This document shows, one piece after another, positions 1 through 64,000 of a stretch of DNA of 64,000 bases; position 1 is the stretch's first letter, and the number at the start of each line of letters is the position of its first letter. The notes below the pieces were generated by a model that did no database searches, was not told the DNA's origin, and was given only the letters and a program-made list of their open reading frames with translations. The DNA is taken from contig NZBT01000006.1 of the NCBI GenBank assembly GCA_002688015.1, positions 915 to 64,914 of the forward strand, read 5' to 3'. The position numbers were made by a program, and so were the translations under genes. This DNA comes from Candidatus Pacearchaeota archaeon (lineage in GTDB: Archaea; Nanobdellota; Nanobdellia; Pacearchaeales; GW2011-AR1).

Positions 1-1082
1 TTTGTGATGATGGTTTAGACAATGATGGAGATGGATTGTTTGATTGTTTAGATACAGTTGATTGTTCAGCCCATGCCTCTTGTGTTGTTGCTAGTGTTTG
101 TAATGCTGATTTCAATTATGGAGTGACTGCATGTGTTAATGATAGAACAATAAAGTATCCTTCATCGATTGTGAATATAACTGGAGTGGGATGTACTGCT
201 GCAAATATAACACTTCCTGCAAATGTGACGACGCTTAGCGATTGTGATGGAAATGGAATTATTGGAAGCTTGGAAGATGTGGTTACAGATAATGTTGATA
301 TAGAGATATTTGTCGATGGAAATGATCTTGATGAAACAGGAGACTATTCTGGGAGGTCGAGAGATATAGAAATAGTTGATGAAGATGAAGATATTGTGAT
401 AGTTGAGTTGGATGATTTCGATTTTGATGATGATCTTTTGGATTTAACAGAGTTGGAAATTCGGATGGCTAGAAGTTCAGGTAAATATGGATATCTGATT
501 GTTGAAGGACTTTCAGGAGATGAGAAAGTATTTACCTTTAGGAAGCTGAATAGTGAAAGTGAATATGTTTGTGTCAAAGAAAGAACTGGAATTGATAGCA
601 TAAGTTCTATTAGTAAAAAGTGTGACAGATCTGGGGAAGACTTAGTGAAATGTGATGGAGATGCTTATGAAGATTATAGGTGTAATATTTTTGAATACAG
701 TGGAGATGATTACTTCGAGGTTTCAGGGTTGAAGAAGGGAGGAGTTAGAGAGATTTTGCCTGAGGATATAGGAGTTTCTGACGACGGAACTGACGACGGA
801 GCTGACGACGGAACACCTGGAGGAGGAACTGGAGTAGAAAATGTGACTGGAGGAACTGGCGGAGGAAATGTGACTGGAGGTTCTGGAGAAGGAAGTAGTA
901 CAAAAGTGCCTTCTCGGGCTATTTTGTGGGTTATTCTTGGGACTTTGCTATTAGCGATATTAATAGTTGGGATTGCTCTGTTGATGTTATTCTTTAACAA
1001 AAAGAAGAAGAAACCAGATTTGAATCTTGGACGTGGAGTTATAATTAAGAATCCTTTTGCTAGGAAGGGATTTCGATATTAA
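1..1082 (+). CDS. Cell-surface protein, C-terminal part (5' end lies upstream of the window)
   Basis: Frame is open from base 3: the Cys/Asp-rich motif CDDGLDNDGDGLFDCLDTVDC precedes the TTG used by the ORF track. Contains an acidic module, a Gly/Thr/Asp linker and one C-terminal TM helix (AILWVILGTLLLAILIVGIALLMLFF) followed by KKKKK. About 250 aa align by eye to the C-terminus of 1235..5818. Confidence 0.75.
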   Translation, partial: CDDGLDNDGDGLFDCLDTVDCSAHASCVVASVCNADFNYGVTACVNDRTIKYPSSIVNITGVGCTAANITLPANVTTLSDCDGNGIIGSLEDVVTDNVDIEIFVDGNDLDETGDYSGRSRDIEIVDEDEDIVIVELDDFDFDDDLLDLTELEIRMARSSGKYGYLIVEGLSGDEKVFTFRKLNSESEYVCVKERTGIDSISSISKKCDRSGEDLVKCDGDAYEDYRCNIFEYSGDDYFEVSGLKKGGVREILPEDIGVSDDGTDDGADDGTPGGGTGVENVTGGTGGGNVTGGSGEGSSTKVPSRAILWVILGTLLLAILIVGIALLMLFFNKKKKKPDLNLGRGVIIKNPFARKGFRY

Positions 1083-1175
1083 TTTAGAATAAGATGAGAA
1101 TAAAAGAAAATAAGTATTTATAAAGCTACAATCATTATAAAATAGAATAGAAATTTAGTACAAATTGAATATAAA

Positions 1176-1238
1176 ATGAAAATAAAGCAGACAAGAAGTC
1201 CGCTAATTATTCATTTTCAAAAACGGAATAAAAAATGA
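1176..1238 (+). promoter_or_regulatory. Conserved leader element copy 1: 20-codon upstream ORF (MKIKQTRSPLIIHFQKRNKK) with ATGA overlap to the 1235 start
   Basis: ATG at 1176 and TGA at 1236-1238, overlapping the ATG at 1235-1237. Core AAGCAGACAAGAAGTCCGCTAATTATTCATTTTC is shared with 12793-12826. Below the ORF-track size cutoff. Confidence 0.5.
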
Positions 1239-4200
1239 AAATAAGAGGTTTAAATGTTGGGAATAAGGTAATTTATTTATCTGTTTTTCTTGTAATACTT
1301 TTAGTTTTGCTATCTGTGGCTATTTATAATCTTAATACTTTGGAGAAAGAGAAATTATTGCAATTGGCCCCTCCAACAGATGATATTCTATATTATGATT
1401 TTGATACTTTGACAGAATTGAGTCAACCTGTTTTGTTTGATATTGGGGGTGGAGAAGACAAAGTTAATTTGGGAGATAGTTTACCTATCGAACCTTGGAG
1501 TCTTTCTGAAGATCATTTGAGAACTGTGCTTGGGAATGAAATTTATAATAATGGGGATGGAGATGGGTTTGAATATAATCAGAACATTTATTTTTCAGAT
1601 AATTTTGTTTTGAAGCACAAAGCTAATGGTACCAATTATTCTGTAATTGGTTTAGAGAATGATAATGGAGAAATTTTTACTTATAGTCTGACATTTACTA
1701 CTTCTCCAAGTGCTGGATTTGAGGGAACCATGTTAAGATTTTTAGGAAAGGAGTATTATGTTCAGAGTTATGATTCTTCTGCAGGGATGAAAGTTTTCGA
1801 TTCTATTTTGGAAGAGTTTAATGTGACTCTTAATGAAAGTGGCGGAGGGAGTGTAGCGTCGAGGTATGATGGAGATGATATAGTTGGTTTGAAGATATTA
1901 AGTATTGGAGCTGGGACTGTTACATTAGAAGAGAATTTGGTGAATATTGGAACACTTAGTGAGGGAGATACGTATGAATTATCAGAGGGAGTTTATTTGG
2001 GAGTCAAGAAGATTAATTATGTTGCAAGTGGATTTAGTACTGTTGAATTAGTTGTTGGAAATGTTAAGACAGATTTTGTGAATGGAGGAAATATAAAAGT
2101 TAATGATGAAGATGTTGAGGGATATGCTGTTTCTATAACTGATTCAGGGAGTTTTGAATTGAGTATTGTTTATAGTGAGAATTTATTTTTGGAAGATGGA
2201 ATGAGTTTTGATTTGCCTGTTTTCGAGACTCTGTCTTTTGGACTTAATGTTAATGATAGACAGGAAAGAGGAATCGTTTCCGTTTTGAATAATTCAGAGA
2301 GAATAACTTTTTCTGCGAATATAAATGGAGTGTTGAGGAAAATTGATTTGCTTAGTGTTTCTAGTACTGGAGAGATTAGAATAGGAAACTCTACTGATAA
2401 ACTTCTTGCTGTGAGTGGAAATAGTTTGGATGTAGAAGCTGATTCTGGTTTGGGAATTGTTCAATCAGATTTCATAACTACTTTTAGTGACGCTATTAAT
2501 TCTGTGGATAGAAATAATGAGATGATGGCTCAGACATTTTTACTTTCTCAAGGTTCAGCGCAGTCTATAAATGAAGTTAAACTTTTTGTTAAGAGAACAG
2601 CTTCTAATGATAAGGGGTTTGTAAAGATGTTTTTGACAGGAGTTGATGTTGATGAAAAGCCGGATTTGAGTAATATTTTATCAGAGTTACAAGAGATAAA
2701 TATTTCTAATTTGAGTGAAGATAGTTATGAATGGATTAGTCTTAGTATTCCCGTTGTTACTTTAGATATTGGGGAGAGCTATGCGGTAGTTATTAACGGA
2801 ACGAATATAATTGGGACCGATGCTAATAATTTTGCTTGGGCATTTAGCGATGCCGATCCTTATGCGGATGGAGAAATTCACAGGAAAGCATACAATACCG
2901 ATACTTGGAATCCTTCAGGGACTGGTAGAGACTTTGCTTTTGAATTGAAAGGATTCAACTCTCTTTCTAGGAGGGAATTTTTTGCTTCTGTAGGAGACCA
3001 GACTTATGGAGAGAGTTATTTATTGAATGTAAAAGATATGACTATATCTGATACAGAAGAGAGAATTGTTTTGGAGAATATTTTTGATGGGGCAGAAGAG
3101 GATTTGAATGTTGGAGAGTTTAATGAATATGGGAATGTAAAAGTTGAAGTAAAAAGCGTTTTGGCGGGAAGGAATGGATTTTCGTTAGAGGTTTCTCCTG
3201 TTGATGGTATTGGAACTGGAAGCTTTGAAAAGATTTATACAGATTCTGGATTATCTGTTAATATTCCTACTGATCTAAGTGGAGAAAGTGTAATCTTAGA
3301 ATTTGAAGAAGAAGATGTTGGGACAAAGGGAGAAAGTTTTGATATTGTTGTTGGGAAGACTTTAGATGGGAATTTGAGTGTTAAGGGCACTTCTTTACAA
3401 GAGTTTTCAGATACTTTGACAGGAAGAAATGTTTCTTATGTTGTTTCTGGTTTTGCTACAAGAGTTGAGAGAGAAGGGAATTTAGATAATTCTTCTGTCG
3501 AGATTAAATATTATGGAGAAGAACTTTATGGAGAATTGAGAGTTGAAGAGATTGGAGAAAATATTTATTCTAGGAGTGCTCTTCTTGATTTAAGAGGGGG
3601 CGAAAGTATTGGGACAATTAAAGGGGTAAGATTAGAAGAAGGGCAATTTGAAAATGCAGCAATGTTTACAGGAAATGGAGAGTATGTTGAAGTTGGAGGA
3701 AGCCCAGATATTGATTCTTTAGAACAGGGAAGTTATACACTTGCTGCTTGGTATAGGCCTTTGGGTGTTCCTGGAGATGGACATGCAATTATTGCAAAAT
3801 CAGAAAATGGCTTGGCTGAGGGACAGACTAATCTGTATCCTATAGGGCTTAAGTATAAGATGACAGGAGCTGATGAAGGATTTGCTATGACTCATTATGA
3901 AGGAAGCAGTGGATATGAAGCAGTTACTTCAGGGCCTGGATTTGGTGTTGATGGAGATTATTTAGTTACAGGTGTTGTTGATAGGGCTGCTGGAAAAGTT
4001 AAAATATATGTGAATGGAATTCTTGAGGATACTAGAAATATTGCATCTATTACATCTGCAAGAACTTATGATAGTAATTGGAGAATTGGAATTTCCAATA
4101 TTAATTCTAGTGTTTCTATGGAAGAATATTCTGCTAATGGTTTAGTTGATGAAGTCAAGATGTGGGATCGGGCTTTGACTGATTCTGAGGTTTCAGAACT

Positions 4201-5818
4201 TTACAATTCATATGAAGTTCCTTCTAATATTCTCTTGATAATTCCAGAGAATTGTGCCGCCGTTAGTTTGCAAAGTGCTTGGAATGCGATATTTAAGAGA
4301 GCAGACTTTGCAGATAGAGATGTATTGTTTACTAGCGGGGCCGTTCATGGAGGCGGCTGTAGTGATTATTTTGTATATGGTCTTATTAGTGAAGGGGTTT
4401 CTTTCCAAGGAGATTATGTTATGATGGGGAGTTCTGAGAGTGTTACAGAGGCAGGAGATAATGTGTATAACATTACAGAAGAGTCATTTGTGTTTAGTTG
4501 GTTTAATGTTTCTTATGAGAATAATTTATCTGAGTTTACAGCTTTAGGGAATTTGAGTGTTTTGAGTTATTTGCCAAATGATGGTGGTGTTGATTTTATT
4601 AGAGATAAAGTTGTTCGTTTCTCAGGAAATGGATTGTCTAAAATTTCTGCAATCAATTCTATTCTTACAGATTTCAATGGTGAAATTAATATGAATGATT
4701 TCCATGAGAGGATTGTTATGACTCCAGAAGAGAATTTGACATTTTATGATTATGGAACAAGACATTTAGGAGGAGATCTTAATTTGAGCATTAGTGCTAA
4801 TTACACATATATTTTATTAGACTTTTATAAGAAGACCTTTGTTTCTGGGCCCGATCCAGAAGTTCCTCTTTGTAATTTTGAACTTCGGAATACGACTTGT
4901 AGCGAAGATACGAAGATAAGATATCCTCATTTGTTGGAAACAGCAAATTGTAGAGTTTCTGTTCCTGTTAATGAGACGTTTATTGAAGATTGTGACAGTA
5001 ACAATATTACGGGGAGATTAAAGAATTTGGGAAGACAGAATTTGATTTTACATATGAAGATTAATGGAACACAGACTGATGGATCTGGAGCAGTTCAGAC
5101 AGGAAAGAAGAAAGTGGAGTTTATTGAAAACGGTAGTGTTGTTAGAGTTGAATTTGAGCATGACTTTGATTCAAAGGTTTTAGATTTATCAAGTATAGAG
5201 ATTATTAAACAGGATTCGAATGATGATTTCGGTTACCTTATTGTTAGAGGAATACAGAGCACTAAGACTATTAGAATTGATAGATTAGATAGTTCAAGTG
5301 ACAAGGTTTGTATTGAAGATAGAGATGGAGTTACTAGTGTTAGTGATATTAGTAGGAGTTGTGGAGGAAGTTTTGAGTATGAGATAGATTGTGATGGGAC
5401 AAGGGAAGATGGATTTACTTGTGAAGAATCTCTCGATGAGGATTATTATATTGTTTCTGGGCTTTCACATAGCGGAGTTAAGGAATATGTTCCTAGTTCT
5501 GGGCGGACGCCAAACGGAGGAAATAATAATGGGGGAGGGAATAGAAGGACTACAACTCCTAATAATAATTCGGGATCAGGAGGATCAGGATCAGGGAGTG
5601 GAAGTGGTTCAGGAGGATCAGGAGGCAGTGGAACTGATGATGATGATGATGATGATGGTGGGAAAGTTTGGCTTTGGATTATTATAGGTATTTTGGCGGT
5701 TGGAATAATCTCAGTTGCAATATATCTTCTTCGAATTGTTTTGGATAAGGGAACTGAAGATTCAAGGTTTCTTGTTAGACAAGATCCAATGACAAGAACT
5801 CAATTAGGTGGATATTGA
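1235..5818 (+). CDS. Giant membrane-anchored surface protein (1527 aa) with a LamG/concanavalin-A-like lectin domain
   Basis: N-terminal signal-anchor (VIYLSVFLVILLVLLSVAIY). LamG-type segment around nt 3580-4215 (GEYVEVGGSPDIDSLEQGSYTLAAWYRP ... DEVKMWDRALTDSEVSELY). C-terminal module paralogous to 1..1082, then a Gly/Asn/Ser tract, (GS)n, a D7 run, a TM helix (VWLWIIIGILAVGIISVAIYLL) and a short tail. Confidence 0.85.
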   Translation: MKIRGLNVGNKVIYLSVFLVILLVLLSVAIYNLNTLEKEKLLQLAPPTDDILYYDFDTLTELSQPVLFDIGGGEDKVNLGDSLPIEPWSLSEDHLRTVLGNEIYNNGDGDGFEYNQNIYFSDNFVLKHKANGTNYSVIGLENDNGEIFTYSLTFTTSPSAGFEGTMLRFLGKEYYVQSYDSSAGMKVFDSILEEFNVTLNESGGGSVASRYDGDDIVGLKILSIGAGTVTLEENLVNIGTLSEGDTYELSEGVYLGVKKINYVASGFSTVELVVGNVKTDFVNGGNIKVNDEDVEGYAVSITDSGSFELSIVYSENLFLEDGMSFDLPVFETLSFGLNVNDRQERGIVSVLNNSERITFSANINGVLRKIDLLSVSSTGEIRIGNSTDKLLAVSGNSLDVEADSGLGIVQSDFITTFSDAINSVDRNNEMMAQTFLLSQGSAQSINEVKLFVKRTASNDKGFVKMFLTGVDVDEKPDLSNILSELQEINISNLSEDSYEWISLSIPVVTLDIGESYAVVINGTNIIGTDANNFAWAFSDADPYADGEIHRKAYNTDTWNPSGTGRDFAFELKGFNSLSRREFFASVGDQTYGESYLLNVKDMTISDTEERIVLENIFDGAEEDLNVGEFNEYGNVKVEVKSVLAGRNGFSLEVSPVDGIGTGSFEKIYTDSGLSVNIPTDLSGESVILEFEEEDVGTKGESFDIVVGKTLDGNLSVKGTSLQEFSDTLTGRNVSYVVSGFATRVEREGNLDNSSVEIKYYGEELYGELRVEEIGENIYSRSALLDLRGGESIGTIKGVRLEEGQFENAAMFTGNGEYVEVGGSPDIDSLEQGSYTLAAWYRPLGVPGDGHAIIAKSENGLAEGQTNLYPIGLKYKMTGADEGFAMTHYEGSSGYEAVTSGPGFGVDGDYLVTGVVDRAAGKVKIYVNGILEDTRNIASITSARTYDSNWRIGISNINSSVSMEEYSANGLVDEVKMWDRALTDSEVSELYNSYEVPSNILLIIPENCAAVSLQSAWNAIFKRADFADRDVLFTSGAVHGGGCSDYFVYGLISEGVSFQGDYVMMGSSESVTEAGDNVYNITEESFVFSWFNVSYENNLSEFTALGNLSVLSYLPNDGGVDFIRDKVVRFSGNGLSKISAINSILTDFNGEINMNDFHERIVMTPEENLTFYDYGTRHLGGDLNLSISANYTYILLDFYKKTFVSGPDPEVPLCNFELRNTTCSEDTKIRYPHLLETANCRVSVPVNETFIEDCDSNNITGRLKNLGRQNLILHMKINGTQTDGSGAVQTGKKKVEFIENGSVVRVEFEHDFDSKVLDLSSIEIIKQDSNDDFGYLIVRGIQSTKTIRIDRLDSSSDKVCIEDRDGVTSVSDISRSCGGSFEYEIDCDGTREDGFTCEESLDEDYYIVSGLSHSGVKEYVPSSGRTPNGGNNNGGGNRRTTTPNNNSGSGGSGSGSGSGSGGSGGSGTDDDDDDDGGKVWLWIIIGILAVGIISVAIYLLRIVLDKGTEDSRFLVRQDPMTRTQLGGY

Positions 5819-5831
5819 TTTTCTTGTTCTT

Positions 5832-5868
5832 AAAGAGCTTTAAAAAGCTTTATAAAGAGCTTTTTATA
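5832..5868 (+). promoter_or_regulatory. Three tandem TATA-like units upstream of tbp
   Basis: AAAGAGCTTTAAAAAGCTTTATAAAGAGCTTTTTATAG contains three GCTTT(A/T)(A/T)A(A/T)AG-like units at roughly 10-11 bp spacing. The middle one lies about 30 nt before the ATG at 5882. Confidence 0.45.
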
Positions 5869-5881
5869 GATAATAGGGAAG

Positions 5882-6430
5882 ATGGTTGCTAAATCTAATC
5901 TAAAAGTACAAAATATCGTCGCTACTACGTCTCTTGGGAAGCCTGTTAGTTTGACTAAATTAGCTAGAAGTCAGAGCAATACAGAATATAATCCAGAACA
6001 GTTTCCAGGGCTTGTTTTGAGGATTAAAAAGCCAAAATCTGCAGTTCTGGTATTTAGTTCAGGGAACTTGGTTTGTACAGGGACGAAATCAGTAGCTCAA
6101 GTTAAAGAAGTTATTAATCAAGTTATAAAGCAAATTGGGAAAATAGGTGTTAAGATTACAGATAAGCCAAAGATTACAGTTCAGAATATTGTTGCTTCTG
6201 GAAGTATTGATTTGAATTTGAACCTTAATGTATTAGCGTTACAATTGGAAAATACAGAATATGAGCCTGAGCAGTTTCCAGGGCTTGTGTATAAGTTAGT
6301 TGATCCTCCTGCTACTTTTCTTTTGTTTTCAAATGGGAAGTTGGTTTGTACGGGAACGAAGGATAGGAATCAGCTTGAAGAAAGTATGAAACAGCTTAAT
6401 AGGAATGTTAAGGAAGCTGTTAAGAAGTGA
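5882..6430 (+). CDS. tbp: TATA-box binding protein
   Basis: Two internal repeats, each with NIVA(T/S) ... EYNPEQFPGLV(L/Y)(R/K) ... LVFSSGKLVCTGTK-type motifs. 182 aa, typical of archaeal TBP. Confidence 0.95.
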   Translation: MVAKSNLKVQNIVATTSLGKPVSLTKLARSQSNTEYNPEQFPGLVLRIKKPKSAVLVFSSGNLVCTGTKSVAQVKEVINQVIKQIGKIGVKITDKPKITVQNIVASGSIDLNLNLNVLALQLENTEYEPEQFPGLVYKLVDPPATFLLFSNGKLVCTGTKDRNQLEESMKQLNRNVKEAVKK

Positions 6431-6433
6431 TTT

Positions 6434-7033
6434 CTATTCAATTTGATATTTTTCTCTGATTTTGTGTGCTAAATCTATAAGGGGTTTTACTTTGGGATCA
6501 TCTAGAGGATATTCTTCAGTTTCTTTGCCAGACAAGATGCATAAGTTTCCTATGCTTGGGATGTAGACACCATTGTTTAATCTTGCTATAGGAGTTGAAC
6601 CTATTTGAAATATTCCAAAATAATAAAGATTTTTCAAGGAAACTTCGCGAACCTTTTTTGAACCTGTTAATTCTCCAACCAATGTGTATGGAATTTCTGT
6701 ATTCATAACTCTTGTACTCCCAAATCTTACAAAACTTCCTTTTCCTCCTGTTGTGATTGGGTCTGAAGTGATTTGAGTGCTAAATGCGAGGGCGAAAATA
6801 TTGAAAGGATTTCCAGGGTTTCCAATGCTTCTTTTTTCTGTTTCTACTGTGCTTTCGCAATATAAGTCATCAGTTCTTTTTTCTAAATCATTGTTTAAAG
6901 CAGATTCCATTACTTCTTTGCCTCTTTCTAGTGGAGAAATTTTTGGAGAAGAAGTGCAGGCAGGCAGAAAGAATGCAGATGCTCCTATCACTAGGGCAGA
7001 TAAAGATGTTGTTATGTGCTTTGTTCTTTTCAT
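6434..7033 (-). CDS. Putative lipoprotein / secreted protein, unknown function
   Basis: N-terminal signal-like segment ending in the lipobox-like LPAC (SALVIGASAFFLPACTSS). 199-aa ORF in an AT-rich background. Confidence 0.55.
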   Translation of the reverse strand: MKRTKHITTSLSALVIGASAFFLPACTSSPKISPLERGKEVMESALNNDLEKRTDDLYCESTVETEKRSIGNPGNPFNIFALAFSTQITSDPITTGGKGSFVRFGSTRVMNTEIPYTLVGELTGSKKVREVSLKNLYYFGIFQIGSTPIARLNNGVYIPSIGNLCILSGKETEEYPLDDPKVKPLIDLAHKIREKYQIE

Positions 7034-7072
7034 GATATTTGGGCGATGAGATGATATTTATTCTTTACTATG

Positions 7073-8263
7073 TTAGAAGAATTGTTGGAGTTTTAGTTGT
7101 TGTTTTTTGTTTTTGAGAAGGATTGATTTATCTGTGTAATAGTTTATGGGGATTCTCATATTGCTTTGTATATGTTCTAGAGCAAGAGAAAGTGAAGGGA
7201 AGGTTTCTGGAGGAGAGGAGAAAGCTTGTCTACTGACTTGTCGCAGAATGCCGACACCAAGAGGGGCGTAGTATTCTGGACGAATTTCTCTGAATACGAG
7301 GCAGGAAGCTTGTTTACGAATTTTCATTAGATATTCACAAAGAGCGAGACGGTTTGCATAATATGCGCCAGTAACAGAGTTAGCATATTTTCTTCTTGGA
7401 AAGAAGGATTCATGATCATGCCATACGGCGAAAGATTTCATTGCAATTTCCATTACTTCGAATTCCCAGGTATCTGGAATGAGGAGAAAGTGATAATGGT
7501 TTCCTACATAATTTGAGGAAAACACGAGAAATTCAGAGATTTGAGGAAAGAATTTTATTTGTTTTAGTTTTTCTTTTGATAGGGTATCGTCGACGGCAGT
7601 TATAGACCAACGAGTGGGAACGAGAATGCGATTCTTTTTCATTCCTAGAAGACCAGCGGAGAGGATTTTCATTATGTTGGAACTTTGGATTCCAGCGGAA
7701 TCAAGTTCAAGGATTGCTGTTTTAGATTTTGTTTCATTATCGGAGACAAGGGATTCAACTTTATTTTTTACTTGAGGATTTTCTTGAAGCTTGACTTGGG
7801 AAACGGGAGCGGCATTGCTTATTAGAGGAACACGAGAATCAGATTCTAAATTTTTTGTTATTGATTTCTTTAACTTAAAGGAAGTTGATACGGATTTATG
7901 AGTCATCGCAATTTCTTGCATTGTTTTGAGGAACTTTAGGTTTTTATTGTTTGCTGAGGAATTTGTGAAGACTGGAGATTTAATATGTCCTTTTGTTCTC
8001 CCGTAGATTAATTGGTTTCTGAATTTTAGGATTGAAGGGATTTGAAGACGGTTTTTATGCCAGAGTTCGTGTGATGAGAGGATTTCTGTGTTTCCGTGTT
8101 CTGTAGGACTTAAGATTCCTATGTTTATGTTTGGATAGTTGTAACGGCCTACAAAGACTTCTGGCGGGCTTGATCCTGAAAATGCAGAAAGAGAAACAGC
8201 CTTTCCTAAGAAGAGAGAATGTTTTTTACAGTTATCTTGGCCGCAGATTTTACAATAAGACAT
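7073..8263 (-). CDS. Nre-family (DUF650/DUF651-like) putative DNA repair protein
   Basis: N-terminal CxxC (CKICGQDNC) followed by SPPEVFVGRYNYPNINIGILSP, which I recognise as the archaeal Nre N-domain pattern. 396 aa. Homology recalled, not searched. Confidence 0.5.
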   Translation of the reverse strand: MSYCKICGQDNCKKHSLFLGKAVSLSAFSGSSPPEVFVGRYNYPNINIGILSPTEHGNTEILSSHELWHKNRLQIPSILKFRNQLIYGRTKGHIKSPVFTNSSANNKNLKFLKTMQEIAMTHKSVSTSFKLKKSITKNLESDSRVPLISNAAPVSQVKLQENPQVKNKVESLVSDNETKSKTAILELDSAGIQSSNIMKILSAGLLGMKKNRILVPTRWSITAVDDTLSKEKLKQIKFFPQISEFLVFSSNYVGNHYHFLLIPDTWEFEVMEIAMKSFAVWHDHESFFPRRKYANSVTGAYYANRLALCEYLMKIRKQASCLVFREIRPEYYAPLGVGILRQVSRQAFSSPPETFPSLSLALEHIQSNMRIPINYYTDKSILLKNKKQQLKLQQFF

Positions 8264-8332
8264 TGAGGAATTTGGAAAAGATATGTTATATAGTTGTGTT
8301 ACACTTCAATAGGAGCTAAGAGGAAATTAGAG

Positions 8333-8536
8333 TTAACCTTTCAAATCAGAGATTCCTAGAAGGATGAATAGAATACCAAGCATTGCGATAAACCAGAAAA
8401 TTCCACCTTTGAGGAATACCCAAGCAGCAGATCTGAAATTCCAGAATGATCCCCACCAATCAGCAGAGTACCACGCAATTATGATTGCTCCAATCACAAG
8501 TATTAGTCCCAATAGTAGTTCGGCCCATTTATTCAT
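8333..8536 (-). CDS. Small membrane protein (2 predicted TM helices)
   Basis: 67 aa with two hydrophobic, Trp-rich stretches (LLLGLILVIGAIIIAWY; IFWFIAMLGILFILLGI). Confidence 0.55.
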   Translation of the reverse strand: MNKWAELLLGLILVIGAIIIAWYSADWWGSFWNFRSAAWVFLKGGIFWFIAMLGILFILLGISDLKG

Positions 8537-8647
8537 GTCTTTCTTAGAAATAATGGATATTTAAAGTTTTTCACAATTTTTTCACTACTTAATATGATAA
8601 AATTTCATGATAGGAAATTTATTTAAGTCGAAGAAACAGATAGTGAT

Positions 8648-9754
8648 ATGGAAAAAAAGGGGATTATTATCATTTTAGTTTTGGCAATTATCATTGTTTT
8701 AGGTGTTTTTATTTGGAGTTTTTTGAGAATAGACTTAAGTCCTGACGTTGGGAGAGGGGAGATTGAAGAATGTAAAACTCTTAAGTATAATGGAGAGGGG
8801 AAAATAGATATTGTTTTTCTTTCTGATGGGGGGACCGCTAAGAAGTATTCAGATTATCTTTTGAATATTGATCCTTTTAAGGAGAATACAGAAGATTTTA
8901 ATTTTTATTATGTAGATGATTATGAGCCTGAGTGTGAGTTTTACAAAGACATTGCTTTATTGTGTTATAATAAAGAGGTTGTGAAGAAAGCGGGGAGCTG
9001 TCCAAATGATTATGTTGTTGTTGTTAGAGAAGAGAAGAGTAATATTAGAAGTTCAAGTTATATGAATGTTATGAGTTTGAATAGTAAACATAAACTGAAT
9101 GTGTTTCCACATGAGTTTGGGCATGCCTTTGCTAGTTTTGCAGAAGAGTATGTTCCAGGAAATATTCCTAAGAATGCAAAGAATTGTGTTGCTGAATGTG
9201 CTGATTTTCAAGGAGAAGAAGAAGGATGTTTTGAGGGATGTTCGAAAACAAACAGAATTAGAAGTGTGAATAATGGAGTAATGAGAAGTTTGAGTTCTGA
9301 TGATTTTGGCGATTTTAATGAGAAAATTTTACAAGAGAGAATTGATGAGAGTCTAGGAAAGCAAGGAGGGAGTATAACTGGAAGAGTTGGAGAAGTGTTT
9401 ACTGAATGTGTTGATCAAGAATATTATTTGTTAACATTAGAGAAGACAAGTGAGGGGATTGTTGAGAAGAAGAAAAATTTAGAAGTAGGTTGTCTTCCAG
9501 CTTTGAGCACAGGAAGTTATAGTTATAGTTTTTTGGGAGCTGAGGGTGGAGGGAATTTCGATCCTGAAAATTTATTTACTGTTGTGGAAGATGATTCTGG
9601 AGAGACTGGGGGAGAGACTTATAGTTATTTAGGAGAATTTTTACTTCCTGTTCCAATTGTAGACGGGGCAGAGGTGTTGAGAATAGACGATGGGGCTGGA
9701 ATTGTGCTTGAAGTAAATTTATTAGATGTTGATGCGAGGGCATGTAGAATATGA
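8648..9754 (+). CDS. Membrane-anchored zinc metallopeptidase, M64 (IgA-peptidase)-like
   Basis: N-terminal TM. IDIVFLSDGGT and PHEFGHAFASFAEEY (HExxH plus downstream EEY) resemble the M64 pattern HEFGHxFxxLxDEY. TATA-like ATTTATTTAAG lies about 30 nt upstream. Confidence 0.6.
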   Translation: MEKKGIIIILVLAIIIVLGVFIWSFLRIDLSPDVGRGEIEECKTLKYNGEGKIDIVFLSDGGTAKKYSDYLLNIDPFKENTEDFNFYYVDDYEPECEFYKDIALLCYNKEVVKKAGSCPNDYVVVVREEKSNIRSSSYMNVMSLNSKHKLNVFPHEFGHAFASFAEEYVPGNIPKNAKNCVAECADFQGEEEGCFEGCSKTNRIRSVNNGVMRSLSSDDFGDFNEKILQERIDESLGKQGGSITGRVGEVFTECVDQEYYLLTLEKTSEGIVEKKKNLEVGCLPALSTGSYSYSFLGAEGGGNFDPENLFTVVEDDSGETGGETYSYLGEFLLPVPIVDGAEVLRIDDGAGIVLEVNLLDVDARACRI

Positions 9755-10200
9755 AAAATAAGAAGGGAGTAAGTAATGTAGTATCTGTTGTTTTGATAAT
9801 CTTAGTTGCGCTTGTTGCAGTTTCTATTTTAAGTGTTTTCATTTATAATTTTGCTAAATCGCCTGGATTGTCGCCCCAATTAACTTGTTTTGAACTTGAT
9901 TCTGCTAGACCAATTAAGATTACTGATGTCTGTCATAATCAAGATAGTGAAGAGTTAGAAGTTTCTTTAGTAAGGATTGGAGATAATTTGGAATTTGAAA
10001 ATATCTATTTTCTTTCTACAAATGAAGGGGAGACAGAGAGATGGTGTTGCGGAGGAGATTGTGATGAATGTCAGATTTTGAATAAAGGGAGTAAGAAATA
10101 TTATCTTGATGCTTCTGGATTGGGTAGAGAAAAGTTGGATAAGATAGTTTTGACAGGGTTTGATTGTTCTCTTGACGAGAGGAAGATTGAAAATTGTTGA
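9751..10200 (+). CDS. Archaeal type IV pilin-like protein (class III signal peptide), Cys-rich C-terminal domain
   Basis: N-terminus MKNKKGVSNVVSVVLIILVALVAVSIL matches the archaeal pilin/archaellin-like KKG(V/L)S + hydrophobic helix pattern. Start overlaps the upstream stop (ATGA). C-terminal part carries WCCGGDCDECQ. Confidence 0.6.
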   Translation: MKNKKGVSNVVSVVLIILVALVAVSILSVFIYNFAKSPGLSPQLTCFELDSARPIKITDVCHNQDSEELEVSLVRIGDNLEFENIYFLSTNEGETERWCCGGDCDECQILNKGSKKYYLDASGLGREKLDKIVLTGFDCSLDERKIENC

Positions 10201-10261
10201 TTACTTCAAGAGAAATTGAAGTCAAAAAGAGGTTTAAATAGTACTTTTCTCTTTATCTGTT

Positions 10262-10900
10262 ATGAGTAAAAATACAATAAATGTGGATCTTGATGATCCG
10301 AGAATAGGAAAGATAGCTGATGTCATTTCAAATAAGACAGGTAAGAAAATACTTGGGGAGTTGGCAGAAGCTGGAAGTGAAGGACTTAGTGAGTCTGAGA
10401 TTTTGGAGAGGTTGAAAATTCCTGCTAATACAATTAATTATAATATTAAGAAATTAGAATCTGCTGGGCTTGTTGAGAAAGTTTCTGGGTTTTTGTGGAG
10501 TGTAAAGGGAAAGAGGATTCATAAGTATAGAGTGAGTAATAGGAAGATTGTTATTTCTCCTAAAACGGGAATGAAAGGGATCCTTCCGGCTGTGCTTGTT
10601 TCTGGGGTTTTGGCTTTAGGAATAAAGATTTTTGGTTTTGGAACAGAGAGTGTTGCTAGTCAAAATTTTATGGAGAAATCTGTGGATGTTGTTGCTGTTG
10701 AGTCTGCTCGTGTAGCTGAATCTGGAGGAAGTGTTGCAAGCGATTTAGGAATAGAAGCTGCAAAAAGTTTTGCTGAAGGTCCTGTAGAAGTTATGCAGGT
10801 TGCTTCTAGTAGTGGAGATATTGCTCTGTGGTTCTTTTTGGGAGCTTTAGTTGGATTATTAGTATTTTTGATATGGAGTTGGAGACAAAATGTTAAATAA
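10262..10900 (+). CDS. Membrane-associated winged-helix (ArsR-like) transcriptional regulator
   Basis: wHTH-like N-terminal part (LSESEILERLKIPANTINYNIKKLESAGLVEK), followed by hydrophobic segments (GILPAVLVSGVLALGIKIF; LWFFLGALVGLLVFLIWSW). Confidence 0.6.
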   Translation: MSKNTINVDLDDPRIGKIADVISNKTGKKILGELAEAGSEGLSESEILERLKIPANTINYNIKKLESAGLVEKVSGFLWSVKGKRIHKYRVSNRKIVISPKTGMKGILPAVLVSGVLALGIKIFGFGTESVASQNFMEKSVDVVAVESARVAESGGSVASDLGIEAAKSFAEGPVEVMQVASSSGDIALWFFLGALVGLLVFLIWSWRQNVK

Positions 10901-10926
10901 GAGGAGGAGTGAAAGGAGGATTAAAA

Positions 10927-11655
10927 ATGGATAATAAGATTATAGCAGGGATTTTGATAATAGGAATAATTGCAGTTGTAGCTTATCTTGGAACTGGGAC
11001 AGGCGGATCAATAGTTTCTGCTTCAGGAATTTCAAATTTAGATGTTGAGCCTGATTTAGCAGTAATTCATTTAGATTTAATTGGAAATGGAAATACGTCA
11101 AGTGCAGCCAAAGATGAGTTAGATATAATTTATGATGGTGTTGAGATTGCTCTTTTGAGAGCTGGTCTAGATAGAGATCAGATAAAGACTGAAGGTTTTA
11201 ACATATATCAAGATTATAGATATGAAAATCGTGTTAGGAAAGAGAATGGTTTTATTGCAAGACAGTCAATTGTTATAGAAACAGGAGATTTTGATTTAAC
11301 GACAAAGATTGTTGACGCCTCAATAGACAATGGAGCTTTAGTCCGTTGGATTAATTTCGAACTTTCTGAGGAAAAACAGAATGAATATAAAATAAGGGCT
11401 TTAGAAGAAGCTAGAAAAGATGCAAAGAAGAAAGCAGAAGCAACAGCTTCTGGACTTGGGAAGAGTTTAGGAAAGTTAGTTTCTGTAGAAAGTCAGGAAT
11501 TTAATTACGAGCCCTATAGATATTTTGATACTGCGATATTAGAAGAAGCTGGAGCAGGACAAGTTGCGGCTAAAGAAGCTGCAATTAATATAGATCCTAA
11601 GGATGTTGAAGTTACTGCAAGAATTGCTGTCAAGTATAAGTTAAGAAGCTTTTAG
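10927..11655 (+). CDS. SIMPL/DUF541-family secreted protein
   Basis: N-terminal TM/signal segment. Overall pattern with a C-terminal part ending IDPKDVEVTARIAVKYKL, as in SIMPL-domain proteins. ATG at 10927 preferred over the in-frame GTG at 10909. Confidence 0.6.
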   Translation: MDNKIIAGILIIGIIAVVAYLGTGTGGSIVSASGISNLDVEPDLAVIHLDLIGNGNTSSAAKDELDIIYDGVEIALLRAGLDRDQIKTEGFNIYQDYRYENRVRKENGFIARQSIVIETGDFDLTTKIVDASIDNGALVRWINFELSEEKQNEYKIRALEEARKDAKKKAEATASGLGKSLGKLVSVESQEFNYEPYRYFDTAILEEAGAGQVAAKEAAINIDPKDVEVTARIAVKYKLRSF

Positions 11656-11709
11656 TTGGGTATTTGGTTCAGCAGAGAGTTTTAAATACCCTTCCTTTTA
11701 TTTTAAATA

Positions 11710-12786
11710 ATGTTAACAAAAAAGCAGATTGAGGAGGTAAGAGAGCATTTGGAAAGGGCTCAGAATCCTGTTTTTTATTATGATAATGATTCTGACGGTC
11801 TTTGTAGTTTTGTTTTGTTTAGGAGAAAGTTCGATAAGGGAAAGGGAGTTGCTGTTAGAAGTTTTCCAGATTTAGATGTAAGATATGCGAAAAAAGCACA
11901 GGAATTAAATGCAGATTATGTTTTTATTTTGGATAAGCCAGATGTTTCAGAAGAATTTTTAGAGGAAATTAAAAATTTAGGATTACCTGTTGTTTGGATC
12001 GATCATCATGATATTCCTGGATTGAATGTGGAAAAAATGGAAAAGAAGTTTGATAATTTATATGTTTATAATTGGGCAAGAAATAAAGGGAAGGATAAAA
12101 GTGAAGAGCCAGTTACTTATTGGGCTTATAAGATTACTGAGAGAAAGGAAGATTTGTGGCTTGCGGTTTGTGGGTGTATAGCAGATAGTTATTTGCCTGA
12201 TTTTTCTTTGGAGTTTAAAGAGAAGTGGCCTGATTATTGGAGTCCAGCTGTAAAGACTGCTTTTGATGCTTATTTTGGAACGGAGATAGGGAAGATAGCG
12301 GAAGGTTTGAATTTTGGATTGAAAGATAGTACAAGTAATATTGTGAAGTTACAGAATTTTTTAGTTTCTGCTAAGGGGCCTGAAGAAATTTTTGAAGAGT
12401 CAAGTAAAAATTATGAGTTTAGAAAAAAATATAAAGAAATTAAGAAGAAATATGATGTTTTAATTGAGAAAGCTAAAGAGAAAGCGGAGGAGAAAATAAT
12501 TTTCTTTGAGTATTCTGGAGAGTTGAGTATAAGTTCTGAGGTTAGTAATAGAATTTTTTATTTTTATCCTGATAAGTATACTGTTATCGCGTTTAAGAAA
12601 GGAGGAATCAGTAATCTTTCTTTGAGAGGAGAAGATGTTAGAGGAATTTTAGAGAAAGTTTTGAATTCAGGGGAATTTGAAGGAGCTACAGGAGGGGGGC
12701 ATGAGAAAGCTGTTGGAGCGAGAATTAAAACGGAAGATTTAAAGAAGTTTAAGGAAATGATTGAGAAGGAGATAGAGAGAAAATAG
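11710..12786 (+). CDS. DHH/DHHA1 phosphoesterase (RecJ/NrnA-like), paralog 1
   Basis: Motifs YYDNDSDGLCS, VVWIDHHD (DHH) and C-terminal GGGHEKAVGA (DHHA1 GGGH). Confidence 0.8.
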   Translation: MLTKKQIEEVREHLERAQNPVFYYDNDSDGLCSFVLFRRKFDKGKGVAVRSFPDLDVRYAKKAQELNADYVFILDKPDVSEEFLEEIKNLGLPVVWIDHHDIPGLNVEKMEKKFDNLYVYNWARNKGKDKSEEPVTYWAYKITERKEDLWLAVCGCIADSYLPDFSLEFKEKWPDYWSPAVKTAFDAYFGTEIGKIAEGLNFGLKDSTSNIVKLQNFLVSAKGPEEIFEESSKNYEFRKKYKEIKKKYDVLIEKAKEKAEEKIIFFEYSGELSISSEVSNRIFYFYPDKYTVIAFKKGGISNLSLRGEDVRGILEKVLNSGEFEGATGGGHEKAVGARIKTEDLKKFKEMIEKEIERK

Positions 12787-12789
12787 AAA

Positions 12790-12852
12790 ATGAAGCAGAC
12801 AGGAAATCCGCTAATTTTCCATTTTCGGAAATGGAAGGAAAATAGAAAATGA
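12790..12852 (+). promoter_or_regulatory. Conserved leader element copy 2: 20-codon upstream ORF (MKQTGNPLIFHFRKWKENRK) with ATGA overlap to the 12849 start
   Basis: ATG at 12790, four nt after the DHH gene stop. TGA at 12850-12852 overlaps the ATG at 12849-12851. Core AAGCAGACAGGAAATCCGCTAATTTTCCATTTTC matches copy 1. Confidence 0.5.
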
Positions 12853-13877
12853 AAGAAATTAAGATTGAAGTTTATGGAAGAGTGCAGGGAGTCAGATTTA
12901 GAAATGTAATAAAAGGAATTGCTGACTCATTAGATGTTAAAGGATATGTTAGGAATAGAGAGATTGGAGGTGTTGTGATAGTTGCTCAAGGGAGCGAGGG
13001 AAAGTTAAAGAGTTTTTTAGAAGAAATTAATAGAAGTCCTGGGCTTTCTAAAGTTGAGCAAGTTGAGTGGAAATGGCATGAGCAAAGTATAGAATATAAA
13101 GAGTTTAGTATAGAGAAAGATAAAGGTTTTATCGAAGATCAGATTAAGAGCTTTAAGAATTTGGGGAAGACTTTGATTGGGAGGAATTTTGGAATAGTGC
13201 CAGAGCATGTCGTTATTATTCCAGATGGAAATAGGAGATGGGCTAAGGAAAAAGGATTAAGTGGGAGTGAAGGACATATTAAGGCTGCTGCTTTTGAGAA
13301 TTTGATAAGTTTGTTTGATGAGAGCATGAATATGGGAATAAAATATGCTTCTTTGTGGGCTTTTTCTACTGAGAATTGGAAAAGAAATGAAAGAGAAAAG
13401 AAAGTTCTTTTTTCTTTGTTGAGAGGTTTAGTCGATCAGTTAGGAGAATATTTGGAGAAGAATGAAGTTAGGTTTAGACATATTGGAAGGAAAGATAGGC
13501 TTCCTAAAAATTTGATTGAAGATTTACAAAATTTAGAGAAAAAAACTGAAAAGCACAATAACTTCAATGTTTCTTTGCTTTTGGACTATGGGGGGAGAGA
13601 TGAGATTGTTAGAGTGGTTAATAAATTATTAAAACAAGGAAAGAATGAAATAACTGAAGAAGAGATTTGTAAACATTTAGATACATTTGATATTCCTGAT
13701 CCTGATTTGATTATTAGAACTTCAGGGGAGCAGAGAACATCAGGATTACTACCTTGGCAGTCTACATATTCTGAACTTTATTTTGCTGATGTTTATTTTC
13801 CTGATTTTGATGTTAAGGAATTTAAGAAATCAATTGAGGAATTTTCAAAAAGAAAGAGAACTTTTGGCGGGAATTGA
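12849..13877 (+). CDS. uppS: Acylphosphatase domain fused to cis-prenyltransferase (undecaprenyl/dehydrodolichyl diphosphate synthase)
   Basis: The N-terminal ~90 aa carry both acylphosphatase signatures (VYGRVQGVRFR; GYVRNREIGGVVIVAQG). The remainder carries UppS motifs HVVIIPDGNRRWA, FSTENWKR and IRTSGEQRTSGLLPWQSTYSELYF. Confidence 0.9.
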   Translation: MKEIKIEVYGRVQGVRFRNVIKGIADSLDVKGYVRNREIGGVVIVAQGSEGKLKSFLEEINRSPGLSKVEQVEWKWHEQSIEYKEFSIEKDKGFIEDQIKSFKNLGKTLIGRNFGIVPEHVVIIPDGNRRWAKEKGLSGSEGHIKAAAFENLISLFDESMNMGIKYASLWAFSTENWKRNEREKKVLFSLLRGLVDQLGEYLEKNEVRFRHIGRKDRLPKNLIEDLQNLEKKTEKHNNFNVSLLLDYGGRDEIVRVVNKLLKQGKNEITEEEICKHLDTFDIPDPDLIIRTSGEQRTSGLLPWQSTYSELYFADVYFPDFDVKEFKKSIEEFSKRKRTFGGN

Positions 13878-13916
13878 GATAATAATGTTTATAAATGTCT
13901 TATGGTTCTAATTAAT

Positions 13917-15170
13917 ATGAAAATCGAGGTGAATGTTACTAAGAGATATTTCTTTAGTATTCTTGCTGTTGTTTTGATTGTTGGGGCTGTTATAGGAGTT
14001 GTAGCCTTTAATTCTCCTTATGATGATCCAGAGACTTTGGGGCATAGCCAAGATGAGTTGGAGATAGAATATGAAATTGGAAATGTGATTTATAGTTTAG
14101 AAGAGATTATTTATGAGATAGCTAACGTGCTTAATTTATTTGGTGTGGCTCCTGCTCCAAATAGTCGTATAGAATTTGTGGAAGATTTTGTTAATGCTCA
14201 TACGAAGAGCGATATTGGGCATCCTGGAGTAGAAGTCTTTTCTCCAGGCAGTGGTTATGACTTTTATTTGCTTGGAACAGTTCATCCAAATGAGATGTTT
14301 GATGTTTCTGTTGTTTTGAATGCGAACAGTCGTGATTTTCATGAGTTTACTAGTTTTTCTTTTGGATTATTTGATCCGACTAAAATAACCGGTTCAAATA
14401 TTGATTTAACTAGTAGTTATCCTAAGATGAAGAAGATTGCTTTTGATTTGAAGGAGAATGGAAGAACGAGTGTTGACGCAGGCGATACTTGGCTTGCTAC
14501 TACTAGATCATCCACTACAACTGAATTACATACAAAGGAAGTTACAGATAAAGTTCTGAATTTAGAGGATGAATGGGTTGAGTTCAGAATTAAAAGAAAT
14601 GGGGAAACTAATGAGATAGATTATTATATTAATGGATTAGTAGTTGCAAGTATTGATACCAATCTTCCTGTTGTTCCAGGAGATCCTACTGAAGATAATA
14701 CAGGTCTGAGGGTAGGGATAGTTTCGTCTCATGACATCGATATTGACTTATTTAGAATTAGTGTTGATAAATTGGCTACCAGGACGGATGATTTAGTATG
14801 CGAGACAAAGATTTATGATTCTGGGCCTGATGTTTCTGAAAAGCCAGGGTATGGAGTTCTGGATGTGCCTGCTAATTGTTTTGGAGCAACAGGATGTAGA
14901 ATTGTTCAAGAGTATTACAATACTAATGGACTGATAGATACATATTATTATAGATATGGGCAGGAAGGCAATATTTGGACGAGCACACATCAAGAATCTA
15001 GAGCATATACAAATGGAGATTCTAGTAGCAAGGATATAATTGCTTCTAAACAGAGTAGCACAATTTTATTAAGAGATGACCATAGTAATGATAACGCAGA
15101 AGAAGAGGATGATCAATGGTCAGTTAGAGATGATTCTAGAGCAAGAAGTCAGAAGATATTTGTTTGTTAA
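13917..15170 (+). CDS. Secreted/membrane-anchored protein of unknown function
   Basis: N-terminal TM (YFFSILAVVLIVGAVIGVVAF) and a long non-hydrophobic ectodomain ending ...KIFVC. ATG at 13917 sits about 26 nt after TATA GTTTATAAATG, so it is preferred over 13902. Confidence 0.65.
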   Translation: MKIEVNVTKRYFFSILAVVLIVGAVIGVVAFNSPYDDPETLGHSQDELEIEYEIGNVIYSLEEIIYEIANVLNLFGVAPAPNSRIEFVEDFVNAHTKSDIGHPGVEVFSPGSGYDFYLLGTVHPNEMFDVSVVLNANSRDFHEFTSFSFGLFDPTKITGSNIDLTSSYPKMKKIAFDLKENGRTSVDAGDTWLATTRSSTTTELHTKEVTDKVLNLEDEWVEFRIKRNGETNEIDYYINGLVVASIDTNLPVVPGDPTEDNTGLRVGIVSSHDIDIDLFRISVDKLATRTDDLVCETKIYDSGPDVSEKPGYGVLDVPANCFGATGCRIVQEYYNTNGLIDTYYYRYGQEGNIWTSTHQESRAYTNGDSSSKDIIASKQSSTILLRDDHSNDNAEEEDDQWSVRDDSRARSQKIFVC

Positions 15171-15217
15171 TTTTCTTATTTGAGAAGTTTTTTATAGTAT
15201 CTTGGATTTAAGAGGGT

Positions 15218-16603
15218 ATGAAATTTGTTAATGTGGTTAAGGGAATGATTGGATTAGAGATACATGCTTATCCTATTACTAAGGAGAAATTGTTTTGTCG
15301 TTGTGCTGCTCGTAGAGGGAAAGGTTTGAAGGCAAATAGTTATATTTGCCCAATTTGTACTGGGCAGCCTGGGGCGAAACCAGAGTTAGCGAATAAGGCT
15401 GCTGTTGAGAAAGCTGTATTGATAGGGCTGATGTTAGGTTGTTCTATAGAAAAGGATTGGAAATGGCAGAGAAAGCATTATGATTGGCCAGATATGCCTA
15501 AGGGATTTCAGAACACAATTAGCGGAGGTTTATCAAAATCTGTTGGGAAAAATGGAAAGTTTCATGGAATAAAAATAAGAAGTATGCATTTAGAAGAAGA
15601 TCCTGCTGCTTGGAATCCGGAAACAGGGGAAATAGATTATAACCGTTCAGGTTTACCTTTGGTTGAAATAATTACAGATCCCGACTTTAAGGATGCAGAA
15701 AGTGTCATGGGCTGGCTTAAAAAGTTGATTGCTAATCTTGGATATTTGAAATCTATTGATAAAGATGCAGGAATTAAAGTTGATGTTAATGTTTCTATTC
15801 CTGGAAAAAGCGAAAGGACGGAGATAAAGAACATAAACAGTATTGAAAATATTGGGAAAGCAATTGAATATGAATTGAAAAGACAAGGGAAGGAAGGAGG
15901 AAAGGAAAAGGAAACAAGAAGATTTGATGCGGGGAAGGGGAAGACAGAGGTTATGAGGCAGAAAGAAGGACAGGATGATTATAGGTTTATTACAGATCCT
16001 GATTTGCAAGATGTGAAAATTACAGAGAAGTTTATTTCTGAAATAGAAAAGAAATTGCCTGAGACACCAGAAGAAAAGTTGAAAAAACTTGTTAAGAAGT
16101 ATAAAATTGGTAAGGGAGATGCTGATGTTCTTGCTAAGAATATTGATGTTGTTGAATTTTTTGAGGCAGTCATGGGGGAGACAAGAGTCAAGAAAGAGAA
16201 AGTACTTTCATGGGTGACAGGGGAACTGTTGAGGCATTTGAATTATAACAAAACGAGTCTTGATGGTTTAGATATAAAAGTTGAACATTTTGTTAGTTTG
16301 CTTGAACTTGTTGATTCCGGAAAGATTACAGAGCAACAGGGGAAAAAGATTTTGGATAAATTTATTCCAAAGAGTTTTGATCCAAAGAAAGAGATAAAAG
16401 GAAAGGGAAAGATAAGTGGAGAGGGAGAATTAGGAAAAGTTGTTGAAAAAGTTATAGGCAAGAATGGAAAGGCAGTTGAAGATTACGGGGCTGGAGAAGA
16501 AAAAGCATTACATTTCTTAATTGGGCAAGTAATGAGAGAGACTGCGGGAAGAGCAGATACAGAGATTGTTAGGAAATTGTTGAAAAAGAAGTTGAAGGAT
16601 TAA
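15218..16603 (+). CDS. gatB: Asp/Glu-tRNA amidotransferase subunit B
   Basis: GLEIHAY...KLFCRC...ICPICTGQPGAKPELN...RKHYDWPDMPKGFQNT and a YqeY-like tail (LIGQVMRETAGRAD). Confidence 0.9.
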   Translation: MKFVNVVKGMIGLEIHAYPITKEKLFCRCAARRGKGLKANSYICPICTGQPGAKPELANKAAVEKAVLIGLMLGCSIEKDWKWQRKHYDWPDMPKGFQNTISGGLSKSVGKNGKFHGIKIRSMHLEEDPAAWNPETGEIDYNRSGLPLVEIITDPDFKDAESVMGWLKKLIANLGYLKSIDKDAGIKVDVNVSIPGKSERTEIKNINSIENIGKAIEYELKRQGKEGGKEKETRRFDAGKGKTEVMRQKEGQDDYRFITDPDLQDVKITEKFISEIEKKLPETPEEKLKKLVKKYKIGKGDADVLAKNIDVVEFFEAVMGETRVKKEKVLSWVTGELLRHLNYNKTSLDGLDIKVEHFVSLLELVDSGKITEQQGKKILDKFIPKSFDPKKEIKGKGKISGEGELGKVVEKVIGKNGKAVEDYGAGEEKALHFLIGQVMRETAGRADTEIVRKLLKKKLKD

Positions 16604-17721
16604 ATTACGTTTGCTATTTCAAATATTGCACCTATTGTGAAAATCGCTATTAGAATCCATGTCAGGAGTTTTGAATAGGGCATGGAGTATTCTGGAACAC
16701 GTTTTCCTTTTTGTTTTGCTGATTTTATCATTAATAGGATTAGAATTGCTGTTAATCCTCCTGAAAGAGCCCCGCCGATACCAAGAGCTTTGCTGAATGA
16801 GGATAGGGAAAATAGTTCTAAGAAAACAAAAAAGGCAAGAGGTGGAAGAGAGGTTAGGAGCCATGCTTTGTTTTTAGAGAAATTATAATCAAATTTTAAA
16901 GTATCTATCATGGCGATGGAAAGGCCGAGATAGGAAGTAAGCATTGTGAACATTCCCAATAGGATAAAGATTTTTCCGAGAGAGAGGGTTGCGATTTCTG
17001 TTGTTCCAAGGCCTTGAGAGCCGAGAACAACAAAGGTAAAGACAGTGTAGATTAGAAAGATTAAGATGTATGCAGTTATTAGGGATTTGAAAACAGATTT
17101 CTTGTTGTTTTTTAAAATTCTTTCAACTTCTGGCGTCGCTGCAAATCCGAGGTAAGCAAATAAGATTACTCCGAATGGAACAAAGAAGTTTTGAGGATTT
17201 ATGTATGAAATGTTTTGTGGGGAAATATTTTTCCAAGTGAGGACAGCGATTGCAACTATTAGAATTATTATTGCGGAGACACCGAGTTTTTCTCCTTGTT
17301 CGAGAGATTTTAAACCACGATAAGTTACTAAAGAGAGAATAAGCCAGAAGGCAAATCCTAATGAGAGAGAATACTTTGCAGAATCAAAGAAAATGAACGA
17401 AAGGGACTGAGATTCTCCTATTAAATAAGCTATTAGAGCTGCATATATTCCGAATGCGAAGGCTAGAATCATTAAATTTTTCCCTTTTTTCCCTAGATAG
17501 AGTTCTGCATATCCAGGAAGTTGATGATTTTTCTTTGTTCTTAATCCGATTTCTCCTAGATAGAGGACGGTTAGTAAGACAAGGGCTCCTATCACAATTA
17601 AGTGGACTAAAGCAATAGGAAAACCGGAAAGGGAGGCAACATAAGGGATTCCTAGGATTCCTGCACCTATGGCCGTTCCCATAAGAGTTGCTATTGCTGT
17701 GAATGTTTTTACTTTAGACAT
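16600..17721 (-). CDS. Amino acid permease (about 11 TM helices)
   Basis: N-terminus TAIATLMGTAIGAGILGIPYV is typical of the aromatic/neutral amino acid transporter family. Highly hydrophobic, 373 aa. Confidence 0.7.
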   Translation of the reverse strand: MSKVKTFTAIATLMGTAIGAGILGIPYVASLSGFPIALVHLIVIGALVLLTVLYLGEIGLRTKKNHQLPGYAELYLGKKGKNLMILAFAFGIYAALIAYLIGESQSLSFIFFDSAKYSLSLGFAFWLILSLVTYRGLKSLEQGEKLGVSAIIILIVAIAVLTWKNISPQNISYINPQNFFVPFGVILFAYLGFAATPEVERILKNNKKSVFKSLITAYILIFLIYTVFTFVVLGSQGLGTTEIATLSLGKIFILLGMFTMLTSYLGLSIAMIDTLKFDYNFSKNKAWLLTSLPPLAFFVFLELFSLSSFSKALGIGGALSGGLTAILILLMIKSAKQKGKRVPEYSMPYSKLLTWILIAIFTIGAIFEIANVI

Positions 17722-17823
17722 AGGGCCTCTTTTCTATTTTTTTTAGGATAGGAAGGTTTTTAATACTTTTTTTGACTGTTACTTTCGACTTACTCTTGCT
17801 GAAGACAGGAGAGGTAAGCGAAT

Positions 17824-17895
17824 GGGCCTATAGTTCAATGGATAGAATGACAGGTTTCGGCCCTGTTGATCGAGGTTCAAGTCCTCGTAGGCCCA
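17824..17895 (+). tRNA. tRNA-Arg (anticodon TCG)
   Basis: Cloverleaf folded by hand. Acceptor GGGCCTA/TAGGCCC; anticodon stem ACAGG/CCTGT with loop TTTCGGC; T arm CGAGG-TTCAAGT-CCTCG. No encoded CCA. Confidence 0.9.
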
Positions 17896-17926
17896 TTACA
17901 AAACTTAATAAATAAGAATAGCAGGA

Positions 17927-19363
17927 ATGATTATGGTAAATAAGAAAGATGAGAAAGGAATAAGTGTAGAGAAAAGTAAAGATATTAGTGAATGGTATAC
18001 TCAGGTTTTGCAGAAGGCAGAGTTGGCAGATTATGCTCCTATAAAAGGATTTATGATTATTAGGCCAAGAGCATATTATATATGGGAGAAGATTCAAAAA
18101 GAGTTTGATAAGGTTTTGGAGAGATTGAAAGTTAAGAATACTTATTTTCCTTTGTTGATTCCTGAAAATTTCTTCAAAAAAGAAGCAGAGCATGCAGAAG
18201 GATTTGCTCCCGAATTAGCATATATTGAAGGTAAGGAAGAAGGGGAAAGACTTGCTTTAAGGCCTACAAGTGAAACAATAATGTATGATTCTTATTCTAA
18301 ATGGATAAGAAGTTGGAGAGATTTACCATTGAAGTTGAATCAGTGGGCGAACGTTATAAGATGGGAAGTTAAACAGACAAAACCATTTTTGAGGACGCGG
18401 GAGTTTTTATGGCAGGAAGGACATTGTGTATTTGAGACAGAAAAAGAGGCTAGGGAAGATATGGAGAAAATGGCTTTAGAATATCAAAAGCTTGTTGAAG
18501 GATTGTTAGCAGTTCCTCTAATAGTGGGTAAGAAATCTGAGGCGGAAAGATTTCCAGGAGCTAGGGAAACTATGACTATTGAAGCGTTTATGCCTGATGG
18601 AAAAGCATTACAGTGTGGAACAAGCCATAATTTGGGACAAGGATTTGCGAAGAGTTTTGATGTTAAGTTTTTAGATAAGAATGAGAAAGAAAGTTATGGA
18701 TGGCAAACTTCTTGGGGTTTCTCTACGAGACTGATTGGAGCGATGATTATGCAACATGGAGATGATAAGGGATTAGTTTTACCTCCAGCTGTAGCAAGAG
18801 AAAAAGTAGTTATTGTTCCTATATTATTTGAAGATAGTAGAGAAAAGGTTTTGAATAAAGCAAAAGAGATTGAGAAAAGTTTGAAGAAGTGGAATGCGAA
18901 GGTAGATGATAGAGAAGAGTATAAACCAGGATTTAAGTTTTCAGAACATGAGATGAATGGAGTACCTATTAGAATTGAAATAGGACCTAAAGATTTAGAG
19001 AAGAAGACTGTTGTTCTTGTAAGAAGAGATACTGGAGATAAAGAACTTGTGAAAATGTCTGGAATAGAAAAGAGAGTTGAGAAAGTTTTAGAGGAGATTC
19101 AGGAGAGTTTGTTAGAAAAAGCAAAGAAATTTTTGGAAGGAAGTATTTCAGAAGCAAAGGATATGGATGAATTAAAGAAAGAGTTGAATAAAAAGAAAAT
19201 TGTTAAAGTCTATATGAAAGATGACAAAGAAGTAGAGGGGAACGTAAAAGATCAGACTGAAGGAGCAACTTCAAGAATTATTGAGGAGACAAAGAAAGAA
19301 GGGGAATGTATTGTTTCTGGAGAGAAAGTTAATACTGTAGCTTATATTGCTAAGGCATATTAA
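17927..19363 (+). CDS. proS: Prolyl-tRNA synthetase (archaeal/eukaryotic type)
   Basis: Class II motifs in archaeal ProRS order (ISEWYTQVL..., LRPTSET, FLRTREFLWQEGH, GTSHNLGQ). 478 aa. Confidence 0.9.
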   Translation: MIMVNKKDEKGISVEKSKDISEWYTQVLQKAELADYAPIKGFMIIRPRAYYIWEKIQKEFDKVLERLKVKNTYFPLLIPENFFKKEAEHAEGFAPELAYIEGKEEGERLALRPTSETIMYDSYSKWIRSWRDLPLKLNQWANVIRWEVKQTKPFLRTREFLWQEGHCVFETEKEAREDMEKMALEYQKLVEGLLAVPLIVGKKSEAERFPGARETMTIEAFMPDGKALQCGTSHNLGQGFAKSFDVKFLDKNEKESYGWQTSWGFSTRLIGAMIMQHGDDKGLVLPPAVAREKVVIVPILFEDSREKVLNKAKEIEKSLKKWNAKVDDREEYKPGFKFSEHEMNGVPIRIEIGPKDLEKKTVVLVRRDTGDKELVKMSGIEKRVEKVLEEIQESLLEKAKKFLEGSISEAKDMDELKKELNKKKIVKVYMKDDKEVEGNVKDQTEGATSRIIEETKKEGECIVSGEKVNTVAYIAKAY

Positions 19364-19364
19364 A

Positions 19365-20654
19365 ATGACAGAATTAAATTTTAGTGCTGGAGATGAAGTA
19401 AAACTTAGGCTTGCACATAGAGAGATAGAAGGAAGAGTTTTGGAAACAGGAGAGAAAGATATTATTTTGCTTAAGTTAAAGAGCGGATATAACATTGGGA
19501 TTAAGAAGGAAAATATTTTGGGATCTAGAATTGTAAAGAAGTATCAAGAAGGTATGGAGAATTTTGAGATGCCTGCTACTAATAAGAAGAAGAAAAATGT
19601 TGGTTTAATTGTTACTGGAGGAACAATTGCTGCAAAACTTGATTCTAAAACAGGAGGAGTACATTGGCTTACTGATGTGGGAGAGTTTAGTAAGTTTTAT
19701 CCTGAGATTTTTAATATTGCCAATGTTAAAAAGATTGAAGTACCATTTATGAAAGCTTCAGAGAGTATGGATTCTGATGACTGGAAGAAAATAGCTAAGA
19801 CATGTGAAAAGATGTTAGATGATCCTGAGATTTCGGGAGTGATTATTACACATGGAACTGACTTTTTAGGATATACGGCGGCAGCATTGAGTTTCATGTT
19901 GCGTGATTTGGGGAAACCTGTTGTTTTAACATATAGCCAGAGAAGTATAGACAGAGCAAGTTCGGATGCTTCGATGAATCTTATGTGTTCTGCTCATATG
20001 GCTTGTTCAGAAGCTGCTGAAGTTATGCTTGTGGGGCATGGAAGCACGAGCGATGATTATTGTTATGCAATGCAAGGAAGTAAGGTAAGAAAGATGCATT
20101 CGTCTAGGAGAGATGCATTTAAGGCAATTAATACAGAACCTATTGCTAAAATCTGGAGCGATGGAAAGATAGAGTTTTTGAAAGAATATAGGAAAAGAGA
20201 TGATTCTAGAAAGGTAATCTTGGATGCAGAGTTTGAAGATAAAGTTGCATTATTAAAATTTTATCCGGGGCAAGAGCCAGAAATATTGGATTATTATGCT
20301 TTGAAGTTCAAAGGGCTTGTAATTGAGGTTTCTGGATTAGGACATTTACCTGTTTCGGAGACAGGAGATAGGAATTGGATTCCCAGATTAAAGAAACATA
20401 TTAAGTCTGGATTGATAGTATGTGCTGCTGCTCAGACGATTTATGGGCGTTTGGATCCCAAGGTTTATTCAAATGGTAGAGAATTGGAAGATGCAGGAGT
20501 TATATTTTTAGAAGACATGTTGCCAGAGACAGCGCTTGTTAAGCTTGGATGGGTTTTGGGACATAAAGCGTTTAAGGGAAATGTTCGCGAGAAGATGTTA
20601 CAAAATTTTTCCGGAGAATTGAATAGTAAAATTGGATTGGAAGGGTTTGATTAA
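19365..20654 (+). CDS. gatD: Glu-tRNA(Gln) amidotransferase subunit D
   Basis: Asparaginase-type motifs VGLIVTGGTIAAK and ITHGTDF after a small N-terminal domain. ATG at 19365, immediately after the proS stop, preferred over the track start 19347. Confidence 0.85.
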   Translation: MTELNFSAGDEVKLRLAHREIEGRVLETGEKDIILLKLKSGYNIGIKKENILGSRIVKKYQEGMENFEMPATNKKKKNVGLIVTGGTIAAKLDSKTGGVHWLTDVGEFSKFYPEIFNIANVKKIEVPFMKASESMDSDDWKKIAKTCEKMLDDPEISGVIITHGTDFLGYTAAALSFMLRDLGKPVVLTYSQRSIDRASSDASMNLMCSAHMACSEAAEVMLVGHGSTSDDYCYAMQGSKVRKMHSSRRDAFKAINTEPIAKIWSDGKIEFLKEYRKRDDSRKVILDAEFEDKVALLKFYPGQEPEILDYYALKFKGLVIEVSGLGHLPVSETGDRNWIPRLKKHIKSGLIVCAAAQTIYGRLDPKVYSNGRELEDAGVIFLEDMLPETALVKLGWVLGHKAFKGNVREKMLQNFSGELNSKIGLEGFD

Positions 20655-21098
20655 TTATTTTTTCTTTGAGATATGACGTTCTATTCTATCTAATTGTTTT
20701 TGAATTTCTTCTATTTCTTTTTCTGCTTTTCTGTTTACGGCATAGTCATATTCAGAACGGATTCTATCTTTTTGAGATTCTCTGTTTTGAGACATAAGAA
20801 TAATTGGAGCTTGTATTGCTGCAAGAGTGGAGAGAACGAGATTTAGTAAGATGTATGGAAAAGGATCAAAGGGTATACCACTCAGTGCCTTTGCTAAATA
20901 ATATCCGTTTAACCATATCCATGCAATCATTAGGATTATAAATATTAAAATAAAGGTCCATGAGCCCATCCATTTTGTTAAAGAGTCTGATGCTTTTTGA
21001 CTGAATGTTAATTTTGGATTTAACAATGGATGAGAATCTTGTTTTATTTTCTTAGCTATTCTTTCTTTTAGTTCCTTGGCATCCTCTTTTTTAGGCAT
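20655..21098 (-). CDS. DUF1003-family membrane protein
   Basis: GSWTFILIFIILMIAWIWLN ... FDPFPYILLNLVLSTLAAIQAPIILMSQNR, followed by a coiled-coil tail, as in DUF1003. Confidence 0.7.
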   Translation of the reverse strand: MPKKEDAKELKERIAKKIKQDSHPLLNPKLTFSQKASDSLTKWMGSWTFILIFIILMIAWIWLNGYYLAKALSGIPFDPFPYILLNLVLSTLAAIQAPIILMSQNRESQKDRIRSEYDYAVNRKAEKEIEEIQKQLDRIERHISKKK

Positions 21099-21136
21099 AG
21101 ATAGAAGAGGAATAGTTGATTTTTATATGTTTAGAT

Positions 21137-21502
21137 TTATGCAAGAGAAGGTGTAGAAGAATTTGGATAAATGAATCTTATGGCCCTCTTTCCTAATAAG
21201 TATCCGGCTCCAGCTCCGATTAGTGCTCCTATTAATTCTCCTGAATGATAAGTAATCATTGCTGCTCCTAAACAATTTAGAGAAGTTTCTTCTATCCCAT
21301 GGATTTTTTCTAAGGTCCTTCTTAATGGCTCATTATATTCTATTGCTGTTTCTGCTCCTATATTAAGTCCTGTAAATATCCCAGCTATTGTAAATGATGT
21401 TTTCCAGAAAAGTTGTTCTAATCTTGAGATTTTTCCTGCTGTGATTTTTCCCTCTTTTTTAATGGAATTTGTGTTCTTTTGAAGGAGAAGATAGTTATAA
21501 GT
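21137..21502 (-). pseudogene. 121-codon open frame lacking any ATG/GTG/TTG start in its first 81 codons; small glycine-zipper membrane protein or decayed gene
   Basis: Translated by hand: TYNYLLLQKNTNSIKKEGKITAGKISRLEQLFWKTSFTIAGIFTGLNIGAETAIEYNEPLRRTLEKIHGIEETSLNCLGAAMITYHSGELIGALIGAGAGYLLGKRAIRFIYPNSSTPSLA*. The only Met is at 21257-21259. Not in the ORF track. Confidence 0.4.
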
Positions 21503-21589
21503 TTATATGTTCAGAATTGTATATTTATGTTGTTATTTTAAAGAGGTTACATTAGAAAGGTTTTTAAAGGATTTTTGGGGATAAATTGC

Positions 21590-22513
21590 ATGGAACAAAG
21601 AGAATTAATGAATTATATAGAGGCTATGAAAGAGACATCACATATCATAGGATCTAAGGAAGTCGATCATTTAGTTGTACCTATGTTAGGTTCTGTTCCC
21701 TTTATTGATACTATGACCATAGTTGATGATGATTTTGATCCTACTAAGGCTGTTTATATGCCTGCTTCAAGTAGAATTGAAGATGTAAATAGTGTTATTA
21801 GAGAATGGTATATTAATTTCTTGGATGATGTTGTGGACATAGATTCTCAGAATTTTCCAGTTATTATGGGATCTGATGAGGTGGTTAGCGGGGCATCTGT
21901 TATGAGATGTTTTTATAATATTGATTTAGCTACTCAAGGCAAAAGAAAAAGAATAAGACAAGATCTTATGTCTAGATTACATACTCCTGATCCAGAAGTT
22001 TCTATTGACGCAATGGATAAAATTGATATGCTTTCAAATAATCAGCATTCTCATGACATTGGTATAATGAGAGATAGAGTATCTAGAGGAGTTTATAAAA
22101 TCGATAAAGATATTGCAAGACAAGACTCAAAATTTATGGTAAATTTAATTAGAAAAGCTCTTGATGGTAAACTAATCTATCAATCTGTTGGTGTGGAAGA
22201 TGCGAAAGGAAAAGTTACGAAAGAGTATAATACAATGAAGGAAGAAGGTAGAGTTATTCCTGTTCCTGTTGATAAAATAATTACTATGGACCAACCTTGG
22301 TTATGCCCTCCAAGATTTAGAACAGTGCCAGGGGCTAAAGATGGAGATTATGCCATTTATACACCTGAAGTATATGACTTTAAGGTTACTCCTTCGTATG
22401 TGGAGTTTTTGTCTGCTGTAGCTAGAGTTGTAGGAAAAGATCCTGCGAAAATTGCACCTGTTAATATGCAAGCAATATTAGATTCTAACAAATATCTGAA
22501 TAGAGAGATCTAA
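21590..22513 (+). CDS. Orphan protein with type I phosphoribosyltransferase-like motifs
   Basis: HLVVPMLGSVPFIDTM is PPi-loop-like, and FPVIMGSDEVVSGASV is PRPP-loop-like (hydrophobic strand + D/E + SGxS). It carries a ~150-aa C-terminal extension. ATG at 21590 sits about 25 nt after TATA GGTTTTTAAAGG. Confidence 0.4.
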   Translation: MEQRELMNYIEAMKETSHIIGSKEVDHLVVPMLGSVPFIDTMTIVDDDFDPTKAVYMPASSRIEDVNSVIREWYINFLDDVVDIDSQNFPVIMGSDEVVSGASVMRCFYNIDLATQGKRKRIRQDLMSRLHTPDPEVSIDAMDKIDMLSNNQHSHDIGIMRDRVSRGVYKIDKDIARQDSKFMVNLIRKALDGKLIYQSVGVEDAKGKVTKEYNTMKEEGRVIPVPVDKIITMDQPWLCPPRFRTVPGAKDGDYAIYTPEVYDFKVTPSYVEFLSAVARVVGKDPAKIAPVNMQAILDSNKYLNREI

Positions 22514-22553
22514 TTAAGACAAAGTTTAATAATTCTAATTTTATTGTTTCTAT

Positions 22554-24008
22554 ATGGAAGAAATTGATTATTCGAAGATTGGGTTGAAAGCTGGACTGGA
22601 GATACATCAACAGCTTGATACTGGGAAATTGTTTTCGAGAACGCCGAGTCTTTTGAGGAGCGATAAGCCGGATTATGTTGTTTCTAGAAGATTGCACGCA
22701 GTTGCTGGAGAAGAAGGAGAAATTGATTCTGCAGTTGAACATGAAGCTGCATTGGATAAGGAATTTATTTATGAAGGATATGATGATACAATTTCACTTG
22801 TAGAGTTGGATGAATCGCCTCCGCAGTCTTTGGATCAAGATGCTTTGGAAGAGACAATTAAAATTGCTTTGTTATTGAATTGTGAAATTTATCCTGTTAG
22901 TCAGATAATGAGAAAAACTGTTATTGATGGGAGTAATACTTCCGGATTCCAGAGGACAGTGTTAATAGGACACGATGGATTTGTGGAGACAAGCTTAGGG
23001 AAAGTTGGTATAGAAAGTGTAGCTTTGGAAGAAGATGCTGCAAGAATCATAAGTAAAGATGGGAAGGAAACAAGATATAGACTTGATAGATTGGGAATTC
23101 CATTAGTTGAAGTTGCTACATTTCCAGATTTGAAGAATGCAGAGCATGTTAAAGAGACGGCTTTGAAATTGGGGGAAATTCTTAGGGCAGGGAAAGCTAA
23201 GAGAGGAATAGGAACAATAAGACAAGATGTCAATATTTCTATAAAGGGACATGATAGAGTTGAGATAAAAGGATTTCAAGATCCTAAGATGATGATTAAG
23301 ACTGTCAATTTAGAGATAGAGAGACAGCAGAAAGATTTGAAGGAAAAGAAGAAAGAAGGAGGAGTTAGGAATGCATTGAGTGATGGAATTACGGAATTTT
23401 TAAGACCCATTCCTGGAAGAGCTAGAATGTATCCTGAAACGGATCTAGAACTGTTAAGGATTGGGAGGCATGATATTAATGATGCGAAGAGAAATTTGCC
23501 TAAGTTGAAATCAGAGAAGAGAAATGAATTGAAGAAATTTGGCTTATCTGAAGAATTGATGAATTTGATTTTGGCAGATGGGGAAATGAGTGAAGAGTTT
23601 AATATTTTAATGAAAGTTTATGATGGGAATGCAGATCTTGTTGGGAAGATGGTTAGTTTATGGAGAAATGAACTAACGAAGAAAAGTGGGAAAAAGGTAG
23701 AAGAAGTTAAGCAGGTTTTAGGGGAAAGGGAGTTAGAAAAGATTTTGGAAGCTGTGAAATCAAGGGATTTGGAGGAGGGGGAAGTTAAGAGAGTGATGGG
23801 TGATGTTTTGTCTGGGATTGAGATTGAAGAAGCGATAAAGATAGAGAAAGTAGATGATAATGAATTGGAAGAGAAGATTAGAAAATTAATAAAGGAAAAG
23901 CCGGGACTTAGAGAGAATGCATACATGGGCTTGGTAATGAAGGAAATGAAGGGAAAGATTGATTCTAAGAAGGCGATGGAATTGGTGAAGAAAGTTTTGG
24001 AAGAATAA
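22554..24008 (+). CDS. gatE: Glu-tRNA(Gln) amidotransferase subunit E (compact form)
   Basis: GLEIHQQLDTGKLF, SLVELDESPP, RKTVIDGSNTSGFQRTVLIG and a YqeY-like tail (AYMGLVMKEMKGKID). At 484 aa it is shorter than the roughly 600-aa GatE I recall. Confidence 0.85.
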   Translation: MEEIDYSKIGLKAGLEIHQQLDTGKLFSRTPSLLRSDKPDYVVSRRLHAVAGEEGEIDSAVEHEAALDKEFIYEGYDDTISLVELDESPPQSLDQDALEETIKIALLLNCEIYPVSQIMRKTVIDGSNTSGFQRTVLIGHDGFVETSLGKVGIESVALEEDAARIISKDGKETRYRLDRLGIPLVEVATFPDLKNAEHVKETALKLGEILRAGKAKRGIGTIRQDVNISIKGHDRVEIKGFQDPKMMIKTVNLEIERQQKDLKEKKKEGGVRNALSDGITEFLRPIPGRARMYPETDLELLRIGRHDINDAKRNLPKLKSEKRNELKKFGLSEELMNLILADGEMSEEFNILMKVYDGNADLVGKMVSLWRNELTKKSGKKVEEVKQVLGERELEKILEAVKSRDLEEGEVKRVMGDVLSGIEIEEAIKIEKVDDNELEEKIRKLIKEKPGLRENAYMGLVMKEMKGKIDSKKAMELVKKVLEE

Positions 24009-24009
24009 T

Positions 24010-24390
24010 ATGGACAATGATGAAGGAATTTCAGATGATTTTGTTAGGATAAGATTTCCTCATAATATTACTGTTAGTAGAGAGGCTTTTATTTTGTCAG
24101 CTCAGTTTTTTAGAGATCGGTTTTCTCAAAGGGCTGGGAGAGAGGTTCCGTTAGATGATATTGACCTTTCCGTTTCTAAAGGAGATATTGTGAGAGGGAG
24201 CACGGTTTTTAGAGCAAGATTGGAAGATCCTTTGCCCCCTCATCTTTGTTATTCTAGAGATCAAGATGGAGTTGCTTTTGATGCCTTGATTGATTTCCTT
24301 AGAGATTATAGAAAAGGAGCTTTGGCTGAGAATGAGGAAAACTTAATCGATTATGTTGTTGAAGGTTTGGATAAGGTTCGTTGGAGTTAA
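24010..24390 (+). CDS. Hypothetical protein (Arg/Asp-rich, 126 aa)
   Basis: ATG one nt after the gatE stop. Clean ORF with no recognisable motif. Confidence 0.55.
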   Translation: MDNDEGISDDFVRIRFPHNITVSREAFILSAQFFRDRFSQRAGREVPLDDIDLSVSKGDIVRGSTVFRARLEDPLPPHLCYSRDQDGVAFDALIDFLRDYRKGALAENEENLIDYVVEGLDKVRWS

Positions 24391-24428
24391 TTGGAAAGAT
24401 ATTAAAATAGCGTTTTTCTAGAAGAAAC

Positions 24429-25742
24429 ATGGATTTAATGAAATTACAGAAGGAGAGAAAGAGAATTTCTGAATTAAGTGAGAAGGATGATGGGAAATCT
24501 GTGACGATTTATGGATGGCTTTATGATCTTCGTGATTTAGGAAAATTGAGGTTTGTTTTGATAAGAGATGTTTCTGGAGAGATACAAGTTACAGGTTTTA
24601 AGGATAAGACTGACAAGAAAGTTTATGAGGTTATGGGAAAGACAAATAGGGAAAGCGCAGTTGTTATTAAAGGGAAAGTTAAGAAAAGTGACAAGGCTCC
24701 TGGGGGAAGAGAAATTATTCCTGAAAGTTTCGAAGTTTTAGCGGAGGCAGATGATCCTTTACCTTTGGATGTTTCTGATTTTTCAAAGACTGAGCTGCCG
24801 AAAAGAATTGATTATAGATTTTTAGATTTACATAGGAGAAAGGTACAGGCAATATTTAAGATTCAAGGGACTTTATTGCAAGCATTTAGAGAATATATGA
24901 TTGATTCAGGAGGGACTGAAGGAGTTTTCCCAAGTATTATTTCAAGTAGCAGTGAGGGAGGAACTGAACTTTACCCCTTAAAGTATTTTGAGAAAAATGC
25001 TTTCTTAAGTCAGAGTTGTCAATTGTATAAGCAAATGGTTGCTTGTAGTATGGAAAAAGCATTCGCAGTATTTACAGTTTGGAGAGCGGAGAAGCATAAT
25101 ACTGTTAGACATTTGAATGAGTCGAGGCAGTATGATTTTGAGATGGCCTTTGCAGATGAGTTTGTTGTTATGGATGAGCTTGCTAAAGTTGTTCGGTATA
25201 TGGTTTCAGAAGTGTTGAAGAAGAATGAAGAAGAATTGAATTTATTAGAAGTAAAATTGAAGGTTCCTAAGACCAAGTATTTGACCTTTGCTGAAGTAGA
25301 AAAATTGATGAAGAAAGAGAAAGTTGGTATGGGGAAACATGATCTTTCTGGAGAAGCGGAAAAGAAATTGGGAGAGCTGTTCCCAGACATGATTGTTTTT
25401 GTTCATGATTGGCCACTTGCCGGAAAGCCATTTTATATTATGCCTAAGCCTGGGAAGAAAGGCGAGGAACTTAGCGCAGGGTTTGATGCGATATACAGGG
25501 GAATGGAAATTACTTCTGGAGGACAGAGAGTTCATATTCCAGAGCTTTTGGAAGAGAGATTGAAAGCGAATGGTTTGAAGCCTAAAGATTTCAAGAGTTA
25601 TATTGATTCATTTAGATATGGGGCTCCTCCTCACGCAGGATGGGGGATGGGTGTTGAAAGATTGACTATGACTATTCTTGGATTGCAAAATATAAGGGAA
25701 GCTGTTCTATTTCCTAGAGATAGGGAAAGATTGACTCCTTAA
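24429..25742 (+). CDS. aspS: Aspartyl-tRNA synthetase (archaeal type)
   Basis: N-terminal OB fold (VTIYGWLYDLRDLGKLRFVLIRD) and class II core (FRAEKHNTVRHLNE, GGQRVH, GAPPHAGWGMGVERL). Confidence 0.9.
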   Translation: MDLMKLQKERKRISELSEKDDGKSVTIYGWLYDLRDLGKLRFVLIRDVSGEIQVTGFKDKTDKKVYEVMGKTNRESAVVIKGKVKKSDKAPGGREIIPESFEVLAEADDPLPLDVSDFSKTELPKRIDYRFLDLHRRKVQAIFKIQGTLLQAFREYMIDSGGTEGVFPSIISSSSEGGTELYPLKYFEKNAFLSQSCQLYKQMVACSMEKAFAVFTVWRAEKHNTVRHLNESRQYDFEMAFADEFVVMDELAKVVRYMVSEVLKKNEEELNLLEVKLKVPKTKYLTFAEVEKLMKKEKVGMGKHDLSGEAEKKLGELFPDMIVFVHDWPLAGKPFYIMPKPGKKGEELSAGFDAIYRGMEITSGGQRVHIPELLEERLKANGLKPKDFKSYIDSFRYGAPPHAGWGMGVERLTMTILGLQNIREAVLFPRDRERLTP

Positions 25743-25803
25743 GAAAGTTTATATACATGTTTCCTTTTTAGTTTAGGTCTCCTAGCATGACTAGGCAGAA
25801 TAA

Positions 25804-26199
25804 ATGATTGATAGTATAGACACACAGGAAGAATACAGACCAAAGGCAAAAGTATTTTACGTTGTTACTTCTAGGGCTGAACTTGAGAATTGGGCTTCGA
25901 ATAATACTTCTCTTGATGGTGATGAAATAAAGCAAATTGGAAATTATGAATTAACAAAAGATCATTTGGATTTAGTTTCTGACAATAATCAAGATGCAGG
26001 AATTGTAAGTTTTGTTTATGGTATGACTCCTTATCATTTGGATAAATTTAGAAGGTTTATTCCAACGGAAAAGGGAATGAGGGAGTTAGTTGAATTTGAT
26101 AGAAAATGGTTAGGACAAGCAGAAAGGTTTGATCATGTTGAAAATGATGCTGAATTTTTAAGAGAACATTATTTGGAAGCAATAGCTAGTTCTGCGTAG
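25804..26199 (+). CDS. Hypothetical protein (131 aa)
   Basis: Clean ORF with no recognisable motif. Confidence 0.55.
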   Translation: MIDSIDTQEEYRPKAKVFYVVTSRAELENWASNNTSLDGDEIKQIGNYELTKDHLDLVSDNNQDAGIVSFVYGMTPYHLDKFRRFIPTEKGMRELVEFDRKWLGQAERFDHVENDAEFLREHYLEAIASSA

Positions 26200-26317
26200 G
26201 CAAGAACTTATTGGATTTTAGCTAATAGAGATAGGGCAGGAGAGCTTTGGACTTTCGGAGAAGATTCTATAAGTCCTCAGTTTGGGGAAGAACATTCGCT
26301 TGCTGGAGCAAGTTTGT

Positions 26318-26335
26318 GATTGAATAGTTTTATAA
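26318..26335 (+). promoter_or_regulatory. Promoter (BRE/TATA) copy A: GATTGAATAGTTTTATAA
   Basis: 18-nt string identical to 27159-27176. Its TATA centre lies about 26 nt upstream of the ATG at 26358. Confidence 0.55.
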
Positions 26336-26357
26336 GATAAATTGTTCTTTATGTTTT

Positions 26358-27158
26358 ATGAAAGTTCTTGCTATTGGTGATCCCCATGGAGATCTTGGAA
26401 AGATAAGGAAGGTTATGAAGAGAGTTGAAAAAGTTGATATTCTTCTTCTTACTGGAGATTTAGGAAAAGCAGATTTAATGAGGAAGATGGCCTTTACAAA
26501 TATTGAAAGAAGAAAGAAAGGGTTGGAAGAGAAGGAGTTTTCTTCTAAAGAAAAGAAGAAGGCATTTATGGAAGCTTATGACTCTTCTTTGGCTGTTGTT
26601 AGGTTTCTGTCAAGGGTTGCTCCTGTTTATACTATTTTTGGAAATGTTGAGTCTAGGAATTCAGAGACGAGAGAAATGGCTAAAGAAATTGGATTGAAAC
26701 TTCCCTTTCTTACAGATGCTTTGAATAAGATAAAAGGAGTTAGAGTTATTAATAATAGGGCAGTCAAAGTTAAGGGTGTTCGAATTGGCGGTTTGGATTA
26801 TTTTATAGATGATGTTTGGGTGAGAACATTTAAGCCTGATGATTATAATGACCGATTGCAAAGTGCTAGGAAGCAGACTGTTAGAGCGAGAAAGATTCTT
26901 AAGAAGTTTGGGAATGTTGACATTTTGATTTGTCATCAGCCTCCTTATGGAGTTTTGGATAAAGTTACATTTAAGCAGGCGCCGAAGCATTGGAGGGGAA
27001 AGAGGGCTGGGAGTAAGGTTATTTTGGACTTTGTAAGGAAAGGAAAGGCAAAGTATGTATTTTGTGGACATATTCATGAAGGGGAAGGAAAGAAGAAAAT
27101 TGGAAAGACAGAAGTTTATAATTTAGGTGTTGTAGGACATAAAGTAGTTGAATTTTAG
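26358..27158 (+). CDS. Calcineurin-like metallophosphoesterase
   Basis: Motifs LAIGDPHGD, LTGDLGK, GNVES, ICHQPPYG, CGHIHEG. Confidence 0.8.
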   Translation: MKVLAIGDPHGDLGKIRKVMKRVEKVDILLLTGDLGKADLMRKMAFTNIERRKKGLEEKEFSSKEKKKAFMEAYDSSLAVVRFLSRVAPVYTIFGNVESRNSETREMAKEIGLKLPFLTDALNKIKGVRVINNRAVKVKGVRIGGLDYFIDDVWVRTFKPDDYNDRLQSARKQTVRARKILKKFGNVDILICHQPPYGVLDKVTFKQAPKHWRGKRAGSKVILDFVRKGKAKYVFCGHIHEGEGKKKIGKTEVYNLGVVGHKVVEF

Positions 27159-27176
27159 GATTGAATAGTTTTATAA
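27159..27176 (+). promoter_or_regulatory. Promoter (BRE/TATA) copy B: GATTGAATAGTTTTATAA
   Basis: Identical to 26318-26335. It begins immediately after the stop of the phosphoesterase gene (last stop base 27158). Confidence 0.5.
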
Positions 27177-27205
27177 ATGAATTCTTTCTGTTTTTAATAT
27201 GGCAA

Positions 27206-27502
27206 GTGATAAAGAGATTAGGAAAATCTCTAATAAACCATTTTCAAGAAAAGGAAGAAAAAATGGTTGATAAAGATACAGAGAAGGTTAGAGAGGAAGC
27301 AAGAGCTTTACTTGAAAATTTTGCGAAAAAGCTTGAGAAAGTTGATTTAGGGAAAGAGAAGGAAGAGAAAGATATGAAAGAATCTGGTTTTCGTGAAGAG
27401 GGAGAAGGAAAGGAAGCAAACGAAGATTTTAAAAAGAGATTTCTAGATAATGCTCCTAATGTTAAAGGGGGAAAGATTGTAGCTGAGAAGAAGAGTTGGT
27501 AA
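27206..27502 (+). CDS. gatC: GatC-like amidotransferase subunit (start uncertain)
   Basis: C-terminal GFREEGEG...FLDNAPNVKGGKIVAEK resembles the GatC pattern R-E-D-E...NAP...G-x-(F/I)-x-V-P. Candidate starts are GTG 27206 (98 aa) or ATG 27263 (79 aa). A 23-codon ORF from ATG 27199 in another frame ends 5 nt after ATG 27263. Confidence 0.5.
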   Translation: MIKRLGKSLINHFQEKEEKMVDKDTEKVREEARALLENFAKKLEKVDLGKEKEEKDMKESGFREEGEGKEANEDFKKRFLDNAPNVKGGKIVAEKKSW

Positions 27503-27516
27503 GAAGGAAAGAAAAA

Positions 27517-27783
27517 ATGGTAACAGTAAAAGGAAAAAATATTGAGAAGTTGAAGAAAGGAGATAAGTTAAAGATAGATGGGACTGAAATGGAAATTGAT
27601 GCCCATTATGTTATGATTGATCATGGGAAGACGAAGGAGATGGCTATAGAGTGCTTTGATCCTAAGAAAGATGAGGACTTTCAAATAAGGTATTTTAATG
27701 ATAATGTTGAACTCAGTTTGGAATTTTACAAGTTGGAAGAGATTGTTTATAATAAGATTGAAGTTAAGAAAATAGAATTTTAA
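27517..27783 (+). CDS. Hypothetical small protein (88 aa)
   Basis: ATG at 27517 follows the gatC-like stop. No recognisable motif. Confidence 0.5.
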   Translation: MVTVKGKNIEKLKKGDKLKIDGTEMEIDAHYVMIDHGKTKEMAIECFDPKKDEDFQIRYFNDNVELSLEFYKLEEIVYNKIEVKKIEF

Positions 27784-27860
27784 AAGGAAAATAGTTAATT
27801 TGTTGTATCTGGAGAATTCTAATTAAGAAAGTTTATTAATTGTTTTTTGTAGATAATTGT

Positions 27861-28619
27861 ATGGGATTAAGAAGGTTTAGATTATTGGCTTTGTTTAGTT
27901 TAATTGTTTTGTTAGCTGTTGGAGTTTATGCGCTTGAGTTTCCTAATCCTGAGAATAAGTATGTTAATGATTTTTCTGGAATGTTTAGCGCTGAAGAGAG
28001 AGGAGAATTAATTGAGTTGTTGGAGAATGTGGACAGGGAGACGAGTGCGGAGATTGTTGTTGTTACACTTGAGAGTATTGATGGAGCAGATATTGGAGAT
28101 TATGCAATTCAATTAGGACAGAAATGGGGTGTTGGAAAGGCAGATAAAGATAATGGGTTTGTTGTGTTGTATGTTTCTGATTTGGGAAAGATATTCGCTG
28201 CTTCTGGATATGGAGTTGAAGGAATCTTACCAGATAGTAAGATTGGACGGCTTTTAGACGAAAATTATGTTCCTTTGAGAGATTCTGGGAATGTTAGTTT
28301 AGGAATAGTTGGGTTTGTTAAAGCAGTAAGTGAAGTAATGTTTGAAAATAAAGAAGAGATTTTATCTGGAGAAGCTGGAAGAAATAGTGCTGTAGAAATA
28401 ATTGGTGTTTTGTTTCCTATTTTGATTTGGATTTTGATTTTCTTCTTTATTTCTTATAATAATTATAAACGGCGTAAGAAAGATAAGAAATATCATAACA
28501 CACCATGGTGGCTTTTGTTCTTTATGCCTTCGAGAGGTCATGGAGGATTTGGAGGTGGTGGATTCGGCGGAGGTGGCTTCGGAGGCGGCGGTTTTGGAGG
28601 TGGGGGCGCTGGGAGATGA
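27861..28619 (+). CDS. TPM-domain (DUF477) protein with TM helix and Gly/Phe-rich tail
   Basis: YVNDFSGMFSAEERGELIELLENVDRETSAEIVVVTLESI ... GFVVLYVSD is the TPM phosphatase-like pattern. C-terminus is (GGFGG)n. Confidence 0.8.
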   Translation: MGLRRFRLLALFSLIVLLAVGVYALEFPNPENKYVNDFSGMFSAEERGELIELLENVDRETSAEIVVVTLESIDGADIGDYAIQLGQKWGVGKADKDNGFVVLYVSDLGKIFAASGYGVEGILPDSKIGRLLDENYVPLRDSGNVSLGIVGFVKAVSEVMFENKEEILSGEAGRNSAVEIIGVLFPILIWILIFFFISYNNYKRRKKDKKYHNTPWWLLFFMPSRGHGGFGGGGFGGGGFGGGGFGGGGAGR

Positions 28620-28669
28620 GGGAGATTGAATTAGGAGATAGACAGGTTTTTAAATTGTGAAAGATAAGA

Positions 28670-29272
28670 ATGAATAGAAACAGGATGGCAAAATCAAATA
28701 GTAAGAAATGGTGGATTATTGGGATTGTTGTAGTTGTGTTGTTGTTCTTTATGATATTTATTGGAAAATATAATAGTTTTATTACATTAGAGCAGAATGT
28801 TGATTCTAAATGGAGTTCTGTTGAGAATCAGTATCAAAGACAAGCAGATTTGATTCCAAATCTTGTGAGTGTTGTTTCTAGTTCTGTAGGTGCAGAGACA
28901 GAGTTTGTTAAGGATGTTACTGCTGCAAGAACTGCATGGGCAAGTGCTGGAACGCAATTAGCTAAGGATAGGGCTGGAACACAAATGAATAATGGGATTA
29001 GTGCCTTTGTTAGTGCTGTTGCTGAAAATTATCCTGTATTACAAGCAAATAAACAGTATATTGCTTTGACTGATGAGCTAAGTGGGACGCAGAATAGGGT
29101 TGCTAATTCAAGAAGAGAATACATTGAAGCTATACAATTTTATAATACTGCAACGAAGAGATTTCCTGGAAATATAATTGCTGGAATGTTTGGATTTGAA
29201 GAGAAAGAGTATTATACTGCTGATGAAGGAAGTTTAGATACACCAACATTAGGAACTGGGCAGTTACCTTAA
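28670..29272 (+). CDS. lemA: LemA family protein
   Basis: N-terminal TM, then YNSFITLEQNVDSKWSSVENQYQRQADLIPNLV ... RREYIEAIQFYNT, typical of LemA. The LemA+TPM pairing is common. Confidence 0.85.
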   Translation: MNRNRMAKSNSKKWWIIGIVVVVLLFFMIFIGKYNSFITLEQNVDSKWSSVENQYQRQADLIPNLVSVVSSSVGAETEFVKDVTAARTAWASAGTQLAKDRAGTQMNNGISAFVSAVAENYPVLQANKQYIALTDELSGTQNRVANSRREYIEAIQFYNTATKRFPGNIIAGMFGFEEKEYYTADEGSLDTPTLGTGQLP

Positions 29273-29321
29273 TTTTTCTTGAAAAGATAAGACTTATTAA
29301 TTGTTGTTTTCTAAAGTATTT

Positions 29322-30653
29322 ATGGGAAAGGAAGAGTTAATTGAGGAGAAGGTGAAAGGGTATTTGTCTCGGATTAAAGCAGAAGACAAAAAGGTAAATG
29401 CTTTTTTAGAGCTCAATGGTGATGTTTTGAAGGAGGCTAGAAAGGTTGATTCTAAGAAGAAGAAAGGGAAACTTTTTGGTTTAGTTTTCGGCGTTAAGAG
29501 TAACATTAATGTTCTTGGTTTGAAGGCAAGTTGTGCATCAGAGACATTGAAGGATTATAAGAGTACATACGATGCTACTGTTATTAAAAAGATAAAAGAG
29601 GAAGATGGAATTATAATTGGAATGTTGAATTGTGATGAGTTTGCTTCTGGTGTTTCTGGGGAGAATTCAGCGTTTGGAGCTACTGATAATTCTGCAGCTC
29701 CTGGAAGGATTACGGGAGGATCAAGTAGTGGAAGTGCTGCAGCAGTTGCTGCTGGTTTTTGTGACCTTTCTCTCGGGAGTGATACAGGAGGAAGTATAAG
29801 GACCCCTGCAAGCCATTGTGGTGTTATTGGAGTAAAGCCTAGCTACGGGGCAGTTTCTAGGTATGGACTTATTGATTTATCTATGAGTTTAGATCAGATT
29901 GGAGTTTTGGGAAAGAATGTTGAGGATTGTGCTAATGTTCTGTCTGTCATTGCAGGAAAAGAGGATAGGGATACAAGCACAAGGGACTTTGGGAAATTGA
30001 AGATGGAGAACTATGGGAAGAAGAAAATAAAAATTGGAGTATTGAGGTTAAGAGGGACGGACAGCAAAATCCAGAAGGTAATTGATTCTAAGGTTAAGGA
30101 GATAGTGGAAAAGTTAGGATGGAATGTTGGAGAGATAGAGATTGAAAATATTGAGCTTGCTGTTGAAACGTATTATCCTTTGGTTTATGTTGAATTTTTT
30201 TCTGGAACGAGAAGGTTTGATGGGAGAAAGTATGGGAAGAAGATTGAGGATGTTTCTGGCAAAGAAGTATTAAGAAGAATTTTAGGAGGGAGTGAGATTT
30301 CGAAGGCAGAGTTTGCTGGGCAATATTATAGGAAAGCTTTAGGAGTTAAGAATTTGATTTCTTTGGAGTTTGAGAAAGCTTTCAAGAAATTTGATTGTGT
30401 TGTAAGTCCTGTTACGCCGGTTTTGCCTTGGAAGATTGGGCAAGGAGAGAAAATGTCTTTGGAGGAAATTTATGCAGCTGATGCTTTGACTTGTCCGAGT
30501 AATTTGGCAGGGATTTGTGCGATAAGTGTCCCTGCAGGTTTTGTAAAAGAGGGAAAAGAAGAGATTCCTGTTGGAATTCAAGTGATGTGTGGGAAAGGAG
30601 AGGATGGGAAACTTTTAGGTATTGCGAGAGAGATTGAAGGATTGAGCAGATAA
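29322..30653 (+). CDS. gatA: Asp/Glu-tRNA amidotransferase subunit A (amidase)
   Basis: Amidase signature GGSSSGSAAAVAAG...LGSDTGGSIRTPAS. Confidence 0.9.
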   Translation: MGKEELIEEKVKGYLSRIKAEDKKVNAFLELNGDVLKEARKVDSKKKKGKLFGLVFGVKSNINVLGLKASCASETLKDYKSTYDATVIKKIKEEDGIIIGMLNCDEFASGVSGENSAFGATDNSAAPGRITGGSSSGSAAAVAAGFCDLSLGSDTGGSIRTPASHCGVIGVKPSYGAVSRYGLIDLSMSLDQIGVLGKNVEDCANVLSVIAGKEDRDTSTRDFGKLKMENYGKKKIKIGVLRLRGTDSKIQKVIDSKVKEIVEKLGWNVGEIEIENIELAVETYYPLVYVEFFSGTRRFDGRKYGKKIEDVSGKEVLRRILGGSEISKAEFAGQYYRKALGVKNLISLEFEKAFKKFDCVVSPVTPVLPWKIGQGEKMSLEEIYAADALTCPSNLAGICAISVPAGFVKEGKEEIPVGIQVMCGKGEDGKLLGIAREIEGLSR

Positions 30654-30683
30654 GTTTAAATTCTGACGGCTTTTGAATTTATT

Positions 30684-31358
30684 ATGGTTGAAATTAAAGG
30701 AGTGAATCTTGAATTTTTAGGGCATTCTGGTTTTTTGATTGTAAATACAGTGGGGAAGAGGATAGCTATTGATCCTTATAATGTGAGTCAAGGGATAGAA
30801 CCAGTTGATTTTATTTTGATTACACATAGCCATTATGATCATTGTTCTATTAAAGATATAGAGATATTAAGTAAGCAGGGAACGGTTGTTGTTATTCCTG
30901 CTGATTCGCAAAGCAAGATTACTAAGGTAGATGGAATTAATATGGAAATAGTTGAGATTGGAGATGAGATTGAAATTGGGAATATGAAGATTGAGGCGAT
31001 GGCTGCTTATAATGTCAATAAAGATTTCCATTCTAAAAAAGAAGGTTGGTTAGGATATTTGATTAAAATGAAGGATGTTGTTATCTATCATTCTGGAGAT
31101 ACTGATCAAATTCCTGAAATGAAGAGATTGACAGGGCATGGAAAGCATGATAAGACCTTTGTAGCTTTACTTCCTGTGAGTGGGAAGTTTGTTATGGATG
31201 CCGAGGAAGCTGTTGAAGTTGCTTCTTTAATAAGTCCTGATTTATGTATTCCAATGCATTATGGGGCTGGTGTGGCAGGAACAATAGAAGATGCGAGGAA
31301 ATTTGTTGAAGAATGTAAGAATCTTGGATTGAAAGCGGAAATTCTTGATAAAATATAG
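30684..31358 (+). CDS. Metallo-beta-lactamase fold hydrolase (UPF0173-like)
   Basis: LITHSHYDH motif, with later HSGDT and MHYG positions. 224 aa. Confidence 0.75.
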   Translation: MVEIKGVNLEFLGHSGFLIVNTVGKRIAIDPYNVSQGIEPVDFILITHSHYDHCSIKDIEILSKQGTVVVIPADSQSKITKVDGINMEIVEIGDEIEIGNMKIEAMAAYNVNKDFHSKKEGWLGYLIKMKDVVIYHSGDTDQIPEMKRLTGHGKHDKTFVALLPVSGKFVMDAEEAVEVASLISPDLCIPMHYGAGVAGTIEDARKFVEECKNLGLKAEILDKI

Positions 31359-31392
31359 AAGATAAATGATTAAATAAGGATAATTTTATTTT

Positions 31393-32241
31393 ATGAATAT
31401 GGCAAAAAGCAGAACAAAAGAATATGATGGAAGATTTCAATGGGCTAAGTTTATTGCGGAAGATTATTTAAAAGATTTTTGTATGGGTGTTCTTTTAATA
31501 GGCAGTGTTTCTTATATGAGAGACAATCCTGAGGGATTGTCTTCTGAGGATGATATAGATTTAGTTGGAATTACTAATTTTTCAAGATTGAGAGAAGAGA
31601 ATGGCAAAAGGAGTTTTAAGAAGTTGTATGATAATCTAAGGCAAGAGGACAATGATAGAATATTACCGTTTGCTATTGGGGATAAGATTGATACATTTAG
31701 TTTACTTTGGCATATTCAAAAGTATGATGTGGGGCTTTATTTTTGGGATGAGGCCGCTTTTAATAATATCATATCAATACCAAATAATGGAGTGAGAGAA
31801 GAGCGTTACGAAAATAAACAAAATAGGCAGTTTTTTGGATTTGATTATGGGGAAGATTTTACTAATCAATCTTCGGTTAATCCTTACGGGACTAAGTTGG
31901 AGTTTTATGGGGGGGAGGAAATTGAAAATGGGAGAGTTCATGAGATATATCCTTATTTTGAAGATAAAAATGAAATTTATCTAGGGCCTCAGGCAATGAC
32001 TATGCTAATGAGACCGACGGTGTTGTATCAAAATAGATTTGATTTTGCAGGAGTGATATACGATTTTAATATGGGGCTGAGGGCAAGGTTGGTTGAAAAA
32101 TATGATGAATATGGGACGAGTAAGTGTTGTTTGTTAAATGTTCTACCAAAGCCATTGAGGAATAAAATTCCTGGAGATTTGAAGTCTGAGTTGGGGGGAA
32201 AAAATGTTAGTTTGGGAAAGGTTGTGAGGTGTGTTAGTTAA
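31393..32241 (+). CDS. Pol-beta superfamily nucleotidyltransferase (ANT(6)/MNT-like N-terminal domain)
   Basis: LLIGSVSYMRDNPEGLSSEDDIDLVGI fits the hGS...D-h-D-h NTase signature. A possible third acidic site lies in VGLYFWDEA. Subfamily assignment is a guess. Confidence 0.5.
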   Translation: MNMAKSRTKEYDGRFQWAKFIAEDYLKDFCMGVLLIGSVSYMRDNPEGLSSEDDIDLVGITNFSRLREENGKRSFKKLYDNLRQEDNDRILPFAIGDKIDTFSLLWHIQKYDVGLYFWDEAAFNNIISIPNNGVREERYENKQNRQFFGFDYGEDFTNQSSVNPYGTKLEFYGGEEIENGRVHEIYPYFEDKNEIYLGPQAMTMLMRPTVLYQNRFDFAGVIYDFNMGLRARLVEKYDEYGTSKCCLLNVLPKPLRNKIPGDLKSELGGKNVSLGKVVRCVS

Positions 32242-32272
32242 TGTTAAAAAGGAATGTTCTTTATCCTTGGTA

Positions 32273-33340
32273 ATGGAAATTGAAATACCTAAGATTGATT
32301 TTATTGTAGGGACTGAGAAGAGATTTCATGACTTTGTTGGAAGTTTGAATGAGAAAGATAAAGTTGCGATTGTTAGTCATACAGATTTAGATGGGATTGG
32401 TGCTGCAAAAGTAGCTAACGAAGTTTTGAATGCAGATGTTATAAAATTTGTAGGATATACTGATTTGACTCTTGATCTTGTAAATGAATTGAAAGAGAAA
32501 AAAGTGAGTAAAATCTTTGTTTTAGATTTGTATATAAAATTTCCTGAGTTTATTAAAGAATTAGAGAAGATTGCAGAAGTTTGTATAATAGATCATCATC
32601 AGATTACAGAAGATTGGAATTCTGATAGAATGGTGTTTTTGAACTCTGAAGGATATTGTGCTACTTATCTTTGTTATTATCTGTTTTCTAAAATACAGAG
32701 TTTGGAAAAATGGGATTGGCTTGTTGTTTCGGCTTGTATTTCTGATTGGATGTATTTTGAAAATCAAGAGTGGATGAAAAAAGTTTATGAAAAGTATGGT
32801 GAAGAATTCTATGGAGAAAGAAAAGATGATATTAAGAAGAGCAAGTTTTGGGATGTTCAGTGGGATTTGAGTTTGGCCATTGTTTATTTTAAGTCAGATT
32901 TAAATAATGTTTTTGAGAAGATTGAAGAAGGTAGTTGGAATGGTTTGGGTGAGCTTGAGAAGCATGTTTTAGAAGTTCAAAATTACATAAATGATTCTTT
33001 GGAGAGATTTGAAAAAGAAAGGGAAGAGATAAACGGAAGAATACTTTGGGAGTTTGAGCCGAGGTTTGAAGTTGGGAGCATATTATCTACCTTGTTAAGT
33101 GTAAAATATTGGACTAAAACTCTTCTTGTTTCTAGAAATAAAGAAAAGACTTATAATTTTTCTGCTAGAAGACAGGATAAGAAAGAGAATATGGATTTGT
33201 TGTTGAAAAAATTGACTAAAGGTTTAGAAGGTGGTGATGGGGGCGGTCATGTTCCTGCTGGGGGTGGGCATGTGAGGATTGAGGATAAAGAAGAATTCTT
33301 AAAAAGATTGAAAGAGTTGCCAGAGGAAGAGATCAATTAG
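32273..33340 (+). CDS. DHH/DHHA1 phosphoesterase (RecJ/NrnA-like), paralog 2
   Basis: VSHTDLDGIGAA, IIDHHQ, GGGHVPAGGGH. ATG at 32273; the alternative GTG 32231 would overlap the NTase gene by 11 nt. Confidence 0.8.
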   Translation: MEIEIPKIDFIVGTEKRFHDFVGSLNEKDKVAIVSHTDLDGIGAAKVANEVLNADVIKFVGYTDLTLDLVNELKEKKVSKIFVLDLYIKFPEFIKELEKIAEVCIIDHHQITEDWNSDRMVFLNSEGYCATYLCYYLFSKIQSLEKWDWLVVSACISDWMYFENQEWMKKVYEKYGEEFYGERKDDIKKSKFWDVQWDLSLAIVYFKSDLNNVFEKIEEGSWNGLGELEKHVLEVQNYINDSLERFEKEREEINGRILWEFEPRFEVGSILSTLLSVKYWTKTLLVSRNKEKTYNFSARRQDKKENMDLLLKKLTKGLEGGDGGGHVPAGGGHVRIEDKEEFLKRLKELPEEEIN

Positions 33341-33449
33341 TTAAACTTATAAAGTAATATTTTATTCTTTTATTATGGATTCAGTTAGAGCACATAGTTA
33401 ATTTGTGAATTCTTTAAAATAGTTAGCTCTAGCTTCTTTAAATTTTACA

Positions 33450-34469
33450 ATGGTTGATGAAAATAAAATTAATGAATTAAGCGAAGAAGAAAAAAAGCAA
33501 ATTGCTGAAAAGAATTTGCTTTTTGATAGCGAGGAGCCTGAGGGAATTAAAGTAGAGGGATATGATTTTTCCAAGGGAAATGATTTTGAGGGAATTGTGG
33601 ACAGTTTTGAAAGTACTGGCTTCCAAGCAAATCATTTGGGAAAGGCGATAAAGATTGTTAATAATATGATTAAGAATGAGGCATTCATATTTTTAGGATA
33701 TACAAGCAATATGGTTTCAAGTGGGAATAGAGATATTATTCGTTTTTTGGTACAGAACAAAAAAGTTGATGCTCTTGTTACGACTGCTGGAGGGATTGAA
33801 GAAGATATCATAAAGTGTATGGGAGATTTTGTAATTGGGGATTTTCGTGCCGATGGGGCTGAGTTGAGGAAGAGAGGAATTAATAGAACTGGAAATTTAT
33901 TTGTTCCTAATGAGAGATATATTAAATTTGAAGCTTTTATGGGAGAGTTGCTTGAGGAAGTTTGGAAGGAGCAGGAAAAGACAGGGAAGGTGATTAGTGG
34001 ATATGAGTTGATTTGGAAAATGGGGGAAAAGATTGGAGATGAGAGGAGCATATATTATTGGGCTTGGAAGAATAAAATTCCAGTTTATAGTCCTGCAGTG
34101 TTAGATGGTGCGTTAGGAGATGATGTTTATTTCTTTAAATTTCGGAGACAAGGGTTTAAGATTGATATAAGTGAAGACATAAAGATGTTTAATGATCTGA
34201 CAATTGGATTGAAGAAATCAGGAGCAATAATTTTAGGAGCAGGGAGTGTTAAGCATGCAATATTAAATGCAAACATGTTGAGGAATGGAGCTGATTATGC
34301 GGTGTATATTAATACAGCTCAGGAGTTTGATGGCTCTGATTCCGGAGCAATGCCTGAGGAAGCGAAGAGCTGGGGGAAATTGAATGCTAATACTGAAGAA
34401 GTGAAAGTTTTTGCTGATGCTACGATAGTTTTCCCACTTTTGGTTGGTAAAACGTTCGCGATGTCTTAA
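33450..34469 (+). CDS. Deoxyhypusine synthase
   Basis: FLGYTSNMVSSGNRDIIRFLVQNKKVDALVTTAGGIEEDIIK ... EAKSWGK pattern of DHS. 339 aa. Confidence 0.85.
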   Translation: MVDENKINELSEEEKKQIAEKNLLFDSEEPEGIKVEGYDFSKGNDFEGIVDSFESTGFQANHLGKAIKIVNNMIKNEAFIFLGYTSNMVSSGNRDIIRFLVQNKKVDALVTTAGGIEEDIIKCMGDFVIGDFRADGAELRKRGINRTGNLFVPNERYIKFEAFMGELLEEVWKEQEKTGKVISGYELIWKMGEKIGDERSIYYWAWKNKIPVYSPAVLDGALGDDVYFFKFRRQGFKIDISEDIKMFNDLTIGLKKSGAIILGAGSVKHAILNANMLRNGADYAVYINTAQEFDGSDSGAMPEEAKSWGKLNANTEEVKVFADATIVFPLLVGKTFAMS

Positions 34470-34571
34470 CTAGAACGTTGTTTTGGACCATAGTCAAATA
34501 TTTAAATGGGAAAAGATAGGTTTTTCCATGGATGTTTGTTTTAACAGCTGAAAGGAGGATAAAAAAAATTT

Positions 34572-35651
34572 ATGGTTTTAGATTTTGCAAAAGAGGCAAT
34601 CGATAATGTCGCTACTCACAGTATAAACTTTGATGAATTGAAAGCTGGAAAGGCTAACATTAAAGTTTTTGGTGTTGGAGGTGCAGGATGTAATGCAGTT
34701 ACGTGGCTTTTTAATAAAGGAATTACCGGAGCAGCAATCTATGGAGTTAATACAGATGCTTTGCATTTAAGTATTACAAAGGCTGACGAGAAAATTCTTA
34801 TTGGAAAAGAACTAACAAGAGGATTGGGTGCAGGAGGTAGACCTCAAGTTGGAAGAGAGGCTGCTAAGGAATCTCTTACTGAGCTTAAGAAATCAACAAG
34901 CAGTGCTGATATGGTGTTTGTTAATGTTGGGCTTGGAGGAGGAACTGGAACAGGGGCCGCTCCCGTTGTTGCTCAATTGGCTAAAGAGTCAGGAGCAATT
35001 GTTATTGCAGTTGCTACAATGCCGTTTGATTGTGAGAAAGCAAGACAAGATAAAGCTGAATTTGGTTTGCAAGAATTAACAGAAGTTGTGGATACGGCTA
35101 TTATAATTGATAATAATAGACTTGTTGATATAGCTGGAAATCTTCCTATGGAACAAGCTTTCGCAGTTGCTAATGAGCTGGTAAGTACAATGATTAAAGG
35201 TATAGTGGAAACTATTACTTTGCCTTCATTGATCAACTTAGACTATGCTGATGTTTCTGCGATAATGAAGAACGGGGAAGTTGCTGTTATTGGTGTAGGA
35301 GAGGCAGATACAACAGATAGAGTTGCTGAAGCTGTGAGACAGGCTTTGACACACCCTTTACTAGATGTTGATTATAAGGGTGCGACAGGAGCTTTGATAC
35401 ATATCACATGTGGACAGGACTTTAAACTAGAAGAGTTTTCAGGAGTTGGAGAACTTGTTACTGAGAACTTGAGCCCAGATGCACAAGTTATAATTGGAGC
35501 TAGGATTAACAAAGACTTTGCGAATAAAGTTAGAGTTATTACAATTATGACCGGAGTACAGAGTCCTTACATTCTTGGAAGAGGTGCCTTACACGAGGAA
35601 GAGCAAGCTAAGTCAGAAATGTCCGATTTGGGCATAGAAGTCTTTAGATAA
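34572..35651 (+). CDS. ftsZ: Cell division protein FtsZ
   Basis: GVGGAGCNAV and GLGGGTGTGAAPVVA tubulin signatures. GGAGG Shine-Dalgarno 12 nt upstream. TATA AAATATTTAAATGG about 65 nt upstream (leadered mRNA). Confidence 0.95.
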   Translation: MVLDFAKEAIDNVATHSINFDELKAGKANIKVFGVGGAGCNAVTWLFNKGITGAAIYGVNTDALHLSITKADEKILIGKELTRGLGAGGRPQVGREAAKESLTELKKSTSSADMVFVNVGLGGGTGTGAAPVVAQLAKESGAIVIAVATMPFDCEKARQDKAEFGLQELTEVVDTAIIIDNNRLVDIAGNLPMEQAFAVANELVSTMIKGIVETITLPSLINLDYADVSAIMKNGEVAVIGVGEADTTDRVAEAVRQALTHPLLDVDYKGATGALIHITCGQDFKLEEFSGVGELVTENLSPDAQVIIGARINKDFANKVRVITIMTGVQSPYILGRGALHEEEQAKSEMSDLGIEVFR

Positions 35652-35690
35652 TTTTTTTGGGGATTTAATTCTTTATCCTCTTCTTATTTT

Positions 35691-36269
35691 TTATTCACTA
35701 CGTAAAGCTTTTTCTTCAGGGGTTTCCTTAAAAATTGCTGGACGCTTATCATTTTCCCAAGTTTCCCAGTAGAGAACTGTTTCTAATTCTTTTTTCTTTG
35801 GTTTAGTTCTTTCTTTTGAAGAATAACCTGCTGGAATTACTGCTTCTATTTGAATATGTTGAGGAATTTCTAATACTTGTTTTAATAAATCATCTGAGTA
35901 AGAACCAACCCAACAGGAATCAATATTTAGATCTGTAAGTTTTAATTGTAATGTTGAGATTGCAGCTCCTGCCTGTTGTCTGGAATATACACGGCCGCGT
36001 TCTCCATAAATTCTTTCTAAATGAGAATCATCAGTACATACTAGAATTATTAAAGGGGATTCGGAGATCCATGTCTGTTGACAGTTTTTCGATATTTGTT
36101 TTATGGTATCAGGAGATTCAATGATTAAGAATTTTAGATTGTTGAAATTTCCCGCGAATGGACCTTGTAATGCTGAGGAAATCGCATCTAAGACTTTTCC
36201 AAATGGGACCTTTTTCTTCTTGAATCCACGAATAGATATTCTTTTTTCTATAACTTTGTCAATATCCAT
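35691..36269 (-). CDS. Nitroreductase family protein
   Basis: KRISIRGFKKK N-terminal motif and overall nitroreductase-fold length (192 aa). Confidence 0.65.
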   Translation of the reverse strand: MDIDKVIEKRISIRGFKKKKVPFGKVLDAISSALQGPFAGNFNNLKFLIIESPDTIKQISKNCQQTWISESPLIILVCTDDSHLERIYGERGRVYSRQQAGAAISTLQLKLTDLNIDSCWVGSYSDDLLKQVLEIPQHIQIEAVIPAGYSSKERTKPKKKELETVLYWETWENDKRPAIFKETPEEKALRSE

Positions 36270-36303
36270 ATTTAGAGAAGTATTGAGTGATATAAAAAGT
36301 TTC

Positions 36304-37410
36304 TTATTGAGTTTTTATAATGCCCGCAGCAATGAGAATCTTTCCTTTGTAGAGAACTATTGATTGTCCGCTAGCAACTTCTTTTATTCCTTTGTTGAAA
36401 GTAAATGTGTACTTGGATTTTTCTTTTTTTAGTTTTCCAGGAATTAGAGATCCTAAGTGTCTAATTCTTGCTCTTAATCCTGTTTTTGAAAAGTTTTTTT
36501 TGTTGATAGGTTTTAAATTTTTTATAAATACTTTTTTTGTTAAAAGTAACGGAGATTTTTCAGGGACAACTATTAATGTGTTTCCTTTTTTCTTAGCAAT
36601 ATAGAGTTTTTTATTGTCTATTGAATTTCTATATTTATCATTTATTTCTATTCCTTTATTTGGACGAACACGTTCTCCTATTGTGAAATAAAACGCTCCT
36701 GGATGGGATCCTATTGTTTCTCCTTCCGGTGTTAATACTACTCCTAAAGATTTTTTTATTTTTTTCTTTAGGAAAGATTTGAAGTCAAGATCTCCTATAA
36801 AGCAGACTCCACGAGATCCTTGCTTATTCCAGTTTTTGAGTTTATGAGATTTTGCTATTTTTCTAACTTGGGATTTTGTTAGCTCTCCAAGAGGGAAGAT
36901 TGTATGAGAAAGGTCAGATTGTGTTAGTTCATGAAGGAAATAGGATTGATCTTTTGTTTTGTCTTTTCCGGAAAGGAGTTGAAATCCTTTAGAAGTTTTT
37001 TTGACTTGGGCGTAATGGCCTGTCGCTATGAAGTCTGCAGAGATTGATTTTGCGAATTTCCATAGTGCTGGAAATTTTATTAAATTGTTGCAGCAGACAT
37101 CTGGATTTGGTGTAAGGCCAGATTCATAAGATTTGAACATGGGCTCAATTACATCTTTTAGATATTGTTTTCTGTAATCTATGACTCTGAAGGGGATATT
37201 GAGTTTTTGACAGACACGTTCTGCAATTTCTTTATCTCCTTTGAATGGACAGATTGAATCGAGATAGGGCTCTGTGTCTGGATAATTTCTTAAGAAGATA
37301 CCTACAACTTTGTATCCTTGTTTTTTAAGAAGAAGGGCTGCTACGCTGGAATCGACGCCGCCTGACATTCCTAAGACAACTGTTTTCTTTGTAGGTTTGG
37401 AGTTTTGCAT
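36304..37410 (-). CDS. mnmA: tRNA-specific 2-thiouridylase MnmA (bacterial type)
   Basis: PP-loop VVLGMSGGVDSSVAA, GHYA, and the conserved Cys context (NPDVCCN, GVCFIG). Confidence 0.85.
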   Translation of the reverse strand: MQNSKPTKKTVVLGMSGGVDSSVAALLLKKQGYKVVGIFLRNYPDTEPYLDSICPFKGDKEIAERVCQKLNIPFRVIDYRKQYLKDVIEPMFKSYESGLTPNPDVCCNNLIKFPALWKFAKSISADFIATGHYAQVKKTSKGFQLLSGKDKTKDQSYFLHELTQSDLSHTIFPLGELTKSQVRKIAKSHKLKNWNKQGSRGVCFIGDLDFKSFLKKKIKKSLGVVLTPEGETIGSHPGAFYFTIGERVRPNKGIEINDKYRNSIDNKKLYIAKKKGNTLIVVPEKSPLLLTKKVFIKNLKPINKKNFSKTGLRARIRHLGSLIPGKLKKEKSKYTFTFNKGIKEVASGQSIVLYKGKILIAAGIIKTQ

Positions 37411-37469
37411 ATTAACAGTGATTGAGAAATGTTTTTAATGTTTTGTATCTAAGTTATAATGAGAATAAA

Positions 37470-37679
37470 ATGGCTGAGAGAGTTAATACTGGAGGATTGA
37501 TGAGTTTTGATTATTCTAGATTAGGAAAGCAAGAATTAGATGATGATAAGAAGAAGGATATAAAAGATGCTTATAATCGAGCAGCGGAAAGGAGAAGGAA
37601 GGAGAAGAGAAATAAAATTATTATCTGGATTGTTATTATTCTGATTTTGATAGTGCTTGGAATATTTTTCTTGGGATGA
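37470..37679 (+). CDS. Small tail-anchored membrane protein (69 aa)
   Basis: Basic/acidic N-terminal part and a C-terminal TM (IIIWIVIILILIVLGIFFLG). Its stop abuts the 3' end of the convergent tRNA-Asn. Confidence 0.5.
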   Translation: MAERVNTGGLMSFDYSRLGKQELDDDKKKDIKDAYNRAAERRRKEKRNKIIIWIVIILILIVLGIFFLG

Positions 37680-37682
37680 GAA

Positions 37683-37755
37683 CGACCCTGGGAGGACTCG
37701 AACCTCCGACCTTGCGGTTAACAGCCGCACGCTCAACCAGTTAAGCTACAGGGTC
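37683..37755 (-). tRNA. tRNA-Asn (anticodon GTT)
   Basis: Reverse complement is GACCCTGTAGCTTAACTGGTTGAGCGTGCGGCTGTTAACCGCAAGGTCGGAGGTTCGAGTCCTCCCAGGGTCG. Anticodon stem TGCGG/CCGCA with loop CTGTTAA. TATA ATTTAAATAAGG about 25-30 nt upstream. Confidence 0.9.
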
Positions 37756-37847
37756 TTAAAGAGGGAAAATAAAAACCTTATTTAAATCTTCTTGTGCGTC
37801 TAATTTGGAGATTTTATTTTTGATTTTGTAAATTTTTATTAATCTTC

Positions 37848-37891
37848 TTTTTGAAAATATTTTCTATTTTTTTGATTTTTGAAAATATTTT
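37848..37891. repeat. Two copies of TTTTTGAAAATATTTT (each holding the 10-bp palindrome AAAATATTTT), 28 bp apart
   Basis: Copies at 37848-37863 and 37876-37891, inside the ~300-bp T-rich non-coding tract 37756-38043. Confidence 0.7.
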
Positions 37892-38060
37892 TTGTTACGA
37901 ACTTTTATTTTATTTTATTTTTTAATTTTGTCGACGGGAAAAATTGTTTTATTTTTTTAGATTTTCTATTCTTTCTTGAAATCTTTTTTTCTCTACGATA
38001 AGTTTATAAACAAAAATGTGTTAGTTAATTTAGAAACCATAAGAGGTGAAACTAAAAAAA

Positions 38061-38213
38061 ATGGCAAAGAAAAAAGCAAAGAAAGCAACAAAGAAAAAAG
38101 CAACCAAGAAGAAAGCAGTGAAGAAGAAAGCAGTGAAGAAGAAAGCAGTGAAGAAAAAGGCTGCAAAAAAGAAAGCACCAAAGAAAAAGGCTGCAAAAAA
38201 GAAGAGAAGATAA
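38061..38213 (+). CDS. 50-aa Lys/Ala-repeat highly basic protein (histone H1 tail-like / nucleic-acid-binding candidate)
   Basis: ATG at 38061 preceded by AGGTGA (38044-38049). Translation: MAKKKAKKATKKKATKKKAVKKKAVKKKAVKKKAAKKKAPKKKAAKKKRR*. TATA AGTTTATAAA at 38001-38010. The track ORFs 37976..38239(+) and 37993..38223(-) are alternative frames of the same repeat. Confidence 0.6.
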   Translation: MAKKKAKKATKKKATKKKAVKKKAVKKKAVKKKAAKKKAPKKKAAKKKRR

Positions 38214-38231
38214 TCTCTTCCAATTTATTTT

Positions 38232-38732
38232 TTATTTAATGCCCAGCCCTTCTTCTTTTTTGGTCTTGTTTACTTTCTCAAGATAATGGTACACGTTTGA
38301 TTGTTTAGTTCCTCTAATTAGATTTGTGAGAGCTGTTGTTATTTCAGGTATTGATTCTGCTTGAGCTATTATTCCAACTTCATTGTCCTTTAGAATTAGG
38401 TGAGCATCGGAAACGTTCTCAAGAGTTCTGAGAGTTTTACCCTTTGTTCCTATTATTCTTGCTTTAACTTCCTTTAAACTCTTTTTTCTTGTGTGATCTC
38501 TTATGTGAATTTTTCTGAAAATAAAATCTGGATTTTTTAATAGAAGAGCTTTTGTTGTTGAGAAGCCGAAAGCCATAGCTTCTAAGACGATCTGTGCTTC
38601 ATATTCTTCTAATCCTGAGCCAGACAGGGTGGCTTGTCTTCCTTTTAGTTCTATCTTTATATTCAGAGACTTCTCTAGTTTTGCGAGATTCTTTTTTAAT
38701 TCAGTTGTGTTTTGAAAGTATATTGTTTCCAT
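38232..38732 (-). CDS. KH-domain RNA-binding protein (Pno1/Dim2-like)
   Basis: KH motif RIIGTKGKTLRTLENVSDAHLIL. Two KH-like halves, 166 aa. Confidence 0.7.
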   Translation of the reverse strand: METIYFQNTTELKKNLAKLEKSLNIKIELKGRQATLSGSGLEEYEAQIVLEAMAFGFSTTKALLLKNPDFIFRKIHIRDHTRKKSLKEVKARIIGTKGKTLRTLENVSDAHLILKDNEVGIIAQAESIPEITTALTNLIRGTKQSNVYHYLEKVNKTKKEEGLGIK

Positions 38733-38852
38733 TTAAAGACACCTAACGGTTTCTTGATAACTTCTCTGGAATTAAGAGTAATGTAAACCTTTAAAAAGTG
38801 TTGTTTTTAATGAGAAATACAAAAATTTATTTTTTTAGAGTAGTAAAATAAA

Positions 38853-39107
38853 ATGCCTAAGCTACATGGTAGAGCTGCTTGGATTGCTCAGACAGCATAT
38901 AAGGGGTTAAAGGAAGTATTAAATCGAGGAGATCAGCTTGAGATTGGAAAAAGATATTTGTTTGATGATATGGCAATTACTAGAGTTGATGGACCAGAAT
39001 ATAGAATTGAGACTCCTCAGAAAATTTTACGTTTCGAGCTTAGAGGACCATTAGCAAAGGGATCTTCTTTTAGAATTGATCAAGTTCCTTTTGCAGGCAT
39101 AGCTTAG
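38853..39107 (+). CDS. Hypothetical small protein (84 aa)
   Basis: Clean ORF with no recognisable motif. Confidence 0.5.
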   Translation: MPKLHGRAAWIAQTAYKGLKEVLNRGDQLEIGKRYLFDDMAITRVDGPEYRIETPQKILRFELRGPLAKGSSFRIDQVPFAGIA

Positions 39108-39400
39108 AGAAGAGTAAGGGCGAAAGGGATGTTATCAATCTTTCCAATATGTTCTTCTGTAATTATTCCTGCTTCGAGAGCAGTAGAAATGCTTTTTGGG
39201 CCGACTAGATTAAAAGTTGCGTCTTCATGAACTTGTTTTTTGAGGATGAGGACAGCTTCTTCTTTAGTTAATTCTTCTCCAGAATAAAAATTTTCTCTGA
39301 CATTAAGTTGGAATTTTCCTTCTTCAAATTTCTTTCCGATTAGTTCTTTGTCTGCGAGGGAGATTACATTTCTATAGGATTTATGAATTTTTAGATGCAT
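39104..39400 (-). CDS. DUF424-family protein
   Basis: MHLKIHKSYRNVISLADKELIGKKFEEGKFQLNVRENFYSGEEL resembles the conserved archaeal DUF424 N-terminus (recalled, not searched). Confidence 0.5.
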   Translation of the reverse strand: MHLKIHKSYRNVISLADKELIGKKFEEGKFQLNVRENFYSGEELTKEEAVLILKKQVHEDATFNLVGPKSISTALEAGIITEEHIGKIDNIPFALTLL

Positions 39401-39439
39401 TTCATATATCTTTAAATATATGAGTTTTTAGTTCTTACT

Positions 39440-39820
39440 ATGAGTGAAGATTTCCCAGAAGTTTCGATTAGTGAGTTGAAAGAGATTTTTTATGAATTGA
39501 TTAAAGATTATAATGAGACTGTTCGGAAACTTGAGGTTTATGAAGATACTCCTTCAAGAGAAGAGGCTTTAGCGATGAGTTTACAACAGAGAAGGATAGT
39601 AGTGGAAAATGTTTCTCAGACATGGAGGCTAAGACTTGAATTACATGATAGATCATCAAGGGTGCTTGGATTTTATGAAGTTATGAGGACTTTGGATTTG
39701 GAAGAGGAGATAGATAGAAGAGAAGGTAATTTGGAGGCGTTAGATGTGGTTAGAAAATATCATTCTAAGTTTGAAAGCGATATTGTTAAGGTATGTAAAC
39801 CTAATGTTGATTTTGATTAG
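39440..39820 (+). CDS. Hypothetical protein (126 aa, predicted helical)
   Basis: Clean ORF with no recognisable motif. Confidence 0.5.
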   Translation: MSEDFPEVSISELKEIFYELIKDYNETVRKLEVYEDTPSREEALAMSLQQRRIVVENVSQTWRLRLELHDRSSRVLGFYEVMRTLDLEEEIDRREGNLEALDVVRKYHSKFESDIVKVCKPNVDFD

Positions 39821-40227
39821 AAGTGATACTTTATTGGGTTTTTAGCTCCACAAGCAAGGCAGTGTTTGATTTTAATTCCTTTTTCGGAGACAACTTCAGA
39901 ATCTGGTTTGCCACAAACAGGGCAAAGAACGAATAGTTTTGTATATAATTCGAATTTTTCATTTACTTTTGCAGAGTTTAGTTTCGTGTTTAATATGAGC
40001 CGGCCTGAATCAAGTTTTCCAGCGGCAGCAAGTTCTTTTTGAAGGAATTTGGCAATGTGTTCTGGAGGCCTTCTGAGAGAGGATGCAATTTCTGCAAAGT
40101 TTGTGATTATTGTGTTTTTTCCTTGAACTTGCCCTTTAACTTTAGGTATTTCAAACCTGTCAGAGCTAGAAGAAACAACTTTTACTTTCTTGTATGCTTT
40201 GTCTAAAAGATTTTCATAGGCTTCCAT
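39817..40227 (-). CDS. Translation initiation factor aIF2 beta subunit
   Basis: N-terminal helical domain (YENLLDKAY...RFEIPK) and C-terminal zinc ribbon CPVCGKPDS...CLACGA. 136 aa. Confidence 0.85.
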   Translation of the reverse strand: MEAYENLLDKAYKKVKVVSSSSDRFEIPKVKGQVQGKNTIITNFAEIASSLRRPPEHIAKFLQKELAAAGKLDSGRLILNTKLNSAKVNEKFELYTKLFVLCPVCGKPDSEVVSEKGIKIKHCLACGAKNPIKYHF

Positions 40228-40278
40228 ATTTCTTGAAGGTAAAACAAGGTTTATAAAGATTCCTTAGTATATATTATT

Positions 40279-40887
40279 ATGAATTTAAAGAATCTTGCTT
40301 TAGGAATTGGAATTATTGTAGTATTTGCTTTGGCTTTAGGATATGGTATTGAAGCATTTTATGATACTCCTGAATGGGATGAGTTTTGTGAAGAGGTTAT
40401 TGTTCCGCAGACTCTGGATTCTCAAGGAGATTTTGCGCCAGTAACGCAGGAACAGTGTGAGGCTACCGAAGGAGCTAAGTGGAATACATATGAAGATTCT
40501 AGGACTCCAAAGAGAGTATTGGAAGGACAAGTTGTGGAAACAGGGCATTGTGATTATCATTCTGAGTGTCAGGAAAAATATGATGATGCAAGAGATAAGC
40601 ATTCTTGGACTGTCTTTTTGATAAGTATAATTGTTGGAATTATCGCGATTATAATTGGATATACAATATTGAGTATTGAGCCTGTTGGAAGTGCACTTAT
40701 AGGCTCTGGAATCTGGGCTTTCTTTTATGGAGGAGTTATTAATTGGAGAAACTTTGGAGAAATGTGGAGATTTGTTTTGCTGTTCATTATTCTCATAGTT
40801 TTGATTTGGTTCGCTGTTAAGATGAATAGTCCAAAGAAGAATGGGATTAGTAGGTTTTGGAAAGGTTTTGGTTTTGGGAAGAAGTGA
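40279..40887 (+). CDS. Membrane protein with Cys-containing ectodomain
   Basis: N-terminal TM, a ~90-aa Cys/acidic loop, then three further hydrophobic helices. Confidence 0.6.
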   Translation: MNLKNLALGIGIIVVFALALGYGIEAFYDTPEWDEFCEEVIVPQTLDSQGDFAPVTQEQCEATEGAKWNTYEDSRTPKRVLEGQVVETGHCDYHSECQEKYDDARDKHSWTVFLISIIVGIIAIIIGYTILSIEPVGSALIGSGIWAFFYGGVINWRNFGEMWRFVLLFIILIVLIWFAVKMNSPKKNGISRFWKGFGFGKK

Positions 40888-41574
40888 TTATCCGAGATAG
40901 CGTAATTTTCCTGGGCGGGGCTCATAAATCAGGCCGTTTTCTAAGAGCTTTTTGATTTCTCCGTTAATTATTTCTGGAGGTTCATGCGTGTCCATTATAA
41001 TTTTGTCTATGAAAATTCCTTCTTCTGATTCGGCAGATTTGATCATATTTAGAATTTTATCTTTTAGTTCTGCTGTTTTTTCAGGGGCTAGAGCCTTTGG
41101 GGCAGAAAGGTCTGTTTCAAGTTTTCTTATTAGAAGGTATTGAGGAGAAAGAGGTTTTAGAATTTCAGGAGTTATGTAAATTTCATTGTTCCATGTTCTT
41201 AATAAGCCAATACAGAGAATTGTATCTCCTTGGTTTAGCTCAGAGAAAAGAGCGATATCATCACCGAATACTTTTGCTTTAATTTGGCCTGTTGCATCGT
41301 CTAGTGTTATAGAGGCAAATTTTTTCTCTCCTTCTTGGATGTATTTGTCGATTATGTTTGCGATTATATTTACTCGAACAACAGATTTTCCTTCAGTTTC
41401 TAAAGATTTAAGGCGTTCATTTTCTATTTTAGGAGTGCCTGAAAGAACTTTTCCTATGCGAAGTTTACATGCAATGTTTCTTTTGTATTGAGTTTCAGAG
41501 CCTATGTTATCAACTGCTGGCGTTTGTGTCGGTGTTGGTGTTTGTTCTGGTGTCTGCACTTCTTTTTCTTTCAT
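40888..41574 (-). CDS. RPA2-like single-stranded DNA-binding protein (OB fold + C-terminal winged helix)
   Basis: OB-fold segment (VRVNIIANIIDKY...ASITLDDATGQIKAKVFGDD...ILCIGLLRTWNNEIYITPE) and a wH-like tail (EIKKLLENGLIYEPRPGKLRYL). Adjacent to mcm. Confidence 0.6.
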   Translation of the reverse strand: MKEKEVQTPEQTPTPTQTPAVDNIGSETQYKRNIACKLRIGKVLSGTPKIENERLKSLETEGKSVVRVNIIANIIDKYIQEGEKKFASITLDDATGQIKAKVFGDDIALFSELNQGDTILCIGLLRTWNNEIYITPEILKPLSPQYLLIRKLETDLSAPKALAPEKTAELKDKILNMIKSAESEEGIFIDKIIMDTHEPPEIINGEIKKLLENGLIYEPRPGKLRYLG

Positions 41575-41620
41575 TTTTATGTTTGTTTTTAAGGTTTTTT
41601 ATATATTGTTGTTCTGTTGT

Positions 41621-43630
41621 TTAGGTTTTTTGAATGTGTCCCTTTCTTGGTCTGAAAATTTCTCCTGATTTGGAGAGTTGAAGAAGAGCTTCTTCTAATT
41701 CTGTTTCAGAAATCTTATCTTCTATGGCTTTTTTTAGTTCTTCTTCTGGAATTAATTTTCCTAATCTTGATTCTAATTGTGTTAGAGTTTCTTTTACAAG
41801 AAGAATTTTTCCTCTTTTTGATGATGTAATTCCAGTAGTCATTTTGTCAATATCAAATGTTTGTGTTTCTTCGTCATAACCAACTTGCATTAGGGATACT
41901 TTCAATAATTCTATTGCTTTTATTGCGTCCTCTTTTGTTACTTCGTCAGAAAGGCGGAGTTTTGCATGGGCTTCACTTAGTCTTATTATTCCTTCAAGTT
42001 GTCTTGCTGTGATTGGAATTGGTTTTATTGTGCTATCAGATGAAACTGATTGATTTCTTAATTTTATGTAAAAGCTTTTAATTTCTTTTACCGCTTCGTC
42101 AGATAGTTTTGGTTTTATCTTTTGTTTTGCATATGCAATGTATTTTCTTAGTATTTTTGGATCTACTATATCTCTGATTACTTCTTGTTGATGTTCTTCA
42201 AGGACATGAGTCGCGATTGCTTCGTCTTGTACTTTGTTTGGTAAGTCACGGATAACGAAGATTACATCGAATCGGGAGAGTAATGCAGGGGAGATGTCTA
42301 TTTGTTGTGGGATTGGTGTGTAGGGATCGAAACGACCGAGTTTAGGGTTTCCTGCTGCTAAGACTGTTGTTTCTGCACGGAGAGTAGCATGGATGTTTGC
42401 TTTTGAAATTGTTACAGATTGTTGTTCCATTGCTTCATGCATCGTAGAACGGTCATGCTCATCCATTTTTTCTATTTCATCTATACATACAGTTCCTTTG
42501 TTGGATAATACCATTGCCCCTGCTTCTAGAGACCATCCTCGCAGAAATTCGTCTTTAACTACTGCTGCAGTAAGGCCTGCTGCAGTTGCTGCTTTTCCAG
42601 AGACGTAACGTCCTTTTGGAGCAATTGTTGATGTGAATTTTAGAATTACTGATTTAGCTACCCCTGGATCACCCACAAGAAGAATATGTATATCTCCTCT
42701 TGTATTTCCCCCATCAGATTTCTTTTTCTTTACTCCTCCAAACATTTGCAACAAGATTGATTCTTTTATTCTCTCAAATCCATAGATTGAAGGAGATATA
42801 GATTGGGAGAGTTTCTTGAGTAGATTTTGATCTGCTGCTATTTCTAAGATCTGTTTCATTTCTTCTTCGGAAATATTTAGGTCTTCAAAGGATTCTTCTA
42901 AGGGAACGAGATTATTTGCTTCAACTGCTATATCATATCTTGTAGAAATTCCTGAGGGAAGGGGAACCGGGACTTCTTTTAAGATTCCATGTATTTTTAA
43001 TTTGCTTCCTGGAGTTGTTCTTTCTTCCATTTTAGGATCAACTAGATCTTCTTTTAGGAAAATGTTTATTCTTCTTGGTTGTTGGCCTCCTTCTAAAGCG
43101 TCTGGGCTCTCTTCAACTACAAGACGTTGAACGTCAACCATTTCTTTTGATATTATTTTAAAGGGACCTTTCCATTGGCAGGAGCATCTGTTAGGTTCTC
43201 TAAATTTTCTATCTACTTGAAGAACAGATAATACTGCTCCACAATTTGGACATTCAAACTTAGCATTTGCTACTTGAGGACGAACTTCAGATGCTTGACG
43301 AACAATTCCTTCCACTGTTAGAATTTGATCAAGATGTTTGGATCTGATATCTCTGATTTTTGTTTCTGAGGTTTCTGGGAGTCCAAGCATTCTTAGTCTT
43401 GGGGCTTTTACTAGACCTGATTCTTCTAGAGCAGATTCAATTAAGGATATTGCTTCTTCGGGCGATTCTAATATTGTTTCTGATAAAGTTGGAGAGAATT
43501 GAGCTATTCTTGGGAAATTAACGTGAACGACATTGTTACCTTCTCTGACAGACTCTCCAATCTCTTTTTTGTATGCTGCAAGGAAATTTTTCGCTTCAAT
43601 CAGTAAGTCTTCTTGCCTCTTTTTTTCCAT
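41621..43630 (-). CDS. mcm: MCM replicative helicase
   Basis: Zinc motif CPNCG...CSC, Walker A GDPGVAKS, Walker B CIDEIEKM, arginine finger SRFD, C-terminal wH. 669 aa with no intein. Confidence 0.95.
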   Translation of the reverse strand: MEKKRQEDLLIEAKNFLAAYKKEIGESVREGNNVVHVNFPRIAQFSPTLSETILESPEEAISLIESALEESGLVKAPRLRMLGLPETSETKIRDIRSKHLDQILTVEGIVRQASEVRPQVANAKFECPNCGAVLSVLQVDRKFREPNRCSCQWKGPFKIISKEMVDVQRLVVEESPDALEGGQQPRRINIFLKEDLVDPKMEERTTPGSKLKIHGILKEVPVPLPSGISTRYDIAVEANNLVPLEESFEDLNISEEEMKQILEIAADQNLLKKLSQSISPSIYGFERIKESILLQMFGGVKKKKSDGGNTRGDIHILLVGDPGVAKSVILKFTSTIAPKGRYVSGKAATAAGLTAAVVKDEFLRGWSLEAGAMVLSNKGTVCIDEIEKMDEHDRSTMHEAMEQQSVTISKANIHATLRAETTVLAAGNPKLGRFDPYTPIPQQIDISPALLSRFDVIFVIRDLPNKVQDEAIATHVLEEHQQEVIRDIVDPKILRKYIAYAKQKIKPKLSDEAVKEIKSFYIKLRNQSVSSDSTIKPIPITARQLEGIIRLSEAHAKLRLSDEVTKEDAIKAIELLKVSLMQVGYDEETQTFDIDKMTTGITSSKRGKILLVKETLTQLESRLGKLIPEEELKKAIEDKISETELEEALLQLSKSGEIFRPRKGHIQKT

Positions 43631-43749
43631 AGTATGATAAAATGATGTTTGATTTATATGGTTTGTTGTAATAAAGAGAGGGTATTTAGAGATGTAGTAC
43701 TCTTTTTGGGGGGCGATTAATATTTAAATGATGGGATAGTCGTTTTTTA

Positions 43750-44084
43750 ATGGGAGAAAGTCAAAGATTGTTTTATCTTCTTGATGTAGGAGATCATGAA
43801 TGTGGACATGAATTGTATGTGGTTTCTGGGAGACAGATAGATTTTGATGATGTTAGGAAGTTAATTTTTGAGAGGCCAAGTTTTTTGAGGGGGATAAAGA
43901 ATTGGTAAGGGGACATTCTAATAGAACTTTAGAAGAGGCTGTGTCTGTTAGATTTGGACTTGGTGGGACTTTTTCTGATTCTTGGGTTTATGCTGTCACA
44001 GTTTACGAAGGGGGAGTTATTAGGGATGATGAAATTGATGTTATTGAGAAGTTTACAGGGAAAGAGATTATTGAGATTGAGTAG
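43750..44084 (+). CDS. Hypothetical protein split by an apparent frameshift at a T6 run (43881-43886)
   Basis: ATG at 43750 with TATA AATATTTAAATG about 25 nt upstream gives 52 codons ending TAA at 43906. The track ORF 43902..44084 (TTG start, no promoter) is open in the -1 frame from 43872. One extra T would give a continuous 111-aa ORF. Confidence 0.45.
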
Positions 44085-45200
44085 TTATTCTATTTGGAAA
44101 CGTAAAATAGCACCAACACCCTTTGTGAGATTTTGGAATTGTTGGGCGTCTTGGTTTTCTTCATCGCTTATTATGACTACTTCAGAGCCGATGTTCTTAG
44201 CCGATTCTTCGAATTCTTTTGTTTTGTCAATTTCTGTTTTTAGGAATTTCTTTGTTAGGAGAAGGGTTTCTACGGCTCCTCTTTGTAGAGCAAATGCGAC
44301 TTTCTCTATTCCATAGGATGCATGAGAAGATTTTTTCCCTAATGTTTCAAAGAATCTTTCTAGAATCTTTTTCTCCTTAATTAGTTCTTGTTGAGCTATG
44401 TCTTCTTCTGAAGCTTCTACTAATAGTTCGAGACCGTGTTCGTCTACGTAGCCAATGTCTTTAATGGAAATTACTTTTTCTTTGAGTTTTGTTGCTAGTT
44501 GTCCTTCGTCAAGAAAGTCTTCTTTTGTAGGTATTGGGCCGCCAATTAGAATTCCCTTTAGTTTTGGCATTTCAAAGAAGATTTCTTTCATTGCTTCAGC
44601 AACACGCCTGAAGAATTCTTTTGCTAATCCTTCTGTGATTCGTTCAAATCTTTGACTGCTCTGACCCCCAGCACGAGTTTTTCCAGGGACTCCGGAAGTA
44701 AGTTTCCTTATTACTTTGATTTGTTTTCCTTCAAGAACACCGATTGTGGCTTCTTGTCTATCTATTGCGAGAAGGCCAAAGACTTCTGAAACTTCAAGTA
44801 TTTCTTTTAAGGGATCTAGGACGAAGACTTGATCACATCTGTATGTTCTCACGTTTAAAGGTTTAGGAGGTTCATAAGCCCAGATTTGTACATCGGAGAC
44901 ACCTTCTTTATCTGAGACATTTCCTGCGAACAGAGCGATACCATTTTCAGGGGTTTTTTGATATTCCTTTATCTTACGAATAATCATTTCAATTGCTGAA
45001 ATTACTGCATTTCGTGTATGCTTGCTTTTGATGTTGTTAGCCGTTGACTTTTCTCCTTCTAATTGCTTTGAAACTAAGTTAATGTTTTGTCCAGCTGGAA
45101 TTAGGACAGTTACTAATTCTGTATGTCTGCCTCGGATTGCTGAGAGAGTTTCAACTAGTTCTTCAAGTTCGGCTTTTTGTTCGTCTGTTATTTCAACCAT
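44085..45200 (-). CDS. Peptide chain release factor aRF1
   Basis: NIKS motif (TANNIKSKHTR) and GGQ motif (RAGGQSSQRF). Confidence 0.9.
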   Translation of the reverse strand: MVEITDEQKAELEELVETLSAIRGRHTELVTVLIPAGQNINLVSKQLEGEKSTANNIKSKHTRNAVISAIEMIIRKIKEYQKTPENGIALFAGNVSDKEGVSDVQIWAYEPPKPLNVRTYRCDQVFVLDPLKEILEVSEVFGLLAIDRQEATIGVLEGKQIKVIRKLTSGVPGKTRAGGQSSQRFERITEGLAKEFFRRVAEAMKEIFFEMPKLKGILIGGPIPTKEDFLDEGQLATKLKEKVISIKDIGYVDEHGLELLVEASEEDIAQQELIKEKKILERFFETLGKKSSHASYGIEKVAFALQRGAVETLLLTKKFLKTEIDKTKEFEESAKNIGSEVVIISDEENQDAQQFQNLTKGVGAILRFQIE

Positions 45201-45252
45201 TTTTATATATTATAGATAAATTTAGGGAGATTATAAAGTTAATCAAGTTATG

Positions 45253-47607
45253 TCACAAAAACTTAATTGAAAGTTTTCTGGTTTCTAGTTCTTTTGCTGT
45301 TGTAACAGCTCTTAAATCGGGCAGAACACCGGAAAGGAGAGATTGTTCTGATTTTATTAATGAGAGAGAGATGGGAACGTTCATTGGCTGTTTTGCCATG
45401 GATTTCGCTTGACGAACTTTGTAAATTATTTCAGTCATTTTCTCCCAGATTTTGTCATCATGTCTGTGTGTTGCTATGGGAATTGGTTTTGGCCAGTCTG
45501 ATATGTGTATGGAATCAACGGACTCAAAAGATTTAAAATGATTTTGATAGATTTCTTCTGTTATGAATGGAGTTATTGGAGCAGAAAGTTTAAGGATTGT
45601 TAGCAGAGAATGGTATAGCGTATAGAATGCAGATGCCTTTTCTTCATCAGAACCTTGATAAACACGATTCTTTACGATTTCTAAATAGTAATCTGCGAAA
45701 ACCTGCCAGAAGAATTTTTCCGTTTCAAGTTTTGCTTTTGAGTAATTGTATTCATTGAAAGCTTCGGTACAGGAAGAAATTAGTTTATTTAACTGAGAGA
45801 GAAAGATACGATCTGTTTCAATTAGCTTTGGCATCTTACTTTGATATTTAAGATTCATGAACACAAAATTGGATGCATTTAGGATTTTAGTTATGAATTT
45901 CTTTCCTGCTATTAAATCTGCTTCATTGTAATCGAGATCTTCTCCTAATTTAGAAGATGCTGCCCAGAATCTTAGAGCATCTGAACCATATTCAGCCATA
46001 ACAGATCTTGGAGAAATTCCTGTTCCTTTTGATTTAGACATTGCTTTTCCGCCAAGAGTTACAAATCCAGAGACTATGATATCTTGCCAAGGAATTTGAT
46101 TTTCATGATAAAGAGATTTCACAATTGTATAAAATGCCCATGTTCTAATTATGTCGTGTCCTTGGGGGCGTAAGGAATAAGGAATTTTTATTTTGCTTTT
46201 TATGAGAGATGCTGCTATTTGTGGTGTTAATGAAGAAGTTGCCCATGTATCAAGAACTTTTGTATCTCCTATAGCTTGACAGTTACATTTTGAACATTTC
46301 TTGGGAGTTTCTGTTGGATCTATAGGGAGTTCAGAAAGCTTAGCTGGGATTACGAGGTTACATTTGGGACATTCCCATACAGGAATTGGAATTCCAAAGT
46401 GTCTTTCACGAGAAATAGACCAATCCCATTCAAGACCTTTAATCCAATTTTCGTAACGCTTAAACATATGTTGAGGATGCCATGTAACTTTCTTTCCTTG
46501 AGCAATTAATTTTGTCTTTTTATCAAGGATTTTGATGAACCATTGTTCCGTTGGCAAGAATTCGATTTCAGTTCCACATTTATCATGTACATTTACAACG
46601 TGATTGATGGGTTTTTGTTCTATTATGAGTTTTTTGGATTCAAGGTCTTCTAATATCTTAGAGCGTGCTTGTTTGATTGTTAATCCTTTATACTCCTTTG
46701 AGTTTAGAGTTCCATCTAGATTGAAGACGACTTTAGGAGTTAGTTTATGTCTGTTGATTGCGTCTACGTCGTATTTATCTCCATAAGAACAGACCATTAA
46801 GACACCTGTTCCTTTTTCAATTTCTGCAGATTCATCTGCTAGTATGGGAACAGAGTGTTTGAAAAGAGGGACAGTAGCTTTTTTGCCTATAAATTCTTTG
46901 TATCTTTTGTCTTTTGGATTTACGAATACTGCAACACAAGCTCCAAGAAGTTCAGGGCGTGTTGTAGCAATAGGAAGATTTTTTCCTGAAGATTTGAATT
47001 TTAATGTGGAAAATTGTGAGGAGAGAGATTTATCTTCTAATTCTGCTTGTGCAACGGGTGTTTGACACTCAGGGCAATAAATAGTTGGAAAGTTTTCTTT
47101 GTATATTAACTTGGAGGCATATAAGTCGAGGAATGATTTTTGAGATATTTTTCTTGTGTTATCATCAATTGTTGAGTAAGACACGTTGTAATCTGCGGAA
47201 ATCCCAATATTCTTCCAGTCTTGAATTAGTTCAGGAGTTTTTTCTTTTAATAAGGCAAGGCCTATTTTTATGAATTCATTTCTTGACATGTCTTTACTTT
47301 TGATTCCTTTTGTTTTTTCTATCCATCTTTCTGTTGGAAGGCCATTATCATCTGTTCCGAAAGGGTAGAAAACGTTGAATCCAGCCATTCTTTTGTATCT
47401 TGCTATGAAATCTTCTTGTGAATAAGAGAATGCGTGTCCTATATGCATTTGTCCTGATATGTATGGGGGAGGTGTATCTATGGAATATGTTTTCTTTTTG
47501 CTTTTAGGATCAAAAGAGTATGTTTTTCCCTTTTCCCAATAGGACAACCAACGAGATTCAATTTCATGAATGTCTATTTGTGGTTTCTTTCTTTCTGGTT
47601 TAGACAT
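45253..47607 (-). CDS. valS: Valyl-tRNA synthetase (class Ia; Val assignment from the N-terminal pattern)
   Basis: IDTPPPYISGQMHIGHAFSY...IARYKRMAGFNVFYPFGTDDNGLPTE, WSISRERHFGIPIP, KMSKS (AMSKSKG). 784 aa. Confidence 0.7.
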   Translation of the reverse strand: MSKPERKKPQIDIHEIESRWLSYWEKGKTYSFDPKSKKKTYSIDTPPPYISGQMHIGHAFSYSQEDFIARYKRMAGFNVFYPFGTDDNGLPTERWIEKTKGIKSKDMSRNEFIKIGLALLKEKTPELIQDWKNIGISADYNVSYSTIDDNTRKISQKSFLDLYASKLIYKENFPTIYCPECQTPVAQAELEDKSLSSQFSTLKFKSSGKNLPIATTRPELLGACVAVFVNPKDKRYKEFIGKKATVPLFKHSVPILADESAEIEKGTGVLMVCSYGDKYDVDAINRHKLTPKVVFNLDGTLNSKEYKGLTIKQARSKILEDLESKKLIIEQKPINHVVNVHDKCGTEIEFLPTEQWFIKILDKKTKLIAQGKKVTWHPQHMFKRYENWIKGLEWDWSISRERHFGIPIPVWECPKCNLVIPAKLSELPIDPTETPKKCSKCNCQAIGDTKVLDTWATSSLTPQIAASLIKSKIKIPYSLRPQGHDIIRTWAFYTIVKSLYHENQIPWQDIIVSGFVTLGGKAMSKSKGTGISPRSVMAEYGSDALRFWAASSKLGEDLDYNEADLIAGKKFITKILNASNFVFMNLKYQSKMPKLIETDRIFLSQLNKLISSCTEAFNEYNYSKAKLETEKFFWQVFADYYLEIVKNRVYQGSDEEKASAFYTLYHSLLTILKLSAPITPFITEEIYQNHFKSFESVDSIHISDWPKPIPIATHRHDDKIWEKMTEIIYKVRQAKSMAKQPMNVPISLSLIKSEQSLLSGVLPDLRAVTTAKELETRKLSIKFL

Positions 47608-47657
47608 ATAGGAAGATAGAGCAAAGGGGTTAAAAAGTTTAGGGTTTTAGGATTTTT

Positions 47658-48272
47658 ATGACATTCGACAAGGAAAAAGCGTTGAAGCAGTTAGAAGAAT
47701 TGGAAAAGTTGGGAAAAGATAAGAGGTTAGCTGCTGATGAATGGGATGAAGATTGGAAAATTTTGATTGCTGTCCTGCTTTCTGCAAGGACAATGGATAA
47801 GACAACGATTCCTATTGCTGAAAAGTTGTTTGAGAAATATGATTCTGTGGAAAAGCTAGCTAAAGCTTCGGAGAAGGAAGTTGCTGAAGGTATAAGTGGG
47901 GTTAATTTTTATTTGAATAAAGCAAGATATGTGAAGGCTCTTGTTGAGAAACTTCTTAAGGACTATGATGGTAAGGTGCCTCATGATTTTGATAAACTTG
48001 TGGAATTGCCTGGAGTTGGGAGAAAGACAGCAAATGTATTCTTGGCTGCGAAGGGAGAGATGACAATTGGAATCGATACTCATGTTGATTATATTAGTCA
48101 TTATCTTGGATGGACGAAGGGAAAGAAGCAAGAAGAGGTTGAGAAAGATCTAAAGGGTATTTTTCCGGAGAGGTTGTGGGGGAAGTTAAATTGGACACTT
48201 GTGCGTTTTGGGCAAACTTATACTAATAGAACGGAGAAGAATAAGATTTTAGACAGGATTAAAGAGCTTTGA
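47658..48272 (+). CDS. nth: Endonuclease III-like HhH-GPD DNA glycosylase (no Fe-S cluster cysteines)
   Basis: HhH LVELPGVGRKTANVFL followed by IGIDTHV. The C-terminus contains no Cys, so the 4-Cys cluster loop is absent. Confidence 0.75.
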   Translation: MTFDKEKALKQLEELEKLGKDKRLAADEWDEDWKILIAVLLSARTMDKTTIPIAEKLFEKYDSVEKLAKASEKEVAEGISGVNFYLNKARYVKALVEKLLKDYDGKVPHDFDKLVELPGVGRKTANVFLAAKGEMTIGIDTHVDYISHYLGWTKGKKQEEVEKDLKGIFPERLWGKLNWTLVRFGQTYTNRTEKNKILDRIKEL

Positions 48273-48308
48273 GGTAACATTTATAAGGTTGTTTTTTGAA
48301 GAATAGTT

Positions 48309-48545
48309 ATGGCGAAAGATAATAAGATTCAGATGCCCGGAGCATTTGGCGGGCTTATGAGATATGATGAGGAATATAATAGTAGATTTATGATGTCTCC
48401 TGTGGCTGTAATTGTATTTGTTGTTTTAATAGTAATTCTTGTGTTATTATTAAAAGTTATTTTTCCTGCCAATATTGTTCCTGTGGACACTATAGGAAGT
48501 GTTCCTATCTCTCCTCATGGATTGATTCTTAGTTTGTTAGAATAA
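48309..48545 (+). CDS. Sec61-beta (archaeal SecG)-like tail-anchored protein
   Basis: MPGAFGGLMRYDEEY...SPVAVIVFVVLIVILVLLL fits the Sec61-beta pattern (GL-x-RY + single TM). It has a longer C-terminal tail than usual. Confidence 0.55.
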   Translation: MAKDNKIQMPGAFGGLMRYDEEYNSRFMMSPVAVIVFVVLIVILVLLLKVIFPANIVPVDTIGSVPISPHGLILSLLE

Positions 48546-48574
48546 TAAATATTAAATAGTTCTGACTGGTTTGG

Positions 48575-49028
48575 ATGATATGGAGGAGGAGAAAAAAAAT
48601 AGGTGTTGGATTTGGTGTTATGATACTTAATTCTGAAGGAAATGTTTTGTTGGGAAAGAGACATGAAGATTCTGAGAAAGCAGATAGTTTACTTGCTGGA
48701 GCTGGGACTTGGACAATGCCTGGGGGAAAGTTGCATTTTGGAGAAAGTTTTGAAGAGGGAGCAAAGAGAGAAGTTATGGAAGAGACAGGAATTGATTTAG
48801 GGAAGAGCGAAGCTATTGCCATTAATAGTGATCAAGTTGAAGAAGTTCATTTTATTACAATAGGTCTACTTTGCAAGGAATTTGAAGGCAAAGCGGAAGT
48901 TAAGGAGCCTGATGAGATTACTGAATGGAAATGGTTTTTCTCTTGAAGAGCTACCAGAACCAATGTATTTTCCCAGTGCGAAGATATTGAAGAATTATCC
49001 AAAGAAAGAGTTTTATATTTCTGATTAG
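48575..49028 (+). CDS. Nudix hydrolase, C-terminus interrupted by a +1 frameshift in a T5 run (48935-48939)
   Basis: Nudix box GGKLHFGESFEEGAKREVMEETGI. The annotated frame ends WKWFFS* at 48946. Removing one T gives WKWFSLEELPEPMYFPSAKILKNYPKKEFYISD* (stop 49026-49028), the usual Nudix C-terminal W-F-x-x-x-E-L-P pattern. Confidence 0.75.
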
Positions 49029-49062
49029 AAAACTATATAAAATACTATTTCTGAGCTGATGT

Positions 49063-49398
49063 ATGATACCTGGACTTGGAGGAATGAATCCTAAGAAAAT
49101 GGCTGGAATGATGAAGCAAATGGGCATTGATCAAGATGAAATTGATGCTGACAGAGTTGAAATTTTTAAGAAAGATGGGAGTAAAATAACAGTTGAAAAT
49201 GCTCAAGTTGTAAGGATAAGCATGCAAGGGAATGAGAGTTTTCAAGTTACTGGAGATATAGGTGAGGGAGAAGCGGGTTTAAATGAGGATGATGTTAAGA
49301 TGGTTGCGGAGAAGACAGGAAAGAGTGAGAATGAGGCTAAGAAGGCTTTAGAAGAAAGTGAAGGAGATATTGCTCAAGCGATTGTTAAGCTTTCATAG
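49063..49398 (+). CDS. nac: Nascent polypeptide-associated complex protein (NAC + UBA)
   Basis: NAC domain (VEIFKKDGSKITVENAQVVRISMQGNESFQVTG) and a UBA-like tail (SENEAKKALEESEGDIAQAIVKL). Confidence 0.85.
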   Translation: MIPGLGGMNPKKMAGMMKQMGIDQDEIDADRVEIFKKDGSKITVENAQVVRISMQGNESFQVTGDIGEGEAGLNEDDVKMVAEKTGKSENEAKKALEESEGDIAQAIVKLS

Positions 49399-49432
49399 AC
49401 AGATATATTAATTTCTTTTACCTCTGAAATGT

Positions 49433-49918
49433 ATGGTAGAAAACATTCATAAAGAGTTTATTGACAGTCTGATTGAAGCAGAGAAGGCTTGGCAGAGCGG
49501 AGATCATTTAACTTATGTTACATATCCTGTTGTTAAGGATGATAAGCTTCTTTTAAGGGCTTTGGAGAATCTTTATGAGAGTGTTGTTAAAACGATAAGC
49601 ACTGTTTTAAGATTTGAATATTTGTATAAAAGGATTGAACTTAGTAAAGATAGTAAAAGGAATTTAGAGATGTTTTTTAAGAAATGTGGGGGAAGATATG
49701 GACTTGGGGCGGAGGAAAGAGAGATTATTAAAGAGATTATATTTTTTGGGAAAAAACATAAAGAAGCAAGTGTGGAGTTTTCCGGGAAAGGGAAGTCATA
49801 TATAATTGATGATGATTTGGGAAAAATTGAGTTGGATGTAGTTAAATTAAAGAGTTTTCTTGAAATAAGTAGAAAACTACTGGAAAATGCTAACAGGAAT
49901 TTTAAGGAAATTTTTTAG
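49433..49918 (+). CDS. Hypothetical helical protein, tandem paralog 1 (161 aa)
   Basis: Shares SGDHLTYV / SADHLLYV and (K/R)E(A)S-x-EF...(I)(E/D)(L/V)(D/N)...KLK(S/E)(F/Y) blocks with 49977..50402. Confidence 0.6.
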   Translation: MVENIHKEFIDSLIEAEKAWQSGDHLTYVTYPVVKDDKLLLRALENLYESVVKTISTVLRFEYLYKRIELSKDSKRNLEMFFKKCGGRYGLGAEEREIIKEIIFFGKKHKEASVEFSGKGKSYIIDDDLGKIELDVVKLKSFLEISRKLLENANRNFKEIF

Positions 49919-49976
49919 AAAGGTATTTAAATAAGTTTGGCCTTGTTAACTTTCTCCGTATGGGGTGCATTTTTGA

Positions 49977-50402
49977 ATGGAAAGAATAATTAAGGAGAAG
50001 ATTAGTGCCGATCATTTACTTTACGTATCTTTAAAGTATACTAAGACTTGTGATGTTATTATTAATCTTCTTTTGAGATGGAAGATAATGATCGAAATGG
50101 CTATGGATCATCTAGTTGAGAAAGCAAAAAAGGAAAAAAAGTGGAAGCCTGTTCCTGATGCTCCGAGAGCGAAACTGATTCAGCTAAAGAAAATCTATGA
50201 AAAGGATAAAGTTATTTCTGAGACTCTTGATTTATATGAACTTTTTAGAGATATTGAAAAGTTGGATAAAATTAGAGAAAGTGAGTTTAGGAAAGGTGTT
50301 AATTTAAAAGTTACCTATAAAGGAGAAGAAATTGATGTTAATTTAGATAAGTTAAAAGAATATTCTAATTTGTTAGAAAGGTTTATAAGCTCTTTGAAAT
50401 AG
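49977..50402 (+). CDS. Hypothetical helical protein, tandem paralog 2 (141 aa)
   Basis: Alignable by eye to 49433..49918 at both the N- and C-terminal blocks. Confidence 0.6.
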   Translation: MERIIKEKISADHLLYVSLKYTKTCDVIINLLLRWKIMIEMAMDHLVEKAKKEKKWKPVPDAPRAKLIQLKKIYEKDKVISETLDLYELFRDIEKLDKIRESEFRKGVNLKVTYKGEEIDVNLDKLKEYSNLLERFISSLK

Positions 50403-50442
50403 TCATTCTTACTTTAAATTAAACATATAGATTTTAAAAAGA

Positions 50443-51198
50443 ATGACAAGATTGATAACAATAACTTCAGGAAAAGGAGGGGTTGGGAAGACGACAACAG
50501 CCATTAATCTCGGAGCGGCGTTGAACGCTTTTGGAAAAGAGGTCGTAATTTTAGATGCAAATTTAACAACTCCAAATGTAGGACTCCATTTAGGAGCTCC
50601 GATAGTGCCAGTTAGTTTAAATCATGTTTTGTCTGGAAAGGCAAAGATAGATGATGCGATTTATGAGCATGGATCTGGAACAAAGATTGTTCCTAGCTCT
50701 CTTTCTATTAAGGAACTTAGAACTATTAATCATAATAAGCTAAAAGATGTTGGAAAAAAATTGAAAAAAATGGCAGATTTTGTTATTTATGATTCTGCTG
50801 CTGGTTTGGGAGATGAAGCTGTTGCTTCTATGGAATCTGCAGATGAACTTATTATTGTTACGAATCCTGAAATACCTGCTGTTACAGATGCTTTGAAAGC
50901 TAGTAAACTTGCTGAGCAGTTAGGTAAGGAGATAAAAGGAGTTATAGTTACAAGGAGTAATGGAACTAAAGGAGAGATGCCAGTTGCAAATGTTGCTGAC
51001 ATGCTTGAACTTCCGATTCTTGGAGTTATTCCAGAAGATGGCAATATTAGGCAAAGTGTGATAATGAAGGATGCTTTGGTACATACTCATCCAAAGTGTA
51101 AAGCGGCAAAAGCTTATAGAAAAATTGCTGCAAAGATTATTGGAAAAGATAATTATAAGGATCCTTATGATGGTTTCTGGGATAGATTGTTTGGCTAG
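50443..51198 (+). CDS. minD: MinD/ParA-family P-loop ATPase (archaeal MinD type)
   Basis: Deviant Walker A SGKGGVGKTT; DSAAGLGDEA; 251 aa. Confidence 0.85.
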   Translation: MTRLITITSGKGGVGKTTTAINLGAALNAFGKEVVILDANLTTPNVGLHLGAPIVPVSLNHVLSGKAKIDDAIYEHGSGTKIVPSSLSIKELRTINHNKLKDVGKKLKKMADFVIYDSAAGLGDEAVASMESADELIIVTNPEIPAVTDALKASKLAEQLGKEIKGVIVTRSNGTKGEMPVANVADMLELPILGVIPEDGNIRQSVIMKDALVHTHPKCKAAKAYRKIAAKIIGKDNYKDPYDGFWDRLFG

Positions 51199-51211
51199 AT
51201 AGATTGTTGTT

Positions 51212-52639
51212 TCATTTTATCTTCTCGAAAAGAATTGGGGATTTTTTAATTTTGCTGACTTTTAACGGGGCTTTTAGATCTTTGAGAGTCAGAGAAAAGT
51301 TGAATATCTTTGCTATCTTTTCGCTTGTTTCAGGGAGGAAAGGAGAAAGGAGAATTGTGGCATCTTTTATTGCGTTTGCTAATTCGTATAAGACTGTTTG
51401 AGACTTTGTTTCCCAGGGTTTTTTCTTTTGAATGTATTCATTTGTTTTATCAATGAAAGCGAAAATTTCGTTGAGAGCACGATCTGTTTCATAATTTTCT
51501 AAGTGCTTTGTTACGGATTTTAGAACGGGAGATGAATTTAACTTTGAACTCACAGGTTTTTCAATTCCGTATTTTTCTGCTAGCGCGGAGACACGAGAGA
51601 CTAAGTTTCCAAGTTTGTTAGCTAGTTCATCATTATGTCTTTGTTGGAGAAGAGATTCGCTATAATCAGAGTCTTCGAATACGGTATTTCTTAATAGAGA
51701 ATAACGTACTGTGTCTGCGTTGTATTTTTCTAAGAGATCAAGAGGATCTATTGTGTTTCCTGTTGATTTTGACATTTTCTTTCCTGAGATGTTTAGATAT
51801 CCATGGACAAGTAATTTTTTTGGTAGGGGATAATCAGCAGAGAGAAGGATTGCTGGCCAGATTACGCTATGAAACCAGTTGATTCCTTTTCCTATAACAT
51901 GAGTATCTGCGGGCCAGTATTTTTTCTCTTTACTTTTTAAGCCAGAGACGTAGTTGATTAATGCATCAATCCAAACCCAGACTTTGAAATCTTCATGGCT
52001 TGGGAAAGGGACACCAATTTCAACATCTTTTCTAGAAATGTTAATGTCGTTTAAACCTTCCTTTACTCTAACTAGTACTTCGTTTGCTTTGCTTTTAGGT
52101 GTTACATACTTAGGAATTAACTTGAGAAGTTGATCTTGGTATTTGGATAGTTTGAAGAAGTAAGCTTCTTCTTTTCTTTGTTCTGGAACAGTGTTATGTT
52201 CGGGACATTTTCCATCAACTAATTCTTTTTCAGTATAATATGATTCACACCCAGTGCAATATAGGCCCGAGTATTCTCCTTTGTATATGTCTCCCTTATC
52301 AAGAATTTTTTGAATTATTTTTTGAACAACTTTTCCATGTTCTGATGCAGAAGTTCTTATGAAGTCGTTATGAGAAATGTTTAATTTTTTACTTAATTCT
52401 AGAAAGAAAGCTGTGTTTTTATCTACGAATTCTTTTACGGGAATTCCTGCTTTCTCAGCTGCTTGAACGTTTTTTTGAGCGTTTTCATCTACTCCTGTTA
52501 GAAAGAAGACATCTTTATCTTGAAGACGATTCCATCTAGCAATTACGTCTGATATTACTTTTTCGAATGCGTGTCCTACGTGAGGTTTTGCATTGACGTA
52601 ATCTATTGCAGTTGTTATGTAGTACTTTTCTTTTACCAT
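51212..52639 (-). CDS. metG: Methionyl-tRNA synthetase (core only, no C-terminal tRNA-binding domain)
   Basis: HVGH (AKPHVGHAFE), zinc knuckle CTGCESYY...CPEH, KMSKS. Confidence 0.9.
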   Translation of the reverse strand: MVKEKYYITTAIDYVNAKPHVGHAFEKVISDVIARWNRLQDKDVFFLTGVDENAQKNVQAAEKAGIPVKEFVDKNTAFFLELSKKLNISHNDFIRTSASEHGKVVQKIIQKILDKGDIYKGEYSGLYCTGCESYYTEKELVDGKCPEHNTVPEQRKEEAYFFKLSKYQDQLLKLIPKYVTPKSKANEVLVRVKEGLNDINISRKDVEIGVPFPSHEDFKVWVWIDALINYVSGLKSKEKKYWPADTHVIGKGINWFHSVIWPAILLSADYPLPKKLLVHGYLNISGKKMSKSTGNTIDPLDLLEKYNADTVRYSLLRNTVFEDSDYSESLLQQRHNDELANKLGNLVSRVSALAEKYGIEKPVSSKLNSSPVLKSVTKHLENYETDRALNEIFAFIDKTNEYIQKKKPWETKSQTVLYELANAIKDATILLSPFLPETSEKIAKIFNFSLTLKDLKAPLKVSKIKKSPILFEKIK

Positions 52640-52714
52640 GTAATGAAATGCTTGAAATAGTTTAAAAAGGTAACTGAGAGATAAGTTTTTAAAGCGTTTT
52701 TTGCAGATGATATC

Positions 52715-53299
52715 ATGGTAAAGGGATTAAGTCATTATTTGAAAGAAGCATGGAAAAAGCCTGGCAGAGAGCTTTTGCATGGAAAGATGATTCAGTGGAG
52801 AGCTGGAGATGCTATTGAAAAAGTTGAAAGACCATTGAGATTAGATAAAGCTAGAGCAATGGGATATAAGGCTAAGCGTGGAGTGATTGTAGTAAGAGTT
52901 AGAATAAATAGAGGAGGAAGAAAGAGACAGAGAGCAGGTGTTAAAGGAAGAAAGACAAGGAAGCAGACAATTAGAAAAACATTGAAAATGAATTATAGAC
53001 AAGTTGCGGAGATAAGAGCTGCAAGGAAATATAAGAGTCTTGAAGTTTTGAATAGTTATTGGATTGGAAAAGATGGAAAGCATTATTTTTATGAAGTTAT
53101 ATTAATTGATACTAGTAAGGCTGAGATAAAGTCTGATAGGACGTTGAAGTGGATTGTTTCTGGAAAGAATAGTAAAAGGGCTGAGCGTGGCTTGACTTCA
53201 GCTGGGAAGAAAGGTAGAGGATTGAAGAGTAAGAGAGGAAAGAGCCCAACATTAAAAGTAAGACCTAGCCTTCGTGCAAGAAGTAGGCAGGGGAAATAA
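52715..53299 (+). CDS. rpl15e: Ribosomal protein L15e
   Basis: YLKEAWKKP...RLDKARAMGYKAKRGVIVVRVRI.RGGRKR...YWIGKDGKHYFYEVILID. Confidence 0.9.
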   Translation: MVKGLSHYLKEAWKKPGRELLHGKMIQWRAGDAIEKVERPLRLDKARAMGYKAKRGVIVVRVRINRGGRKRQRAGVKGRKTRKQTIRKTLKMNYRQVAEIRAARKYKSLEVLNSYWIGKDGKHYFYEVILIDTSKAEIKSDRTLKWIVSGKNSKRAERGLTSAGKKGRGLKSKRGKSPTLKVRPSLRARSRQGK

Positions 53300-53300
53300 A

Positions 53301-53534
53301 ATGATAGATAGAATTGATATGGGACAAGGCCATTATGTTAATTTAGACATTCATAAGAGAGATGGTGTTGTTGCACAAAGTGTTTCTGGAATTAAGAAAG
53401 CTGAAGAAGTAGCAGGAGAAAAAGCCGCATTAGAAAACAGAACTAAAGGTGCAGCCTACAGACTCAATGTTCTAACAGGTAAAGTTTTGCCTGTTGCTGA
53501 AAGTGGTAAAGGAAATTTGAATAATTTTGCTTAA
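53301..53534 (+). CDS. Hypothetical small protein (77 aa)
   Basis: ATG two nt after the L15e stop. The 3' end overlaps the convergent topA stop by 4 nt. No recognisable motif. Confidence 0.45.
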   Translation: MIDRIDMGQGHYVNLDIHKRDGVVAQSVSGIKKAEEVAGEKAALENRTKGAAYRLNVLTGKVLPVAESGKGNLNNFA

Positions 53535-55813
53535 TCTTTTTCAGATTCTTCTTTCTTGAACTTTTCTTTGTATTCTTTAGGTTTATAATCTGGATTCTTC
53601 TTTTTCCAATCGGGATCGAAGGGGAATTCCCAAGGACGTTTGCCTTTCTTTATTGACATTAAGATATGGAGACCAGATTCATTAGTTTTACCTGTGTTCT
53701 TTACTAAACCGCCAGGAGGAAGAGGGTATGTTGCTCTGCATTCTGGATACGAAGAACAGCCAACGAAATAGCTTCTTACTTTAGGAGAATAGCGGATTTG
53801 TAAATTTCCTTTGTTGCAGACTGGGCAAGGCATTATTGTGTTTTCCTCTCTTTCTTTTTCTCGTTGATTTTCTATTCCGGAGAGGAGAGCTTTCCCTATT
53901 TGCCTTTCTTTTTCTTTAAATTCTTTTGAAATATCTGTGATTACTGATTTTGCTTCGTTGATTATCTTTTGTTCTTTTTCTGGAAGTTTTTCAGAGGATT
54001 TTATTTTTTGAATTTCTTCCATTTGTTTCTCTAGAGAACGTGTGAGATTTTCATCTATAATGATTGAAGAGTATTTTTCAAGAGTTTCAATTAATTTCAT
54101 TCCTAAAGGTGTTGCTTTAATTGATCTTCCATCTAGGTATCCTCTGTCGAAAAGAGTATCAACTATGGAAGACCTTGTTGCTTTTGTTCCGAGATTCTTT
54201 TTTTCAAGAGTTGTTATTAGTGATGCTGGAGAATATCTTCTAGGAGGCAGAGTTTCTTTTTCTTCGAAATCAATTTTTGATATTTTTACTGGTCCAGAAA
54301 GGGAAGGGATTTCAGACTCTTCTACAGATGCTGGATATATTTGAGTCCAGCCTTTGTCAATTATTTTTAGTCCAGATGCTGTAAATGTGCTTTTCTCTTT
54401 GTTGTCAGCAGTGATTTTTGTTCTTTTATTCGCTGTTATTAAGTCAGGAGAGAAGCAAGAAAGGAAACGTTTTACAATTAATTCATAGAGTTTCTTTTCT
54501 TGGTCTTCTAATAGGGCTGGTTCGCCTGTTGGATAAATAGAAGGGTGTGCAGGGTCTGATTTCTTTCCTTCTATTGGTTTAGGGCGAGTTGCTTTTGAAA
54601 CAAGAGTTGGGAATTGTTTTTTAAGAGATTTAATAATTGCTTTAGGATTAATTGCATCAGGTATTTTTTGACTGCTTGTTCTGGGATAAGAGATGAGTCC
54701 AGAGAGATATAGTTTTTGTGCAATCTTAAGTGTTGCAGATGGAGAGATTTTGTACCAACGATATGCTTCTCTTTGTAAGGAAGTTAAGTCAAATGGAGTT
54801 TGGGGCTGAATAGATTCTTGTTTTTCAGTTGTTTCTGCTGTTCCGGACTTTATATCCTTGAAAGAATCAAGCTGTTTCTTGTCGAAAATGTCTTTTGGGT
54901 GTTTGTATTTTTGTTTTTTTACTGTTGCATAGACATTCCAGTATGGCTCGGATTTAAAGGCAGAGATTTCTTTTTCTCTGTCCACTATTACTTTTAGAGC
55001 AGGGCCTTGAACACGGCCTATGGAGAGTATCTTGAAGCTTCCCGAGGTCTTAATTGCAGCCATAAGAGCTCTGGAAAGGTTAATTCCGTAAAGCCAGTCT
55101 AGTATGTGTCTGGCTTCTCCTGCATAAGCATGTCCCCAATCGAGTTCGGGCATTAGAGATTGATAGGATTTGATTAGTTCTGGCTTTGTAAGAGTAGAAT
55201 ATTTCATTCTGGAAGCATTAGGTTGATTGCAAATGAAACGTAGAACGTTCCAACCGATTACTTCTCCTTCTATATCATAGTCTGTTGCAATTATGAAATT
55301 AGAAGCGCGCTTTGATAGTTTTTTTAACACATTGTAATAAGGTTTTGTGAAAGCTCCCGCTTTCTTTTCGAAGCTTGGGATCCACTCTGTTTCAAAGATT
55401 GGATAGCCTTTCTGACCTTTTACATAGTTTAAGTTGAATAAGTGCCCCACTGCGTTTGCCACAACTATCTTTTGACCTTTGTGTTCGAGTTCATAATAGG
55501 AAACTTTTCCTTCCTTTATCTGTGTTGCTTTGGAATCTGCTAGAGCTGTTGCAATTTTGTTTGCTGCTTGAGGTTTTTCAGTTATTATTAAAGTATACTC
55601 TTTGGGTGTTACGTCTTTAGTTATTGAAGAAGAAGCCTTCGCTCTTGATTTTCTTCTTTTCTTCTTTATGGTTTTTCCTGGTTTTTCTAATTGTCTTGGA
55701 GTGGGTTTTCCTGGGGATTCTATTTTTGTTAATTCAGAAATTGAAGGTTTTTGTTTAACAGTTTTCTCTACAACTTGCCTTACATTTTGCACATCTATGT
55801 ATTCTTGTGCCAT
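53531..55813 (-). CDS. topA: DNA topoisomerase, type IA
   Basis: TOPRIM (LIITEKPQAA, ATDYDIEGE), catalytic region GLISYPRTSS, C-terminal zinc ribbon CPVCNKG...CSSYPEC. A ~70-aa Lys-rich N-terminal extension. Confidence 0.9.
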   Translation of the reverse strand: MAQEYIDVQNVRQVVEKTVKQKPSISELTKIESPGKPTPRQLEKPGKTIKKKRRKSRAKASSSITKDVTPKEYTLIITEKPQAANKIATALADSKATQIKEGKVSYYELEHKGQKIVVANAVGHLFNLNYVKGQKGYPIFETEWIPSFEKKAGAFTKPYYNVLKKLSKRASNFIIATDYDIEGEVIGWNVLRFICNQPNASRMKYSTLTKPELIKSYQSLMPELDWGHAYAGEARHILDWLYGINLSRALMAAIKTSGSFKILSIGRVQGPALKVIVDREKEISAFKSEPYWNVYATVKKQKYKHPKDIFDKKQLDSFKDIKSGTAETTEKQESIQPQTPFDLTSLQREAYRWYKISPSATLKIAQKLYLSGLISYPRTSSQKIPDAINPKAIIKSLKKQFPTLVSKATRPKPIEGKKSDPAHPSIYPTGEPALLEDQEKKLYELIVKRFLSCFSPDLITANKRTKITADNKEKSTFTASGLKIIDKGWTQIYPASVEESEIPSLSGPVKISKIDFEEKETLPPRRYSPASLITTLEKKNLGTKATRSSIVDTLFDRGYLDGRSIKATPLGMKLIETLEKYSSIIIDENLTRSLEKQMEEIQKIKSSEKLPEKEQKIINEAKSVITDISKEFKEKERQIGKALLSGIENQREKEREENTIMPCPVCNKGNLQIRYSPKVRSYFVGCSSYPECRATYPLPPGGLVKNTGKTNESGLHILMSIKKGKRPWEFPFDPDWKKKNPDYKPKEYKEKFKKEESEKD

Positions 55814-56015
55814 TTTGGTGTTTACTAGAGAAATGTAGATATTTTAAAGGTTATAGTTTTTGTGGAGGATTGATGAATAAGGTTAAATTTAAATAGAGAT
55901 TTTCTTTCTTTTTAGTATGGCGGAATTAATACATTGGATTAAGCCTTTGATATTTAATTTATATTTATCCTAAGGATGCGATAGATATATAAAGGTAAAT
56001 AAAACTTTCTAGCTT

Positions 56016-56381
56016 ATGTTTAATGAAAATACTAATCTTTCAAATAGAATTTTAGGGGAGAATTCTATGAATAAGATTTTTATAAGATCACAATCGAGAC
56101 AGCGCGGTGCTGCGATGATTCCAGGGATGTTTAGGGTAGGTGCCTTACTGTATTCGGCAGTTATTCCAAGTATTTTGGGATATCAGATAGCGACTGGAAA
56201 TGTTATTCAAGATATGGGTGATGTTCGTTATTTTGTACCTGGCCCCCTTATTGGAGGACTTGCTTCTTTGGTTGATGAAACACCTTCTGATGCTGGCTTT
56301 ACGGCTGGTTTCTTCTTTGCTTTTGAGGCTGTATCTTTTGGAATTGGATATGGGATAGGATGTTTATCTGCTTTGTCCTGA
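56016..56381 (+). CDS. Small Gly-rich membrane protein
   Basis: Hydrophobic segments (VGALLYSAVIPSILGY; FFFAFEAVSFGIGYGIGCL). TATA ATATATAAAGG lies about 25 nt before 56016. Confidence 0.5.
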   Translation: MFNENTNLSNRILGENSMNKIFIRSQSRQRGAAMIPGMFRVGALLYSAVIPSILGYQIATGNVIQDMGDVRYFVPGPLIGGLASLVDETPSDAGFTAGFFFAFEAVSFGIGYGIGCLSALS

Positions 56382-56455
56382 AAATTAGTAATAGGGAATT
56401 GAAAAAGAAGGATTAGTATCTAAATTGTTAAATATTGTTGTTAATTGAAATAGTT

Positions 56456-56671
56456 ATGTCATATGAAGATTTTAGAAGGGCTATTTATGAGGTTATAGAG
56501 GATAGAACTGGGATGAATCCCCATGTTTTTGTTGATTTGCCTATTGATGAGCAAAGAAAACATATGGAAAGAAGAACGGGGAAACCAATGCAATTTACAG
56601 GTGTTGATTCTGGGATGAAGGTTTTATCTCATTCAGAAGTTGAAGCAATGCTTGATAAGGCTTTGCTTTAG
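56456..56671 (+). CDS. Hypothetical small protein (71 aa)
   Basis: ATG at 56456 preferred over the upstream TTG. No recognisable motif. Confidence 0.45.
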   Translation: MSYEDFRRAIYEVIEDRTGMNPHVFVDLPIDEQRKHMERRTGKPMQFTGVDSGMKVLSHSEVEAMLDKALL

Positions 56672-57264
56672 AGCTCAATTATTTTACCTTCCCTTCCCAC
56701 ATTAATGACTCTTGTTGATCCTATTGTTTCTTCTAGGCCGTGGGCTTCGTGGATATGTCCGTGGAGAAGGAAATCGGGCTTGAATTTCTTGATTGCTTTT
56801 TCTATGGCATTAGAGCCAGGGATACCAGAGAATTCAGACTTGCTTCCTGCAGGATGATCATGAGTTAACATGATTTTCTTTTTCGTTGTCTTCAGTCCTG
56901 CATGAGCTTTTTCCAGAGTTTTCATGATTTCGGAATCTGAAGTGTCTCCTGGGCCTGGAGCACGAGCACCGCCTGCTCCGAAGAATCCGATGTCTTCGTA
57001 AATTGCGGAATAGCCATGAATGTTTTTTACCCCATATAAAGTTGCTATGAAGTCTGCTGTTGCGAAAGAATCCCAGTTTCCTGGAAGAAGAAGAACGTGT
57101 TTCTTTTTGTCTTTGAATGGTTTAATGATGTCTTTTGTTTCTGAAAAGCCAGTTATGTCACCACATAGAATAACTAGATCAACATTTTCAGATTCTGCAC
57201 GCTGAGCTAGCCTTTTTGCTATTTTTGATTCTCCATGTATATCTGATGCTGCTAGGATTTTCAT
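56668..57264 (-). CDS. Metallophosphoesterase (YfcE/MJ0936-like)
   Basis: ASDIHG, CGDITG, GNWD, THDHP, HGHIHE motifs. Confidence 0.8.
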   Translation of the reverse strand: MKILAASDIHGESKIAKRLAQRAESENVDLVILCGDITGFSETKDIIKPFKDKKKHVLLLPGNWDSFATADFIATLYGVKNIHGYSAIYEDIGFFGAGGARAPGPGDTSDSEIMKTLEKAHAGLKTTKKKIMLTHDHPAGSKSEFSGIPGSNAIEKAIKKFKPDFLLHGHIHEAHGLEETIGSTRVINVGREGKIIEL

Positions 57265-57314
57265 GATAATGAGAGAAAAGTTAGGTTTATAAGTTTAAGG
57301 AATTAGTAATCAGG

Positions 57315-57854
57315 ATGTTGGATTTGAATAGAAGAGGAGAGGGTAAAGGAAAAGTTGTTTTGGGAATTGTTGTAGTTTTATTGTTGATTGGAGGAATTTT
57401 TGCGTATTATATTTTTGGAAATTTTAATAGATCGGAAGGAAGCACGGGAAGGACATTGGAGAATCCTACTTCTAATTTGACTAACGAGGAAGCAGTTTTA
57501 AGATTTGATGAAAGTTTTGTAAGGTATTTATTGTATAGTATAGGGGCAAGCAGATTACACAATCCTCCTTTAAGTAAGAATAAACCTAAAGTAGAGTTTT
57601 ATATTGATGATGATATTTATTCCGCTGTTGTGGAGAAAGGAGTTATTAGTGTTGAACGGGGAGGAATTGAAGATGAGGATATTATTATTAGAACTTCTAC
57701 TTTAGAAGCTGTTAAGATGGTTAGAACTGGGAATTATATCTCCGAGAGTTTCTCTTCTGGAAAGAGTGAGATGGAACTTATTTCTGGAAAGATAGAGTTG
57801 GGATCGAAGGGATATCTAAAGATTTATAACTCTCTTACTGGAGAGAGTAGTTAA
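57315..57854 (+). CDS. Membrane-anchored protein of unknown function
   Basis: N-terminal TM (VVLGIVVVLLLIGGIFAYYIF) and a ~140-aa soluble domain. Confidence 0.55.
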   Translation: MLDLNRRGEGKGKVVLGIVVVLLLIGGIFAYYIFGNFNRSEGSTGRTLENPTSNLTNEEAVLRFDESFVRYLLYSIGASRLHNPPLSKNKPKVEFYIDDDIYSAVVEKGVISVERGGIEDEDIIIRTSTLEAVKMVRTGNYISESFSSGKSEMELISGKIELGSKGYLKIYNSLTGESS

Positions 57855-57907
57855 TGAACGAGGGAAATTTCTGGTGTATCTTTAAAGTAGGGTTTTGTTA
57901 CTGTTTA

Positions 57908-57977
57908 AGGTTACAAATATAGAGAAAGGTTTAAAAGTAAACATGGAGCATGTAATATATAGGTTACAACATATAAG
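57908..57977 (+). promoter_or_regulatory. Direct repeats AGGTTACAA(N0-1)ATATA flanking the TATA box of the wHTH gene
   Basis: AGGTTACAAATATAGAG at 57908-57924 and AGGTTACAACATATAAG at 57961-57977. TATA GGTTTAAAAGT (57928-57938) lies between them. The second repeat abuts the ATG at 57978. Confidence 0.5.
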
Positions 57978-58253
57978 ATGGAAAAATCAAAAGAAAATTT
58001 CGACATATTTTTTAGAAGAAAACCGGCATTGATGTTGGTTGCTTTGAAGAGACTTTCAAGAGCAAGATATGGGAGTATTTTAGCAAAGGAAGTTGATTGT
58101 ACATACAGTCACGCTGTTAAGATTTTACAGAGCTTAGAGCGTTTGGGATTAGTAAACTTTGAAAAGAAAGGAAGAATAAAATTGATTAAGTTGACTAAGA
58201 GAGGACAAGAGATTGCAGATAATATTGAGAACATTAAGAAGGTTATAGGTTAG
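57978..58253 (+). CDS. Small winged-helix transcriptional regulator
   Basis: SILAKEVDCTYSHAVKILQSLERLGLVNFEKKGRIKLIKLTKRG is a wHTH pattern. 91 aa. Confidence 0.7.
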   Translation: MEKSKENFDIFFRRKPALMLVALKRLSRARYGSILAKEVDCTYSHAVKILQSLERLGLVNFEKKGRIKLIKLTKRGQEIADNIENIKKVIG

Positions 58254-58313
58254 AATTCTTGGACTTTGATTGGTTGTAAAGCTTTAAAAACAATATCTTT
58301 CTAAAACAATTAT

Positions 58314-58388
58314 GGCTTCGTAGCTCAGTCTGGTCAGAGCACTGGACTCTTAATCCAGGTGTCGCGGGTTCAAATCCCGTCGAGGCCA
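58314..58388 (+). tRNA. tRNA-Lys (anticodon CTT)
   Basis: GGCTTCGTAGCTCAGTCTGGTCAGAGCACTGGACTCTTAATCCAGGTGTCGCGGGTTCAAATCCCGTCGAGGCCA. Anticodon stem CTGGA/TCCAG with loop CTCTTAA. TATA AAGCTTTAAAAAC about 25-30 nt upstream. Confidence 0.9.
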
Positions 58389-58393
58389 TTCCG

Positions 58394-58421
58394 TCTTCCA
58401 CAGCGAGTACTCGAGTAAGAG
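58394..58421 (+). repeat. tRNA-trailer element copy 1 (core ACAGCGAGTACTCGAG, contains the 10-bp palindrome CGAGTACTCG)
   Basis: Core starts 11 nt after the tRNA-Lys 3' end. Its inverted copy at 59783-59810 shares the identical 16-nt core. Confidence 0.8.
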
Positions 58422-58516
58422 AAGATCGGAATAAATATTCTGGAGAAGAGAAGAATTTTTAGGAGAGAAAGGAAATTTGATTTTTGCTGGGAGTTAACGG
58501 TAATGGTTTCCAGGAG

Positions 58517-58789
58517 TTAACGGTAAACACGCCAGGTGTGGTTACATTTAGTACATTTGTAGAATTTTGTTTCTGATTCGTCAGCCGCACGAGTTTGTTT
58601 TGTCCAAAAGTATGCTTTTTTGTTTTTGCATTTTGTACATTTTATTTCTACTATGGGATGAGTTTCTTGAGCTTTTTCGTTTATAACTGCTACTGCATCA
58701 TGCCTTTTTATTTTTTCAGATACAATTACTTTTTTCTTTCCTGGTTTGGGCAGTTTTATACTTCCGTCTCGATTAAATTCTAGGGCCAT
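58517..58789 (-). CDS. tfs: Transcription factor S (TFIIS-like C-terminal zinc ribbon; N-terminal ribbon cysteines absent)
   Basis: CTKCKNKKAYFWTKQTRAADESETKFYKCTKCNHTW carries the TFIIS-type ribbon with the acidic ADE loop. The first 50 aa contain no Cys. Confidence 0.8.
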   Translation of the reverse strand: MALEFNRDGSIKLPKPGKKKVIVSEKIKRHDAVAVINEKAQETHPIVEIKCTKCKNKKAYFWTKQTRAADESETKFYKCTKCNHTWRVYR

Positions 58790-58856
58790 TTTACCTCTTC
58801 ATGATTAGCTTTTTTAAATGTATTGGAAGTATATATACCTTTTCTTGGAGTTAGGA

Positions 58857-59420
58857 TTAGGAACAGAATCCACGTTGGCTGGGAGATCTGAAAGGTTCAA
58901 AGAAGATTAACTTTACCCATCCAACTAGGGGGATTCTTACAGAGGATTTTCCTAAGACATTTGATTCAGAGATAGATTTTTCTATAGGGAGTTGAGCAAG
59001 GTTATTGTCTCCTTTTGTTGCTATTGGATCTAGAGAGATCACACGGTGTATTAGAGGATGTCTTGCATCTGCATTGAAGACCATTATGTCTCCTATTTCT
59101 GGAAATTTATGGTTTGTTAAGAGAATTATGTCTCCTTTGTTTAATCCATTTTTGAAGGGAAATTTGGAGAAATTTTCAGGAGAAATAGATTTCGATTCGT
59201 AATATGCTTCATTTTGTTCAATCCAAGAATCAAAGTTTGTAGAGTGATACATTGAGCATGATTCTATTACTACTAAAGGTAATGGGGAATTGGTTGCAAA
59301 ACCTAGGACAGGGAAGAAAATGATTTTAATAAATATTATAATCAATATTAAGGAGACAAGCCAAGATTGCCATGAATCTTGTTTCAGAAAGTTGTAAATT
59401 TTTTTTAAGTGGTTTTCCAT
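58857..59420 (-). CDS. Signal peptidase I (archaeal/eukaryotic Sec11-like S26)
   Basis: N-terminal TM, catalytic Ser context VIESCSMYHS, GDIMVFNA...HPLIHRVIS (His). Confidence 0.8.
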   Translation of the reverse strand: MENHLKKIYNFLKQDSWQSWLVSLILIIIFIKIIFFPVLGFATNSPLPLVVIESCSMYHSTNFDSWIEQNEAYYESKSISPENFSKFPFKNGLNKGDIILLTNHKFPEIGDIMVFNADARHPLIHRVISLDPIATKGDNNLAQLPIEKSISESNVLGKSSVRIPLVGWVKLIFFEPFRSPSQRGFCS

Positions 59421-59533
59421 TATTGAAAGAGAAGAAATGGGTTTTTAATTGTTAGGATTGAATGATGCAAATGATTTTAAAGTTTAATCCTTTGTTTTTC
59501 GGATGATAAATTGGAGTTTTAGAGTTAAACAAA

Positions 59534-59704
59534 ATGGCTGATCGAAGGATGGGAAAGGTTTTTATTTCATCTGAATCAGGCCATCTTTCTACTACTGAGA
59601 AGACAAGGAGGACAGATTTTGAAGAAGATGAAGAGTTAATTAAAAGGACAAGGAGTGATAAAAGACTTCTGAGACATTATCAAAATTATGGGGTCAAGAA
59701 TTGA
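59534..59704 (+). CDS. Possible small charged protein (56 aa), below the ORF-track cutoff
   Basis: ATG 59534 to TGA 59702-59704: MADRRMGKVFISSESGHLSTTEKTRRTDFEEDEELIKRTRSDKRLLRHYQNYGVKN. It fills an otherwise empty gap. No homology recognised. Confidence 0.3.
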   Translation: MADRRMGKVFISSESGHLSTTEKTRRTDFEEDEELIKRTRSDKRLLRHYQNYGVKN

Positions 59705-59782
59705 GCATGTCTTTTAAAGAGTATTTAACGCGGATGGATGTTTCTTTTTAATCTATTACAATGGAGAATGATTTCTGATTCA

Positions 59783-59810
59783 CTCTTGCTCGAGTACTCG
59801 CTGTGAAGAA
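59783..59810 (-). repeat. tRNA-trailer element copy 2 (core ACAGCGAGTACTCGAG on the minus strand)
   Basis: Plus strand reads CTCTTGCTCGAGTACTCGCTGTGAAGAA. On the minus strand the core starts 12 nt after the tRNA-Gly 3' end. Confidence 0.8.
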
Positions 59811-59816
59811 CGAAGA

Positions 59817-59888
59817 TGCGCCGACCGGGAATCGAACCCGGATCGTAACCTTGGGAAGGTCAAATCATAACCATTAGACCATCAGCGC
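59817..59888 (-). tRNA. tRNA-Gly (anticodon CCC)
   Basis: Reverse complement is GCGCTGATGGTCTAATGGTTATGATTTGACCTTCCCAAGGTTACGATCCGGGTTCGATTCCCGGTCGGCGCA. Anticodon stem TGACC/GGTTA with loop TTCCCAA. The D stem is weak (3 bp). Confidence 0.85.
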
Positions 59889-60286
59889 TTAACATTTCTA
59901 TATAGTACAAGCGCAGAGATTATAATCATTATGGTGTCAATAGCTATGCAAGAAAGACATATTGCTTTCAGGATAAAAAGTTGAACGTATATAAAATAGG
60001 GTGCGAAAATTGTTCCTAATATTGTTAAAGTTACAAATGATTGTTTTAATTTAGGGGATTTTTCTGAAGAGAGGAAGATTAGTAAGTATACTATGAAAGC
60101 AATTCCTCCAAGGAGAGAAACTTTTGCTCCAAAAAGAGTTGAATATTCTGAATGTCTTACAATGGAGCAACCTTGATCAAGAAGACAGATTTCGGACATT
60201 GTTAGATCTTCATAATAGGAATATCCAGATAGTGCTATGTTAATTAGGATTAAAATGAGAATTATTGATTTTATCTTGATTTTCAT
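59882..60286 (-). CDS. VKOR-family (vitamin K epoxide reductase-like) thiol oxidoreductase membrane protein
   Basis: Four hydrophobic helices, a loop Cys pair (CLLDQGC) and CLSC (CxxC) in the last helix. The last 7 nt including the stop overlap the 5' end of tRNA-Gly. Confidence 0.65.
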   Translation of the reverse strand: MKIKIKSIILILILINIALSGYSYYEDLTMSEICLLDQGCSIVRHSEYSTLFGAKVSLLGGIAFIVYLLIFLSSEKSPKLKQSFVTLTILGTIFAPYFIYVQLFILKAICLSCIAIDTIMIIISALVLYRNVKR

Positions 60287-60339
60287 TGTTTTATTTTAGA
60301 AGATAAGCTTTATAAAAGCATTTGTTTAAATTTCAGTAT

Positions 60340-60413
60340 GATCTCGTAGCTCAGCCTGGTAGAGCGCTGCTCTGATAAGGCAGAGGCCCTGGGTTCAAAT
60401 CCCAGCGAGATCA
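60340..60413 (+). tRNA. tRNA-Ile (anticodon GAT)
   Basis: GATCTCGTAGCTCAGCCTGGTAGAGCGCTGCTCTGATAAGGCAGAGGCCCTGGGTTCAAATCCCAGCGAGATCA. Anticodon loop CTGATAA. TATA TTTATAAAA about 27 nt upstream. Confidence 0.9.
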
Positions 60414-60425
60414 TTTATTTTTTTT
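60414..60425 (+). terminator. Oligo-T terminator after tRNA-Ile
   Basis: TTTATTTTTTTT immediately follows the tRNA 3' end. Archaeal RNA polymerase terminates at T runs. Confidence 0.5.
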
Positions 60426-60467
60426 CAGTATAATTATATTTTTATACTTATTATTTGATGTTTTAAG

Positions 60468-60827
60468 ATGCCAGAATATGATGAAGAAAATCTAGTGTAT
60501 AGAAGTCCTGATGGAATGATAATTATACATAAAAATGAGGACGATTTAGGTGATATAGATAATGGGTATGGATATCGTGTTGCAATTGGGCAGGGTAAAT
60601 TTACTATTCCTTCTAGATGCTTGAATGATTTAGTAAAGAAAGAAAATGATACTAATTCTGTTATGGAAAGTTTAAATGCAATGACTAGTGGTTATGCAGG
60701 ACCTTTGTTAGAACATGAGTCTGTTGATCCAAAAGATATTCAGATAGCTTTGTTGCATGTAGGCATGATTGAACTTGATGAGCAACTTAAAAGTGCTATT
60801 GATGGTTTGGTAGAAGCGGGAGTGTAA
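60468..60827 (+). CDS. Hypothetical protein (119 aa)
   Basis: Clean ORF with no recognisable motif. Confidence 0.5.
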   Translation: MPEYDEENLVYRSPDGMIIIHKNEDDLGDIDNGYGYRVAIGQGKFTIPSRCLNDLVKKENDTNSVMESLNAMTSGYAGPLLEHESVDPKDIQIALLHVGMIELDEQLKSAIDGLVEAGV

Positions 60828-60828
60828 T

Positions 60829-61533
60829 TCATTCTTCCGTTTGGAATTCTACGAGAAGTTTATCCTTAAGGAGAGAGAGGCGCTTTAGGGGAAGATTTAC
60901 GGGGAGAGAGTTTGTGTAAACTTTTTTATCTCCGATTGCCTTTACTTCATAACCCTCTTCGAGCTTTGCTATGAAAATATCTTCTATGGAATCAACACCA
61001 GGAGTTGCTAGCTCATAATTTAGAGAATTGTTCAATCTCTTTATAGAAGATTTTGCTTGTGCTTTTGGGAGAGCGGAAAGTTTTTTTATTTGTTCTTGAG
61101 TTGGGGCTTTTTCAAGTATTGATTTTTTCTTTGTTCCCTTGTTCTTTTGAGGGTTTTGTTGATTAGAGTTTGGCAATCCTATTTTTATTTTGATTCCATT
61201 AGGGAATGATTGAATTTCTGCGTTTTGCAAATCTTTTTGCATTTGTTTTTCAAATTGATTATATTCTTTGTCCATTGATTTGAATTGTTTGTCTAAAGAT
61301 TTCATTAGAGAATTTACCATTGAATTAATTATTTTATCTGTGATGCCGAAGCTTTCTTGATCTTCTAATGAGTCGTTTGGATTGGAATAATCATCTGTTC
61401 CTAAAAGGCCGTACGACTTTTGTTTTTTTTCAGAGTTTTGGGGGAAGCCGCAGTCAGGGCAATAGCTGACTTTATTTTCTATTTTAGAACTACAGTTCTT
61501 GCATTTTTTCTTGTTTTTCTTGTCGAAAATCAT
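60829..61533 (-). CDS. Zinc-ribbon protein with a C-terminal beta-sandwich (HSP20/p23-like?) domain
   Basis: N-terminal CKNCSSKIENKVSYCPDCG, a Gln/Lys-rich linker, and a C-terminal ~80 aa resembling a small HSP20-like fold (weak). Confidence 0.5.
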   Translation of the reverse strand: MIFDKKNKKKCKNCSSKIENKVSYCPDCGFPQNSEKKQKSYGLLGTDDYSNPNDSLEDQESFGITDKIINSMVNSLMKSLDKQFKSMDKEYNQFEKQMQKDLQNAEIQSFPNGIKIKIGLPNSNQQNPQKNKGTKKKSILEKAPTQEQIKKLSALPKAQAKSSIKRLNNSLNYELATPGVDSIEDIFIAKLEEGYEVKAIGDKKVYTNSLPVNLPLKRLSLLKDKLLVEFQTEE

Positions 61534-61610
61534 TTTCTTATGTTGTATAGACTAAATTGAGTAGTTTTAAAGGTTTTTGTATCTTGCGTTTTCGATGTTA
61601 ACACTATGAG

Positions 61611-63014
61611 TTACTTTGTAACTCTTCTAAACCATGAGATTTCTGATTGGAATGATCTAATTGGATGAGCAATTTCAACATGCATGTGGGGGAGTTTTTC
61701 CATTTTATTAATCTCTTTTATTCTTGACAATATGGAGAGAGGAAGAATAAGTCTTAGTACTGCAGAGGCGGCAAAGACAAAAAAGAATGCATTTATTGGG
61801 ATAAATGATGGTGAGTACTTTACTAGGAAAGCTCCGATAAGCGCCCCTAGGAACATGCCGACCCCTATCATTACATGGGTGTATGAAATTCCTACTGCTC
61901 TATGTTGTTCTGAAAGAGAGTCATAAGTGAATTTTGTGAAAGCCATAAGGAATGCTGCGTTTGCTATTCCACTGATAAGTTGGGGGAAAATGATTAATAA
62001 TATTGGAGATTTTAGGAAAATCCAGAATAGAGGATAGGAAGCAAAGAGAATTGTTGATAGATAGAATAGTCTTATGTTGCCAAAACGGTCTGCAAACTTT
62101 CCAGCTAAAGGAGAGAGCGCTAGATAGAATACAGATGCAGACATTGCAACAACTATGAATGTTGTGTAAGAATAGTTTAGAGATTCAAGCATGTATACTG
62201 CAAAGAATGGAGAGGCAATCATTAAAGCAAAATGAAATAGAAATTGATAAATTGTGAATTTACTGTAATTTCCATTTTTAAATATGAAAGAGAAAAAGGA
62301 TAATTCAGGGTCTCTTTTTTGTTTGAATTTTGGAGAGTATTGTTTTTTGAATAACATTACAGAGACAATTCTAAATGTTGCTGCAAGAGCGAAGAGAATA
62401 GCGAATCCTATTAAAGCCAGACCCTTTGTTTTGAATATATCTAAAAAGAATGCGGAAATAACTGTCGCTGTTAGGCCAACAAAGCCTGCTATTTTCGTTC
62501 TCATTCCGAAATATCTTCCACGATCTTTGCCGGGGACAATATCTCCCATCCATGAAAACCATGCTGGATATGCCATTCCTCCGAATGCAACTAAGATTGC
62601 GTAGAGAACGATTAATGCATAGGGTAAGTAGGAAGCAAAGAATCCGTTAATGAATAGGAATGAAAGTGAGATAATTGGAATCCACATTAGAGCTTGGATT
62701 AATACAAAATTTATGACAAGTTTTTTTCTTGACTTTTGTTCAAGAAGTTTTGAGCCGTAGAGTTGTGAGAATGGGCCAACTAAACTTGCTAAAGAAGAGA
62801 GAAGACCTATTTGGAATGGAGTTGAATTTAGAGCAAGTGCAAAAGGAGTTATGTATGAACCTCCGAGGTTTAGAGAGATGTTTGAGAAGGCACCTTCCTT
62901 AATGCTAATGCCTAGGGCTTTTTGTTTTTCATGAACTTTTCTTAGAGAGGAAGCTTCAACATCTTTTTCTACGTAAGAAAGGTCAGATGATTTTTGAAAT
63001 AATTGGGGAAACAT
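61611..63014 (-). CDS. Major facilitator superfamily transporter
   Basis: About 12 hydrophobic helices with the MFS-like loop motif GDIVPGKDRGRYFGMR between TM2-3-equivalent helices. 467 aa. Confidence 0.75.
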   Translation of the reverse strand: MFPQLFQKSSDLSYVEKDVEASSLRKVHEKQKALGISIKEGAFSNISLNLGGSYITPFALALNSTPFQIGLLSSLASLVGPFSQLYGSKLLEQKSRKKLVINFVLIQALMWIPIISLSFLFINGFFASYLPYALIVLYAILVAFGGMAYPAWFSWMGDIVPGKDRGRYFGMRTKIAGFVGLTATVISAFFLDIFKTKGLALIGFAILFALAATFRIVSVMLFKKQYSPKFKQKRDPELSFFSFIFKNGNYSKFTIYQFLFHFALMIASPFFAVYMLESLNYSYTTFIVVAMSASVFYLALSPLAGKFADRFGNIRLFYLSTILFASYPLFWIFLKSPILLIIFPQLISGIANAAFLMAFTKFTYDSLSEQHRAVGISYTHVMIGVGMFLGALIGAFLVKYSPSFIPINAFFFVFAASAVLRLILPLSILSRIKEINKMEKLPHMHVEIAHPIRSFQSEISWFRRVTK

Positions 63015-63119
63015 TAGTTTATTAAGAGAATATGGATTAAAAAAGATTTGCTATTCAAATCTTTAACCATCGCTTAGTAAAGCATCAGGTAAAAAAGGTG
63101 TTGATTGGTTTTGTTGTGT

Positions 63120-63986
63120 TCAGGCTGGATTTGACTCAACGTCTGGCATATTTTCTTGAGGGATATCTATACTTCTTTGTGCTGAGTATTGAGGGGGTCG
63201 TAAACCAATTCTTTCTCTTGGAACTTCTAAGCTTGGATCTCTGAATGAAGTATATCCAACGTCTCCTAAATTGTCTAATCCTACCATTGTGACTTTTTCT
63301 CCAGAAGCTAGGAGAGTTCCGACTCTATGCATTATTGACTGAGAAAGAATTTGAGTTCCCCTGAATGTTATTCTGTAAGCTGCTCCAGATTTTGCGCCAT
63401 TGACAATTTTCCCACTTTTTAGTTTATCTCCAAGATGTTTTAAGTTTTCGGGAGATAATCCACTCTTTATTACTATTTCTGTTGCGCCTTCGTGATATGC
63501 TTGTCTTCCGAATTCAGGTTTATCTAAGAAGATAGTTATTAATCTTAGTTCTCTTTCTGAGTCTTCTGATCTTTCAGCTCTTGCTCTTAGTACATATGGT
63601 GTAAGGTGTTTGTCTGTTTTTCTTAATCCTATATCGAATGAAAATTCTGCGCAATTTTTTCTTTGTTTTAGTTCTTCTATTGCTTCATTGAATAGTTTAG
63701 TATCTTCTTCATTTAGGAAGTCTTCAAATTTTCTTCCTTTGAGAGAATCATAGTCATGTTGGAGATTTGCTCTTGCTTGTTTTGATAGGTTTAGAACTTT
63801 TACCATTTCTCCTTCAGGAGTTATTGCAACTGCTAAACTGTCTTTTTTCCTTCTTTGTTTGTTGGAGATTGCTTCTTCTATTGCACTTTTGTATGCAGAA
63901 CTAGCTAATGTTTCGAGAGCTTTCATTCTAGAGAATAATCCTTCAATCAGTTCTTGTTTGTCTGCGTTCTCATCAAAGGCTTCCAT
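63120..63986 (-). CDS. Hypothetical protein with a PAS-like middle segment
   Basis: ITPEGEMVKVLNLSKQARANL...GRKFEDFLNEEDTKLFNEAIEELK...FSFDIGLRKTD...LRARAE resembles a PAS fold (weak). ATG at 63986. Confidence 0.5.
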   Translation of the reverse strand: MEAFDENADKQELIEGLFSRMKALETLASSAYKSAIEEAISNKQRRKKDSLAVAITPEGEMVKVLNLSKQARANLQHDYDSLKGRKFEDFLNEEDTKLFNEAIEELKQRKNCAEFSFDIGLRKTDKHLTPYVLRARAERSEDSERELRLITIFLDKPEFGRQAYHEGATEIVIKSGLSPENLKHLGDKLKSGKIVNGAKSGAAYRITFRGTQILSQSIMHRVGTLLASGEKVTMVGLDNLGDVGYTSFRDPSLEVPRERIGLRPPQYSAQRSIDIPQENMPDVESNPA

Positions 63987-64000
63987 GTATCTGTCTTGAA

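Follow-up and report, generated by a model that had tools for sequence, protein, structure and literature searches.

The 20-codon leader ORFs that precede two genes in this 64,000-nucleotide stretch of a Candidatus Pacearchaeota contig (hereafter the window) probably belong to a multi-copy family of hairpin elements of about 59 nt, inserted in sense a few codons into DPANN genes and bridged by a translational relay. What had been taken for a leader ORF is the orphaned original start of the host gene, displaced upstream by the element of about 59 bases; the direct repeat is the duplicated start region of that gene, and the "leader ATG" duplicates the real start. The best reading of the family is a new, small, translatable repeat element resembling miniature elements of the MITE type and Rickettsia palindromic elements (RPEs), and, as judged from reading frames, its host genes are apparently not switched off by it.

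The initial annotation had placed the two ORFs at 1176-1238 (ATG to TGA, MKIKQTRSPLIIHFQKRNKK followed by the stop) and at 12790-12852 (MKQTGNPLIFHFRKWKENRK, likewise followed by the stop), and both were recovered there, the TGA of the first overlapping the ATG at 1235 of a 1527-aa ORF and that of the second overlapping the ATG at 12849 of an ORF with a Pfam-based identity as acylphosphatase-UppS. The 34-nt core that they were reported to share has exactly two matches in the window (1185-1218 and 12793-12826) and none in 100 shuffles, and the two copies are 87.8% identical across 41 nt. The differences between the window copies are all non-synonymous and two frames are in use, which upholds the earlier view that conservation is at the nucleotide rather than the peptide level. 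Direct repeats spaced 59 nt apart accompany both copies, at 1162-1185 and 1221-1244 for copy 1 and at 12768-12794 and 12827-12853 for copy 2. A third, diverged copy lies at 27199-27270; it did not figure in the initial annotation, and neither did the 59-nt-spaced repeats, the hairpin or the hosts unrelated to the envelope. The parts of the three copies are listed below, where DR1 and DR2 are the direct repeats, HP1 is the hairpin, and ATG1 and ATG2 are the orphan and real starts.

1162-1185, + strand: copy 1, DR1, upstream copy of the host start region with the orphan ATG1 at 1176; 88% identical to 1221-1244 at a spacing of 59 nt.
1176-1238, + strand: copy 1, putative relay ORF of 20 codons, from the orphan ATG1 to the TGA that overlaps ATG2 (ATGA).
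1186-1204, - strand: copy 1, HP1; + strand AGCAGAC-AAGAA-GTCCGCT, minus-strand fold AGCGGAC-UUCUU-GUCUGCU; covariance-model hit at 1178-1220, 60.1 bits.
1205-1218, + strand: copy 1, AAT and pyrimidine-rich arm TATTCATTTTC, complementary to the start context AAAATGAA.
1221-1244, + strand: copy 1, DR2, the start region in use; the 1527-aa Laminin_G_3 surface protein begins here at the real ATG2 (1235).
12779-12794, + strand: copy 2, DR1 GAAAATAGAAAATGAA, in which the upstream DHH gene terminates (TAG) and the orphan ATG1 lies at 12790; a weaker repeat can be followed back as far as 12768.
12790-12852, + strand: copy 2, putative relay ORF of 20 codons, TGA overlapping ATG2.
12794-12812, - strand: copy 2, HP1; + strand AGCAGAC-AGGAA-ATCCGCT; covariance-model hit at 12786-12828, 62.5 bits.
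12813-12837, + strand: copy 2, AAT, arm TTTCCATTTTC (12816-12826) and purine-rich linker GGAAATGGAAG.
12838-12853, + strand: copy 2, DR2, where acylphosphatase-UppS starts at the real ATG2 (12849); the orthologous junction is empty in contig L029.
27199-27270, + strand: copy 3, putative relay ORF of 23 codons, MASDKEIRKISNKPFSRKGRKNG followed by the stop, ending 5 nt inside the real ORF.
27213-27231, - strand: copy 3, HP1 of another sub-family, AGAGATT-AGGAA-AATCTCT, with the stem fully compensated and the same loop; covariance-model hit at 27205-27247, 46.8 bits.
27232-27262, + strand: copy 3, AAT, arm AAACCATTTTC (complement of AAAATGGTT) and linker AAGAAAAGGAAGAAAA; the real ATG2 follows at 27263 and opens a 79-aa protein.

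A covariance model returned exactly these three copies in the window, and no unit lacking a direct repeat. Searching with the core pattern yielded two loci in a Woesearchaeota MAG and 11 AT-rich metagenome loci, all at gene starts and all with the repeat (S1 upstream, S2 downstream), although the search demanded neither; 12 GC-rich metagenome matches were rejected as chance, and scans of viral_contigs with two core variants returned chance matches only, in the wrong context. Diverged sub-families were recovered by a structure-based search restricted to sites with a direct repeat and an A[AG]GA[AG] loop. The family comprises 24 units in about 200 kb, three in the window and 21 in Woesearchaeota and Pacearchaeota contigs, at a density of roughly one per 8-20 kb, and this is a small sample partly ascertained by a fixed core. 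A pattern and covariance search of relatives, which the initial annotation had recommended, produced these 21 further units, in diverse genes.

Each unit is ordered as S1 (the host start region), HP1, AAT, a pyrimidine arm, a purine-rich linker, and S2 with the real gene. HP1 has a 7-bp stem and a 5-nt loop that reads A[A/G]GAA on the sense strand, the arm is 9-13 nt long and complementary to the host start region, and the linker usually carries an SD-like GGAG or GGGA. Units measure 55-65 nt with a period of about 59 nt in most copies, and all 24 lie in sense, at offsets of +4 to +45 from the native ATG, with sites deep in coding sequence being rarer. The direct repeats span 7-27 nt, those of arrays as much as 47 nt, with the period still about 59 nt. 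Tandem arrays occur in contigs L020 and L015/L021, and the long perfect repeats in L001, L008, L015 and L020 may themselves be array remnants, given that the first hairpin is preceded by a remnant of CTAA, arm or linker. Among the host genes are those for ribosomal proteins L6, L30, S28e, L44e and S3Ae, as well as Gins51, Cdc48, GatA, GatB and an MBL hydrolase, a range that contradicts the shared envelope-gene regulon initially proposed. In L002 the linker supplies the SD, and at GatA it supplies a new ATG too, acting as a portable start.

Rather than a conserved leader, the element is an insertion whose presence varies between orthologs. Five orthologous sites are occupied in certain genomes and vacant in others, with a sixth, in-frame case in L024. 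The DHH-UppS junction that holds copy 2 is empty in L029 and occupied by a different sub-family in L033; the SIMPL start carries the element in L001 but not in the window, L029 or L033; and the starts of GatA and MBL are filled in L002 and empty in the window (81% and 74% amino acid identity, respectively). An internal site of gatB carries a 57-nt in-frame copy in both L029 and L033 and none in the window, and a host gene in L024 carries a 60-nt in-frame copy where its L021 ortholog has none. These CDS-internal in-frame copies (n = 3: gatB in L029, gatB in L033 and the L024 host gene) are free of stops, and the copy in gatB would add the peptide SADRKSAGSTTLR to GatB.

The hairpin is strongly biased towards the antisense strand. 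Pairing is satisfied in 99.3% of HP1 pairing cells on the antisense strand and in 80.3% on the sense strand, and both sides change in five of the seven antisense-strand pairs. The hairpin formed by S1, HP1 and the arm has a mean energy of -15.7 kcal/mol in antisense as against -9.9 kcal/mol in sense, and the antisense fold is the more stable one in 22 of 24 units. All wobble pairs favour the minus strand (in copy 2, two A.C mismatches on the + strand are two G.U pairs on the minus strand), a T-rich stretch follows the minus-strand hairpin, and the loop is invariant at four of its five positions across sub-families. Arms are more complementary to their own start region than to those of other units (permutation p<0.0005), and their match to S2 exceeds that to S1 in 13 units and falls short of it in two. 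This arm:S2 complementarity has been kept in orthologous copies with diverged linkers, namely Gins51 (L008 versus L021) and gatB (L029 versus L033), which hints at selection on the pairing and at an element that is possibly useful to its host and not purely selfish. Only tRNAs matched Rfam 15 at the gathering threshold across the whole window, and permissive Rfam scans of both loci (copies 1 and 2) gave noise only (E>2).

The reading frames support a relay by termination and reinitiation. The frame of the orphan ATG remains open to within 14 nt of the real ATG in all 19 gene-start copies, against 11 expected (P~1.4e-5); its stop falls between -12 and +14 of ATG2 in every one of them and overlaps ATG2 as ATGA in ten. 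Two of the three frames are open through the element in nearly all units, and the TAA-closed frame is used by none of the 19 orphan ATGs. The peptide reads KQTGNPL(I).. or ADRKSAN.. according to frame and is not conserved among copies. Experimentally, termination-reinitiation requires an overlap or a very short distance (PMC10666635), and in archaea the coupling collapses at a distance of about 20 nt (PMC10666635; PMC6728339). The stops found here lie on or near the downstream start, as in termination-reinitiation pairs, and the choice of frame is non-random. The positional part of the coupling that was suggested initially therefore stands (19/19 open within 14 nt, 10/19 as ATGA), the relay itself being deduced entirely from reading frames.

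A mobile hairpin element would account for these features as follows. Insertion would convert a simple start into a relay, in which ribosomes would enter at the native ATG1 and read about 20 codons through the element, HP1 being kept weak on the mRNA by its A.C mismatches; they would then melt the arm:S2 hairpin, stop on or beside ATG2 and reinitiate there, so that expression would survive. The stable antisense-strand hairpin would form in a single-stranded intermediate (DNA, cDNA or antisense RNA) that is used for copying. Spread could proceed through a trans-acting enzyme with a variable target duplication, or through short-homology template switching or ectopic conversion between start regions, and the latter route would explain the constant 59-nt unit. 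Counting against this reading, the apparent target duplication of 7-27 nt (47 nt in arrays) is unlike that of classical transposases. No larger element carrying HP1 was found in pattern scans.

A domesticated cis-regulatory device, in which a translational switch is retained by the host, the arm sequesters the real SD and start, and output depends either on relay-ORF translation or on a protein or antisense RNA recognising the constant HP1 loop, would co-regulate many highly expressed genes, and it gains from the arm:S2 pairing that persists while the linker diverges, the constraint on the relay frame, the near-invariant loop (4/5 positions across sub-families) and the many ribosomal or replication genes among the hosts. 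We nonetheless consider it unlikely, as orthologs in close relatives manage without the element, the in-frame copies inside gatB and another coding sequence sit where control of the start is irrelevant, HP1 is weak on the mRNA strand, and the tandem arrays and decayed copies resemble selfish turnover. The strand bias could instead point to an antisense small-RNA gene, with a minus-strand hairpin RNA (the reverse complement of the arm, HP1, the reverse complement of S1 and a U-rich tail) as a product that is cis-antisense to the gene start. The direction of all wobble pairs and the T-rich stretch after the minus-strand hairpin are as such a gene would have them, but a single-stranded DNA intermediate fits the G.T wobbles equally well, no conserved promoter is recognisable, and the flanks that would have to provide promoter and terminator are host-specific. 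The proposal also offers no reason for the duplicated start region, for a unit of constant 59 nt, for open frames in sense or for in-frame copies within coding sequence, and we hold it to be improbable.

Removal or skipping of the unit, whether by intron-like excision between the repeats or by ribosomes that hop from S1 onto S2 in the manner of T4 gene 60 and the mitochondrial byps, appears very improbable. The resemblance to these bypassed elements is that of a short mobile insert flanked by matching codons (here the direct repeats, as possible take-off and landing sites), with a hairpin that directly follows the first of them and an SD-like motif that precedes the second. However, no stop follows the putative take-off codon in S1 and the frames are open; the CDS copies of 57 and 60 nt are in frame and stop-free in two lineages, which is needed only if they are translated; and the relay-frame constraint would be needless if the unit were skipped, so that ordinary translation and reinitiation are favoured. 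Predicted folds show a 5x5 internal loop instead of a bulge-helix-bulge motif. We give almost no credence to the model of the initial annotation, in which envelope and glycosylation genes would be co-regulated through a conserved leader, either peptide or RNA. Of the three window copies, two do precede a surface protein and UppS, but the hosts at large are diverse, the UppS ortholog in L029 lacks the element, and no Rfam family matches. An arrest or leader peptide is at odds with an element that is read in two different frames with different peptides, and a known RNA switch with the missing Rfam match and a hairpin that is weak on the mRNA strand.

Other candidates were considered and rejected. 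A transcription-factor palindrome does not fit a covarying stem, a conserved loop and a strand-specific wobble asymmetry. A CRISPR-like mini-array or off-target spacer integration (an insert of about 32 nt with a duplication of about 27 nt) would not leave a "spacer" (HP1 and arm) conserved between loci with differing repeats. Inspection of HP1 revealed no defining motif of tRNA-like, K-turn or C/D-box structures. The lack of two 3-nt bulges with a 4-bp helix and the CDS copies, which are open and in frame, disfavour an archaeal BHB intron, and copies inside operons (L6, L30 and DHH-UppS) tell against a retro-copied leaderless mRNA, in which the repeat would derive from the mRNA 5' end.

Returning to the mobile-element reading, literature searches turned up no matching description of a DPANN, MITE or palindromic repeat element, but several known systems share parts of its design. 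RPEs are small, multi-copy and tolerated inside genes as in-frame translatable inserts (PMC10969869); the present units resemble them as small, palindromic, non-autonomous repeats, and the copies in gatB (57 nt, L029 and L033) and L024 (60 nt) are in-frame translatable insertions of the same kind. RPEs are, however, bacterial (Rickettsia), about 100-150 bp long and scattered within genes, whereas the 55-65-nt archaeal unit is unrelated in sequence, lies overwhelmingly at first codons, duplicates the start, brings an anti-start arm as well as a linker of SD-like character, and mostly sits out of frame, so that a relay ORF results. With MITEs, REP/REPIN and Correia elements it has in common short hairpin repeats at high density, sub-families, the lack of coding capacity and co-transcription with neighbours, and with MITEs specifically the short, non-coding, multi-copy character and the insertion polymorphism. 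Unlike MITEs, it bears no terminal inverted repeats of its own, the constant inverted repeat being the internal HP1; its outer arm pairs with host start sequence and varies at every site, its target duplication has no fixed length and its orientation is strictly sense. REP/REPIN sequences are extragenic, whereas these copies lie in first codons or inside coding sequence.

The stop on or within a few nucleotides of the downstream ATG, mostly as ATGA, recalls ATGA termination-reinitiation gene pairs, for which coupling in archaea depends on distance (PMC6728339, PMC10666635); here, though, the upstream ORF is no gene and would be a mobile, frame-dependent by-product of insertion of about 20 codons. 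Integron attC sites ("59-base elements") are likewise imperfect palindromes of about 59 nt that fold on one strand and conserve structure more than sequence. The present units lack the R''/R' core sites (RYYYAAC / GTTRRRY), those of the window containing no GTT at all; they show no cassette organisation, keep the tip of the hairpin constant rather than its outer ends, and sit inside gene starts with a direct repeat.

Going further, we tentatively raise the possibility, itself doubtful, that the family represents a new class of mobile element that homes to initiation regions by means of an antisense hairpin, a portable SD and start, and a host-matched anti-start arm. Such an element would rely on base-pairing or short homology to copy itself, perhaps with an RNA/cDNA or single-stranded DNA intermediate, would entail an obligatory uORF relay, and might be co-opted as a genome-wide translation handle on ribosomal and highly expressed DPANN genes.

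These results place a repeat element inside the first codons of genes, ribosomal-protein genes included, in very small archaeal genomes, where expression is apparently kept by way of a short relay ORF. The element is seemingly built to be translationally harmless, in that it folds weakly on the mRNA strand and stably on the antisense strand and leaves two frames open, and its copies offer a natural multi-copy test bed for archaeal termination-reinitiation. They also present a risk for annotation, giving rise to spurious N-terminal extensions, to 20-codon ORFs that stay hidden and to insertions of 19-20 aa in conserved enzymes, and metagenome assemblies are broken by them. The matching of arm to host, if worked out, may reveal a new mechanism of insertion or template switching.

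The two 20-codon ORFs at 1176-1238 and 12790-12852 re-read as the initial annotation had described them, with the TGA of each joined in an ATGA overlap to the ATG of the long ORF that follows. Their 34-nt core has exactly two matches in the window (zero expected by chance), and each core is bracketed, at a spacing of 59 nt, by two copies of the host gene's start region, so that the supposed leader ATG is a duplicate of the real start. The window, from a TARA Oceans contig, has a G+C content of 35% and is archaeal, as its genes for TBP and an archaeal pilin indicate. Searched with a covariance model derived from 24 units, it yielded exactly three copies, and 144 kb of related loci yielded no new ones.

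Element copies in the window
1162-1244: copy 1; direct repeat 1162-1185/1221-1244, 88% identical
12768-12853: copy 2; direct repeat 12768-12794/12827-12853, 85% identical
27199-27270: copy 3, a relay ORF (a short ORF from the orphaned native start, ATG1, to near the working start, ATG2), found by structure-based search; diverged sub-family, hairpin AGAGATT-AGGAA-AATCTCT

Copy 3 precedes a 79-aa ORF (27263-27502) without a Pfam match, and its sub-family is that of the unit at the UppS start in the related archaeal locus L033. The start region of copy 2 (12779-12794, 12838-12853) carries an internal 7-nt tandem duplication, GAAAATA GAAAATG, and the TAG arising from it now terminates the upstream DHH gene; in L029 and L033 the stop of that gene forms an ATGA overlap with the ATG. 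The acylphosphatase-UppS fusion that follows (12849-13877) is conserved in at least the 120 best-scoring DPANN-type homologs, each with both Pfam domains; several homologs are 357-372 aa long, with N-terminal extensions.

That the element is an insertion follows from orthologous sites, at which some genomes carry a unit and others do not.

Orthologous sites with and without the element
DHH-UppS junction: filled in the window and L033 (other sub-family); empty in L029, which has a plain ATGA overlap
SIMPL gene start: filled in L001; empty in the window, L029 and L033
GatA and MBL-hydrolase starts: filled in L002; empty in the window (81% and 74% aa identity)

Three copies lie away from starts, or well 3' of the native start. 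In L029 and L033, gatB contains an in-frame unit of 57 nt encoding 19 aa (SAD[R/K]KSA.STTLR..GVVD), which the window gatB lacks; similarly, a host gene in L024 has a 60-nt in-frame unit 45 nt into the gene, and its L021 ortholog is without it. The gatB unit (L033 4891-4947, L029 12741-12797; window gatB 15218-16603) is canonical and common to two lineages with 82% nt identity, and its site is near a conserved ..YL..D..GS.R.D.N.S.. segment, which we take to be part of the GatB catalytic core. In L002 GatA, 33 nt of native coding sequence precede the unit, whose linker supplies GGAG and a new ATG, thereby replacing the N-terminus; the native L002 MBL start has no SD and receives GGGAGAG from the element. 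Given these element-supplied SD and ATG sequences and the in-frame copies, the unit is, as read from sequence, a translatable carrier of a portable initiation region.

Scanning GTDB species genomes for the core returned two copies in one Woesearchaeota MAG, and metagenomes yielded 23 stretches, comprising 11 on AT-rich archaeal contigs (groundwater from Hainich H51, marine and other samples) and 12 GC-rich matches that we rejected as chance. All true copies were at the extreme start of a co-oriented gene with identical layout, neither of which the scan imposed. Each unit consists of an upstream start-region copy (S1), an A, a hairpin with a 7-bp stem and 5-nt loop (HP1), AAT, a pyrimidine arm complementary to the host start, a purine-rich linker and the downstream start-region copy (S2), followed by the gene. 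Most copies have a period of 59 nt (range 55-65), although the visible repeat varies between 7 and 27 nt. Tandem arrays occur in L020 (two units) and in L015/L021 (at least two, where the assembly is broken), and L028 begins within the element. As the arrays at L015/L021 (one Hainich contig as two loci), the L028 start and L020 3078-3220 coincide with assembly breaks or contig ends, array copy number is probably under-reported in metagenome assemblies. Other repeats were also noted. In the Woesearchaeota MAG (L001 1814-1970), the SIMPL and DHH genes flank a different tandem repeat, ~2.7 units each 57-58 nt long, which has a nested hairpin of its own (AAACCT..GCAAG-GTT-CTTGC..AGGTTT) and may represent a further family of hairpin repeats with a comparable unit length. 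L019 3432-3530 holds a perfect 33-nt direct repeat at 66-nt spacing (CCTTCTGCATGTTAGTGCAGAATGGTCCCAAGA) containing a TGCA..TGCA palindrome. Unrelated to the element is a coding repeat rich in lysine in a small minus-strand ORF region of the window (38078-38190), where AAAGAAAGCAxCAAAGAAAAA.. recurs with a period of ~90, along with shorter GAAGAAAGCAGTGAA repeats.

When units are aligned on HP1, S1 is purine-rich, frequently with TAA or TGA at its end, and after HP1 come AAY, a run of some 12 pyrimidines, as a rule ..CCATTTT(C), and then purines. Structure-based search recovered diverged sub-families whose stems are wholly different yet complementary, with the loop unchanged. Two-sided changes occur in 5/7 HP1 pairs, and the observed covariation score was reached by no shuffle. 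Standard pairs form in 99.3% of cells on the antisense strand and in 80.3% on the sense strand, because every wobble is A.C on the latter; as the search admitted both wobble kinds, this asymmetry is not a search artefact. The S1-HP1-arm hairpin averages -15.7 kcal/mol antisense and -9.9 kcal/mol sense, the antisense strand being better in 22/24 units, and at copies 1 and 2 the compound hairpin has z = -4.9 and -7.0 on the minus strand, much better than the plus-strand values of -2.7 and -1.2. Arm complementarity is specific to the start region of the unit's own host (permutation p<0.0005), and the better match to the arm is the working S2 in 13 units, the orphan S1 in 2.

The earlier proposal of a leader peptide did not survive: ATG1 uses two frames, giving two unlike peptides across copies (KQTGNPLI.. 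or ADRKSAN..), and this dependence on frame excludes a peptide function, while the suspicion of nucleotide-level conservation was borne out. Coupling of the short ORF to the gene also appears to hold, as a positional relationship: in 19/19 gene-start copies, reading from ATG1 meets no stop until a point no more than 14 nt from ATG2 (11 expected with random frame, P~1.4e-5), and stop and ATG2 overlap as ATGA in 10 of them. Frame use is not random: the ATG1-HP1 offset is never 0 mod 3, and in no copy does ATG1 fall in the third frame, which a TAA beside HP1 shuts. In a hypothetical frame-c copy the stop would fall 30-50 nt upstream of ATG2, and termination-reinitiation coupling in Haloferax and E. 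coli is nearly lost at ~20 nt spacing (PMC10666635; see also PMC6728339). The simplest reading, we infer, is that ribosomes would enter at the native start and be relayed to the duplicated start, and that insertions permitting this relay would be those that survive. The weak mRNA-strand HP1 and the open frames would suit an element that ribosomes have to traverse.

Several observations, namely that 24/24 units share the sense orientation of their host genes, the preference for start regions, the variable repeat with constant unit length, the better arm:S2 match, and a donor-like S2/linker sequence (GGAGAAAATAG.AAATGA) common to window copy 2, L011 and L006 in different genes, point to a spread process tied to start-region sequence. 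All five would fit a complete 59-nt unit being inserted through short-homology template switching, or else through ectopic conversion between similar initiation regions. The antisense hairpin preference and the host-specific arms (Gins51, gatB, L024) suggest an intermediate that is single-stranded, perhaps together with a dedicated enzyme. Quasipalindrome template switching is a known route by which an imperfect inverted repeat comes to match its partner (e.g. PMC7202029), and by analogy we speculate that template switching could tailor the arm to the host start. The long perfect repeats of L001, L008, L015 and L020 may be leftovers of tandem arrays, since their first hairpin is preceded by what remains of a CTAA, arm or linker.

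The closest known elements are MITE/REP elements and small palindromic repeats such as RPEs, the last of which insert in frame and can be translated (review PMC10969869); in terms of expression, the nearest arrangement is that of ATGA-coupled gene pairs. The element lacks both the terminal inverted repeats and the fixed target-site duplication of MITEs, and does not share the extragenic location that defines REPs. CRISPR, attC, BHB introns, Rfam families and leader peptides were likewise rejected on their defining tests, and searches of open-access papers found no description of the element. We rate it as a small non-autonomous palindromic repeat with several unusual properties, for which a new mechanism of insertion is a genuine possibility.

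Hosts include the ribosomal proteins L6, L30, S28e, L44e and S3Ae, together with Gins51, Cdc48, GatA, GatB, SIMPL, MBL hydrolase, a PMT_2 glycosyltransferase, an EMC3-like insertase, UppS, pilin-like proteins and surface proteins. An envelope regulon, as first suggested, is not supported, as ribosomal, replication and housekeeping genes are included and no envelope theme emerges; if anything, in a small sample clustered on few contigs, the hosts are housekeeping genes for which high expression is expected. Orthologous copies (L029 vs L033 in gatB, L008 vs L021 in Gins51) have kept the arm and S2 while the linker diverged, which leaves room for a function of the element at the level of the host.

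Follow-up and report, generated by a model that had tools for sequence, protein, structure and literature searches.

Copies of a probable small insertion element at start codons in a Woesearchaeota-like DPANN lineage

In the stretch of DNA analysed here (64,000 nt, hereafter the window), the junction between a DHH gene and the downstream acylphosphatase-UPPS gene (12849-13877) is occupied by a leader in which the start-codon context is present twice, separated by a small hairpin and spanned by a short upstream open reading frame (uORF). A similar leader precedes a gene for a LamG-domain protein, and a first-pass annotation described both as 59-nt units, bounded by locus-specific direct repeats, that could act as a start-codon-sequestering switch, with an insertion as the alternative. 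The leader at the DHH junction (copy 2) consists of the following features.

12779..12794, + strand: left repeat X_L, GAAAATAGAAAATGAA, an exact 16-nt repeat with a period of 59
12794..12812: hairpin, with stem AGCAGAC (12794-12800), loop AGGAA (12801-12805) and stem ATCCGCT (12806-12812)
12814..12826, + strand: arm X'inv, ATTTTCCATTTTC
12827..12837, + strand: return arm, GGAAATGGAAG, pairing with 12817-12824
12838..12853, + strand: right repeat X_R, with the real start codon at 12849-12851
12790..12852, + strand: uORF, MKQTGNPLIFHFRKWKENRK, 20 codons, whose TGA overlaps the main ATG (ATGA)

Within the left repeat the upstream DHH gene terminates (TAG, 12784-12786) and the duplicated ATG follows (12790-12792); the sequence of this repeat resembles the 3' part of the family consensus, GGGAGAAAATAGAAAATGA. 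The arm is the reverse complement of the X_L segment GAAAATAGAAAAT save for one A.C mismatch, which becomes G.U on the - strand, and the pairing of the return arm gives rise to a second hairpin, TTCCATTT-TCGG-AAATGGAA (12817-12836), with two flanking G-U pairs as had been claimed. The exact repeats of GAAAATAGAAAATGAA (12779-12794 and 12838-12853) and of AAAATGAAAATAA (1173-1185 and 1232-1244), the period of 59 nt at both loci, and the segments CATTTTC (12820-12826) and TCATTTTCA (1211-1219) likewise read as first reported; neither repeat sequence occurs elsewhere in the window, even at 1 mismatch. The hairpin given as GCAGA-N7-TCCGC is present, but it contains an internal A.C mismatch on the + strand and is really a 7-bp stem, AGCAGAC / ATCCGCT, with the loop AGGAA. 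The - strand (AGCGGAU-UUCCU-GUCUGCU) turns mismatches into G.U and is the only strand with full pairing. Chance does not explain these repeats, their period or the hairpins.

The leader of the LamG-domain gene (copy 1) and a third copy, which belongs to a diverged subfamily and had been missed by the first-pass annotation, are laid out as follows.

1173..1185, + strand: copy 1 X_L, AAAATGAAAATAA, with the duplicated ATG at 1176
1186..1204: copy 1 hairpin, AGCAGAC-AAGAA-GTCCGCT
1206-1218, + strand: copy 1 arm X'inv, ATTATTCATTTTC
1219-1231, + strand: copy 1 linker and return arm
1232..1244, + strand: copy 1 X_R, with the real ATG (1235) of the 1527-aa LamG-domain protein
1176-1238, + strand: copy 1 uORF, MKIKQTRSPLIIHFQKRNKK, with ATGA overlap
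27199..27276, + strand: copy 3, with X_L ATGGCAAGTGATAAAGA
27213-27231: copy 3 hairpin, AGAGATT-AGGAA-AATCTCT
27233-27245: copy 3 arm, ATAAACCATTTTC
Real ATG at 27263: copy 3 X_R, ATGGTTGATAAAGA
27199-27270, + strand: copy 3 uORF

In copy 1 the repeat reaches 19 nt with one mismatch (1167-1185 and 1226-1244), and copies 1 and 2 share a 75-nt repeat with 79% identity (1173-1247 versus 12781-12855). The stem of copy 3 differs on both sides from those of copies 1 and 2, with the loop and the 3' AAT kept; its covariance-model score is 50.4 bits (E = 2e-8), copy 3 being a training sequence of that model.

These leaders are not locus-specific but belong to a dispersed family of about 20 copies, found at unrelated gene starts in several genomes, in a sample of only about 7 genomes or populations. 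The window holds three copies (stems at 1186, 12794 and 27213), one further copy lies just beyond its end, and further Woesearchaeota-like contigs account for the remainder. The core, AAGCAGACA(R)GAA(R)TCCGCTAAT, is present at two window loci, where none is expected by chance (2 matches to the 24-nt pattern against 0.00 expected from shuffles), as well as at three loci of a Woesearchaeota MAG and at about 10 metagenome contig loci; diverged members were recovered by repeat scan, hairpin scan and orthology. In the contigs and loci searched, every core match corresponds to a small unit, and the central 23 to 32 nt are identical between unrelated loci and between genomes. The host genes, which include those for ribosomal proteins L6, L30, L44e and S3Ae-like and a Cdc48-like gene, have functions unrelated to one another. 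In the sampled regions the density is about one copy per 15 to 20 kb. The covariance model revealed no further copies in the window or loci (training members at least 37.8 bits, next match 23 bits), and candidates at window position 8549 and at L025 7774 were rejected upon inspection.

Every copy shares the orientation of its host gene, and the order within the unit is X (local, with the ATG of the host gene), A, the 7-bp hairpin with loop ARGAA, A, arm, return arm and X, the second X holding the real ATG and the arm being complementary to X. The added unit measures about 59 nt and enters a few nucleotides past a start codon; the duplicated stretch comprises the 7 to 26 nt that precede the insertion point, ATG included. 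Although the usual state is only about 1.25 units, tandem arrays occur at L012 (2.4 units, as identical whole units) and at L010/L013.

The unit is an insertion, since the orthologous sites of relatives are empty. Window position 10927 is the empty counterpart of L001, where X spans the first four codons of the gene (MENK versus MDNK), and position 30684 is that of L002, whose filled site carries an extra 62 nt, the spacing from TATA to ATG being 29 nt in both. The acylphosphatase-UPPS orthologues start with MKEI(K/Q)IEVYG directly after the DHH gene; in four relatives (L017, L025 and L026/27) the junction is a gene overlap of 1 to 4 nt without the element, and the annotation of L028 gives an overlap of 47 nt. 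At this same junction L020 has an independent copy from another subfamily. Orthologous leaders at the SIMPL and MBL starts also lack the element, and no copy was found in 46 kb from more distant relatives. With the core at about 20 unrelated gene starts and the orthologous sites empty, the earlier suggestion of an insertion that duplicates the start-codon context is borne out. Moreover, element identity between genomes is 86 to 91%, against 65 to 76% for the orthologous genes, and in several contigs the element is the sole blastn match to the window. A composite unit, nested insert included, occurs at two different genes (L021/L022). As far as sequence comparison can tell, the element appears to have spread recently.

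The hairpin covaries. Across 17 copies, all of the 119 cells of the 7-bp stem (100%) are paired on the - strand, compared with 79.8% on the + strand; changes on both sides occur at 5 to 7 of the 7 pairs, and none of 500 shuffles was equally good. The loop ARGAA and the flanking A/AAT are, by contrast with the stem, invariant or nearly so. The asymmetry between strands extends to predicted folding. The - strand of copy 2 folds at -21.9 kcal/mol (z = -7.3) and that of copy 1 at -17.1 kcal/mol (z = -5.1), while against dinucleotide shuffles the + strands of the copy 1 and copy 2 loci reach only -1.44 and -2.46; the family means over 18 copies are -3.8 for the - strand and -1.5 for the + strand. 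The basis of this asymmetry is about five independent stem events plus a wobble count of 11:2 in the best local duplexes, and a fixed-register count on the outer helix was not significant (20 versus 14, p = 0.39). Replication template switching alone can make both stems and asymmetric pair frequencies (PMC8794818).

The constant period, already noted at the first two loci, proved to be a key feature of the family: it is 59.7 +/- 2.3 nt across copies, whereas repeat length ranges from 7 to 26 nt (sd 5.6) and correlates with the non-repeated length at -0.94. Terminal inverted repeats are absent, as had been observed, the 5' end being always A-AGCAGAC and the 3' ends before X_R being variable and never its reverse complement. 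With so variable a length, the repeats do not behave like a classical target-site duplication. The duplex between X and arm has a fixed geometry: in 13 of the 17 copies it begins 1 nt past the stem and stops 2 nt ahead of it. The extended helix of 20 bp, formed with the locus-specific X, is 85% paired, against 45 to 51% with slid partners, and has both-side changes at 18 of its 20 pairs. All copies have an equivalent of the second hairpin of copy 2.

As to whether the arm is inherited or rewritten at each locus, the evidence is mixed. L009 and L012 share one arm, mismatched at the same position although their targets differ, which speaks for inheritance, and in one subfamily (window 12794, L007, L008a and L010b) X looks element-borne rather than native; the arms of L003, L011 and L013a, on the other hand, match unique local sequence. 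Arm complementarity alone does not account for target choice, in that dozens of window sites match with at most 2 mismatches and most of them are neither gene starts nor occupied; selection against insertions in coding regions is also needed. A host-wide ruler of about 59 nt was likewise discarded, with only one unrelated 58-nt tandem repeat in 188 kb (L001). The idea that X_L begins at the transcription start agrees, by TATA spacing, with L002 and some other copies but fails at L001.

The uORF followed by the main ATG, which had been described for the first two leaders, is a real feature, and its frame is open: starting at the upstream ATG, it ends between -9 and +14 nt relative to the main ATG in 19 of 20 copies, and at L003 it is fused in frame with the gene. 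Control frames reach as far in 12 of 40 cases (Fisher p = 1e-7). The TAA belonging to the element closes a frame that the upstream ATG never uses (0 of 20 copies; d = 4 at L021 and L022). Fourteen of 20 copies have a period of 2 mod 3, and 11 an overlap of exactly ATGA; the nested 75-nt insert of L021/L022 keeps the frame, introduces no stops and retains the ATGA overlap. That the ORF of the duplicated ATG reaches the real ATG, often with ATGA overlap, implies translational coupling, and from the reading frames we infer that the uORF is probably translated and followed by re-initiation.

Among the 59 window ORFs of at least 100 aa, all of which are housekeeping or without a Pfam match, there is no transposase, reverse transcriptase, integrase or Cas1, and no Y1 (HUH) transposase or RAYT was seen in the 64 kb plus flanks. 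The element would therefore seem to be non-autonomous, and, since no mobilising enzyme or autonomous relative was found, the argument for mobility is built on presence/absence and sequence identity. No copies were detected in IMG/VR viral contigs, INPHARED phages or PLSDB plasmids. A literature search for a described equivalent found nothing relevant. Rfam returned only 5 tRNAs above gathering thresholds, and at E <= 10 the best matches for both loci were chance miRNA/sRNA hits far under the cut-offs. Altogether, we consider it probable that both leaders represent a small insertion element which is non-autonomous and resides on start codons in a Woesearchaeota-like DPANN lineage.

The original proposal of a start-codon-sequestering switch can be generalised to a portable riboregulator on the sense strand, in which the arm would pair now with X_L, the decoy start, now with the return arm or X_R, the real start, thereby gating translation. 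The ARGAA hairpin, whose nearly invariant loop and flanks beside a covarying stem are what one expects of a recognition site, would be a sensor or a protein-binding site. The mutually exclusive pairings on which that proposal relied are real and family-wide: in all copies the arm can pair to the left with X_L and to the right with the return arm or X_R, and at window position 27213 and at L020 the minimum-energy fold of the + strand does pair the arm with the real start. The presence of ribosomal protein and Cdc48-like genes among the hosts would suit regulation, and such a role is compatible with a mobile origin. However, sense folds are weak, with their mean z of -1.5 barely better than dinucleotide shuffles, the sense stem has conserved A.C mismatches, and most + strand minimum-energy folds pair the duplicated upstream ATG and leave the real one free; furthermore, the host genes are unrelated in function, orthologous leaders lack the element and no Rfam match exists. 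We regard the riboregulator as unlikely. The complete pairing of the - strand, with z down to -7.3, would instead be accommodated by a family of antisense small-RNA genes, whose product, the - strand hairpin with loop UUCYU, would be antisense to the 5' end of its host gene and have either that start site (in cis) or purine-rich ribosome-binding sites (in trans) as its target. The conserved pyrimidine loop is indeed reminiscent of an anti-Shine-Dalgarno sequence, but reading of the sequences upstream of the copies on the - strand revealed no shared promoter-like element, and the direct repeats, the constant period and the open uORF of the + strand are left unexplained, again with no Rfam match, so that we deem this reading quite improbable.

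A different kind of explanation dispenses with mobility altogether: replication slippage or template switching at start regions would have duplicated about 59 nt in tandem and added inverted copies in place, with the shared hairpin being convergent or spread only by ectopic gene conversion. New and longer stems are a known outcome of template switching (PMC8794818, PMC8604942), and the period that stays constant at any repeat length, the tandem arrays of L012 and L010/L013 and the unrelated 58-nt tandem repeat at another L001 gene start are all in keeping with it. Slippage, however, cannot yield an identical centre of 23 to 32 nt at unrelated loci and in different genomes; that sequence must be imported, which amounts to mobility, and the composite unit of L021/L022 suggests the transfer of whole units. 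A purely local origin is thus very improbable, even though template switching may explain how the arm becomes locus-specific after arrival. Finally, the 20-codon ORF could be a conserved micropeptide gene (MKQTGNPLI...), given that all copies have an ATG-started ORF and that several changes of L008b are synonymous in that frame. This is hardly credible, considering that two frames are in use (KQTGNPLI in about 10 copies, KADRKSANF/IRKI in about 8), that the approximately 10 differences between the two window copies are all non-synonymous, that stem covariation freely alters the peptide, and that a protein profile search gave only element-derived ORFs (the in-frame fusion of L003 and three short ORFs).

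Several known structures were also compared with the unit and set aside. Reading of the sequence by eye found no RUGAUGA/CUGA of a C/D-box sRNA and no fit to hammerhead or other small-ribozyme cores or to a K-turn, and the loop positions do not fit a tRNA anticodon arm or T-arm. A bulge-helix-bulge intron has two 3-nt bulges with a 4-bp helix between them; in the helices predicted here, a 2x1 internal loop is all that separates the conserved stem from the X:X'inv duplex, and the identical boundary repeats cannot pair mutually. For the operator of a dimeric transcription factor the pattern is wrong, the spacer being conserved and the half-sites covarying to unrelated sequences. Compared with a CRISPR array, the arrangement is reversed (conserved centre and locus-specific repeats), and the match to CRISPR-DR47 is weak (15 bits against a 39-bit cut-off). 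The integron attC site, or '59-base element', has core sites RYYYAAC ... GTTRRRY, whereas the 75-nt unit contains no GTT, and the copies are located 5' of housekeeping genes in conserved synteny, not 3' of cassettes. A casposon-like duplication of 14 to 15 bp is ruled out by the architecture and the variable repeat length.

Returning to the insertion element, the gene stays intact because each start site is duplicated, and its persistence can be envisaged as follows. The start region regenerated downstream would allow the gene to survive the insertion, while the first ATG would keep the native promoter, leader or coupling to the upstream gene. Ribosomes initiating there would read an ORF of 16 to 23 codons across the element, halt on or beside the real ATG and re-initiate. 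An insertion at any other place in these compact genomes would be lost, as a 59-nt unit shifts the reading frame, which would explain why only start-site copies are seen. As regards movement, the antisense strand, as ssDNA or RNA, may be the one relevant to mobility or maintenance, and the arm could serve as a splint or guide, setting the left junction 1 to 2 nt from the foot of the hairpin by pairing to the start region on its template strand. It is possible to go further and hypothesize, with considerable doubt, a new kind of mini-element programmed by base pairing, which would retarget itself and home to start codons and which may have been recruited in DPANN archaea as a portable cassette for translational control. 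Its unit of about 59 nt, possibly as a circular or concatemeric intermediate, would be handled as the antisense strand and guided by the 13-nt arm beside the hairpin to the template strand of translation start sites; a single exact junction would then install a ready-made uORF-coupled leader, and the arm would later be rewritten to fit each new locus.

The very small genomes of DPANN archaea are regarded as poor in mobile DNA. In the present case, a tiny element sits on the start codons of essential genes, among them those for ribosomal proteins, the Cdc48-like protein and an isoprenoid carrier-lipid synthase, and offers a way of inserting into the most sensitive part of a gene while leaving it viable, by duplicating the start and passing ribosomes through an overlapping stop-start. 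There are also practical consequences: gene callers can pick the wrong ATG, as in the annotated in-frame N-terminal extension of L003, and assemblies break at copies, as at L016, which starts inside one, and at L010/L013, which is split at an array. The constant length, the flank-complementary arm, the lack of inverted repeats and the antisense bias fit no transposition scheme known to us, so that a new integration mechanism or an unusual form of template switching may be at work.

Among known systems, MITEs and similar miniature elements are likewise short, structured, dispersed in many copies and devoid of coding capacity of their own, with direct repeats of the target flank and presence/absence between related genomes. 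Different from MITEs, the element has no terminal inverted repeats, its repeat is long and variable (7 to 26 nt) with a constant unit of about 59 nt, and it occurs only on start codons and only in gene orientation, with an arm complementary to its own flank. The lack of terminal inverted repeats and a strand-specific, subterminal and imperfect hairpin with G.T/G.U-type pairs are shared with the PATEs derived from IS200/IS605 and with REP/RAYT. In IS608, an internal 'guide' by the foot of the hairpin pairs briefly with the flanking target and helps to define the junction. The arm resembles such a guide, even though IS guides have 4 nt as opposed to about 13 nt here; however, elements of the IS200/IS605 type have two different ends, unlike this one, and insert 3' of a 4- to 5-nt target without duplication, whereas repeats of 7 to 26 nt flank every copy of the element. 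In group II introns (EBS-IBS) and in IS110 (bridge RNA), too, the site adjoins a stretch complementary to a segment within the element, and pairing fixes the orientation; our element is 10 to 50 times smaller, has no ribozyme, large scaffold or associated ORF, and makes a direct repeat.

The tandem repeats of Borgs (PMC9879509) are also archaeal and A-rich, with perfect units flanked by partial repeats, a centre of unexplained origin, some locations near gene starts and occasional arrays, but they are locus-unique and amplified in place, while the central hairpin of the element recurs across loci and genomes. With regard to translation, the layout parallels ATGA stop-start coupling and uORF termination-reinitiation, since every uORF except that of L003 has a stop overlapping or adjoining the main ATG; in contrast to an evolved operon junction, the coupled uORF arises here from an insertion that duplicates the start. 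Rickettsia palindromic elements (RPEs) and translational-bypass inserts (the byps of mitochondria and T4 gene 60) are similar as small hairpin inserts in or at the edge of a coding region whose gene remains functional, with matching sequence on either side of a gap of about 50 nt. RPEs, though, become an in-frame part of the translated protein, while the ORF of the element ends at the real start, and bypassing needs a stop or stall at the take-off codon, while the frame of the element runs uninterrupted between the two ATGs in every copy.

The two leader units of the window (copies 1 and 2) belong to a dispersed family of about 20 copies, all oriented with the downstream gene, and in every copy the ATG of that gene lies inside the repeat. 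The direct repeats reported in the first-pass annotation proved exact, with a period of 59 nt at both loci; neither repeat string occurs again in the window with up to one mismatch allowed, the two loci have a 75-nt repeat in common (79% identity), and the core pattern gives two matches in the window versus none in shuffles. A third, diverged copy, previously unlisted, precedes a 79-aa gene without Pfam match. Since contig L011 overlaps the end of the window at 100% identity (L011 3496-6073 = window 64000-61423), its copy, about 950 nt past position 64000, is the fourth of the same genome.

Window, 1173-1185 and 1232-1244: repeats of copy 1, AAAATGAAAATAA
Window, 12779-12794 and 12838-12853: repeats of copy 2, GAAAATAGAAAATGAA
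Window, 27199-27276: third copy, diverged, with stem AGAGATT/AATCTCT, loop AGGAA and 3' AAT
L011, 2500-2604, - strand: fourth copy, at the beginning of a Cdc48-like gene (MAGKNSGVQLKVVEA...), with repeat AATGGCAGGAAAAAATA

Scanning GTDB genomes and metagenome contigs once each for the core pattern returned three chance matches (L004-L006), all remaining matches being true copies; three are in the Woesearchaeota MAG CAZWLX01 and the others in groundwater and other metagenome contigs. Diverged members were recovered by scanning for ATG-containing direct repeats (L008c, L010c) and for ARGAA-loop hairpins (window 27213, L002b), the L020 copy through orthology, and those of L021 and L022 by protein search with peptides of the uORF, the ORF that the duplicated ATG opens. 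Searching the window and the compared loci with a covariance model trained on 18 copies added no further copy (members scored at least 37.8 bits, the next match 23 bits), and 46 kb of more distant relatives contained none. The host genes are mutually unrelated, comprising ribosomal proteins L6, L30 and L44e, an S3Ae-like protein, the Cdc48-like gene, SIMPL, an MBL-fold protein, acylphosphatase-UPPS and membrane proteins. Tandem arrays also occur, with 2.4 whole units of 59 nt at L012 3078-3219 and at least two units of 65 nt at a contig break (L010 1-140 / L013 4405-4527); because contigs begin or end within copies, as at this break and at L016 1-17, the element fragments assemblies.

The window, which belongs to a Woesearchaeota/Nanoarchaeota-like DPANN archaeon in a TARA Oceans population, is archaeal in content (TBP, MCM, eRF1, aIF2-beta, L15e and other housekeeping functions), has a GC of 35% and holds no transposase-like gene. 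It also carries two tandem repeats unrelated to the element, namely 27 nt x 2.7 at 822-894, inside ORF 36-1082, and 30 nt x 4.2 at 38079-38203 (AAGAAAGCAGCAAAG...), Lys/Ala-rich if translated.

In gene orientation, every copy presents the same order: left repeat, A, 7-bp stem with ARGAA loop, A, complementary arm, loop with return arm, and right repeat. The parts flanking the stem are the following:

X_L, 7-26 nt: left direct repeat, locus-specific, holding an ATG
X'inv, about 13 nt: arm complementary to X_L
Loop and return arm, loop of 3-5 nt: complementary to X'inv, or X_R itself in that role
X_R: right direct repeat, holding the real ATG

The exact repeat measures 14.7 +/- 5.6 nt (range, 7-26) and the period 59.7 +/- 2.3 nt (range, 55-65), the lengths of the repeated and non-repeated parts being correlated at -0.94. 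Random re-pairing of these lengths gave a period SD of 8.6, and none of 10,000 permutations was as low as observed. It follows from a near-constant period with a varying repeat that the added unit has a constant length. The duplication is not a classical target duplication.

The X_L:X'inv duplex stops 2 nt before the stem and resumes 1 nt after it in 13 of 17 copies. By pairing leftwards, the arm can thus form an approximately 20-bp helix with the conserved stem-loop at its tip, and by pairing rightwards it can form the second hairpin, which in copy 2 (12817-12836) is present as described earlier; in fact, the mutually exclusive hairpins that had been proposed hold true family-wide. The hairpin given as GCAGA-N7-TCCGC requires a correction, since it contains an A.C mismatch on the + strand; taken as a stem of 7 bp with a loop of 5 nt, it is perfect on the - strand only. 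Covariation is evident in the stem, in that one loop and one 3' AAT occur with four quite different stems (AGCAGAC, TGAAATC, AAAAATC and AGAGATT/AAAGATT), and changes on both sides affect 5-7 of the 7 pairs. Furthermore, pairing in the 20-bp extended helix amounts to 85% versus 45-51% with slid partners, and 18 of its 20 pairs have changed on both sides.

Over 119 cells, stem pairing reaches 100% on the - strand versus 79.8% on the + strand, with no shuffle or slid register comparable, and wobble counts are 11:2 in the best local duplexes; for the outer helix in fixed register they are 20:14, which is not significant. The apparent antisense preference needs caution, resting on about five independent stem events, and template-switch mutation can yield asymmetric pair frequencies without selection (PMC8794818).

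The first-pass annotation preferred a start-codon-sequestering switch acting on the sense strand, with an insertion as its alternative. The alternating hairpins would suit such a switch, but folding does not support it: + strand z scores are -1.4 for copy 2, -2.5 for copy 1 and on average -1.5 for the family, compared with -7.3, -5.1 and -3.8, respectively, for the - strand. Riboswitch, CRISPR, attC, BHB intron and translational bypass were each tested as readings and did not fit. The insertion reading is supported instead by a family at unrelated gene starts and by empty orthologous sites, of which three kinds were found. In particular, L001, in synteny with window 8.3-17.8 kb, carries a copy that duplicates ATGGAAAATAAA (MENK) at the SIMPL start, where ATGGATAATAAG (MDNK) is present only once in the window, whose site is therefore empty. 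L002 is syntenic with window 29.3-31.0 kb; the distance from TTTAAAT to the first ATG is 29 nt in both, and in L002 62 extra nt follow that ATG before conserved coding sequence resumes. The site of copy 2 is empty in L017, L025 and L026/27, where the DHH and acylphosphatase-UPPS genes overlap by 1-4 nt (47 nt in L028, by annotation only); L025 has the N terminus of the window gene, MKEIQIEVYG, directly after the DHH stop, and L020 carries a copy of a different subfamily at this junction. Moreover, copies are 86-91% identical between genomes versus 65-76% for orthologous genes, and on several contigs the element is the sole DNA-level match to the window.

At this junction, window 12849-13877 encodes an acylphosphatase domain fused to a cis-prenyltransferase (UPPS). 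All of the best 120 homologues listed have both Pfam domains; those few that are named belong to DPANN-type archaea (Nanoarchaeota, Pacearchaeota), and the gene is usually 3' of a DHH/DHHA1 gene, with stop and start overlapping. In L001, an unrelated 58-nt tandem repeat (1814-1971, 2.7 units), similar in period to the element, lies between the SIMPL and DHH genes; because each unit holds a TATA-like TTTAAATA, L001 has a triplicated promoter region, compared with a single copy in the window orthologue (11656-11709).

The X_L ATG opens an ORF of 16-23 codons (45 in L021/L022), which stays open up to the real ATG in 20/20 copies and stops at -9 to +14 nt from it in 19/20; only 12/40 alternative frames reach as far (Fisher p = 1e-7), and in no copy (0/20) does the upstream ATG share the frame that the element's own TAA terminates. 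In 14/20 copies the period is 2 mod 3, and 11/20 show an exact ATGA overlap. Since two different frames are used, the peptide is not conserved, and a micropeptide reading was rejected. Probably, ribosomes that initiate on the duplicated ATG translate across the element and then initiate again on the real ATG, which would maintain gene expression after insertion. In L003 (2220-2330, protein P0121), with a period of 60 nt, the uORF forms an in-frame fusion with the gene, and the element is the cause of an annotation artefact, the N-terminal extension of the public gene call (...MKQTGNPLICHFQGINRKGQ-MWETL...). An insert of 75 nt that contains two hairpins (GCTAAGATTG...CAATCTT...TAGAAGTCT...AGACTTCTAAG) is nested in the second hairpin at two different genes (L021 1040-1114, L022 810-884) and recurs in L023 and L024; it keeps the frame, adds no stop, preserves the ATGA overlap and may be a second small mobile element.

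As to the origin of repeat and arm, X resembles the family 3' consensus GGGAGAAAATAGAAAATGA in one subfamily (window 12794, L007, L008a, L010b), and in copy 2 the last DHH codons and TAG stop lie in such sequence; the X of L001, L002a, L003, L011, L012 and L013a is sequence native to the gene. L009 and L012 have one arm in common, with an identical mismatch position at different targets, and there the arm seems inherited; in L003, L011 and L013a it seems adapted to the local sequence, and in L003 consensus-like bases alternate with target-like ones in a mosaic. Four mechanisms are candidates: a circle or concatemer, about 59 nt long, could integrate at homologous X; a donor copy could supply exactly one period through microhomology-mediated copying; a guide-and-splint mechanism could operate; or template switching during replication, which substitutes sequence and leaves its length unchanged, could later rewrite the arm (PMC8794818, PMC8604942). 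Because unoccupied near-matches abound elsewhere in the window, arm complementarity is insufficient as the only cause of the restriction to gene starts, and loss of frame-shifting insertions within genes would be the simplest additional factor.

No similar element was found in Rfam, in phage, plasmid and viral collections or in the literature searched. The element behaves as a miniature non-autonomous insertion element but, since terminal inverted repeats and a fixed target duplication are absent, it falls outside the MITE definition. A strand-specific hairpin and guide-like pairing are features that it has in common with IS200/IS605 relatives, although it breaks their no-duplication rule, and it resembles the Borg tandem repeats flanked by partial repeats (PMC9879509). 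We file it as a small insertion element with real mechanistic oddities.

Follow-up and report, generated by a model that had tools for sequence, protein, structure and literature searches.

What is the short palindromic sequence that follows two convergent tRNA genes in a Candidatus Pacearchaeota genome, and why do its two copies form inverted repeats around a 1.4-kb segment carrying tfs and a signal peptidase gene? The window examined here is a 64,000-nt stretch of contig NZBT01000006.1, in which ACAGCGAGTACTCGAG matches only two times, at 58400-58415 on the forward strand and at 59789-59804 on the reverse strand; two such matches arose in 0 of 100 shuffles, even with up to three mismatches allowed. 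Measured from the discriminator bases at 58388 (+) and 59817 (-), the 16-mer comes after 11 and 12 nt, so the window search and the tRNA calls confirm the spacing given in an earlier note on this DNA. That note took the unit to be a box of 16-28 nt placed 11 nt downstream of the tRNA, and the element to be a pair; the actual unit is a hairpin of 43-45 nt (the module) that begins at +1 of the discriminator, and a genome-wide search gives 7 strong copies, with more than 100 in relatives. The features of the window are as follows (H1 and H2 are helices of the module).

58314..58388 (+): tRNA-Lys(CTT), discriminator A at 58388 (ARAGORN; Rfam tRNA 71.8 bits)
58389..58431 (+): module copy 1, short form (model R2 54.7 bits, E=3e-13; hairpin fold -11.8 kcal/mol)
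58389-58393 with 58427-58431 (+): H1 of copy 1; an extra A58388-U58432 pair is possible
58394-58398 with 58421-58425 (+): H2 of copy 1, with U at 58426 bulged
58399-58403 and 58417-58420 (+): 5' loop CACAG and 3' loop AAGA of copy 1
58404-58416 (+): apex of copy 1, CGAG-UACUC-GAGU
58400..58415 (+): the 16-mer of the earlier note, with the palindrome CGAGTACTCG, which corresponds to the apex of copy 1
59817..59888 (-): tRNA-Gly(CCC), discriminator A at 59817 (ARAGORN and Rfam)
59772..59816 (-): module copy 2, short form (model R2 47.6 bits, E=4e-11), with the 16-mer at 59789-59804
59803-59807 with 59779-59783 (-): stem TTCAC/GTGAA of copy 2, its H2 register off by 3 nt
about 17782-17824 (-): divergent module copy 3 (R1 E=0.017; R2 20.2 bits, E=0.006 with filters off)
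17823..17896 (+): tRNA-Arg(TCG) (ARAGORN), whose 5' leader would hold the reverse complement of copy 3

The outer helix H1 of copy 2 is damaged, 4 pairs of this copy are non-canonical in the model alignment, and its minimum-energy fold is not the hairpin; its orthologue in a congener (G001) has perfect stems, TTTCTG/CAGAAA and TTCAC/GTGAA. We note that one module copy of G001 is broken by a run of N. What had been described as a weaker relative near tRNA-Arg turned out to be a genuine divergent member of the family (E=0.006, unfiltered scan), reading TTCG CTTAC ... AGCAAGA GTAAG T CGAA with the 5' loop and the apex substituted, and the 5' end of its H1 abuts the 5' end of the opposite-strand tRNA-Arg(TCG). 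The other two tRNAs of the window, tRNA-Asn and tRNA-Ile, have no module according to the covariance-model scan, in agreement with the same note. Both 43-45 nt copies carry the rare loop variant CACAG, which is found in 5 of 54 aligned sequences. Behind copy 1 comes TAAATATTC, where a T5 run first appears about 27 nt on, and behind copy 2 comes TCATTCTCC; an intrinsic terminator (a hairpin and then an immediate oligo-T) is absent after both, and at two other copies an ORF starts directly after the module. The 5' end of tRNA-Gly(CCC) runs into the stop codon of a co-directional 134-aa ORF (59882-60286), an overlap implying that the two are probably co-transcribed.

Members of the family share the order H1 (5-6 bp), H2 (5 bp), CCGCAG, a variable centre, (G)AGCAAGA, H2', a bulged U and H1', and the loops CCGCAG and (G)AGCAAGA are near-invariant. 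Lengths range from 33 to 112 nt (43-45 nt for the window copies), with a centre of 0 to about 70 nt. Most members have a third helix and a loop in place of the palindromic centre, and one (L028) has no centre at all. The proposal that flanking bases extend a stem stands, the stems being the covarying H1 and H2, and the idea that the palindrome is the functional heart of the element is not supported, as the palindrome is confined to the short variant. We also rejected the palindrome as a key stem or a dimer site: most of the family is without it, and as its self-pairing never varies, covariation does not speak for it.

The outer helices are well supported by covariation. In a MAFFT alignment made with no model fit, 90.5% of the cells are paired, as compared to at most 55% when the partners are slid, and in the 54-sequence alignment 96.8% are paired, as compared to at most 54% in slid controls. 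Double-sided changes are seen at all 11 pairs of the outer helices among the 54 sequences, where 152 cells are compensated (42.6 in shuffles), and the inner pairs 13-107, 17-104 and 18-103 covary too. The stem changes are UA<->CG transitions in which pyrimidines stay on the 5' strand, and stem G-U pairs are rare (about 2%). The lasting conservation of the core together with compensatory evolution of the stems could equally mean a host function.

Using the covariance model, we found the module in 36 of the 401 genomes of the order, all from one Pacearchaeota-type family and spanning 17 of 154 genera. A single genome may carry as many as 13 copies or more, and the 300 genomes sampled from elsewhere in the phylum gave no positive. 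Rfam 15 has no match over the module, in its short or its long form (E<=10, E<=1 and E<=0.01), and returns the flanking tRNAs only; a scan of 20 odd contexts likewise returned tRNAs only. The element is linked to tRNAs, conserved in relatives and absent from Rfam, so none of the outcomes that the earlier note named as refuting its reading was seen. The module family appears to be a lineage-restricted, undescribed RNA element that is prone to gain and loss.

Six of the 7 strong copies in this 592-kb genome start at +1 of tRNA trailers (Lys-CTT, Gly-CCC, Leu-AAG, His, Gly-GCC and an intron-containing tRNA called as Ser-TGA), and the seventh begins at the 5' splice site of the 37/38 intron of tRNA-Gly(GCC) (ARAGORN i(36,59)), so that about 6 of the 32 tRNAs of the genome carry a module. 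Across genomes there are 115 distinct instances, whose flanks were assigned to classes by BLAST against 224 predicted tRNAs (the class counts were made on 117 rows, including two duplicate rows of the sense class). The module follows the 3' end of a sense tRNA in 65/115 (57%) and lies inside a sense intron in 6/115 (5%, 5 of them in Gly-GCC); 11/115 adjoin the reverse complement of a tRNA 5' end and about 10 that of a copy of a tRNA tail (together about 18%), and the remaining class, without a tRNA-like flank, holds 23/115 (20%). At least 26 isoacceptor types are involved in these 115 instances, and the same tRNA recurs in different genomes (His in 7, Ala-TGC in 5, Lys-CTT in 4, Leu-CAA in 4). 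Relative to the tRNA, about 71 copies are sense and about 21 antisense; the roughly 18% that are antisense to the adjoining tRNA have intact cores, and tandem and half copies are present as well. Antisense copies with intact cores, and the scarcity of G-U pairs, would also be compatible with selection for a hairpin or cruciform in the DNA.

The junctions at which the module sits are those of tRNA processing. Trailers start with T in 30 of the 32 tRNAs of the genome, and so does the module. The genome encodes RNase Z, EndA and RNase P RNA, so the element does not stand in for an RNase Z or RNase P that the genome is without; relatives that have the element and relatives that do not likewise encode RNase Z and EndA. 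A mimic of an RNase P minihelix substrate, which would make the tRNA 3' end, was also considered and dropped as the main model, because with the frequent A73-U pair at the base of the helix the cut would fall one base too early. For the Gly-GCC intron, a central helix of 4 bp (UUGC/GCAA) can be drawn by eye with H1 as the inner helix; no bulge-helix-bulge (BHB) could be drawn by eye for the trailer copies, and inspection by eye for a BHB-like stem found no complementarity between the 5' leader of tRNA-Lys and the sequence 3' of its module. A position inside the mature tRNA, typical of BHB introns, is taken only by the Gly-GCC intron copy and 5 others, the window copies being outside. As for downstream genes, tRNA-His with its module is followed, about 45 nt on, by a same-strand HisRS-like ORF, and the Ser-TGA copy lies 12 nt ahead of an ATG. 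Ribozymes (HDV-like, hammerhead, hatchet, twister) were compared informally by eye, and their connectivity and conserved boxes do not fit.

The core between the helices resembles a kink-turn. Among ungapped rows of the 54-sequence alignment, G19 (49/49), A20 (49/49), G100 (38/38) and A102 (50/50) are invariant, and A106 and A108 are invariant or nearly so; the neighboring pairs are canonical with few exceptions (17-104: GC 50, AU 1, UA 1, GU 1; 18-103: CG 43, UA 2, UG 1). At the level of sequence, this is the signature of tandem sheared G-A/A-G pairs beside canonical pairs, and the near-invariant positions agree with the definition of K-turns and K-loops (PMC7991803). The short form closes with a 6-nt loop (GUACUC), and the form of 62-65 nt has N-U-C followed by H3, plus an extra unpaired G21; the core looks like a K-loop in the former and a K-turn in the latter. 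The commonest form (66-72 nt) has (G/A)CAGC instead of GAGC and shows no clean G-A tandem at that place. Covariation at the K-turn consists of few events, with two double changes per inner pair, and a rival Watson-Crick pairing of CGA with UCG, which is just as possible, fits 98% of the cells. Because its core is fixed in sequence and K-loop/K-turn-like, the module may serve as a protein-binding platform, for which L7Ae is the obvious candidate. It is similar to the K-turn/K-loop L7Ae sites of archaeal box C/D and H/ACA sRNAs, as described in PMC7991803 and PMC1874613, in that two G-C pairs are followed by G-A/G-A atop a hairpin. The G-A pairs may, as in those sites, close a 3-nt bulge and stem in the form of 62-65 nt and a 6-nt loop in the short form. 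Unlike those sRNAs, it is without C/D boxes (RUGAUGA/CUGA), an ACA box and a variable guide pocket: none of the module copies contains C, D or ACA boxes, and the internal loops are invariant rather than guide-like. An H/ACA-like architecture was rejected on these grounds and on spacing, as the distance to the internal loop breaks the 5-6 nt rule.

Comparison with the congener shows that the presence of modules differs between close relatives. In G001, tRNA-Lys(TTT) has a 69-nt module straight after the discriminator; at the same tRNA in this genome the module is absent, and the homologous flank returns about 13 nt later. In orthologous copies of the two genomes, H1 is kept and the type of the centre is different. 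In relatives, the module and a spacer of 4-20 nt can be bracketed, in either orientation, by duplicates of the last 9-37 nt of the tRNA; flanking repeats occur in 17 of the 117 rows (8-37 nt, mostly copies of tRNA 3' tails). No spare tRNA-tail copies (att-like) or target-site duplications flank the copies in this genome. The family lacks traits of MITEs and insertion sequences, since its arms covary rather than being conserved and there is no target-site duplication of fixed length, and an unsystematic look for recombinases identified no mobility machinery.

The earlier note had also raised the possibility that the two copies are recombination sites allowing the enclosed 1.4 kb to invert, which the gene order argues against. 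The order Ile-Gly(CCC)-signal peptidase-(tfs)-Lys(CTT) is kept in many genomes without the element, and tfs and the signal peptidase gene share the orientation of Gly(CCC) in 61 orthologous loci. In G001 the tfs/signal-peptidase block is collinear with its flanks, and only the tRNA-Lys is flipped, amid extra ORFs. We therefore rejected an invertible segment; the block is ancestral synteny and has not been inverted.

These observations make it moderately probable that the module is a tRNA-end-specific, intron-like structured element that is attached at processing junctions and cut off by RNase Z or EndA. In the window, the 3' trailers of tRNA-Lys(CTT) and tRNA-Gly(CCC) open with the module, which takes up their initial 43-45 nt. 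It would be transcribed together with the tRNA and fold on itself so that the cloverleaf is left undisturbed. RNase Z would then sever it exactly at its 5' edge, and for the intronic copy in tRNA-Gly(GCC) the splicing endonuclease would make the cut. The stems are free to drift as long as pairing is kept, the core is fixed, and the family behaves like an intron-like repeat whose copies are gained, lost and partly swapped among tRNA genes at the DNA level. It does not behave like a housekeeping signal required by every tRNA. The inverted repeats around tfs and the signal peptidase gene are a by-product of two convergent tRNA genes that each have a copy.

Another reading, which we regard as unlikely, sees the module as a cis signal beneficial to the host, i.e. 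a protein-binding hairpin that aids or regulates pre-tRNA 3' maturation or splits the tRNA from co-transcribed RNA such as an mRNA on either side. The exact +1 placement (65/115), the invariant core with stems compensated over 17 genera, the recurrence at His, Ala-TGC, Lys-CTT and Leu-CAA, the proximity of the His module to a HisRS-like ORF and of the Ser-TGA copy to an ATG, and the overlap of tRNA-Gly(CCC) with an upstream stop codon all point to such a signal; against this, a small share of the tRNAs of the genome (about 6/32) carry the module, about 90% of the sampled genomes of the order are without it (RNase Z and EndA being present in relatives that lack it), the tRNAs with a module vary between congeners, and some copies are antisense, in tandem or reduced to a half. 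A small RNA gene in its own right, with the tRNA as a 5' processing handle for RNase Z and the product acting in trans as an RNP, is distinctly improbable given seven or more copies per 0.6-Mb genome with an identical core and differing stems, no segment that varies as a guide would, neither a defined 3' end nor a terminator behind the module, and a centre that is dispensable in L028; the conserved, K-turn-like core would suit it, and the intron copy would be freed by splicing too. Precedents for RNAs bounded by a tRNA exist, including MALAT1/mascRNA, plant tRNA-snoRNA dicistrons, the tRNA-like element that precedes haloarchaeal 5S rRNA, and the HDV-like 'theta' ribozymes directly behind phage tRNAs. 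The module is similar to them in that a structured RNA is fused to a tRNA boundary and a single cut serves both. It differs from the HDV-like ribozymes, which form a nested double pseudoknot, as its outermost 5' strand pairs with its outermost 3' strand, and self-cleavage is not needed because RNase Z is encoded.

Selection might instead act on the DNA, with the module as a recombination site that folds into a hairpin or cruciform (similar to attC or REP, or the att of a miniature integrative cassette), that is aimed at tRNA ends and could invert the window segment; we consider this improbable. Integron attC sites and REP/BIME hairpin repeats keep the fold over the stem sequence and have an extrahelical base, a variable centre and many copies, all of which are seen in the module. 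Both orientations relative to tRNAs, the tRNA-tail duplicates bracketing module and spacer in 17/117 rows, the scarce G-U pairs and the rare CACAG common to both window copies (which fits gene conversion) are consistent with it. Unlike attC and REP/BIME, however, the module is tRNA-end specific and sense-biased (about 71 sense vs about 21 antisense), sits in an archaeal host, and comes with no cassette arrays or integrase that we saw; moreover, its UA<->CG transitions hold pyrimidines on the 5' strand, this genome has no tail duplicates, the duplicates elsewhere vary in length (9-37 nt) in a way that transposase target-site duplications do not, the block is not inverted in G001 or the 61 orthologous loci, and no recombinase was linked to the copies in the unsystematic look. 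tRNA genes do serve as integration targets (PMC4090602), and the second copy of the last 9-37 nt of the tRNA that brackets inserts in relatives is reminiscent of the attL/attR duplications of SSV-type and pNOB8-type integrases; the 'cargo' here is the module plus 4-20 nt, with no integrase, no kb-scale element and, in this genome, no duplicate. The probability that the match arose by chance or through faulty assembly is practically negligible: beyond its shortness and the G001 copy with the N run nothing favours it, and it has to face 0/100 shuffles and more than 100 covarying members in 36 independent assemblies.

A close parallel to the favoured reading, a tRNA-end-specific intron-like module, comes from the tRNA genes of Thermoproteales, in which BHB introns have been transposed (Fujishima et al. 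2010, summarised in PMC4090602); the mechanism was stated to be unknown, and action at the level of DNA is presumed. Both cases have near-identical short structured sequences at different positions in unrelated tRNAs of one lineage, with a patchy distribution and recent gain, and one module member is a genuine component of a 37/38 intron. Compared with the introns as described there, most modules lie outside the mature tRNA at +1, where splicing is not needed, the host belongs to the DPANN, the core is fixed and K-turn-like with only the stems varying, and antisense and tail-bracketed arrangements occur. It is conceivable, if doubtful, that archaeal tRNA introns are gained by means of the module, a hairpin forming a K-turn RNP, or that the module is a living fossil of such gain. 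Installation would then take place at junctions 73/74, 0/1 and 37/38 and in the T-loop of duplicated tails, and trailers and spare tRNA tails would act as a reservoir for the birth and exchange of BHB introns.

Ever since 'intron transposition' was reported in Thermoproteales, the gain and movement of archaeal tRNA introns have awaited an explanation, and the module family may bear on their origin. Its clean covariation, its fixed and possibly protein-binding core, its base-exact junctions for RNase Z, RNase P or the endonuclease, and its filled and empty sites between congeners together make the question testable, by in-vitro cleavage and binding assays and in strain-resolved metagenomes. If the intron-gain reading were true, no earlier candidate for the mechanism of 'intron transposition' would have been as concrete or as open to experiment as the module. 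The family also enlarges the set of structured elements in DPANN genomes by one that is unannotated and can mislead tRNA callers, assemblers and gene callers.

The 16-mer ACAGCGAGTACTCGAG occurs at just two sites in the window, even when up to three mismatches are allowed (two matches in 0 of 100 shuffles), and it lies 11 and 12 nt past the discriminators of two tRNAs because the tRNA ends are placed at 58388 and 59817. ARAGORN and Rfam thus agree with the spacing given in the earlier note. The features concerned are:

58314-58388, +, tRNA-Lys(CTT) (ARAGORN, Rfam)
58400-58415, +, 16-mer (window search)
59789-59804, -, 16-mer (window search)
59817-59888, -, tRNA-Gly(CCC) (ARAGORN, Rfam)
59882-60286, -, 134-aa membrane ORF overlapping the tRNA-Gly(CCC) 5' end
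17782-17824, -, divergent hairpin copy (unfiltered model scan of the window)

Reading every tRNA trailer in the genome (592 kb, 18 contigs), we found that the conserved stretch belongs to a hairpin of 43-45 nt, here called the module, that starts at +1 past the discriminator. The earlier note had described two identical palindrome-containing elements behind tRNAs; the 16-mer is real, but the real unit is this hairpin, with seven strong copies in the genome. Six are at +1, behind tRNA-Lys(CTT), Gly(CCC), Leu(AAG), His, Gly(GCC) and an intron-containing Ser(TGA) (identity as called by ARAGORN), and the seventh starts at the 5' splice site of the 59-nt 37/38 intron of tRNA-Gly(GCC), so that this tRNA bears two modules, one in the trailer and one in the intron. 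The unfiltered model scan adds a single further module in the window, the divergent copy, whose helix base adjoins the 5' end of tRNA-Arg on the opposite strand and which had been noticed before as a weaker relative. Both copies behind the window's tRNAs share a rare loop variant, CACAG (5 of 54 aligned sequences). The one behind tRNA-Gly(CCC) is structurally damaged, while its orthologue in the congeneric genome G001 is intact; about 100 N lie inside that G001 module (locus L110, G001:C20, 2186-2285), reflecting either masking or an assembly gap at the repeat. tRNA-Gly(CCC) shares its first 7 nt (59882-59888) with the final codons and stop of the co-directional ORF, so that the likely transcript order is mRNA, tRNA, module.

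The layout is H1 (5-6 bp), H2 (5 bp), a 5' loop CCGCAG, a variable centre, a 3' loop (G)AGCAAGA, H2', a bulged U and H1'. The centre takes these forms:

absent (L028, a locus in a relative, 33 nt)
UAC (the 45-nt short form of the genome under study)
third helix plus loop (62-65 nt)
longer, two-tier (66-72 nt, commonest)
still larger

The palindrome of the short form is a chance reading of CGAG + UAC + UCGAG. When the seven genomic copies are aligned with MAFFT, the outer helices H1 and H2 are 90.5% paired (slid partners ≤55%). In an alignment of 54 sequences, fitted to the model and hence favouring the structure, they are 96.8% paired (slid controls ≤54%), all 11 outer-helix pairs show double-sided changes, mainly UA<->CG, and compensated cells number 152, as compared to 42.6 in shuffles. 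Inner pairs (alignment columns 13-107, 17-104 and 18-103) covary too; G19, A20, G100 and A102 are constant wherever aligned, and A106 and A108 are invariant. With stems covarying and core bases constant, the core would be read by sequence and the stems by pairing. In 98% of cells the palindromic CGA/UCG pairs could form, but they never vary, so this pairing is neither supported nor refuted. At the sequence level the module resembles a K-loop or K-turn as defined in PMC7991803: two canonical pairs, then G-A on both strands, enclosing either a 6-nt loop or a 3-nt bulge with a stem. The core is therefore a putative site that might bind a K-turn protein such as L7Ae, an assignment that we make tentatively.

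Rfam 15 contains no family covering the short or long forms. A covariance model built from the seven genomic copies matches the module in G001 and one other genus. A second, broader model finds it in 36 of the 401 genomes that were sampled in the order, all from one family (17 of 154 genera), with copies per genome reaching 13 or more; a sample of 300 other genomes from across the phylum gave no match. We sorted 115 distinct instances according to the sequence adjoining the 5' end of H1, with flanks searched by BLAST against 224 predicted tRNAs:

Context of module instances
sense tRNA 3' end: 65/115
inside a sense intron: 6/115 (Gly-GCC in five, at about 37/38; Ile-GAT in one)
reverse complement of a tRNA 5' end: 11/115
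tRNA tail copy in reverse complement, usually the final 13 or 24 nt: about 10/115
no tRNA-like flank: 23/115

Sense and antisense instances stand at 71:21, and at least 26 isoacceptor types have a module at +1.

Copies differ between relatives. G001 has a 69-nt module directly behind tRNA-Lys(TTT); the genome under study is without it, and homologous flanks restart about 13 nt later. There, the same tRNA (C14:47612-47748) has a 60-nt 37/38 intron, absent from G001 (L018), and this is an intron/trailer-module polymorphism within one genus. Orthologous copies in the two genomes share H1 and differ in centre type, which suggests core exchange between copies. In relatives, copies of the final 9-37 nt of the tRNA, in either orientation, bracket a module and its 4-20 nt spacer in 17 of 117 rows, and tandem whole copies and 3'-half copies are also present; no such tail duplicates surround modules in the genome under study. 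At L085, L081, L112, L116, L137 and L150 the duplicates are exact (last 13-37 nt), and in several tail-bracketed cases the spacer gives the T-stem 5' strand, placing the module within the T-loop of an extra tRNA tail. Tandem 3'-half modules (…AAGA-H2'-T-H1') follow some full copies at L011, L012 and L016 (G001, G012); L012 has three 37-nt repeats differing just in the 5-nt H2' segment.

Among published systems, the transposed BHB introns of Thermoproteales come closest (PMC4090602, which describes their transposition mechanism as unknown); unlike these, most modules lie outside the mature tRNA. We consider it very probable that the module acts as RNA: transcription would carry it along as the first part of the trailer, or within an intron; it would fold autonomously, and RNase Z (EndA for the intronic copy) would cut it off at its 5' edge. 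The genome encodes RNase Z, EndA and RNase P RNA, and the two proteins also occur in relatives, both module-bearing and module-free. With less assurance, we also favour viewing the family as an intron-like repeat that is gained and lost at tRNA junctions and not as a signal needed by tRNAs; a host-beneficial processing or separator signal seems unlikely, and a small RNA acting in trans highly improbable.

Intact cores in antisense copies and the scarcity of G-U pairs would suit a DNA hairpin recombination site, but the 71:21 sense bias speaks against it and we think it very unlikely. This includes the earlier idea that the elements invert the enclosed segment: no support for inversion of 58432-59771 was found in orthologous loci or in the G001 comparison. 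Many genomes with module-free trailers share the Ile(GAT)-Gly(CCC)-signal peptidase-(tfs)-Lys(CTT) order, and the region is collinear with G001 apart from tRNA-Lys(CTT) and its module, which are flipped there (window 58313-58432 versus L110 4319-4460), with extra ORFs (124, 49, 122 and 109 aa) flanking the tRNA on either side. The orientation of tRNA-Lys varies among 61 orthologous loci.

Trailers start with T directly past the discriminator in 30 of the 32 predicted tRNAs of the genome, none of which encodes CCA; the module also starts with T. On contig C11 (7857-8030), tRNA-His and its module precede a HisRS-like ORF (MKFEPETVKGFQDFL...) by about 45 nt on the same strand, so that a tRNA and its cognate synthetase, separated by the module, may share a transcript. 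At L056, L071, L078 and L093, in relatives, intron-containing tRNAs receive a CTA ('Pyl') anticodon from ARAGORN or, in genome G411, TCA ('SeC'); either the intron has been misplaced or the tRNAs are of the suppressor type. On contig C16 (13353-13753), the RNase P RNA gene (13478-13753, -) directly adjoins tRNA-Phe (13353-13423, -).
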